A stretch of 62,909 nt of DNA, filler included, from Sluysia triapertura (Eukaryota), in NCBI GenBank assembly GCA_046118255.1. It is 5 parts of 5 records of this genome, joined end to end, with 100 filler letters (N's around TTAATTAATTAA, not from the genome) between each part and the next. Parts side by side here need not be neighbours in the genome. Positions count along the whole stretch, not along the records: positions 27,780 to 38,871 come from JBJNIA010189031.1; 4 more parts are not named here. The stretch is one strand, 5' to 3'. The translations under genes were made by a program, and so were the position numbers. Each line of letters starts with the position of its first letter. Position 1 is the first letter of the stretch. Shown here one piece after another: positions 1 through 62,909 of this stretch. The notes under the pieces are model-generated. The model saw only the letters and a program-made list of their open reading frames with translations, was not told the origin of the DNA and ran no database searches.

Positions 1-528
1 CACTATACACTATGTTAAATTATTATCTGTAAGATTACTATTTATGAAATTTAAATTAATTTTTATAATATATAAATTAAATAATTCAACCAAAATAAAA
101 TGCAGTATAAATACGAGTTGTTAGCTATTAATATCACAACTTTGACGAGAAAAGATTGCTGAGAAGTTAAATCAACTATTGAAATTACAAATTGTTACTG
201 ATTCTGAATTTTGAAGACATCGTCCAGTATTAATTGTATTTAGATACAAATTGAAATCAACAAGAGTTTTGATTTCGAGAACATAAATTATAATTGCTCC
301 TGATTTTGCTTATTTAAGTAAGTGATATTCATTGGACTTGTAGTCTAACATATTAAAGTATTTGTTAAATTATTTATAATTAAAGAATATTTTGTTTACT
401 ATTATTGCTGTCATTTTTGTATAAAATATTTACTAAAAATATGAATTTATTTATTTTATTCATTATTAATATCATTTTGTATAAAGTGTTTCATTAATAA
501 TCCTTCTGAATTTAATCTTCGTCATTGG

Positions 529-1012
529 AAATAGTGCCCCAAAGTAAAGATAATCACAATAAAAAATATTTATTTTGATAAAATAAAATTTGAATTAAAG
601 TTAAAACTAAAGACCACATCATAGTTAATATTAATATTTATTTGAATAAAGTTGAATCTGAGTATTTTACATTAATTAACACAAAAATTCCTTTTCAAAA
701 TATAATAAAAACTTATTTGCGTTTCCATTCCCTGTCATCGGAACGAGTATCCGAGCTCACGCTTCTATAAAACAAATTTATAAATAAGACAATAAAGAGT
801 TTATAAGATAAAGTAACTGCTAAGAGATTTTAAATTATTTTAACGAGTAATATTTTTACATAACTAACGAAGTTTAAATATTCATCGAAGAAGTGAGAAT
901 CTCTATTGATAAATTTAAGAATTTACTAAGACATTTTATTGAGTTTACATCAAAGTCTAATTGTTTATATTCATCAAAGTGTCCAGAACCATATTACGTT
1001 TTGTAAAGAATA
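529..1012. repeat. Dispersed repeat family A, copy 1 (structured core 719-762)
   Basis: Aligns by eye with 18786-19325, including AGTGCCCC and the near-identical core GTTTCCATTCC..GTCATCGGA.CGAGTATCCGAGCTCAC. Boundaries approximate. Confidence 0.8.
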
Positions 1013-1580
1013 AATAATAAGATGTATATCATATAACTTATTTTATTATTTTGTTTACTGTACATATTGTTGTATCTTAAAGACATTTATTTTATTATTT
1101 CCAAGAGATATTCATCACTTCAATAACATAATCATTTAAAAACTACTCTCATAATTTTGAATTCTACTTTAACTTTTGTAAAATTTTCAATATTATTCTC
1201 TTTTGTTTAAACTTGACAAATATAAGTTTAAAATTAATTCGGAGTACATATATGTCTCAAATTTTAAAATTATGCAATTTTAAAGTCGATTAAATTACTT
1301 TATAATTAGTTTCTTTATGTCGTCTCTGATGATAGAGATGGAATTACAATTTTTTATATTTAAATCATATCAAAACTTCAAATCTGTATATTCAAATAAC
1401 AAATCAAATTTATTATATATAAAACTTTATTAGCTAGATATGTAATGTTGGGTGCTATTATTTTTTATCGATGTTTTGTTACAAAATGACTTTTTATTAT
1501 AATAGAGAAATGATAAACATATTTGAAATTTATTTCTTAACTTTACAACAAACGATAATAAATAAAAATTACATAAAATT

Positions 1581-2393
1581 TTATTTGGTAAAACGTATAT
1601 ATATCAAAAATACTGTCCCGAATAATGTGCCATTTGTTTCATACGCTCCGCTATCTAAACAAAAATAAAAAATTATAATATCATTATTACCTGTATAAAA
1701 TCTAATTACTTTTAGTTCATTGATAATGGACTTGTCCTTGCTCACGTTCAGATTTGATACTTCAAGGAATCTAAAGATTTGTCCGATTCGAGATAGATGA
1801 TCGACATTCTGTAAGCAATTGGTGTATGAAATCATTAGTTAATCCACTGTATGGGCTTAAATACAACTGTTTCCATATTTGACACAATTTCCTTCTTGGT
1901 CAGTATTAAACAGGTACATTCCTCTTTTGATGTCTTTATAAGAATTTGTATATAGCCAACGAGTTTCACATGAATTACATTGTGACACATCTGATGATAT
2001 TATATCTTTATTGTTACTATCATTAAGTTCATCTTCATTCTTTTCTATTGTTTTCAAAACCGCTTTACCCTTTGATAATGTTAAGGGATTAATTAATTCA
2101 TTTGTTTCTTCGGTCAATTTAAAATGTCTTATCAAGGTCCGAAAGAGGTGCCAATCATCGAAGGTAATGTAAAATTTATTGCACAGTTCAAATAGATCGC
2201 AAACAGCCAATATTAAACCATTTAAATTAATTTCGCGGATTTTTTCCTGATGTTTAAAAGTTTTATCAGAACGTATTACTTTGAATTGTCCCGCCATGCA
2301 AATAACGTCGTTCAAGGTAATTTCACTGAGAATAAATGATGAAAACAAATCATTAATTTTTTGAATGCATCGTTTAATACTTTTAGTAGTCAT
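1581..2393 (-). pseudogene. Disrupted gene with an Unkempt-type CCCH zinc finger
   Basis: ORFs 1857-2393 and 1581-1835 share a frame and are separated by two TAA. Read-through gives MYLFNTDQEGNCVKYGNSCI*AHTVD*L, matching the finger at 62345 and the recalled Unkempt finger TCIHETDARGHCVKNGLHCAFAH. Confidence 0.65.
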
Positions 2394-2653
2394 TTTACGT
2401 TAATGAATCAAATTTACACCAGGTGAAGTATCATTTTTTAGAGACTGACTTTTTATTGTCAAATATCGATTTAGTTTATTTGATAAAGAGCCAAATTAAA
2501 TAAACGTATTACTAAAGTCATTTGCGATTCCAACATTATGTCTTCACAAATATTATTAAACTCCTCACTAATAGCACCATTCTCATTGTCGTTCTCTAGT
2601 TGCTCATTTGGGCAAAACTGTATCAATTTGATTCTGCATACGTTGTATCTTTT

Positions 2654-3022
2654 TCAGATTATATCAGTTAACATGTAAAAAGTTTCTTCGAAAGTTTTCA
2701 TACATACTAAAAGCACATGTTGTTTAATTTGTACATCAATGTTATTAATAGGAGTATCGCGTAAAGACCTCTTTAATCGTTGAAATTCTTCTACCTTTAT
2801 ATCATTAAACAAAGGTATTCCGGCATGTAAACAAGCAACAGTAGGTTCAATTATTGGTCTAATCATACCCACTTTATCAGCTCTCTTATTTCCAGTTAAT
2901 AAATTTTTATATTTTTCTTCAAAACATTCGCATTTAGGAATCTTATTAAAACAGATCCGTGAATTCATGTAAAATACAGAAATTAAGCCTCCAAGGACTA
3001 TTAACAGTGATACGACACACAC
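2654..3022 (-). CDS. Hypothetical protein or exon with hydrophobic N-terminus
   Basis: 122-codon open frame with coding-like composition in very AT-rich DNA. No recognised motif; annotated start is non-ATG. Confidence 0.3.
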   Translation of the reverse strand: MCVVSLLIVLGGLISVFYMNSRICFNKIPKCECFEEKYKNLLTGNKRADKVGMIRPIIEPTVACLHAGIPLFNDIKVEEFQRLKRSLRDTPINNIDVQIKQHVLLVCMKTFEETFYMLTDII

Positions 3023-4339
3023 AAAAATGATAAATTTAATAATTTTTAATTAATTTGATTACTGAAAAATTAATTTTTGAAATACTTTTATTATTTTATT
3101 CTTGGCCTTCTTTTCTTTAAGTTTACCGAAGAGATTAAAATAAATAGAAAAAATGTTGCTTCTATTTAAATACTTCATAATCTTCCAGTACTTTGATATT
3201 CACAAACTCTATATAACCAATCACTTATCTTAAATATGCTATATAATAATCTGGGCTTCCACATTTTTTATTTTTGATGTTTTAACCACAAATCAATATT
3301 CAGTACGTAACAAAAGATGTTAACCCAACTTCTCGTCTTTAAACATCGATTAATCCGCAATTTCATCATCTGTTTTCTTGACGACAATTGATAAAACATT
3401 ATATATTTTTATCACATTCTGCAATTAAATTAATATATCGCTAATTTCAACTTCGCTGTTGCTTCGGTTAATCTTATTTTTCAACTGTTTACTTCAGTTC
3501 TGCATAATTACATTGGTTTCTGTATTTGATTCTGAGCTACATAATCTACATTAATATATTTATTTGTTTCAAAATTAGAAACAAATTCACATTTAACAAC
3601 ATATAGATTGTAGTCAAGTCAAACTTTTAATTAAGAATTAGTTTGAATCTGATATTAAGAGAATAAACTAAACGAGTTAAGGTACAATATCTACAAACAT
3701 TTAAATTGATATTAACAAAGCCTTAGAGATAATAAAGACTAAAAGTAACAAATTATGATATTGATTGTGAGCATTTATATTCAACGACTAATAGAAAATT
3801 GTTAATATTTGACAAGAACATACACCATAAGGTAATATACTTATATTTAAGAGCGCATTTTATAATAAAAGAAATCAACGAATCATTTCGAGCAAAGTAA
3901 AAGGAAACTTTAATTTGGTAGTTTTTTACAATGTAGGCAAAATTTTGTCAGCGTCAGTAATTCCCAATTACCTTACTACTTGTTTGTTCTGCTTTATTCT
4001 CTATGTAGTAGTTATTACTGAAATTATATTATGGCCATAATTTTTTGAATTCCATTCTATAATAAATTTTCTCTATAGTTAGTATAAATTATTTATTTTT
4101 CAATTAGACTCACACAAATGATTTTAAATATGGATTTATTCTACATACATTTATTTTATTATTATTATATTTTTTGGTTGGTTTGCTTTGTACTTGTCTT
4201 TTTTCATTTTTATCTTACAAAATCACACATTTTCAAAATGCTTATTAAGTATAGTAAGTTCCTCTTACTGTTTCGTGCATTCAATTTTTATTTTATATCA
4301 TTTTTTCTTAAATTAAATTCTTAAAATAATGCATTATTT

Positions 4340-4960
4340 CATTATTATAAATATACTACTGTTTAAAATTATTTGCTCACATATTTATTGGTAAGTAGTA
4401 CAATTCTTGGAAATATGTGTCACATAGGAGATCCCTTTTTGTTGAAAAATTGTTTTTGCTGATTGATTCAACAGTAATTGCAATATTTTATACGGAATTG
4501 ACAAAAATAACCTATTATTAATAAATGAACAATTAATTTAGTCGTATCTTTTTTTAATACCTTTCCTATTATTTGATGTTCTTCATAGTTTTTTAACAAT
4601 ACAATTAATATTTTCGTCCATTTTCATCTTTTAAATCCATATAGCATCTTGTATTTTTAGTTTCATGTCTAAAATCTCACCACTAACAACTGGGATTCAT
4701 TTTCGTTGTTTTTATTGCTGAAACTTATAAATTCACATTTCGCTTCATTGATTTTCAAGTACTTATTATCAAACCATTTTATCAATTCGGTTCATTTAGC
4801 ACTACTTTCTACATTATTGATTTCAAATTCAGCACAACATTGTCTTGCATAATTCTAAAAGTCCAAAATTGTTTAAACCAAAGACATTAAATTTTGATTT
4901 AATGTAAATATTTTTGTTTATTTATTAAGTTGAGCAGTACGTATTTACTTTTTATATGAA
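4340..4960 (-). mobile_element. Decayed L2/CR1-type LINE reverse-transcriptase fragment
   Basis: Minus-strand translation fragments WFDNKYLKINEAKCEFI, KILQLLLNQSAK and QELYYLPI. DNA similarity to 33390-33450. Confidence 0.65.
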
Positions 4961-5507
4961 TTTATATGTGATAACACAACATTCTAAAAGGGGTTTATTA
5001 CTGACTAACCCTAGAAATGTGTTATTACAGTTTTAAAATACATCCATGTATTAGTTTTCTTCTATTACTATTTTTATTATGTCGGATAATATGATAATTC
5101 ATGCAGAACTCTTTTAATAAATGTCATAATTTTATATGACCTATGCATCTTGCTAATAAAATATCAAGATCGATTTAAGTCTTTCTTATTATTTTTCATC
5201 TATTAAGCATAGATAGACATTATTTAAGTTTATGTAAATTTTCAAATTTTACATTCATCATTTGAAACTTCTGGTGGTCATACTTCTTGCACCAAGAAAT
5301 GTATTATTTGACGTATAAGATTCTAGTATAAAAATATTATAACTTTACAATAAGTTAGAGTAAGTTAGAAGAGCACCACACAATCATATAAACGTAACTG
5401 TATTAAGAATTTTTTCTAAAAAATTAATTAACATTCAAAACCATATAAATATTATAGATATATTAAAATTATAAAATCTTATATAAAGAATTATAACATA
5501 AACAGAC

Positions 5508-5538
5508 CTTCGCAAGATCGAGTTTCATTAACAAAATC
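5508..5538 (-). CDS. PLXDC: PLXDC-like gene, micro-exon DFVNETRSCE
   Basis: ttcag acceptor, gtctgt donor; phase 0 start matches the end of the PSI exon. Confidence 0.5.
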
Positions 5539-6395
5539 CTGAATTTAAATTACGTGCGGTATAATTTATTTTAATAATTTTTATTTAACATTTTTTGATT
5601 ATAGATAGATTAAATTAACACATTATGAACGAATAGTCTAACTAATCTAACTAAATTTGGAAAATATGCAAAAAAAGTTAGAAATTAAAACGATGATATA
5701 AATACTCACCCTGCTGTAAGGTTGAAGGCCGCTAAGTGGGTACTAATACTCGAACTACTCATAATGTGGATATTTTTATGTTGAATTTATGGATAACAAA
5801 AACAAACGATAAATTTTTTTAATGTGAAAATTTACTTTTATATTTTCTTTTTATTTTATATAAATATTTTATACTTTTTGAATAAATACAAATATTTCAT
5901 TTGTATGAAAAATTTTAATATAAATTTAGATTACATTAATAAATTTATTCCGCAGAAGAAGATACTTTCCAAAGTTTAAAGATGGTCACTTCGATTTGAA
6001 ACGGTAATTGAAAATAAATTAACCAACCAATAAATTACTTACGATCATCTATTCGATAATGTTGCGTCATCTTTAAATCATGTAATAAATAACGATAAAT
6101 AAAATGGACAAACCAAATGTTAAAGTCTAGTTAGACATTTCTGAGAGCGTAATGACTGATAAAAAAGGTTTTATCCAAAAATGAGCTAAATTCAAAAATA
6201 AATCAAAGAAAACGAAGATATTAACAAAATGTGAAAGGTGATAAAAACGACTTCATGAATTCAGAAAGGAAGAATGATTTTCAGTTATGCAATTAAAATA
6301 AAAATATTACGTATTAAAATTAGTATAAATATTAAAAGAGGAATTTGTTTAACTTATAACAGAAATATAATTATCAAAAATAAGTATAAACATAC

Positions 6396-6544
6396 AGAAC
6401 TGCATTTGTAATATTCCCATATGTGATGCATACGACCTGCGTTTCCTTGATCATAACATATACTAGCTCGATTACACCAAAGACATGTCATACCAGGCAT
6501 ATATGTTGTTAAACAAGTTACGCAAGACGTCTTAGATTGGCAAC
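6396..6544 (-). CDS. PLXDC: PLXDC-like gene, PSI-domain exon
   Basis: SCQSKTSCVTCLTTYMPGMTCLWCNRASICYDQGNAGRMHHIWEYYKCSS has the C..C..C...CxWC...C...W...C pattern of PLXDC PSI domains. tgtag acceptor, gtatgt donor, phase 1 to 0. Confidence 0.8.
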
Positions 6545-7099
6545 CTACAATTGAAAATTATAATTTCTAATAACTGTTATAAATTATCTCATTATAGTTA
6601 TAATTGTTATAATTTCGAATGTATGTACTTTAGTAAAAATAGAAAATAATAATTATTTATTGATGAAAGTAAGTAGGTAAATTTTTATAACTGGATTATA
6701 AAATCAGACGGAATGACCACTTGATCTTTATTATTTATAATTTGGAAATGCTAAACTTATATTAGAAGTGATTTATTATTTACAAAATAAATATTTAAAT
6801 TAATATATTAATGAATTAATAAAATTAATATATTAAATTAATGATTATATTTAAATTAATATTAACATAGTTATTTATATTGTTATGTATGACTCATCGA
6901 TTATAACTTGATTATTTTGTGTCATTATACAAAACTATTGATTATTTTATTTAATCGTTTGTATAAACTAAATCATTTTTAGATTTTTAAAGTATGTTTT
7001 ATTTATTTTTAAACTCTTATAAATATTTTGTTTATTTTTAAAACCTTTATGAAAATTTTATTAATTTTAAATATTAATTTAATAAAAATTGATTCTTTA

Positions 7100-7855
7100 A
7101 ATCTGGTCAAAGTCAAGACAAAATTTATATAAATAGTACTACAATTTCAAAAATTTTAATAGCACATAACCGATTTAAATTTCACCTTTCAAGTCTATAT
7201 CAACAGATTGACATTTCAATTTCAAAAAGTTTTAAAATCAAGTTAATAAAGTTTCAATAGTCACAGAATTCATAACAGAAAAGATTATTGATCAGATTTT
7301 CAGTTTTCTTTTTATATAAGCGTTAGTTTATTTATAATAAGGCTCGATATCCTAGCGATATCTATGAGAAATACAAGTAAAATTAATTAATATTAACTTT
7401 AGATCTTTTATTAGATCTCCGTAAAATCATTTATTAAAATATCATTAAAATTAGAATTATTTTTTAATTCTAACGCAATTTATATTATTATCATTTTTAC
7501 CTATAATTTGTACAAGTTCTTTAATTTTGTTAATAAAATTTCGACAACATTTACTGGTTTTTGTATTAGATAGTTTCCATTATAAAATCTAGACGATAAA
7601 AGTACTTTTTATAGTTAGGTTTAACTCTAACTAAACAAAATATTTATTAACGATCTTTTTCATAGGATCTACGTAAAATATTAATTAAAATATTTTTTAA
7701 TTATAAAAAAACCTCCTGAATTACTAAAGGCTTTTAAAAGTAAGATCAACTAAAGAAGTTTTCTTTCTCGACCAACGTCGCAACTCCTTTTACTCTTATC
7801 TAGAAAATCCAACGGTTGGCACTAGCTGTTAAATTCAGTACGTTGGTGAACTCAC
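7100..7855 (-). repeat. Dispersed repeat family B copy (module at 7804-7855)
   Basis: Minus strand GTGAGTTCACCAACGTAC...CGTTGGATTTT. Downstream TTTACG...ATCCTATGAAAA shared with the copies at 24400 and 56697. Left boundary approximate. Confidence 0.75.
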
Positions 7856-7962
7856 TTTTCTCACAATATAATTATTGTTTAATTTTAATATATTTAATTA
7901 TAACATTTAACACACAAATAAACTTGAATTGATAATAATTTACAAGATAAAAATATAATTAC

Positions 7963-8049
7963 TTGGTAATAAAGTAAAAATATAAGCTTCTTCTAAATTT
8001 GAATAATTCAAAAAAATTGTGTCGTAAGAAGAATATAAAGTTCTATCAC
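7963..8049 (-). CDS. PLXDC: PLXDC-like gene exon
   Basis: GDRTLYSSYDTIFLNYSNLEEAYIFTLLP resembles recalled PLXDC RRTIYEYHRVEL...VEMTPLP. tttag acceptor, gtaatt donor, phase 1 to 1. Confidence 0.7.
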
Positions 8050-8216
8050 CTAAAAAAATAAAATTTATAATAATAATCAATTTCGAATATAATTAATTGT
8101 TCCGAATATCACATTAATCTTAATTATTACATTAAAATTATATTAATTTGTTATCTAAATTTTTATTTATTTTATGTTATGAGAATTTAAAACTGTAAAA
8201 ATAAATTAAAACAAAC

Positions 8217-8280
8217 CTAATATGGTATAGTATCCATCTGCAATTTCAATATTTAGTAGAGGAGGTGCAATCAACGGTAT
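8217..8280 (-). CDS. PLXDC: PLXDC-like gene exon
   Basis: IPLIAPPLLNIEIADGYYTIL resembles PLXDC IP...VKVGLSDAF. tttag acceptor, gtttgt donor, phase 0 to 1. Confidence 0.65.
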
Positions 8281-8522
8281 CTAAATAGGAAGGTAAAATA
8301 TGTATTAGAAATAGAAGATAAGGTGTTACAAAAACTTTATTAATTAATGAAAAGTTTCCAATATTTAAATTACTAAACACAATATAAATATTTTTGATTT
8401 ACTAACAACTTAATACTTTATTATTTATTATTTTGTTTACCCTAAAGTATTTTATATTTGGACATTAAAGTTTATCTTTATTATTTATTCTACACGATTA
8501 TAAAATTACAAAATTGTAGTAT

Positions 8523-8611
8523 TTTATCGTAACTTTTATTTTGTATGAATTCCATCAGTTGGAACAGTTTATAATTAATCTGTACATCATTGAGGTTCGT
8601 TTTGAATTCGT
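8523..8611 (-). pseudogene. Decayed duplicate PLXDC-like exon
   Basis: acag acceptor; DVQINYKL...SYDK parallels the 11346 exon (...SYEK), but the donor position reads ATACTA instead of GT. Confidence 0.4.
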
Positions 8612-9254
8612 CTGTAATGCTAGAAATAGGTTAGTCTCAGAAATAAACTGCTAATACATTCTGACATTTAAGTCAAGAAATAAAACAAATAAAAATAAAA
8701 GCATAAATATACTCCAAGTATACATACATAATAGCTACGATCTTATTCCATTAATAATATATATTCCACCTATCAGTTGTTAAATTAATGATGTGCTACG
8801 AATATTGTTTTCATTGTTATATTGTGACTAATAAATTCTACAATTCTACATTTTATCTACAGTTACTTCTTCCCTGTGGTGCAATTCTACCGTATGATAT
8901 ATTTCTTTTTATGGCTAATGTCATACATGTCACTGGAACCTTCTAAATTTGCTAATTACATATTGTAACTTTCACTCCCTATTTCTTGCATCCTGCTTTA
9001 TTTCATTTTGTATACCTGTTCATTTATTTAATGTTAAGGTTTTTAGCAGTTTTTAATATTGCGTAATTTAATTTTATTTACGTAAAATTCTTTTTAATAT
9101 TAAAAGCTACTGTTTAATTTAGTAGCTTATTAAAATAACCTTTTTAAAATATAGCATTATAAGATTATTTTTAGAATAAACTTCGTAAACTTTTGTTACA
9201 ACGTTTTATATGTTCTTATTTGAATATCTTTATTATTAATCTAATATTTTTAGA

Positions 9255-9547
9255 ATTTAAGGTTCATTTTAGAACCTCATTAAAATCAACATTTTTCAAA
9301 TTTAGAGGTTCAATTTGTAACCTAATTAAAATCTTAATTAACTAAAATTCCTATTTAAAATATTTTGGTGCATTTTTGAAGAACCGCATTAGAATAATTA
9401 CTAAATCTTTTGATTACCTTAAAATATACGTTGATTAGAACATCCCCCATTTATTAAAGTAAACTCCACAAGCATTAAGTTTTCTCAATATCAAAAAAAT
9501 TCAACAGCTAGCCCTAACTTGTAACACTAGTACGCTGAAGAACTCAC
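9255..9547 (-). repeat. Family B-related module (9496-9547) followed by three AGGTT..AACCT hairpin repeats
   Basis: Minus strand GTGAGTTCTTCAGCGTACTAG...CTAGCTGTTGAATTTT. Hairpin units near 9259, 9306 and 9366. Confidence 0.65.
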
Positions 9548-10399
9548 CTTTAACTTTATTCGTAAAACTAGGATAAGAAAAAACCCTCTCGAATAATCAA
9601 ATTTCCTAACAGAAATAATTAAAAATCATCAATTTCCATAAAAGAAAATTATTTTCCAAAACATGAAGTACTTTTTGAAAAAAAAACTTATTTTCTAACA
9701 AAGAAATGGAAAATTATAAAACATTCTAGAATTTTCGAGAAAATTCCATGAATTCTTATTAGTATATAAACTAGCATCAGTTCATTGTATCAGCATTACT
9801 TGGTAATACAAACTTTAACTACACAAAGCAATTTTGTCAAATATTGGATTAAGCTATTAATTTAAATTATTCAAATTATTTATTAATTCTTTAACAACAG
9901 AGCCTCAGTGAATTAAACTTGTAACTATAAATAGAAATACCGATTAATTTGTAGAATTATTTATTAATGTTCAATATTATTTTTAAAAGTTGTTAATATT
10001 AATTTGAAAATGTTTTGTCAAACATTGGGTTAAGCTATTAACATAAATTATTCAGTCTATTCAAATTATTTATTAATTATTTATTTTATCACTCCATTTT
10101 ATATAGTAAATTATTATTATAATTTTTTTGATTCTCGTAGTAAAAATATTAAAATGGGTAAATCATTTTTCGTTTGTTTTCGATTTTAATGAGTGCAAAA
10201 ATTTATAATTAAAATCATAGATTTATAATTAAAGGTTTTAATTACAAAATATTTTATTTCTGTCCTATATTGTCTTAAAGTTTAATTAAGTGTTATTGAT
10301 TGAATTTCCAATTAATTTCAGATAAATTAAAATTTATATAAGATCATAACAAATTTACAGACAACAAATTGAGTTTAGAGATTAACCTGAATTATCTAA

Positions 10400-10800
10400 A
10401 AAATTACACCAATTTGTGTTAAGATCCTCCGTTTAAGAATTTATATATTAAGGTATTTAATTTGTTAGTATTTATTTATTTGGTCTGATTAGAAATTCGA
10501 TATTTGCGAATAAAAAGAATATAAATTAAAGGATAAAGTTCACGTTAAGTATTTTGCCGTAGTTAGGAATTAAGAAAACCACAGCAATAATAAAAAAGTG
10601 ACAGTGATAAAATATACCAATTAAATTCAGTTGTAATTATTAAAAAGCTAGACGAGTGAATCTAAAAATCAGAATATAGAATGATATATAGAATAATTGC
10701 ATTGTCAAAATGTGTAAATACCAACTAAAGAGAATATTAAATAAAGAGAATATTTATTAAAAAAAGATTCTACAAAATTATTTGTACAATTATTAATAAT
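10400..10800 (+). mobile_element. Old LINE fragment of the same L2/CR1-type family
   Basis: AATTGCATTGTCAAAATGTGTAAATACCAACT and AAAAAAGATTCTACAAAATTA match the reverse complements of the copies near 4550 and 33380. Boundaries approximate. Confidence 0.45.
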
Positions 10801-11345
10801 TAATAATATTTAATTAGTAAAAAGTATCGTAGAAGACATAAAAGTACTGAATAAATCGAGAAAGAACGTAGTACCTATAAGTCAAAGTAGTTGAAAATTT
10901 TAAAGGTAATTTATAAATGTTCACTTTGCAGAAGAATATTCAAAAATTAGAAAACATAAATATCTTTAAGATACAATTATTTTTATAAAATACTCTGTGA
11001 TAATAAGATATGTTGTAGGTTTTAAACATTGATATGCTTCAAGTTCTTTCAATATTTGAAGAATTACGATGATAATTGCTTTTGAGTACTTATTTCAAGG
11101 GAGATATAATAATGTTAAACTTTGCATTTGCATAAGCTTTTAATTTCAACAATACTGATTGGTTCATTTGACTAATAAGAGATAGTTTTCAATTAATTTG
11201 ATTATAAAATACTGGAGTCATAAATCGTTCCATAGAAGTTGTATCAAACAAGTTATCTTCTGGTAAACAAAGTCAAAAAATTATACAAACATTTGATACC
11301 CCAAATTTATCAATTTAACAAATAACACTAATGGAAATAACAAAC

Positions 11346-11416
11346 CTTTTCGTAAGAAAAATAAATATGGCCAGATGCATTTAATTGTAAATATACAGAT
11401 GCATCGTTTGATGAAT
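11346..11416 (-). CDS. PLXDC: PLXDC-like exon
   Basis: SSNDASVYLQLNASGHIYFSYEK resembles PLXDC FTFQATL..DGRIIFGYKE. ttag acceptor, gtttgt donor; phase 0 end fits the 8217-8280 exon. Confidence 0.55.
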
Positions 11417-11856
11417 CTAATAACATAAGAAACATAAGTAGCATAATAACAATAATAATAAAACTAACTAGGGTAAAGTAGATTCTGAAACTTCCATTTT
11501 ATTATTATATAATTATCTTAATAATAAATAATTCTTAATATCTTTACTATTTATAAGTAAAATTTAATTTCTTTGAAATGCTTCAGTTTCCAATAATTAA
11601 TATTATAAACATCATTTATTATTATTATTATTATGGGAAAGTTAAAAAATTAACATGAAATAAGAAATGATGTAGAAGATTTTTAATAATTTATAAATAA
11701 GAAATTAATCTGTAACATAATATTCATTCATTTTTAAATTTATCTTAAAAAAATTCAATTTCTTAGAATTTTTAAATCAAACCAAAATTTCATTTAATTT
11801 AAATTTATTCAAAATAAAATTATTTCAAAAATAAAATTAAAATCATTATCATTAAG

Positions 11857-12040
11857 ATTATAATGCTTTATATCAATTTAAAATGAGATTTAAGAGTTAA
11901 TATAATATAGAGTTAATATAAATATAAAATTTAATAACAAATAGTAACTAGTTTTAAATTGAAATTAAACGAATTGTTATTTTAAATGAGATTCTATGAA
12001 GGCAATATAACATTAAATTTTAAAAACATAAAGATCATTG
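11857..12040. repeat. Dispersed repeat family C, copy 1
   Basis: TATAATGCTTTATATCAATTTAAAAT...AATGAGATTCTAT...CATAAAGATCATT recurs at 17674-17822. Confidence 0.7.
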
Positions 12041-25682: not shown

Positions 25683-27287
25683 TATAATAATAATAATAAT
25701 TACAATAAAATCAATATTCACCAGAATAATATATTAGTCTGATTATTTACTGAAATATGTATATAAATAATATGTGCATAAATCTTTGTACTTTGTACAA
25801 CGAATAATATAAAAACCACATACCAAAAAAATAATAATAAAAATAAAAATAAAATTAAAAATAATATAAAATCAGATTATTAAGATTGTTTTTAATAATT
25901 AAAAACCTAATTAATTTTGATTTTAATATTAGAGTTATTTTAGTATAAGGTTTCTTCGTTTTTAATTATTTTATCTAATTATTTTATTTTTAATTAATTA
26001 TTTAAATAGTTTTTAAGTATTAATCCAAAAATTAATAGTAATAAAATATTTTGGCATTGATTTTGATTAAAACTTTAAAAGAATTCTAATAAGATTAATA
26101 ACAACTAGAATATAAAATTTAAAGTTAGAAATTTTAATCTTTTATTTTATGTCATAAGTCACTCGTACTTCAACCTTTTTTTATAAATTTATTGTAGGAA
26201 ATAATAAATTTTTGCTATTTCTTTATTATATTAGAATAAATTGTGATTATTTAATTGTATATGAAATTGTGTATTTATCAAGTATAAAGATTTTAAATCG
26301 ATTGTTTAAATTTATTAAAATTAAGTATCTAATTATAAAACATTTTGACAATAAATTTTAGAAATATTAATGTTCTTTTGTTTTCTCCAACAATTAGTTT
26401 GTCATTTACAGCTATTGTATTAAGGATGCTTAATTCGAATGATGATTATTTTTAAATGTTTACGTTTCTAAACTCCTGCGAAAACTTTTTTTGACAAATC
26501 ATATTAAAATTTCATTTTAATTAATAATTTAATCATCAGAATCTATGTAACAAATCTCCTGCGAATTAATTAATTAATTCTTTCAATTTATTCACACAAA
26601 ATTAATGAATAAAATATTTCAATAAACCAGTTCAATACCAATTAATTTATTGGTATATTTTTGTTATTATTCTTTCAGTTGCTTCAGTGCATTAGAAAGA
26701 ATAGTTGATTGTAAAAATTTCCAAAATTTTACATTTATATCATCTGTATAATTTCTAAATAACGCTATTTATCATTCAAAAAGAAAAATCAAGCTATAAT
26801 GACTGCCACAATTTCATTCGTCAAATGCTTCCTTTAAAATCAATTACTTTTAACGGTAAGTAATATTTAAATAAATGTAATGATACTAATATTTTCGATA
26901 TTAACTTTTATAATATAAATATAAAAATATAATAATTCAGACATTATTATGATAAACACCTACTCCATTACATGTGATTAATATATGTAATTTTACATAA
27001 AAGTTTGGAAAAAACGTATACGATACGAAATTCACCTTTAACTGAGTAAGTTAACTGTTTCATTGACGAGATTTATGAAAGGAAAACTTTCGAATGTACA
27101 AAATTGAAAATATTCTTAAAAAATGGATTTATATTTCCACTCATTATTTGTATAAGATTGATTTATTAAAAATGCTACTTATGTATTAATGTGAAATCTT
27201 ATTAGATATGATTTCTCCGTTTAACACCTTTAATACAATTTTTATCATCCTTAATATTATCTTTAATTATACTGATAATTTTTTTAA

Positions 27288-27289
<2 letters not shown>

Positions 27290-27338
<49 letters not shown>
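27290..27338. repeat. (TTA)n microsatellite
   Basis: Direct inspection. Confidence 0.95.
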
Positions 27339-27679
27339 GTCTCAATGAAATATCCATCTTGGTTTCAAATTTTTTTATTATTTCTAAAAGATATTAATGA
27401 CTTCCGTAATGTAAGCATTTGTAAATCATTGTCTTAATTTTAAATTCTATTCTTGCTTTTATTGGCAACCAATGTAATTCCTTAAGATAAGGTGTTACAT
27501 GAGATCATCTTCCAACTTCGAGAATTAGTCTTGTTGCTTGATTAATTATTAATTGTAATTTTTCACTCTTTTATATGAAACTGAGTACAACAAACCATTG
27601 TTAAATCTATGTTGCTAGTTATCAATGAATAAACAATAAGTTTAGCTGTTTCTTTATTAATAAATTTTCGAATATGTGA
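27338..27679 (-). mobile_element. L2/CR1-type LINE 3' ORF2 fragment
   Basis: Close DNA match to 33060-33365; encodes ELHWLPIKARIEFKI. Confidence 0.85.
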
Positions 27680-27779
27680 NNNNNNNNNNNNNNNNNNNNN
27701 NNNNNNNNNNNNNNNNNNNNNNNTTAATTAATTAANNNNNNNNNNNNNNNNNNNNNNNNNNNNNNNNNNNNNNNNNNNN
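27680..27779. other. Artificial contig linker
   Basis: N44-TTAATTAATTAA-N44. Confidence 0.97.
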
Positions 27780-27929
27780 CTCTCATTATTTTACTTTGAT
27801 TAAAATATTCTCTATAGTTATCTTACTATTTCAGTTCATCATAATGCCTCGTCTTAATTCTTTAATAACGTTCCACTTATCCTAAGTTTTGACCTTTATA
27901 TCAACCCTTGTTCTTCACTAATCCCAACA
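27780..27929. repeat. Dispersed repeat family D, copy 2
   Basis: Reverse complement aligns with 16077-16233. Confidence 0.7.
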
Positions 27930-27968
27930 AATATAATAGAGAAGTTTTTATCCTTTACTCTTATCTAT

Positions 27969-28017
27969 AAAATCCAACGGCTGGCCCTAACTGGTAAGTC
28001 TAGTACGTTGAACTCAC
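27969..28017 (-). repeat. Family B module
   Basis: Minus strand GTGAGTTCAACGTACTAGACTTACCAGTTAGGGCCAGCCGTTGGATTTT. Confidence 0.8.
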
Positions 28018-31000
28018 TTAAGTTAAGTTTTATTCTATCATTTTGATTTACTTTTCTCACAATTATAATGCATCTAACACATTTTACGATAGATACAAAA
28101 TTCAAACGTGACAAAATCGCATAAAATTTCTCTACCTACTCTTTTTGTAATTTTAGTAACTAATTTTCTTTTTTGAACCTTTCGCCGAATTTATTTGCCT
28201 AACTTTGTCTAATTTTATCGAATATATAATGAGTGGTGTGGGGTCCTCGATTTAACAACACAGAAAGTATATCCAAAGAATTAAAGAAGATAAAGTAATT
28301 GTCAAAAATTATAAATATGCACCAGAATTTTATAAATACGCACACAGACTAATTGTATAGGTATGGTGATTTTGTGATTTTTGTAAATTTGCGTAAAATT
28401 AAATAGATTGCAAAGTAGTACATTGATCGGTGACATAAATAGCTACGAAAATATCTAAAGAACTTATAATCGATTTTTTTCTAGAAAAAAACTAAACATT
28501 AATTGTAATTATATAATAATAAATATTAAATGAAAATACAAATCCAGTAGTTATAGAAGTTTGTACATAACTCAAAATAAATTTTATAAAATAAATGCTT
28601 TGGTTATTCTACATAAACATTCTTTGAAATTTGCCAGTTAAATTTGTCAAAATCGAAAAATTGGGAAATTTGAATAATCGAAGAGGAGAATTTAAATTTG
28701 TAAAAGTATAAGTTTGTTTGAAAATGTTAACGATTTCGGAATTTAAGTCTATCAAAATGTTTGGGGAATTTTAATCATTTATTTAATAATATCTTAATAA
28801 TAATTTAATAATATCTTAATGTCTTTTATGAAATATCTTTTTATATTTGATAACTACGAAAACTGATACCCATATTTTAATAGAAATTTGTAAACCAAAA
28901 TAACGGCAAACGGCAATACAAGCACAACTTTTAAAATATCCAGAAATATGTTTAAGTAAAAGCTCTGAAATTCATATCCTTTAAAATAATAGACCAACTA
29001 TGTACCACAATAATAACAATTGTTACAAAAGAAAAATCCCGCCCAAAAAAGAACAAAATACTTCTTCAAATAGGAAGCTTGACATGGATTTGGAAAACGT
29101 TTGAAATTGTAAACTTTGAGAACTTTTAAGACCTTATTAACTCTTAAGAATCTTTTAAACCTTGATAGTCATTTGAAACTTTTTAGGAATCTTGAAAAGT
29201 ATTTGAAATATTTAGAGAAATAAAATCATTGTTATGAATATAAAAGATAATATTAATATTAATAATTAACATAAAGAAATAGAAAAAAGATTCAAAGTGG
29301 TAAAGATGAAAATATCTAGAACTTCTGAGTGCCTAATAAAGTACTAAATAACTTTAAAAAACGTTAAACATAAAATAAGTTAAGTCTAAAAATAGATTAA
29401 TTAAAATCTTAATTAAATTAGTAAAGAAAACGTTATATCAAAATTTTAACTCTTGATATGAAGGAGGAAAATCTAGAATTGAATCTGAAATGCTTATAGA
29501 ATAATAACCTTAAATATTTTTCATTAGAAAACTTAATATGTAAAACTAAAAATTAATTGAATTCTAAAAACTAAAGTTAAATTCATTATTTTTATTTATG
29601 TTGACAATACTAGCGATTGTTATTTTAATATGAGAATTTAAGAAAAATTAGACTTAGTAGAGTAAAAGAAAGCAATAGTTGATCATTATGTTCTGTACCT
29701 ACTAAAATCTGACAGGCTGTACCATGTAATTGTCAAAGCTGTAATTGTGGGTCTAATCTTCAGAGGAAGTTCAAATGATTTGTGTAAGAGAATGTTTGAT
29801 TGAGAACTCAGAATTGATTGGATAAGAAAGTATAAAAGGAATATATACAATATACAATTTTAAAAACAATGGTTTATAAATTTTATTTAATAAATTTAGG
29901 GAAATCCCTTGTTAATTTATATTTAGAGAGAAAAATTGAACTGTAAACATTTAGGAGAATCCCTCTTTGTTCATTCAATAGTTTATTTTGTTATTAGTTC
30001 ATTATTTAATACTGTTTTATATTATTAACATTTCATAGTTGTTTTATTTGCTTTGAATATTGATAATTGTAAGATTAGTTAAATTCATTTGTCGTAAGTG
30101 TTTGATTATAATATTTGCATTATAACTGAGTTTGAATTTTATTTCGATTTACTGAATTTTTGAATTTAAAGTTAACATAGCAATTGATTAAATTAAATAT
30201 TTTAAAAGACGCCACATAAATATTTTCGAATTATTTGTGTAATGTACCATATAAATGTATAATTATTGGTCTCAGTAACTTATAAAAAATAAACTAAAAG
30301 TGCATTCAAGAATGATTATTTTTGAATTCGATTATTAGTTAGAAATAATAAAATAAATAACCTTTTAAAGTACCAATTATAATCCACATCATCATATTAT
30401 GAGGATGTCGTTTCATAGCCATTAAAACTCCTTTTTGTATTTTTTTAGTTCGTTGAATTTCTTTTAATATACACAAAAGGTATTTTACAGGACGTATTCG
30501 ATTTAATTTATATATTAAATCTAAGGGACAGTAATTTACAGCATACCTGTAATAAAAATAAAATTAGCATACTGTGAAAATATTTCCAAAATACATCAAA
30601 TCATATTTCAAAGAATTGTGAATCATATATATAAATTACATTCAACAAGGTAAACGAATTAATAGGTTTAAAGAATTATTCCAATATTTAATCGATCTAA
30701 AAAAATCACTGAATTAAAATTTGTAAATCTTGCTATATAAAAGATTTTTCGATTTTTACATGTTAGAGTTCACTTAAAAAAATCCTTAACAAATCTTATT
30801 TGGTTAGATGAAAATGATAATTCGCAACAGACGGTAAAGATAAAAAGCTTATGATCAGTATTTGATGGAACTGATTACGAATGTAATACATTCCGAACTT
30901 GATTTTAATGACCCAAAACTTAAATTATGAACTTTAAATCGATTACATAAAAATGATGCTGTAATCGATTACGATTGTTACTTTAATAGGATAATGCAAA

Positions 31001-31533
31001 ACTGCACATTTCAATTCAAATCAAACAAAAGTTACAGAAATGAATAATTATGACGGTTTACCTTATCCAATTTATAATCCAGATTATCATTTATGTATTC
31101 ACGGTCGACAGGTTACTTTTCCAGATCTGGTTTCAAAATAGGTAATTGCAATAAAACACAATGGAAAATTCTTAAAACATATGAATTTCTTGTCAAATTA
31201 TTTTGATTTTTAAATTAAATTAATTTATTAAATTAAATTAAATTAATTAAACTAAATTAATTAATTAAATTAAACTAAACAGAAAGATTTATTGAATTAT
31301 TTATGTGTTTCAGTGAATGATATATAATTTAATGAGTTCATATATGATCCAAGTCTTACAAAATAGCTGTTCACAGGATTATGAATAACTTATGGAAGTC
31401 AATAAGTAATCATATTTTCTAAAGTTGTGAAATGTCAAATATGAACACGTTATAAAATTATCTACTTCAAATTTTATTGTTATTAACTTGTTTATTGTTT
31501 AACATGTTTAAAAATCTCGACTGCAAGCATAAA

Positions 31534-31900
31534 TGGTTGGACAAAATGGCATCACCAAAACATATTCCAAAGCGCAATATTTATCAAAAGAATCTGATGG
31601 TGAGTGTCTGATGAAACCTGGCTTCTCAATCTCAGTAGAAATGCACTGCAAATGGACAAAAACATAGATTGAACAGATTGATCTTATTGCATGATAACGT
31701 TAGACCATGCAATAACGCTAGACCACAAGAATACTCACCAGAATTAGCCCATTTCTTCCGTAATTTGGACAATTTTTTAATAAGAAAACAATTTAATTCC
31801 GACAATGCTGTAATTCATTGACTCTCGCCTACCAGAGCTTTATACTATCGGCCTGAATAATCTGCCGTTTAATTAAATGGCAAGAGTGTGCACGCTTTGG
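31534..31900 (+). mobile_element. Decayed, internally deleted mariner transposase
   Basis: WLDKMASPKHIPK...QKNLMVSV, LILLHDNVRP, NARP, YSPELA, HFFRNLDNFL and KWQEC match recalled Hsmar1/cecropia-type motifs. Confidence 0.88.
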
Positions 31901-32836
31901 TGAATAAAACAATTATTTATATTTGTAAGTTATCAATTCTTTATACTTTGTCTTTTCATCCTTAATATATAATCATAACAATAATACAGACTAAAATTGA
32001 ATAATAACAAAGTATAATATAGAACAGAATCAACATCAATAATTACAAATTAACAAAGTGAATTTAAATATGGCCAAAGTTACAATACGGAATTAACTGA
32101 CACGTATGAAATGAAATTGGCTTTATAACGAAAATAATTATAATTAAGTGATTACGGATAAATTATTGTCGAATAGAATTGAAAAATTTTTCGAATGAAA
32201 AGTGTTTTTCACTGTAAAAACAGAAAATAAAACAGAATTGATATTGTCAAAGAATGTTTGAACATATCGTTCGAAATTATCTATCGTTGGACAATATTTA
32301 GAGATTAATATTGATATTAATTATTGAATCGGTTGATGTTCGGAAAATATCTTGAAATTAAAATACTATTTACATTATTTTTTTGTTCAAATTTAGACTG
32401 ATTTCGGCAATAGATTTAAGTTGAATAAATTCTTTCTTATCGAGACTTTGAAAGCTAATTTTAAAATTATTTATTCGAACTTAAATCTCTAAAATCAGAG
32501 ACAATTTAGAATTACGACTTCACAAATAAAGATTACTTATTTTAAGGTTTAAAAATTCATTTGATACCAATTAAGATTATTACGACTATTTTTCTGATAA
32601 TGCTAATATTAAATATTGGAACGTTAACTGAAGAGTCCTTACACAAGTTTTCTGATTGTAGTAGATCACAAAAACAAAATGTTAAAGTTTTATAAAGCGA
32701 TTATCATAAGCCATAAAAGGTCGATGAAGTATGATCAGAAAAAAGTCGTCGACCAAGGTAAATAGAATTTATAATGAGATATTAACTATTGAAGAAATTG
32801 GGCTGAAGCGAGAGAATAATGTGCTACAGTTGATAT

Positions 32837-33500
32837 TAATAATAATAATATATTAATTTATATTGCGCTCATATCTACTGCGTAAGTAAATCATTCACCA
32901 TAATATTTCTGAAACAGAAAGAACTTTGTCTTTTTCTTAACTATTTCATAATCTTCCAATAATTTGACATTCTCTGGTAATTGGTTGTATATTTTTGAGA
33001 CATAAAAGGTATACAAACTATTACCTAGCTTGTTATCACTTTGGATTCTGTATAGATTATTATGTCTCAATGAAATATTCATCTTCATTTCCAATTTTCG
33101 CATTATTTCTAAAAGATATCCGGGAATTCGGTAATGTAAGCATTTGTAAATTATTGTCATAATTTTGAATTCTATTCTTGCTTTTATTGGCAAACAATGT
33201 AATTCTTTAAAATAAGGTGTTACATGAGATCTTCTTCCAACTTGGAGAATTAGTCTTGCTGCTTGATTAATTATTAATTGTAATTTTTTCACTTTTCTAT
33301 GTGAAATGGAGTGAATGAATGAATGAACAATAAGTTTGTTTATTAATAAAATTTCGAATGTGTGATATTTTATTTAATTGATATTTACACTTTTTAACAA
33401 CACAATTAATATTTTCTTCTATGTTCATTTTTGAATCCATATAATAGCAAATATATCTCGTACTTTTTTTCGTTGTTTTTGTCGTTCTTTCGATGTTTCA
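32837..33500 (-). mobile_element. L2/CR1-type LINE 3' end with tail
   Basis: LQLIINQAARLI...HVTPYFKELHCLPIKARIEFKI is the typical ORF2 C-terminus. The 3' end GAGCGCAATATAAAT is followed by a short trinucleotide repeat. Confidence 0.85.
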
Positions 33501-36085
33501 GTTAAATCTAATGTTTGCCGTGATTATTAATCTATATTTTCTAGATCCTATCTTTCATTTTCAAGCTTTTCTTTGAGATACTTTAAAGTATTTTCAAGGA
33601 ATTTTTCGGTTTAGTTTATTTTTCTATGTATTAATATTTAATTATTTAATTTAGATTTAGTTTAAGATATTAATTTTTATTGATTTTTAAATTATGATTT
33701 ATAATAATTAAATAATGATATTGTAGCTTAATTAAACAATTTGATAATAGATATATTATTGAGTATAGTTTATATTATTGTTCTATAGCACAACATTAAT
33801 AACTTCACTTTTATAATGCTTATTACAATAATGATGACTTATTAAATTATATCTAACTAGTATCAAAATTACAGAAAAAATCTTCATAATTTTTGTTTAA
33901 AATAAAATAATAATATAAAATAATAATAATTAACATTATATTACAAAATTATAATTATTTTGAACCAAATTTTCAGTCAACACAAAATAAACAATTAATG
34001 TTACTATTTTTTATCCGTGATTTTTTGTAATTATTATTAATATTATTGTTATTATTATTGTTATGATCTAGTTTAAGTATGAGGACAAATTTAGGAACAA
34101 AATTAAAATTGAAACGAAATAAAATTTAAAATATGAAAATTTAATTAAGATATAAAATGGGAATGTTTATTTAAATTAATGTGACCTTGAAAAATTGATA
34201 TCGATGCTTAAATTAACAAAAATATTGATCAATACAAAAAACATTAAAGTTATTTAAATATCTAATTTGATAAATAACTAATGTAACAATATTAATATTT
34301 ATATTACATTATATTTTATTTATTTATATCGTCTTTATATCATTCAAAAGTTATTTTTATTTGGTAACTCAAAACTTTTGACGATTATTTAATAATTTTT
34401 GTTTAAATTTTGCTCAAGTTAAAAGTATTATACATCAAAATTTGTTTAGGAGCGTTGACTTTCAAAATTAAATTGAATAATTATTAATTAAAATAATAAT
34501 AATAATAACAAAATCCAAAATTAGACCTTAAAGTTAAAAAGTTTTCTAAATATACGTAATATTTATTAATATTATGCATATTAAAATAGTATAAATATAT
34601 GCTAAAATGTGCTCTAGAAAACAATAAGAAATAACATTATTTCATATTAATGGAACATTCAATTTACAAATTTAGAAACAAAAGCTAACTTAACTGATAA
34701 TTTATGACCTTTATTATAACATATTTTTAGTTTCCTGCCTGTTTTATAATCACATTCCGTCAACATTTTAAATAGCTAGTTAAATTATAATTAAAATGAA
34801 AGATAGGTTTAAAAGAAATCGATCTGTATTTCTTTTTTCATAATTTGTATATATTTTTACTCCTGATCATCATGTAGAAAAGTCTACAATCAGTTTACAA
34901 GTTTTCATTTCTTGGTGAAGGTTAAAATTATAAAATTTCCAATAGTAGAGATTGAAGTATTAAATTAAATCTAAGTTTCAAATTACTCTACTCAGAAGTA
35001 AACTGAATAAGAAGTCAATACAGTAAGATATATTAATATATAATTATATTAGATGGTTAAAAGTTAAGTTTTAAACTTAATTTAAATCAAATATTAATTT
35101 ATTAAAAATAAAGTTTATTTGTGAAATTATCTAAAATTTAATTCTATTAAAAAAACTTTATTAAAAGTAATAAAATTATTGTTAAAATTTAAATAAAATG
35201 TTATTTAAAAATTAAGGCAAAAAAGTAGTAACATAATAGTAAACAATAAAGTGAATAAAATAATAGTATTTAAATTAAGAGAGAAAAATAATAACATAAA
35301 TACTATAAAATAATGACAAAATACAGTGTAAATGAAACAATATCCAAAAAGTAATTTAACTATATATTACTGTATTACAAAAATAATTAAAAATAGTCGT
35401 TATTATTGAAAAATATATTTGAAGAAGGTGTTTGACTGCTGTTCGAGTCAAAGATATTTCAATAACTGACGTTTTATAATTTAAAGTACATTTTGTAAGG
35501 ATTCATAAATTCACAATTATTTACCAATCCTTTTAATAGGATTGAACGTAAACTCAATAGCTATAAGGACTTTTGTGTTTAATTATTGTTAAACTAAACT
35601 AAGTGTAGAGAAATAGAGATCTATATCATTTTTGTGACAAATGCATTAACATAAATCATTTGTGACAATTTGTGACATAATAAATATTTGCGAAACTATG
35701 TAAATAATAATGTTTTGATTATTATTTTATTTTGATCTGAAAATATAAATATTATAGATATTATAATAAATTTAAATATTAAGAAATATTAAAATAAATT
35801 AAATATCAAAACCAATAGAAATAAAAAATCAGTTTAAAAATTAGTTTAACTATCAGAGAATTTATTATTGGACGATTTGTTTAATCTCTTCAATAAAAAT
35901 AAATATAGTGTAATTCAAAATGGCGACGAAGAGAATATGATATAAATAGGAGTTTTATAGTTATAGCGAACATATTTTTTCGTTTCCTTACAAAATAGCA
36001 GATTAATCCAGAGAAGCAGTCCATATTTAAAGTAATTCGTTTACTTTTAAGTTGTTAAGAAAGTTAAAAATACACTTAAATTTGT

Positions 36086-37467
36086 GCAAGACCTTAATAA
36101 GGCTCGCTTAACTTAATTACTTAAAATAATACAAAAAATCACTAAGATAGTGATTCTTAAGTAATTTAAAAAATTGTTATCGATATTACATTTATTGAAT
36201 TTTTATTAACAGACTCTAAAGTTTTATATATTATATTTACATCTTGTTAGTATTACGAAGGTTTCTACCTTAAAAGCAAAAGAAAAAATCTCTGGAGGAA
36301 ATTTCAGCTAATTAGATACGGTTTATGTCACTAGTTGACGACGATCTAATTAGACTTCTTAATATGCAAAAGGAGAAAGTGGTAAGGTTGTCAGTTTTAG
36401 CTCTTAACAAAAATTAACTTTACTATATTAAGACAGCCTTTTTACGGTCTGTCAACTGTTAACTAGAATTTATATGTTAAGACAACCTTTATGCGGTCTC
36501 TCAAATATTGTAGTAATATAGAGATTAAATAAGCCTTTTTACGGTCTGATTAAATGATAAATGATTTTAAGTAAAAAAATGAATCAACTATATAAACTTT
36601 TATTATGTAAAAAGAAAATTCTATACAAGTAAAAGTCTCAAAAAATAAAATATATAGTAATGATAATAATTTTTCTTCCTTAAGCTTAAGGCTTAGGAGA
36701 TCAAAAGTACAGATTTTATGTTACAAGTTAACCTAGCCTTTTTACGGTCTAGGAAATTCAAGAGAGATTTTAAGGCAATTTTATTTATCCTATTTTATTA
36801 AGATTAGGATTTTAAAAATCTTATGTAATAATAAATTACTTTTTCATGAAAGTTTGGTATTTGGTATGTTTTTGGATTGTTTTCTTAATTAAAAATCTCC
36901 TGCTGATATGCTCCCTTAAATTGTGATTTTCAATTTTCTCTTGTCCTAATCCTAAAAAGTCTTTGCTTTTATGCTTAATTTACCTGGCTTCCGTTTTGTT
37001 TATTGACTATTAAAACAACATTTCCATATGTAAACAGAATTTTCATATTAATTTTATGTATCACAAATTTTTATTATTTCAAATATAATATTCAATAATA
37101 TTTAAATGGATAATGTTAATATCATAATATTGTATTAGAATATTGTTATAGTGAAATTGTTGAAATTGTTATAATAAGTATAATATTCCATAATATTAAA
37201 AAATATTAAAATCAAATAACATTAATGTTAATATCAGAATATAACAATAATATTAATATCAGAATATTGCCATTATATCACATTTAGGTATTATCCAACA
37301 GCGCCGCACCAACAAATCCTAGCAGTATTTTGTTATTCATTAGTTTCACTAGACCTTAATAAGGCTAGTTTAAAGTTTAAAATTTATAAAATCTTTTATT
37401 GCGTACGCTAGACCATAATTTGGCTAGCTTAATTGATTTATAAAACTAGACCATAATCTGGCTAGTT
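36086..37467. repeat. Array of eight bulged hairpins, core AG-A-CC-N7-GG-CT, in both orientations
   Basis: Units start at 36086, 36432, 36481, 36528, 36732, 37348, 37407 and 37444. Confidence 0.8.
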
Positions 37468-38871
37468 CAACGTTGATCCAATATAATCTGTATTAAAGTT
37501 TAACTGGATTGAGTAGTGCAACCTATAAATTGTTAGGTTCATTTAACATTAACTTGATTAGGCGTAAGGTAACGTATTAATTGACAAGCTTAGTTAGCAT
37601 TCTTCTAAGCATATTAAAAATCCTAAGAGACCACCTTCGGTCAGGTATAAGCCGTCTCTATTAGGTGAACTCACTCCAGATAAGAAATATTTTGCAAAAG
37701 ATTTTTTAATATAAAAACCACATCATAAGCAAATGAAGGTTTACTAATTTGTAAAGATGTACAGAAAAGATTTTTTTATATTTTTAATTTTTATATTTTA
37801 TTGTAAAAACTTATTAAATTATTATTATTTAAAAATTTCTCATACTAATTATATAAAAATTAAAAATTATTATTATTATTATTATAAATTAAAAAAGAAT
37901 TTAAAAGAAGATTCGAGAATGGTAAATTGTTTAATTACATTTAAATTAGTTATCTTTATGTGCATATAAAAACAGACATAAAAATCAAGAAACTACAAAT
38001 AATACTACGCCATTTTGAATAATACGACTTTGTTTGGGTTTGAGTCATCTACATTTTAATTCAATCATCGCCAGTAAAATCGACAATTTAACATCCCAGC
38101 ATCTGATCATTTTCTGTGAGCTCCAGTAATTCTCAAGTTCAAAATTCATTCAACGATATCATATCCTGCGTCTACGATTAGAGGGATACATTTTTCATTC
38201 GCAAGCAATCAATTTATTTAAAAGAAAGGGCAATCTGAGAACACGAATATTCATTATTAATTAATTCGTAAGTTTGTTTTACATAGTTTGGAAACTCACA
38301 ATGAGTTAAAATCTACACGCAAAATACTAAGTTTACGGTTGGTCCTTAATACCAATCACAAAATCACTTTGAAATATAAATTCACTACTCTTTAATTGGC
38401 CCTTAAGGTCAATTATAAAATCATTATTACAAGGTAGAGTCTAACACCTAGACCTTTATTATAAAAACTTTTATTTTCACATTATGGAATACGGTTACAG
38501 ATTAATTATTATTTAATTACGAAACTCAAAACAATAAAATAATAATAAATATCTGATTGTTAACACGTCATAAGAGATTTTAACGATTTTTGACGGTGTG
38601 GGACGCTGATTCTTTGGCAATTATTATTTACTATTAGAAGGAGATATCGAATCAGCTTGTCATGTCATATAAATAAAATCATTCCAGATATAATTGAAAT
38701 CTTTTACCGTGTTTCATGATGAATTCATAAGTTTATTTATATTAAGGTTGCACTATAATTTTTATTGTTAAAATAGACTTAAATTAACAATTTTTTTTCT
38801 GACACTCAATTTTAAAATCGGAGTAAATTTTGTAGAAATCCATAATTTTAATCTTGATTATAATAGATTAT

Positions 38872-38971
38872 NNNNNNNNNNNNNNNNNNNNNNNNNNNNN
38901 NNNNNNNNNNNNNNNTTAATTAATTAANNNNNNNNNNNNNNNNNNNNNNNNNNNNNNNNNNNNNNNNNNNN
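38872..38971. other. Artificial contig linker
   Basis: N44-TTAATTAATTAA-N44. Confidence 0.97.
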
Positions 38972-38986
38972 TTATTATTATTATTA

Positions 38987-39047
<61 letters not shown>
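38972..39047. repeat. (TTA)n microsatellite
   Basis: Direct inspection. Confidence 0.95.
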
Positions 39048-39439
39048 CAATTCTTGAATTTTTAATTGATTCCTTCATGTAATCCTGAATAACTTTTGGT
39101 CTTGTTGGTGTGTCATTTGTACGTTCAATTGTTTATATGGATTAGAATAAGATTAAAAAAGAATCTTCTAAGCTTCGACAAACGTTTTTCTGCTTGATGT
39201 CTATAATTGATTCATTATTTTCATTTAAAATAAAGAGTACATAATTCTTCAGAATGAAGTTATATGTCAATTTGATTAGTAAACATTTGTAACAAATTAA
39301 CAGTTTGATCATTAGTAGATAATTTATCTTTTCGTAACATTATTCAACATTTTTCCAATACGATACTTCATCATTTAAATTTACTATAGAAAAATGTACA
39401 TTAACCAAAAACTGATTTACGTTGATAAACCAGAAGACT

Positions 39440-39720
39440 GTGTACAAGCCGCGGCTTTTCTAAGAAAAAAGTTGTTTTTGTAAAAAACGAATTTAGTTTG
39501 TGAAAAGTGAAGTATAACATAATTTTTAAATAATGGTTTAATAGGTTGACCTTTATAAAGTTAAAAAGAATCATTAAAATTATATATATAAATGTATATC
39601 CAAATGATGCTTAAAAATATTCAAATATTTATGTTCAATGGATAAGCCACGGCTTATCTACAGAAAAAGATCGTTTTAAAAAAATTTATAAGATGCAGTT
39701 TATACACATGTGCACCTATA
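39440..39720. mobile_element. Possible pogo/Tc2-type MITE remnant
   Basis: Palindromic AAGCCGCGGCTT and ATAAGCCACGGCTTAT motifs, similar to TATAAGCCAC next to the TIR at 41199. Confidence 0.35.
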
Positions 39721-39932
39721 ATTTGTTAGGATAAATAAATTCCTTAAGAATATTGTTTAAAAGTTGGAATGAAAATTTCATTATCATAGTTGTCGTAATG
39801 GAAATGAAGTTGTAGAGAGGTTTTTTTAAAGTTGAGTATGAGAAAGGTTGTAAAGTAGTTAAAGTTTAAGTAATTTAACTTAAGGATTTACAATAAAATT
39901 TTGTGCAATAAGTTTGTACAATAATTTTAATT

Positions 39933-39940
<8 letters not shown>

Positions 39941-40000
<60 letters not shown>
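39941..40000. repeat. (TAA)n microsatellite
   Basis: Direct inspection. Confidence 0.95.
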
Positions 40001-40002
<2 letters not shown>

Positions 40003-40053
40003 TAAGGTAAAATTCTTATCGAGTGTGTTAAGCATTTTCCTGATAATTATCAA

Positions 40054-40253
40054 ATGGTAACAATGGATACTTATATATCGGGAAACAAAAACTTTGATAT
40101 TCCACCAGAAAGTAAAATAATATCAAATGGATATTACAGCAAATTGTACATTAGTGATTCAGTTAATAAAAAAAATGTCGTATTGAAAGTTTACAAGGAA
40201 CAATCCTTGAATCAACATGCACGTTACCAATTGCATGAGATAGATTTTTTGTT
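40054..40253 (+). CDS. Protein kinase-like gene (probable pseudokinase), exon 1
   Basis: ISNGYYSKLY (Gly-loop position), VVLK, HEIDFL (alpha-C Glu); gtatgt donor, phase 2. Confidence 0.7.
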
Positions 40254-40613
40254 GTATGTTTTTCAATTTATTTTAAATTAAACTTCATAAATTTATATTC
40301 AGATTTGGTGATGTGCGACATAAAAATTTTTGTAAAAAATTCATGAGATAATACTACAATATCTATTACACCTTTTAAATTGGACTTATAATGCTTATAA
40401 TACTTTTAATGCTCAGAGAAAATTTTATAAACCTCACGGTATACTATGAAAAAAGAATATTCAAAGCAATTTAGTTACACTTTTTCCGTATTAAGTTTTG
40501 TATTTCTTATTAACTCCAAGAGTAAACATTTATAAGTATTCATAGTTATTGATATCAGTAGTAGTTTTTAAGGTTTGATTTATAATGGAAAACTTATACT
40601 AATTTGAACCTTT

Positions 40614-41201
40614 CCGTATTTCTATATTATTAGTTAAACCGCGTGATGTTTCAGGATGATTTTAATTTAAGACCTTTTCTTAAATGAGTCCCGGTTGACA
40701 GCCGATTGAATACCTAATAAAAATCAATGAATGGATTGAGACGGTGTTCAATGCATTCTGTAGCTTTAAATTACAATACATTCTGAGATACTTTCATTGT
40801 CACTTTCTGACTGTGACTGACTATAATAAGATTCTGATTGTGATTCACTTTCAGACAATCCTTCAAGTAAGATTTTATTAACAATTATCAAAGCGTTTTT
40901 CCTTTACCGCACAATATCCATGATGATGACTTAAAGTAATGAAAATCAGTTAAATGAAAACTCCGCAGAAACGTTGGAATCCATTGACTACATGACATTC
41001 CAGAGGATGACGATATGGCCAGTTAGTGGTTTTTAAACACAAAAGTGTTATTTATTAATAAATGTGTGTTGGTTTTTAGAAATTTCATAATTCCCTACTT
41101 TGTAACTTTGTTTTTCGATAGATGAAAATAGGACACCACTTTAGTCATATAGTGGAGTGAAAATTAATATAAGCCACATCTTATTTTCGGAAAATACGGT
41201 A
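40614..41201. mobile_element. pogo/Tc2-type element in the kinase intron
   Basis: Right end CTTATTTTCGGAAAATACGG followed by TA. Left end CCGTATTT is degenerate. Confidence 0.4.
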
Positions 41202-41259
41202 ATAAATGTACAGTTAATTTTACTTTTTCATCATTTATAATAATTTTTTAATTTGTTTT

Positions 41260-41620
41260 TTCTATTCAAATGACACTTACACATTTCGTTAGTACAATTA
41301 ATAGTTTCTTCTATATTTATTTTTGAATTCACTTCATGTACAGAATTTCATAACCTATTTTATATATTTATTAACTAAGACATAACTAATATTTTCTTTA
41401 TTGATTTTCAAGCATAAATTTTATTAATTTAATTATTAGTTCTTCATTTCTGATAATATTTTCTATCTTATTGGTTTCAAATTCTGTTTATATTTGCACA
41501 TCGTCATCATAACCATTCTCTTAAACCTGAAGAACTTGATTTTTTATGTACGCATCATTTAATGAAACATTATTTTACGTCTTTTAAATAGATTAATTTA
41601 CTATTTACAAGGTGCATATT
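41260..41620 (-). mobile_element. Decayed LINE reverse-transcriptase fragment
   Basis: GYDDDVQI at the YADD position; CTTGAAAATCAAT shared with the copy near 4750. Confidence 0.55.
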
Positions 41621-42291
41621 TTGAGATATTTTATAGATAATTATAAATTAATCTTTCTGTAATTTTTCTGAACATTGCAAATGAAATTTCTTGCACATAT
41701 ATTTAATTTTATCAAAATCATATTGGAAGAATAATATGTTGAAAACAGTTATTATTAATTTAACAGTTTAATCATTTTTATATTTATATCTAATTTTCAA
41801 AAAATAAGTGAATTATTTATTTCATTGGGAAATCATTTTAAAATACACTAAACGCCTGATTTCTCCGTTTTTTATGTTATTTATACTTTCAAACAATCTT
41901 GTTTTCTAATAAGACTAATTTTACAATGGATTCTGGTTTTTAAATAGTACACTTTTCTTGGAATTATTGGAAACCATTTTCCGCTCAAATTAACAGTTAA
42001 ATGTCTTATTGTTTTATTGTATTAGAAAATTAAATGATTTTACAATTTAATTTTTTAATTTAACTATAATTTAACATTTTAAACCCAACAGGGCATAATT
42101 TAACCATTATCGCTGTCCAACATCAACATTTATAAATAATAATTGTAATAATAAATAATAAATTATAAGTAAAAATAATTGCTTTTTTGAAATTATCACG
42201 TTTTTAAAGTCAAATGAATATGTATCTACAAAAATGAATTTTGGATGTTTATGGATTAACATTCAATAAAGAATATTATTATTTATTTCAG

Positions 42292-42574
42292 TAAATCTGC
42301 CACTGGATTTTTGAAATGTAAAAACTATTTCTTTGGTAATAACAATCAAATTGTGGTTGTATTAAGTAAAGAATTCGACCACACTTTATATGAACATGTG
42401 GAAAATAATCATGATTTGCAAGTACTAAAACACGAAAAGAACTCTCCGGGCTGGAAAAATGCTTTTTTATTTGTTTTGGATGTTGCTATTCAATTGTCGG
42501 AGTCATTACAAAAGTTACACCATGATCAAACTATACGTATGATACATCCAGATCTTAGAATGAAAACTGTACTT
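42292..42574 (+). CDS. Protein kinase-like gene, exon 2
   Basis: ttcag acceptor, phase 2 matches exon 1. TLYEHV...DVAIQLSESLQKLHH...MIHPDLRMKTVL corresponds to subdomains V-VIb; gttagt donor. Confidence 0.75.
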
Positions 42575-43279
42575 GTTAGTTAATATAATTGCTGAATATA
42601 TAATATAATTAGTTAATATTGAAATAATTTATTTACTTGTACCTTTAAATAATTTTAATTAATTGAAATTATTAAATTTTAAAATTTTATGCATTTTTAT
42701 TTTATTAAAAATTATTTAAATACTTATTTTAAATAATAATAAAATTTAAAATTGTACAGTGCTTATTATTTTATTTAACTTTTTCATAACAATATAATAA
42801 ATTTACATGTGTATGTAAAATTAACTTTCAATGAATCTATAAATCGTTATATCAAATTTTTTACTTTCAGTACTTTCTTAAAACTAAAACATGAATTTAA
42901 TTGCTTCAGCTATAATTCAGGGCTTAAAACGCATGGTAGGCATGTCTGTAACTATAAAAGCAATTATTCTAATGTACTCTTAACATCGGCATTTACTAGA
43001 TGCTCTGAAATTACTGTCATAATTTTATTCTTAAAGTCGAATTATTTAAATTTTATCGATCTCAACGCAGTAATTTCAATTTTGTTGTAGATTCATTGTT
43101 TAATTAACTCAGAACCAAATTTCTATAATTAAATAACAAATCAAACACTTAATTTAAACTAATATTATTATATCTTTGTTATTTTATATTTATTTCATAA
43201 TTTATTTTATAGTTCTAATTTATTTGTCAAGTAAAAAATGTTAATGTTAAGGTTTAATATATTAATAAAACTAACATTA

Positions 43280-43282
<3 letters not shown>

Positions 43283-43325
<43 letters not shown>
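43283..43325. repeat. (TAA)n microsatellite
   Basis: Direct inspection. Confidence 0.95.
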
Positions 43326-43326
<1 letters not shown>

Positions 43327-44370
43327 GTGATGAAATTTATTGTAATAAATTTTGTAGACAAAAAATAATAATAATATTAAAATAAACATTGTAGTGACCA
43401 ACACCCATAATTCAAAAGTCACTAAAACATTACAACATTTAAATCACAACCACACTCAACATTATCAAATTACAAAAACTAGTTCACGAAAAAAACATAA
43501 CATCTAAATCAATCACATTCCACACTATCGAATTATATGAACTGATTCATCATAAACAATATTCGACATTTATAATAATTCAACAACATACACAGCTCAA
43601 ACAATTCGTCTAATACTCTCAATCATTCACCTCACACTTTACTTTGATAATTAATACCGAATAATCCATAATATTCATTTAATAGTCATCCTCTCAAACC
43701 AAATCAAAACCACAACACATAATATTTAAATCACAAACACATCAACACCATTCAACAACACTAACAAGCACCTGAAACATAGAAAACATTGACGTTACAA
43801 CCTCGAATCAATTATACTAATTCAAACCCAATTCATCTACACATAACCACTATCAACATTTTACAATAACATTGTAAATACGCCAAGATTTATTTTGTAA
43901 TTGTCTTTTAAATTTAATAAACTATAACCTTTTAACAAGCCTCTCAAACCATTATATTCAATGCATAAATCTTGTTTTCAACTATAAACCTTAAATAAAT
44001 CTCAAGAATTTATTCTAACATTCTTTATTTCACTTGCAACTCAAATCATTTTAACTTCAAAAATTCTAAACAAATTTAATACAGCTTTAAAGAAATTAAT
44101 TTCAGAAATGAAGCAGCAACGATAACTGAAGCATAGTATACCACGTTACCGTTGCTCCTTCACATAATACCAATAGTTTTTATTTTTCATTTCTATTTTA
44201 ATATGTCAGAAATAAAAGAATTCGAAAGAAAAGTTCGTGTCTTTTATTTAAAAAGAAAGATTTATGCGTTTTATTAGTAATAATAATAATAACAATATTA
44301 TTGTTATTATTATTATTACCAAATCATTAAAGTATTAAAATTTTAATAAATGACGATCAACCTGGTCTCT

Positions 44371-44533
44371 ACCATCACCAGTGTTGACACTATATGTTAC
44401 ATTTTTCATTAAAGAGCCAACACTGATGATGATCAATCATCAGTCGTATTAATTTTAATTACCACATACATCATCCAATCGAGACCTAGTTTTATGTATA
44501 TTACTTTTAGAAGGCCACGGTTGGATGACCAAT
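44371..44533 (+). promoter_or_regulatory. Double-hairpin, CCAAT-containing element upstream of orphan paralog A
   Basis: Homologous to the reverse complement of 50934-51086. Regulatory role is inferred from position only. Confidence 0.4.
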
Positions 44534-44689
44534 AATAGCTGAAATAAAAATAGAAATTTTGACGTACCTAAAAATAATAATCAATAACAAAAAAATAGTT
44601 TATTTATTTTCTGTACAACAATAACAAGAAACTTCATTAATTATTCTTGGTGGATTCATAATATTAAAAACAATTTATGTAAGCTATTA

Positions 44690-44929
44690 ATGTTAGCTAT
44701 TCCAAAACGTTCTACTACAGAAAGAGTTGTAAGAATTATTTCATTTCTACCTAGTCATCGATCAACTTTATCAGAAATATTTGATGCTAAAGGAAAAATT
44801 GAATCTAGTACTGAAATAACATTTTTTATTAGAAGGACGAGTTACAGATGAAGTCGTTTTGAAAATTATTAATGAAGACGTAGCATTGCTTCGAGCAGAG
44901 AAAGGCTATTAAATGTTGAAACATCGATG
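44690..44929 (+). pseudogene. PPP3C: Calcineurin A (PP2B catalytic subunit) N-terminal fragment
   Basis: STTERVVR..FLPSHRSTLSEIFDAKGK / VLK*HFLLEGRVTDEVVLKIINE..ALLRAEK / LLNVE matches recalled STTDRVVKAVPFPPSHRLT..EGRLEESVALRII. Two frameshifts and one stop. Confidence 0.88.
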
Positions 44930-46122
44930 ATAAGTCAACATATTATGATTGAAGATGTTTTTTTACTGGTTACATCACCGGTTAATTCCAGAGATAATGT
45001 TTTGATGATCATAAAACCATTATTACGTTATGAACGTCAAAATTATCGTCGAAAGATAAATTGTGAGATCGAAACGTTAATGCAGTTGAATGATCAAAAT
45101 AATATCCAAGTAACAATCTATTATCCCCTGATAGTAAGGAAAATGTCAAAGATCCTTATATTGTGCTAATGTTTATGAAGCCAGAAATATATACAATATA
45201 TAAATATCTAAGATGGAGCGTCCAACGTGTACATTATTTGTTCTATCCGATATTACAATATGAATTAGATTATTATTTCAATCCAAGATCAGAAAAACTT
45301 TATGGAGAAACTATTGATGAGATCACGCGATGCATATCGAGATTAGGAGTAAAGAAATGTACCGACAAAAGTCTTATGTTTAGTTCGGAAATTCGTAGCC
45401 AAGTAGATGATGATGGTTTATGCACAAAAGTACATTTACGGTTTACATTCGATCCCGCTGTCAAAACATATTTCATTACATTGTGTTCATTAAAGGAATT
45501 CTCTAAGAGCCAGTTATCCTATCATGTAAGACCTAATGTTAAAATTATATCAATTTATATTTTAGATAACAGACTTAGATTCTGGATCAACGAAATGCAA
45601 CACGGTGCAGCAATGAGTTATGTCAAAACGATGCAAAATTTAGTTTTTAGAATTAAATATGTTTTAATATACAATAAAATTGCCTTCCTTAAGTTTTGTA
45701 TATTTTTGTATAATTGTATAAAAATTTTAAAATTAATTATATTAGTATCGAAACCCGTCAACTTAAATGTAAATTATGGTAAAGAAATACTTTTAGCTCA
45801 TGGATTAATGCAATATAAAACTTCCAATAATAATTTTAATCATTATTTTCCGAAGTTTACAAGTTTATGCCTTAGTAATTCGAAACCTAGATACATATAT
45901 ATTATATTATCTTTGAGTATTACGCGTTTAATAATTAAACTAAACTTAACCACTTTAGCTCTTTATTTAATCGTTTCAATCAATACTCCAATATCAGAGC
46001 AACTTGTAAACATGGTACAATATACAAACTACTTTTATTGTTTTACCAGTACGAATTACTTAAATAAGTATCTAACGCTAGAAGCTTATAAAGCTACAAA
46101 TTGGTATGAACTGCAAAAATAG
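44927..46122 (+). CDS. Orphan-family paralog A (split frame, possibly pseudogene)
   Basis: Overlapping ORFs of 80 and 319 aa; homologous to the 49518-50354 ORF. Confidence 0.5.
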
Positions 46123-47515
46123 AACATCTAAAATTGTATTGTTTCTGAATTTAAACTTTTAAATTTATTACATGTTTTTGAAACAAAACTTCCAAATTTG
46201 ACATAAAACTTATCTTTTTGCATAAATTGTTATATAGTTATTTTGTTTTCTTCGTTTTTTATTAGTACCAAGAAAAATAAAGGACTTATAACATAAACAT
46301 TTATACATCACCTTCATAATTTTGACTTTTCATTTCATGCTTATCTTTTTATACATATTATTTATATTTTATGATTTTTATTTAATTTATTTAATATCTT
46401 TTTCATAATTAAATAGTTTTAAGCAATATCCAAATAAATATGTGTAAGATTAACGATATTTAAATCAAATTTTATAGAAATTAGCAAAACAACAAAAACA
46501 AAAAACAAAAAACAATATTCAAATACCAATTTCTATGATTCTCAAAGAGACATTTGAAGACAATTTATATGACAACAAAATCAATAAAGATTAATAAAAA
46601 GCATTTTATTCAGTTGATTTCTAAATTAATCAATAAGCTTTTGCTTTTGAAGAATTTCACCAAAAATCGATAACAATTCACTTTTTCTTTTATATACGCA
46701 AAACAATTTATGATTATATATTCTAGAAAATGATTGAAATACGTTCAAAGGAATAAATTTGGATAAATAATTAATGTTTTTTATAAAAAGTAATTTAATG
46801 ATAACTATGATAAATAGTAAGTGATAAAAATAGTTTTTCATATTTAAATCAAGAAATATACGACAATATTGTATCATTAATACAAAATAGATAACTGTAT
46901 ATTTTTGAAACATAAACGGTTTATAATAGAGCACCTCTCTTATTATCACAGCGGATTGTGAATATATTTTAAAGATATTCCGAATTTGTTATTATTTCCA
47001 AAGGTATTGAAGATTAAGCATTTATAAATTATTGCCATTATTTGGAATTTTGCTTTTAAGTATTTTATGAAAAAATCTTAAAGAAATTAAATGTCTAAAA
47101 TAAGTACTCAAGAAAATTTATTTGATCAAAAGTAACCGAAAATAATGCTTTCTGATTTTAGTAAACATTTTTCATTAGTCATTGTATCACCAAAAATTTT
47201 CGATAATCTTAAAGCCTTAACTGCACCTTTAAATTCATTAAAAGAATTAATAATGTATTCTCGTGATTATTTCTCATGAATAAGTATGAGTTATGAAACG
47301 TTGAAGCATCTATTATTTTTATACATCTATTTTAAAAAAAGTTACATATTAACAATAATGAATGGAGACATTTTTGGAGCAATATTCATTTTCGATTTAA
47401 ATAATGTTTCATTCAAATGTATCAAACATCATATGCAATCAGTTAAAAGATGTCTAATAAACATCCAAACATTTAAAATACGTCAATTCAATATAACATT
47501 TAGTTTACTGACAAA

Positions 47516-47516
<1 letters not shown>

Positions 47517-47584
<68 letters not shown>

Positions 47585-47585
47585 T
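47517..47585. repeat. (TAA)n microsatellite
   Basis: Direct inspection. Confidence 0.95.
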
Positions 47586-49517
47586 TTATTATGATTATAA
47601 TAATGAATTAATAAAAAAAGTCAGAATTGATAATTTTCAGTAATAATAATATTATTAATATTACTAATATTATTAATGATAATAATAATAATAATCATTA
47701 TTATAAATAATGTTTTGGACAAAAAACGTTTTTAAATTGTTAATGTTTTATATTATTAAATTAATTTTAAGAGCAATGAACAAATGTTTAATTGAAAAAA
47801 TAATTAAATAATTAAAAAATTAATTAAAAAAGAATTGAAAATATAATATGAAAGCTTTTGCATTAGCTTTTTGTTTGTTTTGTCTGAAACAATTTTTATT
47901 AATTAACTATAAAATTTTCTAAACAAATTATTATTATTATTATTAGTATTAATTAATTAATTAATTAAAATATTTTGTAGAAAAATTAAATAACTTAAAA
48001 ATTAAAGAATAATTTATTTCAAACATTGGATTTATTTCTTCTGAAATTTGAAGCTTTTGTAATTGCTCAACCAATCTATTAAGGTGTATAAGTCGTGTTG
48101 TCAATAATGAAATTGAGATTGTTTTTTCAGAATTGTCTCATAATGATCAAAATATTTTATTTATTTGTTTATATTGTTATTTCTATCATAAATTAATAAT
48201 CCAACATGAAATAGCATGCTTTTTTCACAATTTCTTTGATAATATTTAATTTCGAAATAACATTTAGTAATGTCTTTTAACATTTAAAATCTAATATTCA
48301 ATTTATTTCATTTGGAATTATCTTAAATTTATGAATTTAAATTTACAAATTTTTATTCCAGCAAATAAAGAAAATATCCTTACACAGTGTAGACAAATTT
48401 AAAAATAGATATATTTTTCTATAATCCGAGAAGTATTTTCTAAAACATAAAATATAAAAATTAAAACATAAAAATCAAAAATTAAAAATTTTCATTAAAA
48501 ACATTAAAATAATGTAAAATCAATGTAAAAAATAAGTAATAAGAACAAATTAAAGAAACCGTTGATGTGTAAAATATAATAACTAAGTTTTGAATTTGTG
48601 GAATCCAAGACGTATAGTATCTGCTGTTAAAGATAAAGAGTGATATTATTGAAAAGTGAAATATTATGAATGGTGTTCATCTTTACTGCTCACACAAAAC
48701 CGTCCTTACATGTAATAAGAAGAAAGGATATTAGTAGAAAATGTACAGAAGAAATTATAAATGACCTTGATGGTGTAGTGTGATTGGTTTGGTACAGGAT
48801 ATAAATCTACTAAGTATTCTAGTTTGTCGTTATTAAATGAATACGTCGTAAGAATGAGCATTGGTCCTTTTCTAAAAAAGATAAAAGCAGCATGTGGTGA
48901 TTCAACTCCTCGTTCATGATAATATTATATCAAAAAGTACTCGTCATGTGCCATCACACACCACATTTTCATGCCAAACTTTTTTGGAGGTTTGAAATAG
49001 TGAATGTTTGATATTTTTAAAAGTTTAATTCCTAAAACCAAATACCTTTTTAGTTGTTTGATTTTAAATGATTTATACTGATTTATATTTTTACAAACTT
49101 TAAGTAATAAGTCACTCTTTAGATGATCAACATTAATAAAAAAAGTAAAAATAGTTTGTCTTCTAGTATTTTTACAATTGATTTAAACTTTCGAGGTTTC
49201 GGTGTAATATTAGAATTGTGGATAGTTATTAAGGTATCAAATATAAACATCTGGTGAATGTGGGAATTAATCACAGTATAATTGTATTAATTGCCGATAT
49301 TATGAAGAGAGTAGTTTTCAATTTAGAAACACTAGATTCAAAGTTTATACATGTATAAAAAGTATATTTAAATTATTATTAAACATCCTATATAGTACAA
49401 TTTTATGTCTACTATTTATTCTGTTATGATGATTTTTAAAAGAATAAGCTAATTTTTTGATAAATACTACTAAATTTTCATTATCATTACCTTTGTTTAA
49501 TAAAATTACATAAAACT

Positions 49518-50354
49518 TTATACAAAAACTTTATTACATATAAGAACATATTTAATTTCATAAAATGGCTCTCGCTTTATCTTCAAATGGTTTGCTACTG
49601 CACTTTGTTGACTTCCACTGATCCGGGATCTAAGAGCATCATCTAAGATAATAATTAACATAAATTTAAAACCACATCTTACATAAGATAACCCATTAAA
49701 AATAATCTTGGTGATTAATCTGCATAAATTTATTGTAATGATAATTGTTTTATTACTTTCATCAACAATCTCTGATATGGTTAGTTGGTTACTAGAAGAA
49801 CAGGAGTCAATCCTTACAACTCGAATTATAGTGGAATAATTTTGACTAGCTGTTTTTATGTCTAATGCTGACCACTCACTTGATCTCCCACTAAAACTTT
49901 TCAATGAATTCTTCAATAATGACAGCAAATAAATAAAACGACTCTTATCTAAATAAATTAAACAACTTTCTGGTTCAGGATTAACGTAAGTGGTAAATAG
50001 TAGAGTTGATGATTTACTTCTTTGTTCACACTGAAGTAACAGTTTTATAACTATGATAAAATTCTTTTCAAACATTAGGGTCAAATTTACCTTCTTTTCA
50101 TGAACTAAATAACTATACGTCGTTGAAAAAAATCCTTTAACACATAATTGTTTCAGGTTTATTTTACTGATCATATAATTTGTTACAGAAATCTCCATGA
50201 CTTTACGACACATTGCTAAACAACGATCATTTTTACACGAATTTTCGCTGAGCTCAAAAGGAACATTATAATAGTCTAATAAAAAGATTATAGACTTTAT
50301 AATAGAACGAAAAAGATTATTTTCAATATTACTCATGGTATTATTTTTGAACAC
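49518..50354 (-). CDS. Orphan-family paralog B
   Basis: 278-codon frame sharing ILD..LR..I...Q..A.....K........IKYVLI.NK with paralog A. Confidence 0.55.
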   Translation of the reverse strand: MFKNNTMSNIENNLFRSIIKSIIFLLDYYNVPFELSENSCKNDRCLAMCRKVMEISVTNYMISKINLKQLCVKGFFSTTYSYLVHEKKVNLTLMFEKNFIIVIKLLLQCEQRSKSSTLLFTTYVNPEPESCLIYLDKSRFIYLLSLLKNSLKSFSGRSSEWSALDIKTASQNYSTIIRVVRIDSCSSSNQLTISEIVDESNKTIIITINLCRLITKIIFNGLSYVRCGFKFMLIIILDDALRSRISGSQQSAVANHLKIKREPFYEIKYVLICNKVFV

Positions 50355-50933
50355 TAAATTAATGTAGGGAATTTAAGCAATTTACAATTAAATCAATTGA
50401 GTTCATTCTTATCAATGTTACGGTGTTTAATTGTTGTAGTTCGTCGCGAGAAGTAAGCGGAACTTTGTGGTTGTAATAAATCCGTAAACTGTTGTGAAAG
50501 TCTTTATTATTATAGTTCTCTAATTCATACTTACATAGTTTCATATTATCTAAGCGTTTAGTTACGATTTCAGAAGCTAGGTGGATTTTCTGTTGAACTA
50601 GTTCCTCTGCTGACCTTTCTCGATTTAGTCTAGTTGACGAGATTCAATTGCCGATAGCGATACCAATTGTACATCACCTTTTCTAGTATTTAAGTTTTTT
50701 TCCAAGTGTTAATTAATATTATTTTAGTTATGAATTCATAAAGAACGATTGTTAAAGATTTTTAAATACGGATTCATCGAAACGATTGTTGATAAATCTT
50801 TTGAGTACAAAATTGAATGCTAATTAATCTTTTGATTAGCAAATTACCAAAATGAATACGAATAAATCTTTTGCTTACAACTTTACCAAAAATACATGCT
50901 AATAAATCGTTTGATTACAAATAGTAACTTGTG

Positions 50934-51086
50934 GTTGGCCATCCAATCACGACTTTAAAATAGTATACTGAATGATATGTAGAGTGATTGGATGGCATTG
51001 AAAAATAATGAATTTTGATGATTACCATCATCAGTATTGGCACTTTAATAACATTGGCGAACAGAAGTGTCAATACTGATGACGGT
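50934..51086 (-). promoter_or_regulatory. Double-hairpin, CCAAT-containing element upstream of paralog B
   Basis: Homologous to 44371-44533. Regulatory role is inferred from position only. Confidence 0.4.
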
Positions 51087-51289
51087 GGCAACAATTTTGA
51101 TATTGCTTGGACTTTTAAATAATTTGAATAATTTAATGATTGATACTAATAACAATAATAATATTGTTATTATTATTATTATGAAACAAAGAATAATTCG
51201 CACAAATCTTGTCTTTATAAATCTTAAATACATGATCTTTTCTTTCTAAATCTTAATTTCTTACATATAAAAATAAAATTGGGGAATAA

Positions 51290-51389
51290 NNNNNNNNNNN
51301 NNNNNNNNNNNNNNNNNNNNNNNNNNNNNNNNNTTAATTAATTAANNNNNNNNNNNNNNNNNNNNNNNNNNNNNNNNNNNNNNNNNNNN
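51290..51389. other. Artificial contig linker
   Basis: N44-TTAATTAATTAA-N44. Confidence 0.97.
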
Positions 51390-51709
51390 ATAAGGTTAAA
51401 ACTCTACTAAAATAAAACTTTTAAGTTTTAAACCCGCATATTATCTTTGGATTAACGTTTATGACTAGTTAAGAGAATGCAAAAACTTTAAAAAATTTGT
51501 TGAATACTTTGGATCATCTATATCGATTTTATATAAAAACAAAGTAAATTCGAGTCTAAAGTTTATGTGCATACTGAAACTTCTCAAACTGTAAAGAAAT
51601 GTTGAAAACTATTTTTATATTGGAGCTCGAATATGATAACATCGAAAAACTTATGATCCTGCGAAAATTAACAAAGGTTGAAGCTTTAGATAAGCGATCA
51701 GTAGTAAGG

Positions 51710-51780
51710 GTGATGATAATTTAAATGCTATTGTTGATGGTGGTCTCGAGATTAATGCAGTTAGATCATGTTGCTAACAT
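51710..51780 (+). mobile_element. Possible LTR-retrotransposon aspartic protease relic
   Basis: LNAIVDGGLEINAV resembles the ALxDSGSExN active-site region; surrounding frames are broken. Confidence 0.3.

Positions 51781-62909: not shown

What the first reader, a model, noticed from the sequence alone, without database searches (positions are those of the whole stretch)
7804..7855. Dispersed module: 5' splice-site consensus followed by a covarying hairpin and GATTTT
Copies at 7804, 9496, 24400, 27969 and 56697, plus a diverged one at 37617-37674, span four contigs. Four begin with GTGAGTTC; 24400 and 56697 lack the intact GT. The stem CCAACG/CGTTGG becomes TCAGCG/TGTTGA at 9496 (one compensatory pair, two G-U) and TCAACG/CGTTGG at 27969. 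The wobbles pair only on the GTGAGT strand, which points to RNA. At 37617 a different stem (CCTAA..AGAGAC/GTCTCTTAGG) sits between the same flanks. Inference: a conserved leader or intron structure of an unclassified mobile element.
Basis: partly seen in the sequence, partly recalled or inferred. Interest (0 to 1): 0.7.

Follow-up and report, generated by a model that had tools for sequence, protein, structure and literature searches.

The report
Conserved hairpin inside an LTR-like repeat
The 52-base motif is the best-conserved block of a roughly 1-kb transposable element, most likely solo long terminal repeats of a retrotransposon, present in thousands of copies in this AT-rich genome, so it is ordinary repeat biology and not a new RNA gene or intron.

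Summary
The motif is real. It lies on the minus strand at 7855->7804 and 9547->9496, and its 19-base core occurs 3,585 times in the 619-Mb genome (0 in the reversed control). It is not a free-standing module. It sits about 35-95 nt inside one end of a non-coding repeat of about 1.0-1.1 kb. The window holds copy A at 6881-7865 and copy B, which is 3'-truncated, at about 9024-9590. Nine hand-delimited copies all have 5'-TG...CA-3' ends and a perfect 4-bp target-site duplication. They have no terminal inverted repeat beyond TGT/ACA, no ORF and no poly(A) tail. That is the signature of integrase-mediated insertion, so solo LTRs are the most likely reading. No full-length parent element was found.

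The hairpin extends to 14 bp and is well conserved. Covariation is thin: one compensatory pair is shared by 12 of 61 copies. Single-copy wobbles are as frequent as A.C mismatches, which fits neutral decay. A second hairpin about 170 nt downstream keeps its stem with different sequences, so a multi-hairpin cis-acting domain is plausible. GTGAGT is complementary to ACTTAC inside the hairpin, and the opposite strand reads G|GTAAGT. No RNA data exist, so splice-donor use is untested. This is a new member of a known kind, of low to moderate interest.

The parts
6881..7865 (-). Copy A of the ~1-kb repeat (985 nt). It starts 5'-TGTGAGA and ends ...CATAACA-3'.
   Evidence: The genome-wide BLAST boundary is sharp at 7858. 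This copy has lost 23 nt of leader, so the true start is at 7865. The 3' end was set by comparison with relatives and by the duplication.
7866..7869 (-). Target-site duplication ATAT, 5' side of copy A.
6877..6880 (-). Target-site duplication ATAT, 3' side of copy A.
7804..7855 (-). The middle and inner stems are decayed in this copy.
7651..7680 (-). Second conserved block of copy A: ATTTTACG followed by the hairpin GATCC...GATC. One arm base is mutated in this copy.
7711..7720 (-). Conserved block that reads CTGGAGG in other copies and CAGGAGG here.
9024..9590 (-). Copy B, from a different subfamily whose relatives start 5'-TGCTAGA. The 3' end is truncated near 9024, whereas relatives run to about 1.1 kb. 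The 5' end is approximate, within about 8 nt.
9496..9547 (-). Module in copy B: GTGAGT at 9547-9542, arms TCAGCG (9538-9533) and TGTTGA (9506-9501), middle stem CTAG/CTAG, and the T-run at 9500-9496.
   Evidence: the predicted fold contains the full hairpin.
9556..9562 (-). Conserved GAATAAA block of the leader. It is present in copy B and deleted in copy A.

Best explanation
The module is the most conserved cis-acting block of a large, diversified family of non-coding repeats about 1.0-1.1 kb long. These repeats were inserted by a retroviral-type (DDE) integrase. They are most likely long terminal repeats of LTR retrotransposons, and nearly all assembled copies are solo LTRs. The module lies 35-95 nt from one LTR end. 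It forms a 14-bp interrupted stem-loop, which is the first of several hairpins in a domain of about 400 nt. I infer that this domain works as folded single-stranded nucleic acid, most probably the element's RNA read on the GTGAGT strand, during the element's own replication (packaging, reverse transcription or export). GTGAGT would then be either a pairing partner of ACTTAC or a U1-binding pseudo-donor, not the start of a spliced intron. Shown: repeat membership, the ends, the duplications, the copy number and the conserved pairing. Inferred: LTR origin, RNA level, strand and function.
For: Membership in a longer repeat: homology runs from a sharp 5' end for about 0.9-1.1 kb in two subfamilies. 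Ends: nine of nine hand-delimited copies (985-1,122 nt) have TG...CA termini and a perfect 4-bp duplication. The chance of one 4/4 match at this base composition is about 0.012. In an automated test, 13 of 30 copies had ACA plus the upstream 4-mer at the expected distance, against 3.8 of 30 for control 4-mers. There is no terminal inverted repeat beyond TGT/ACA; scores are at shuffle level. There is no ORF of 120 aa or more inside the element, no tRNA-like part and no Rfam family. Abundance: 3,585 core matches against 0 in the control, and a depth peak over the module. Structure: 86% of cells pair over 14 pairs, against 6-47% when the partners are slid. One compensatory pair, G-C in 40 copies and A-U in 12, favours the long-range pairing over the inner alternative. 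The second hairpin keeps 5-9 bp with different arms: GATCCT/AGGATC, GATTCC/GGAATC, AAATCCT/AGGATTT and ATCCC/GGGAT. Strand: there is a fixed U.G in 50 of 61 copies. Intact copies fold better on the GTGAGT strand, at -21.2 against -13.7 and -16.1 against -7.5 kcal/mol. The minimum free energy of the first 400 nt is lower on that strand in 27 of 28 copies, and that strand is purine-rich.
Against: No full-length element was found. None of about 65 copies has a recurrent internal sequence, a primer-binding site or a polypurine tract next to either end. No second copy lies within 5 kb in 7 long loci. None of 30 integrase-bearing loci holds the module or any part of the repeat. The module alone is not more stable than dinucleotide shuffles, with z near 0. 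The z-scores of the two strands over 400 nt do not differ significantly, at -1.7 against -1.3 with p = 0.18. Covariation in the module rests on what is essentially one event. Conservation at one LTR end would fit U5 better, and that would make the opposite strand the sense strand.
Confidence: 0.55

Rival explanations
1. This is a self-standing non-autonomous element, not a solo LTR. The 1-kb unit itself is the mobile unit, integrated by an integrase supplied in trans. That integrase could come from an LTR element or from a Ginger- or Polinton-type DNA transposon. The module would be the part that this machinery recognises.
For: No copy was seen next to an internal region. Several subfamilies keep the same blocks while the spacers diverge, as happens in non-autonomous families that depend on a partner's proteins. 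The directional motif ATTTTACG is repeated 43 times forward and 2 times reverse.
Against: No known integrase-mobilised class lacks both LTR pairs and inverted repeats. Inverted repeats are absent here. Solo LTRs commonly outnumber intact elements, and the fragmented assembly hides paired copies.
Confidence: 0.2
2. The conserved blocks act as DNA: they are transcription-factor sites of an LTR enhancer or promoter. GAGTTCA resembles a nuclear-receptor half-site and TTTTACG a posterior-Hox/Cdx site (both from memory). On this reading the hairpins are incidental palindromes.
For: The module is not thermodynamically exceptional. Wobbles give no strand signal. LTR U3 regions are known to carry enhancers (established knowledge).
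Against: Stems are kept with changed sequences and changed loop lengths in the second hairpin, and there is a compensatory pair in the module. This is not expected of protein half-sites. The motif resemblances are recalled from memory and were not tested.
Confidence: 0.12
3. The head of the element derives from a spliced-leader or U1-like small nuclear RNA gene, giving a retroposon with an snRNA-like 5' module: an exon-like leader, a GU donor, a stem-loop and an Sm-like AUUUUG site.
For: The order of parts matches the anatomy of spliced-leader RNAs: a leader of 33-45 nt, then GTGAGT, a hairpin, and ATTTT followed by G or A. ACTTACC(A/T)G inside the hairpin matches the 5' end of U1 snRNA over 7-9 nt (from memory).
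Against: The exon-like leader varies between subfamilies while the intron-like part is constant, which is the reverse of real spliced-leader genes. Rfam gave no hit at E <= 1. The units carry 4-bp duplications and 1 kb of further sequence. The Sm-like site is loose, with ATTTG, ATTTC and ATTTTA variants. No free 100-nt genes or tandem arrays were seen among 30 random loci.
Confidence: 0.06
4. This is an introner or a genuine intron 5' end. On this reading the element carries a working splice donor, so that it is spliced out of host transcripts.
For: GTGAGT is nearly invariant. The opposite strand has G|GTAAGT, so a donor exists in either orientation.
Against: The donor lies 33-45 nt inside the element, and the -1 base varies. 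No conserved branch site, pyrimidine tract or AG was seen at a fixed distance or at the 3' end, which is ...ACA. Copies sit in microsatellites and AT-rich non-coding DNA. The two donor-like hexamers are mutually complementary and can be explained as a helix.
Confidence: 0.05

Closest known systems
Solo LTRs of LTR retrotransposons and endogenous retroviruses (Ty3/gypsy, BEL/Pao, ERV; for example mammalian MaLR/THE1 solo LTRs)
   Same: 5'-TG...CA-3' ends with a short TGT/ACA inversion, a fixed 4-bp (sometimes 5-bp) target-site duplication, a length of about 1 kb, no coding capacity, thousands of dispersed copies, many subfamilies and nested insertions.
   Different: No paired copy, primer-binding site, polypurine tract or gag-pol neighbour was found. 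The U3/R/U5 borders and the transcribed strand are unknown.
Structured cis-acting RNA domains in retroviral LTRs (HERV-K RcRE and HTLV RxRE in U3-R; U5 and leader stems next to the primer-binding site). Named from established knowledge, not tested here.
   Same: A multi-hairpin domain of a few hundred nt inside an LTR, conserved across related elements, with stems maintained by compensatory change.
   Different: There is no sequence similarity, no known binding protein and no evidence that the domain is transcribed.
Decoy or pseudo 5' splice sites in retroelement RNA (Rous sarcoma virus negative regulator of splicing; U1 binding near poly(A) signals in HIV-1). Named from established knowledge.
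   Same: An invariant GTRAGT lies close downstream of a conserved AATAAA-like block, with no matching acceptor.
   Different: U1 binding is untested. The hexamer may simply be one strand of a helix formed with ACTTAC.
Cassandra TRIM elements, whose LTRs carry a 5S rRNA-like module (from memory)
   Same: A short, highly conserved small-RNA-like module followed by a T-run, embedded in an LTR.
   Different: The module here matches no known RNA family, and the elements are not seen as LTR pairs.
Ginger1 DNA transposons (from memory: 4-bp duplications, termini TGTNR)
   Same: A 4-bp duplication and a 5'-TGTGA start.
   Different: Ginger elements have inverted repeats of tens to hundreds of bp. None is present here.
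Spliced-leader RNA genes
   Same: The order of parts: leader, GU, stem-loop, U-rich site.
   Different: The leader is variable, the sequence is embedded in a 1-kb repeat with duplications, there are no tandem gene arrays, and Rfam gave no hit.

Membership tests
LTR retrotransposon LTR (solo LTR) | Termini 5'-TG...CA-3' | tested here: met
   All nine hand-delimited copies and both subfamilies (TGTGAGA or TGCTAGA ... (T/A)ACA) show them.
LTR retrotransposon LTR (solo LTR) | Target-site duplication of fixed length, 4-6 bp | tested here: met
   Nine of nine copies have a perfect 4-bp duplication. Two further copies read by eye fit 5 bp. The automated test gave 13 of 30 against 3.8 of 30 for controls.
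LTR retrotransposon LTR (solo LTR) | Some copies occur as direct pairs flanking gag-pol, with a primer-binding site after the 5' LTR and a polypurine tract before the 3' LTR | tested here: inconclusive
   None was found in about 65 copies or in 30 integrase loci.
LTR retrotransposon LTR (solo LTR) | U3-R-U5 organisation with a promoter and a poly(A) signal on one strand | not testable with these tools
   AATAAA-like words occur on both strands of this 78% A+T sequence, and no RNA run is available.
SINE / non-LTR retroposon | Internal Pol III promoter derived from tRNA, 7SL or 5S, with a poly(A) or simple-repeat tail and duplications of variable length | tested here: not met
   ARAGORN found 0 tRNAs and Rfam gave 0 hits. 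The 3' end is always ...ACA and the duplication is a fixed 4 bp.
Cut-and-paste DNA transposon / MITE (including Ginger1) | Terminal inverted repeats | tested here: not met
   The head-versus-tail alignment score equals that of shuffles in 9 of 9 copies. The ATTTTACG motif runs in one direction only.
Spliced-leader RNA gene | An invariant leader exon upstream of the GU donor, in a gene of about 100 nt, often in tandem arrays | tested here: not met
   The leader differs between subfamilies while the downstream part is constant. All 30 random loci show the 1-kb repeat context.
Spliced-leader RNA gene | An Sm site (A U4-6 G) between two stem-loops | tested here: inconclusive
   ATTTTG in subfamily A fits. 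Other copies read ATTTTA, ATTTG or ATTTC. No conserved hairpin directly follows.
Introner / spliceosomal intron | A donor and an acceptor that delimit the removed unit, with junctions seen in RNA | tested here: inconclusive
   A donor-like hexamer is present, but no conserved acceptor was seen. No RNA data are available.
U1 snRNA | A match to the Rfam U1 model | tested here: not met
   No Rfam family matched at E <= 1 on either strand. Only a 7-9-nt word, ACTTACC(T)G, resembles the U1 5' end.

The most novel reading that the evidence does not exclude
The element family may carry a captured or mimicked small-nuclear-RNA module near its end: a U1-binding pseudo-donor (GUGAGU), a U1-5'-end-like ACUUACC inside the stem-loop, and an Sm-like U-run. 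With this module the repeat's transcripts would engage or evade the host splicing and polyadenylation machinery. It could be a mobile U1 decoy or telescripting element, or a retroposon head derived from a spliced-leader RNA, in an animal lineage where neither has been described.
Probability: 0.1. Interest if true: 0.65.

Novelty: new member of a known kind. Interest (0 to 1): 0.3.

Why it matters
The practical value is for annotation. One repeat superfamily with at least 3,600 copies explains many contig breaks in this 264,000-contig assembly, and it should be masked before small-RNA or intron predictions are made. Biologically, the module shows which part of an LTR-like element stays under selection while the rest diverges, so it is a candidate packaging, reverse-transcription or export signal for an unstudied retroelement lineage. 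If the donor-like and U1-like words really act on the splicing machinery, thousands of dispersed copies could affect host transcript processing. That is unproven.

Tried and rejected
- Rfam, both strands, E <= 1: no hit. ARAGORN: no tRNA or tmRNA.
- Primer-binding-site or tRNA-3'-end reading of GTGAGTTCACCA (TGGTGAACTCAC on the other strand): no tRNA gene with that acceptor stem. Pattern hits were at control level, 11 against 9, and none is tRNA-like. Rejected.
- Inner hairpin CTGG/CCAG, as an alternative to the long-range pairing: not compensated when the 5' arm changes (16 of 61 copies broken) and no better than shuffles. Rejected.
- H-type pseudoknot of GTGAGT with ACTTAC on top of the long hairpin: the 3-nt linker is too short to cross about 10 bp (geometric reasoning). 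These are kept only as alternative conformations.
- Terminal inverted repeats: none. Paired LTRs within 5 kb: none. Recurrent flanks: none.
- Integrase (PF00665) loci: 30 were fetched, and none holds the module or any part of the repeat.
- Metagenome scan for the 19-mer: two chance hits in GC-rich, unrelated contigs.
- Full-text search for module words: 0 papers. A search by assembly size to name the organism gave only noise.
- Word search with the 178-aa ORF to place the organism: no hit. One Pfam hit to a KIDINS220-type SAM-like domain is the only pointer, so calling it an animal is my guess.
- RNA evidence: only one run holds the stretch. Its kind is not on record ('?'), it is kept as contigs, and no listed holder is on record as RNA. 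Laying it gave depth but no empty-site allele.
- RNAalifold on 500-nt and 46-nt MAFFT alignments failed because loop-length differences misalign the arms. I replaced it with per-sequence stem parsing.

Full report
OBSERVATION. On the minus strand, window 7855->7804 reads GTGAGTTCA, CCAACG, a 26-nt interior, CGTTGG, ATTTT. Window 9547->9496 reads the same layout with arms TCAGCG/TGTTGA. The window is 22% G+C. It belongs to a 619-Mb assembly of 263,945 contigs. A Pfam hit to a KIDINS220-type SAM-like domain at 1857-2393 (minus strand) is the only pointer to the organism, and it leads me to guess an animal. The degenerate 19-mer GTGAGTTCNNCANCGTACT occurs 3,585 times, against none for the reversed control. 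In a public DNA run, word depth peaks at about 11,600 over 7818-8004 against about 40-100 in neighbouring bins.

THE MODULE IS PART OF A ~1-KB REPEAT. Aligning 15 random genomic copies showed conserved blocks on both sides of the module. Upstream are a start TGTGAGA and a block GAATAAA. Downstream are CTGGAGG, then several copies of ATTTTACG each followed by a hairpin, then an A-rich variable part. BLAST of the window copy against the genome gave 40 scored hits, nearly all starting within about 5 nt of window 7858 and running for about 880-1,000 nt. The second window copy belongs to another subfamily. Its relatives run for about 1.0-1.1 kb, and the window copy is cut off near 9024. Comparison with relatives shows that window copy A has lost 23 nt between two AAAGTG repeats, so its true start is TGTGAGA at 7865.

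ENDS AND INSERTION SIGNATURE. I delimited nine copies by hand, from two subfamilies and 985-1,122 nt long. All begin TG, end CA and are flanked by a perfect 4-bp direct repeat. Window copy A has ATAT at 7866-7869 and 6877-6880. At this base composition a random 4/4 match has probability about 0.012. In an automated test, 13 of 30 copies had ACA followed by the upstream 4-mer at the expected distance, against 3.8 of 30 for control 4-mers. Heads and reverse-complemented tails share nothing beyond TGT/ACA. No ORF of 120 aa or more lies in the element. It contains no tRNA-like sequence and matches no Rfam family. TG...CA ends with a fixed 4-bp duplication and no inverted repeats are, from established knowledge of transposable-element classes, the mark of retroviral-type integrase acting on LTR ends. 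SINE, MITE, Helitron and tyrosine-recombinase classes fail on one or more tested features (see the membership rows).

WHAT IS MISSING. I found no full-length parent. Ten exact-start copies have ten different upstream flanks. Clustering the flanks of about 60 copies gave no recurrent internal sequence at either end. Seven 3-5-kb downstream stretches hold no second copy. Thirty integrase-bearing loci contain neither the module nor any other part of the repeat. Solo LTRs often far outnumber intact elements, and this assembly breaks inside repeats: many 2-kb contigs end within the element. The absence is therefore weak evidence, but it keeps alive the rival that the 1-kb unit moves on its own.

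STRUCTURE. On 61 distinct copies the hairpin extends to 14 pairs: 6 outer, 4 middle and 4 inner, around an apical loop CCAGC or CCGGU. Of all cells, 86% pair, against 6-47% when the partners are slid by 1-3 columns. Covariation is thin. One pair is G-C in 40 copies and A-U in 12, all of the CTAG...CTAG type, and there are three single-copy double changes. This one pair does discriminate: the competing inner hairpin CTGG/CCAG is not compensated. GTGAGT can also pair with ACTTAC, which lies inside the hairpin, at 93% of cells including a fixed G.U. The hexamer may therefore be a helix strand and not a splice signal. Departures from the consensus pairs are G.U 24 times and A.C 28 times. Individual wobbles therefore reflect neutral decay of dead copies, partly CpG to TpG, and say nothing about strand.

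Weak strand evidence does exist at the consensus level. There is a fixed U.G in 50 of 61 copies. Intact copies fold better on the GTGAGT strand. The minimum free energy over the first 400 nt is lower on that strand in 27 of 28 copies, and that strand has a purine excess. However, z-scores against shuffles do not differ significantly, and the module by itself is no more stable than dinucleotide shuffles.

Independent support for a folded domain comes from the next hairpin, about 170 nt downstream. It keeps 5-9 bp with arms GATCCT/AGGATC, GATTCC/GGAATC, AAATCCT/AGGATTT or ATCCC/GGGAT, and with two loop types.

THE SPLICE-SITE QUESTION. GTGAGTTCA is nearly invariant, but three things argue against an intron. 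The base before it varies. It lies 33-45 nt inside the element. No conserved branch site, pyrimidine tract or AG was seen, and the element ends ...ACA. The ACTTACC(A/T)G stretch makes the opposite strand read (C/T)(T/A)G|GTAAGT. That is an equal or better donor consensus, and it is the complement of the U1 5' end (the consensus is from established knowledge). No RNA run is on record for this organism, so use of either donor is untested. A tRNA-primer reading of TGGTGAACTCAC was tested and rejected.

MECHANISM, WITH ODDS. That the module is a cis-element of a mobile repeat and not a gene or an intron: about 0.9. That the repeat is an LTR, mostly solo: about 0.6. That it is a self-standing integrase-mobilised unit: about 0.2. 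That the conserved blocks act as a folded RNA domain in the element's own replication: about 0.4-0.5, against action as DNA-level regulatory sites at about 0.15. The orientation of the transcript is unresolved. Composition and G.U pairs favour the GTGAGT strand. The position of the conserved part at one LTR end would fit U5, and hence the other strand.

COMPARISON AND NOVELTY. The closest known things are solo LTRs of Ty3/gypsy, BEL/Pao or ERV-type elements, structured LTR RNA elements such as RcRE and RxRE, and retroviral pseudo-donors. Spliced-leader genes, SINEs, introners and Ginger transposons each fail a defining feature. This is a new member of a known kind in an unannotated genome. The least ordinary point is the pairing of donor-like and U1-like words in a block conserved across subfamilies, which I rate as a 10% chance of something more interesting.

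Noticed in passing
window 13862-14044 (+), with neighbouring short ORFs at about 13330-14210: A frameshifted relic of a piggyBac-type transposase (Pfam DDE_Tnp_1_7, E = 2e-4, just under the cut-off) lies in the window's G+C-richer stretch (about 31-34% in the bins from 12,001 to 14,000).
   Followed up: partly
window 1857-2393 (-), 2654-3022 (-) and 14561-15046 (-): These are likely host exons. One is a KIDINS220-type SAM-like domain (E = 1.9e-13). Another is a 161-aa ORF with one weak Pfam match to the RanBP2-type zinc ribbon (E = 6.3e-5, below the cut-off). The 178-aa ORF found no relatives in the word search.
   Followed up: partly
L044, L041, L012, L007, L011, L075 and L054 (5' flanks): Many insertions sit inside (AAT)n/(ATT)n or similar microsatellites. 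This could be a target preference or simply the genome's composition.
   Followed up: no
L008 (G000:C212), cores 383 nt apart: Two copies from different subfamilies lie in the same orientation, with the second starting about 340 nt into the first. This is a nested insertion, not an LTR pair.
   Followed up: partly
G000:C61334:978-1055 and G000:C225486:1454-1526: The heads of two copies face each other within about 10-60 nt (head-to-head arrangement).
   Followed up: no
L056:128-759, L012:118-752 and L060:52-648 (reverse): Another repeat of about 650 nt lies about 740 nt upstream of the element in two loci of different subfamilies, at nearly the same offset. This may be coincidence, or both may have inserted into the same kind of host repeat.
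   Followed up: partly
Alignment A3 (61 copies), stem columns: CCAACG changing to CCAATG and CGTTGG changing to CATTGG or TGTTGG recur in independent copies. This looks like CpG decay and hints at cytosine methylation of repeats in this genome.
   Followed up: no
window 5800-6850 (-): The DNA just beyond copy A's 3' end holds other, low-copy repeats: 83-86% matches on C182682 and C10221, plus a short word at 6640-6700 found on about 10 contigs.
   Followed up: no
L002:1500-1629: One copy is interrupted right after the T-run by a G+C-rich insert with GGTTCC/GGAACC repeats, which is probably another transposable element.
   Followed up: no
L019:529-1005 (+): The flank of one copy has a 159-aa ORF with an IVxETNxY-like motif that, from memory, recalls the start of piggyBac transposase domains. 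It was not scanned.
   Followed up: no

What the first reader, a model, noticed from the sequence alone, without database searches (positions are those of the whole stretch)
35913..38020. Mirror-symmetric 2.1-kb non-coding element with opposed arrays of covarying bulged hairpins
The segment is bounded by an inward-facing 13-bp inverted repeat ATTCAAAATGGCG, which contains a YY1-like core. Reading inward, each arm has a donor-like site (GTAAGG near 36382; GTGAGT at 37674) and then a cluster of AGCC-N7-GG-T-CT hairpins: four on + (36432, 36481, 36528, 36732; first three spaced 48-49 bp) and three on - (37348, 37407, 37444). One more sits at 36086. Loop length (7 nt) and the single bulge are constant while outer stems covary: GACAG/CTGTC, CCTAG/CTAGG, ACTAG/CTAGT, GCTAG/CTAGC. 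Three units have mismatches. The arms are otherwise not similar in sequence. Inference: multivalent protein-binding sites on RNA or ssDNA in a non-autonomous element with convergent promoters, linked to family B.
Basis: partly seen in the sequence, partly recalled or inferred. Interest (0 to 1): 0.85.

Follow-up and report, generated by a model that had tools for sequence, protein, structure and literature searches.

The report
Foldback-like transposon with hairpin-repeat arms
The opposed hairpin arrays are real, but they belong to a roughly 1.4-kb non-coding copy of a multi-copy repeat, most likely a foldback-like DNA transposon whose inverted arms carry variable arrays of a small bulged palindrome, not to a unique 2.1-kb regulatory element.

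Summary
The motif is real. Eight units of N5-A-CC-N7-GG-N5'-TTAA (core AGACC-N7-GGCT) lie at 36086-37470: four point left, three point right, and one sits alone outside. Chance predicts about 0.01 exact matches. Stem pairing covaries: 94.6% of cells are paired against 80.3% in shuffles, and three pairs show compensatory changes.

The proposed frame does not hold. The 13-bp bounding inverted repeat scores at chance level for this piece, and donor-like hexamers are not enriched. The arms are in fact related: 36276-36396 aligns in inverted orientation with 37695-37579 (36.3 bits against 20.1±2.0 in shuffles), followed by a second collinear inverted block.

Contigs of the one public run that holds this DNA show the arms are multi-copy. 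Summed depth there is in the thousands, against 10-25 for single-copy sequence. Other copies carry more or fewer of the ~49-bp units.

No ORF, Rfam family or tRNA is present. The neighbourhood holds other transposon remnants (a CR1-like tail and a mariner remnant).

Best reading (about 0.55): a non-autonomous foldback-like TIR transposon of ~1.42 kb, whose palindromic subrepeats are multivalent binding sites for an unknown transposase. Superfamily, target-site duplication and expression could not be determined, because no other copies were retrievable. Interest is modest.

The parts
36276..36396 (+). Left terminal inverted block (flanking domain). It contains a long bulged hairpin at about 36308-36353.
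   Evidence: Aligns in inverted orientation with 37695-37579: 36.3 bits against 20.1±2.0 in shuffles (0/300) and 18-23 bits for other segments of the piece. Hairpin. A unique Logan contig ends at 36278 (table 8).
36428..36453 (-). Hairpin unit u2 (TTAA plus GACAG-CC / GG-T-CTGTC as read on the + strand).
   Evidence: DNA dG -4.3 kcal/mol. Local summed depth about 48.8k at 36439 (table 4).
36477..36502 (-). Hairpin unit u3, degenerate: one mismatch and one G:T pair.
36525..36550 (-). Hairpin unit u4, with one stem mismatch.
36708..36753 (-). Second collinear inverted block, containing hairpin unit u5 (36728-36753).
   Evidence: Aligns inverted with 37492-37446: 31.9 bits against 17.1±1.9 in shuffles. 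Unit (dG -3.8).
36754..37347 (.). AT-rich middle domain with short tandem repeats and no ORF of 35 aa or more.
   Evidence: Summed depth is 160-430 at 36880-37279, lower than most arm bins. No inverted homology.
37348..37373 (+). Hairpin unit u6.
   Evidence: dG -4.9.
37407..37432 (+). Hairpin unit u7.
   Evidence: dG -5.5.
37445..37492 (+). Hairpin unit u8 (37445-37470, followed by TCAA instead of TTAA) plus the flank homologous to 36708-36731.
   Evidence: dG -5.5.
37579..37695 (-). Right terminal inverted block (flanking domain). It contains a long hairpin at about 37622-37665.
   Evidence: At least 65 other contigs cover 37645 (table 3). Another copy's contig aligns over 37481-37716 (table 8).
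36086..36111 (+). Solitary hairpin unit u1, about 165 bp outside the left end and in the opposite orientation. Probably a remnant of another copy.

Best explanation
The region 36276-37695 is one copy of a multi-copy, non-autonomous class II element built like a foldback transposon. Its ends may reach 36260 and 37719.

Layout of each arm, from the outside in:
- a ~120-bp terminal block;
- an array of short units, each a 7-bp stem with one bulged A, a 7-nt AT-rich loop and a following TTAA.

The two arms face each other across an AT-rich, non-coding middle.

Proposed mechanism (inferred, not shown): the units are repeated binding sites for the transposase encoded by an autonomous relative elsewhere in the genome. 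Several dimers bound on each arm would help bring the two ends together for cut-and-paste. The arrays grow and shrink by slippage or unequal exchange, and can spread as satellite-like 49-bp arrays.

Shown here: the inverted homology of the arms, the multi-copy status, the variable unit number and the stem covariation.

Inferred: protein binding and mobility. Whether the sites are read as duplex palindromes or as extruded hairpins is undecided.
For: - Inverted homology of the arms: terminal block 36.3 bits against 20.1±2.0 in shuffles; second block 31.9 bits against 17.1±1.9. The two blocks are collinear.
- Depth from the one public run, summed over contigs at 80% identity or more: 8.4k, 2.0k, 1.7k, 4.5k and 1.7k in the arm bins, and 44-160 just outside and in part of the centre. 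Unique contigs have depth 10-25.
- A unique contig stops at 36278. At least 65 other contigs cover 37645.
- Joints 36455->36524/36528 (one unit fewer), 36548->36434 (units added) and 36451->36727 show that unit number varies between copies.
- Each arm matches other copies at 80% or more, yet matches its partner arm at only about 60-66%. This fits intrinsically different left and right ends better than two insertions of one sequence.
- No ORF of 35 aa or more lies in 36025-37756. No Rfam family or tRNA was found.
- The units are polar. All outer ends carry TTAA and the two arrays are mirror-oriented.
- Precedents: foldback elements have a flanking domain, tandem repeats of variable number inside the TIRs and a non-coding middle, and Galileo's TIR repeats hold extra transposase sites (PMC4079207). 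A dimer of the piggyBac cysteine-rich domain binds a palindromic 19-bp internal repeat (PMC7351741).
- The surroundings are transposon-rich: a CR1-like tail and a mariner remnant matching PF01359.
Against: - No target-site duplication or sharp terminus could be identified. The TTAA at 36270 and at 37706 are uninformative in DNA of 23% GC.
- No second full copy could be retrieved, so movement as a single unit is unproven.
- The 200-bp depth bins cannot separate the left terminal block from the very abundant unit u2.
- Depth is a sum of contig k-mer depths, not a copy count.
- The arms are only about 60-66% identical.
- No transposase is known for this family.
- Compensatory stem changes and the invariant bulge are not what a simple duplex half-site model predicts. 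They hint at hairpin recognition.
Confidence: 0.55

Rival explanations
1. Not one element but two neighbouring pieces: two related hairpin-array repeats lying head to head (short MITE-like or SINE-like units, or dispersed 49-bp minisatellite arrays with their flanks), or an old local inverted duplication. There would be no joint mobility.
For: The centre is far less repeated than the arms. The A-type unit (about 49k depth at 36439) is much more abundant than the B-type units (about 3-6k at 37418-37439). A solitary unit lies outside the element at 36086. No target-site duplication was found.
Against: The arms share two collinear inverted blocks. Two independent copies landing within 1.5 kb in mirror orientation is improbable for a family of hundreds to a few thousand copies. 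Two insertions of one family should resemble each other about as much as each resembles other copies (80% or more), not 60-66%.
Confidence: 0.2
2. The units act as true hairpins in single-stranded DNA or RNA. They would be recognised by structure (bulged A, CC/GG closing pairs, adjacent TTAA) by an HUH-type enzyme (Helitron-like, or REP/RAYT-like) or by an RNA-binding protein. This is the core of the first reader's idea.
For: At least five compensatory double changes against about four pair-breaking changes among eight units. The bulge, loop length and 3' TTAA are invariant. The one wobble pair is G:T on the AGACC strand. The terminal blocks hold longer hairpins, and the left one has the same stem-A-CG layout. 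A hairpin at 38337-38357 in a neighbouring high-copy repeat would take a stem-bulge-CC-loop-GG-stem layout if the bases most other copies carry at 38350/38351 are substituted. That reading is inferred, not folded.
Against: Only eight related units, so the events are few. The hairpins are weak: -3.8 to -5.5 kcal/mol, and three are degenerate. The element has inverted arms, which Helitrons lack. No HUH gene, no RNA data and no Rfam match. Strict sequence conservation of AGACC, GGCT and TTAA also fits duplex recognition.
Confidence: 0.12
3. A host regulatory module of 2.1 kb, bounded by YY1-like sites and carrying convergent promoters and splice donors.
For: CGCCATTTT fits the YY1/Pho consensus (from general knowledge). 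The inverted pair exists.
Against: The inverted repeat is at chance level. There is no homology between it and the arms. Donor-like hexamers are at chance. The arms are multi-copy. No expression data exist.
Confidence: 0.03

Closest known systems
Foldback-like DNA transposons (Drosophila FB, Galileo, Tetris; Tm1 of root-knot nematodes)
   Same: Inverted arms made of an outer flanking block followed by tandem subrepeats whose number varies between copies and between arms. Non-coding, variable middle domain. Non-autonomous copies. Subrepeats can amplify into satellite-like arrays and can carry extra transposase sites (PMC4079207, PMC3573991, PMC3169594).
   Different: Here the subrepeat is only about 49 bp, and its core is itself a bulged palindrome with covarying stems and a fixed TTAA. 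The arms are short (about 250-480 bp) and only about 60-66% alike. No target-site duplication or transposase is known, so the superfamily (P, MULE or other) is open.
The piggyBac 19-bp palindromic internal repeat, bound by a dimer of the transposase cysteine-rich domain
   Same: A subterminal palindrome with short arms and a spacer of about 7 bp, present in both ends and read by a protein dimer. TTAA is a key tetranucleotide of that system (PMC7351741; spacer length from my own knowledge of the sequence).
   Different: piggyBac has one such repeat per end, next to a 13-bp terminal repeat that begins with CCC. Here there are 3-4 units per arm, a one-base asymmetry (the bulged A) and no CCC terminus. 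A TTAA duplication at the ends could not be shown.
Bacterial REP/REPIN elements mobilised by RAYT (IS200/IS605-type HUH) transposases
   Same: Short imperfect palindromes with a bulge or mismatch and a conserved adjacent tetranucleotide, clustered in opposed orientation, high in copy number and non-coding (my own knowledge: Nunvar 2010; Bertels and Rainey 2011; Ton-Hoang 2012).
   Different: Those are bacterial and GC-rich and act on single-stranded DNA through a linked RAYT gene. Here the host is an animal-type genome, no HUH gene is in view, and the units sit inside larger inverted arms.
Helitron 3' terminal hairpins
   Same: Short hairpins whose sequence varies while pairing is kept, in a eukaryotic mobile element.
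   Different: Helitrons have no inverted arms, carry one hairpin 10-12 nt before a 3' CTRR end, and begin with 5' TC. None of this is seen here.

Membership tests
Foldback-like TIR transposons | Long inverted terminal arms | tested here: met
   Two collinear inverted blocks, 36276-36396 with 37695-37579 and 36708-36752 with 37492-37446, both far above shuffles.
Foldback-like TIR transposons | Arms contain tandem subrepeats whose number varies between copies | tested here: met
   Units are spaced 49/48 bp and 59/38 bp. Joints in other copies skip or add units (tables 5 and 5c).
Foldback-like TIR transposons | Non-coding middle domain; multi-copy family | tested here: met
   No ORF of 35 aa or more. 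Arm depth is in the thousands against 10-25 for unique contigs.
Foldback-like TIR transposons | Target-site duplication flanking defined termini | tested here: inconclusive
   No convincing direct repeat at 36276/37695 or at 36260/37719. Anchored outward extension of the TIR is not significant.
Foldback-like TIR transposons | Related autonomous copy encoding a transposase (P, MULE or other) | not testable with these tools
   The organism's genome is absent from the viral, metagenome, GTDB and protein collections.
piggyBac superfamily | TTAA target-site duplication and termini beginning CCC/CCY | tested here: not met
   TTAA lies 2 bp and 10 bp outside the alignable blocks (36270, 37706). That frequency is expected in AT-rich DNA. 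The termini read GCAAAA and not CCC.
Helitron | No TIRs; 5' TC and 3' CTRR; a single hairpin 10-12 nt from the 3' end | tested here: not met
   Inverted arms are present. The hairpins are arrayed and each is followed directly by TTAA.
REP/REPIN-RAYT type single-strand hairpin elements | Imperfect palindrome plus conserved tetranucleotide, in opposed clusters | tested here: met
   This is a resemblance in form only.
REP/REPIN-RAYT type single-strand hairpin elements | Cognate HUH (Y1) transposase gene in the genome; single-strand mechanism | not testable with these tools
   No genome access. No such ORF in the 11-kb piece.
Described structured RNA families (Rfam 15) and tRNA-derived elements | Match to a covariance model or a tRNA-like fold | tested here: not met
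   No Rfam match at E up to 1 and no ARAGORN hit over 27780-38871.

The most novel reading that the evidence does not exclude
The bulged hairpin plus TTAA is a structure-specific recognition module read on single-stranded DNA (or RNA), and shared by several repeat families of this genome. That would make it a eukaryotic counterpart of bacterial REP/REPIN-RAYT or IS200/IS605-type hairpin-guided mobility. Covarying stems and the invariant bulge would be the signature of that recognition.
Probability: 0.1. Interest if true: 0.75.

Novelty: new member of a known kind. Interest (0 to 1): 0.3.

Why it matters
This is mainly a correction. What looked like a unique mirror-symmetric regulatory device is a copy of an abundant repeat, with different borders from those proposed.

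The remaining point of interest is the subrepeat itself. It is a short polar palindrome with a fixed bulge, a fixed loop length, covarying stems and a fixed TTAA, arrayed in both arms and present in thousands of units genome-wide.

If a transposase reads it as a hairpin, it would be an unusual recognition mode for a eukaryotic TIR element. If it is read as duplex DNA by dimers, it is an ordinary multivalent end-binding design. In either case the family can seed 49-bp satellite-like arrays, and its inverted arms are likely hotspots of rearrangement.

Tried and rejected
- Rfam (E up to 1) and ARAGORN over the whole piece: nothing.
- Plain blastn self-comparison missed the arm homology. Unweighted local alignment was swamped by AT-rich matches. 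Composition-weighted scoring was needed.
- Outer 13/18-bp inverted repeat as the border: rejected as chance. A long diverged palindrome reaching out to it: rejected. Anchored outward extension of the terminal block: not significant.
- Donor-like sites: at chance.
- Searches for other copies: viral contigs gave only single random hits. Two metagenome scans and one GTDB scan gave none.
- The only public run is coded, stored as contigs, and not recorded as RNA. Expression and strandedness are therefore untested.
- Naming the organism through the CR1-like tail: best protein relatives are only about 40% identical, from fish and unnamed metagenomic contigs. Locus L049 is a different organism without the motif.
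- A covariance model of the unit found no further units in the piece.
- Literal sequence search of the literature: only unrelated hits to the shortest, 12-base term, apparently coincidental.
Full report
SETTING

The usable piece (27780-38871) has about 23% G+C. Its only long ORF is the C-terminal tail of a CR1/L2-type LINE protein on the minus strand at 32891-33292. A mariner-type transposase remnant lies at 31477-31611 and matches PF01359. This is a repeat-rich, apparently intergenic stretch of an AT-rich, most likely animal genome. I could not name the organism: the closest proteins to the LINE tail are only about 40% identical.

THE OBSERVATION

- Motif count. AGACC-N7-GGCT occurs seven times exactly, and eight times with one mismatch. 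All lie within 36089-37463. Chance predicts 0.01 and 0.2.
- Unit structure. Aligned in one orientation (A1), every unit reads: 5-bp stem, bulged A, CC, 7-nt AT-rich loop, GG, 5-bp stem, TTAA. One unit has TCAA instead of TTAA. The loop usually starts NTAA.
- Covariation. The seven stem pairs are formed in 94.6% of cells, against 80.3% after shuffling partners (0/500) and at most 53.6% when partners are slid. Three pairs show changes on both sides, eight cells in all. With only eight related units this amounts to a handful of events. Still, double changes (at least five) are about as many as pair-breaking changes, which is not what neutral drift gives.
- Stability. As DNA, five units fold at -3.8 to -5.5 kcal/mol. 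Three are degenerate.
- Orientation. Units at 36428-36753 point left, units at 37348-37470 point right, and a lone unit at 36086-36111 points right.
- Spacing. Left-arm spacings are 49, 48 and 203 bp. Right-arm spacings are 59 and 38 bp.

So the core observation stands.

THE PROPOSED FRAME DOES NOT HOLD

The 13-bp inverted repeat is exact and extends to 16 of 18 bases, but it scores only 22.1 bits under a composition-aware scheme. The piece contains 11 inverted pairs of at least 22 bits within 3 kb, and seven of them are the hairpin units themselves. Shuffled pieces give 0-5, about 2 on average. The sequence between that repeat and the arrays shows no inverted homology (z 0.8). Donor-like hexamers are no more frequent than chance, 15 against 9.2. 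The two cited sites are not at homologous positions in the arms.

THE ARMS ARE RELATED, IN INVERTED ORIENTATION

- With match scores weighted for base composition, the best inverted alignment of the two halves is 36276-36396 with 37695-37579. It scores 36.3 bits, against 20.1±2.0 in shuffles (0/300) and 18-23 bits for other segments of the piece. Identity is about 60-66%.
- Further in, 36708-36752 aligns with 37492-37446 at 31.9 bits, against 17.1±1.9. This block is a short shared flank plus a hairpin unit.
- The two blocks are collinear. The arms differ mainly in where extra units sit.
- Each terminal block also holds a longer hairpin at the homologous place, 36308-36353 and 37622-37665. The left one has the same stem-A-CG layout as the small units.
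- The centre (36754-37347) is AT-rich with small tandem repeats and no ORF.

THE ARMS ARE MULTI-COPY

One public run holds this DNA. It is stored as contigs, its organism is coded, and it is not recorded as RNA. Contigs were laid on 32880-38871 at 80% identity or more.

| Region | Summed depth |
|---|---|
| Unique contigs | 10-25 |
| 36280-36479 | 8.4k |
| 36480-36879 | about 2k |
| 37280-37479 | 4.5k |
| 37480-37679 | 1.7k |
| 35880-36079 | 110 |
| 36880-37079 | 163 |
| 37680-37879 | 44 |
| LINE tail (positive control) | about 1.2 million |

- A unique contig covers 35777-36278 and stops within 2 bp of the start of the left block.
- At least 65 other contigs cover 37645.
- Another copy's contig aligns over 37481-37716.
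- At 36439 the local depth is about 48.8k, and about a quarter of it has a loop one base shorter.
- Joints 36455->36524/36525/36528 (one unit fewer), 36548->36434 (units added, 30 letters between) and 36451->36720/36727 show that other copies carry different numbers of the ~49-bp unit.

These depths are sums of contig k-mer depths, not copy numbers. The 200-bp bins cannot separate the left block from the very abundant unit u2.

INTERPRETATION

The pattern has four parts: an outer flanking block, tandem subrepeats of variable number inside inverted arms, a non-coding middle, and a multi-copy family without an ORF. This is the architecture described for foldback-like transposons such as Tetris and Galileo. 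In those elements the TIR repeats can also carry extra transposase sites and can seed satellites (PMC4079207, PMC3573991; see also PMC3169594).

Palindromic subterminal repeats read by a transposase dimer are documented for piggyBac (PMC7351741).

I therefore read 36276-37695 (possibly 36260-37719) as one non-autonomous copy of such an element, and the hairpin units as multivalent transposase-binding sites.

One argument favours a single element over two insertions. Each arm has closer relatives elsewhere (80% or more) than its partner arm (about 60-66%). This is expected if the left and right ends differ intrinsically. Two independent copies landing within 1.5 kb in mirror orientation would also be unlikely.

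WHAT REMAINS OPEN

- No target-site duplication or sharp terminus could be found. TTAA near both ends is uninformative at this base composition.
- No second full copy and no autonomous relative could be retrieved. Viral scans gave only random single hits, and metagenome and GTDB scans gave none. The superfamily is therefore unknown, and joint mobility of the two arms is inferred.
- The compensatory stem changes, the invariant bulge and the fixed TTAA leave room for recognition of a real hairpin in single-stranded DNA or RNA. This would be an HUH-type or REP/RAYT-like logic. I put it at about 0.1.
- A neighbouring high-copy repeat (38280-38480) may carry a hairpin of similar layout. This rests on substituting the bases that most other copies carry at 38350/38351, and I did not fold that version.
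- Expression could not be tested.

VERDICT

The motif is real and statistically solid, and its mirror arrangement is real. The element is about 1.4 kb, not 2.1 kb. The bounding inverted repeat and the donor sites are chance features. The whole is a copy of an abundant repeat, best filed as a new member of the foldback-like TIR transposons with an unusual palindromic subrepeat. Interest is modest unless hairpin-specific recognition is shown.

Noticed in passing
window 32880-33450 (-): A 5'-truncated tail of a CR1/L2-type LINE (133-aa ORF at 32891-33292). Summed contig depth is about 1.2 million, against 10-25 for unique sequence. It is by far the most abundant repeat in this piece. Its closest proteins in public collections are only about 40% identical.
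   Followed up: partly
window 31477-31821 (+): Frameshifted remnant of a mariner-type transposase. PF01359 matches 31477-31611 (E 2e-5). By eye, the ORF at 31669-31821 looks like the C-terminal end of a mariner transposase, but Pfam gave no match for it.
   Followed up: partly
window 38080-38480: Another high-copy repeat, with depth up to about 32k. It holds two hairpins, at 38337-38357 and 38393-38415. Most other copies read G at 38350 and 38351. With those bases the first hairpin would become stem, bulged T, CC, TTAA loop, GG, stem, which resembles the layout of the units studied here. I inferred this by hand and did not fold the substituted version.
   Followed up: partly
window 35080-35480: AT-rich segment with summed depth of 4-8k and 30-67 variant contigs. 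It is a further, unrelated repeat family just upstream.
   Followed up: no
window 31196-31296, 34228-34327, 35033-35105, 37780-37867: AT-rich self-complementary stretches (local palindromes of 70-100 bp at 74-81% identity), found in the self-comparison. Their significance in 23% GC DNA is doubtful.
   Followed up: no
window 36129-36160: A perfect 8-bp stem with a 3-nt loop (AATCACTA-AGA-TAGTGATT). It lies between the solitary unit u1 and the left end of the element, and was seen only by eye.
   Followed up: no
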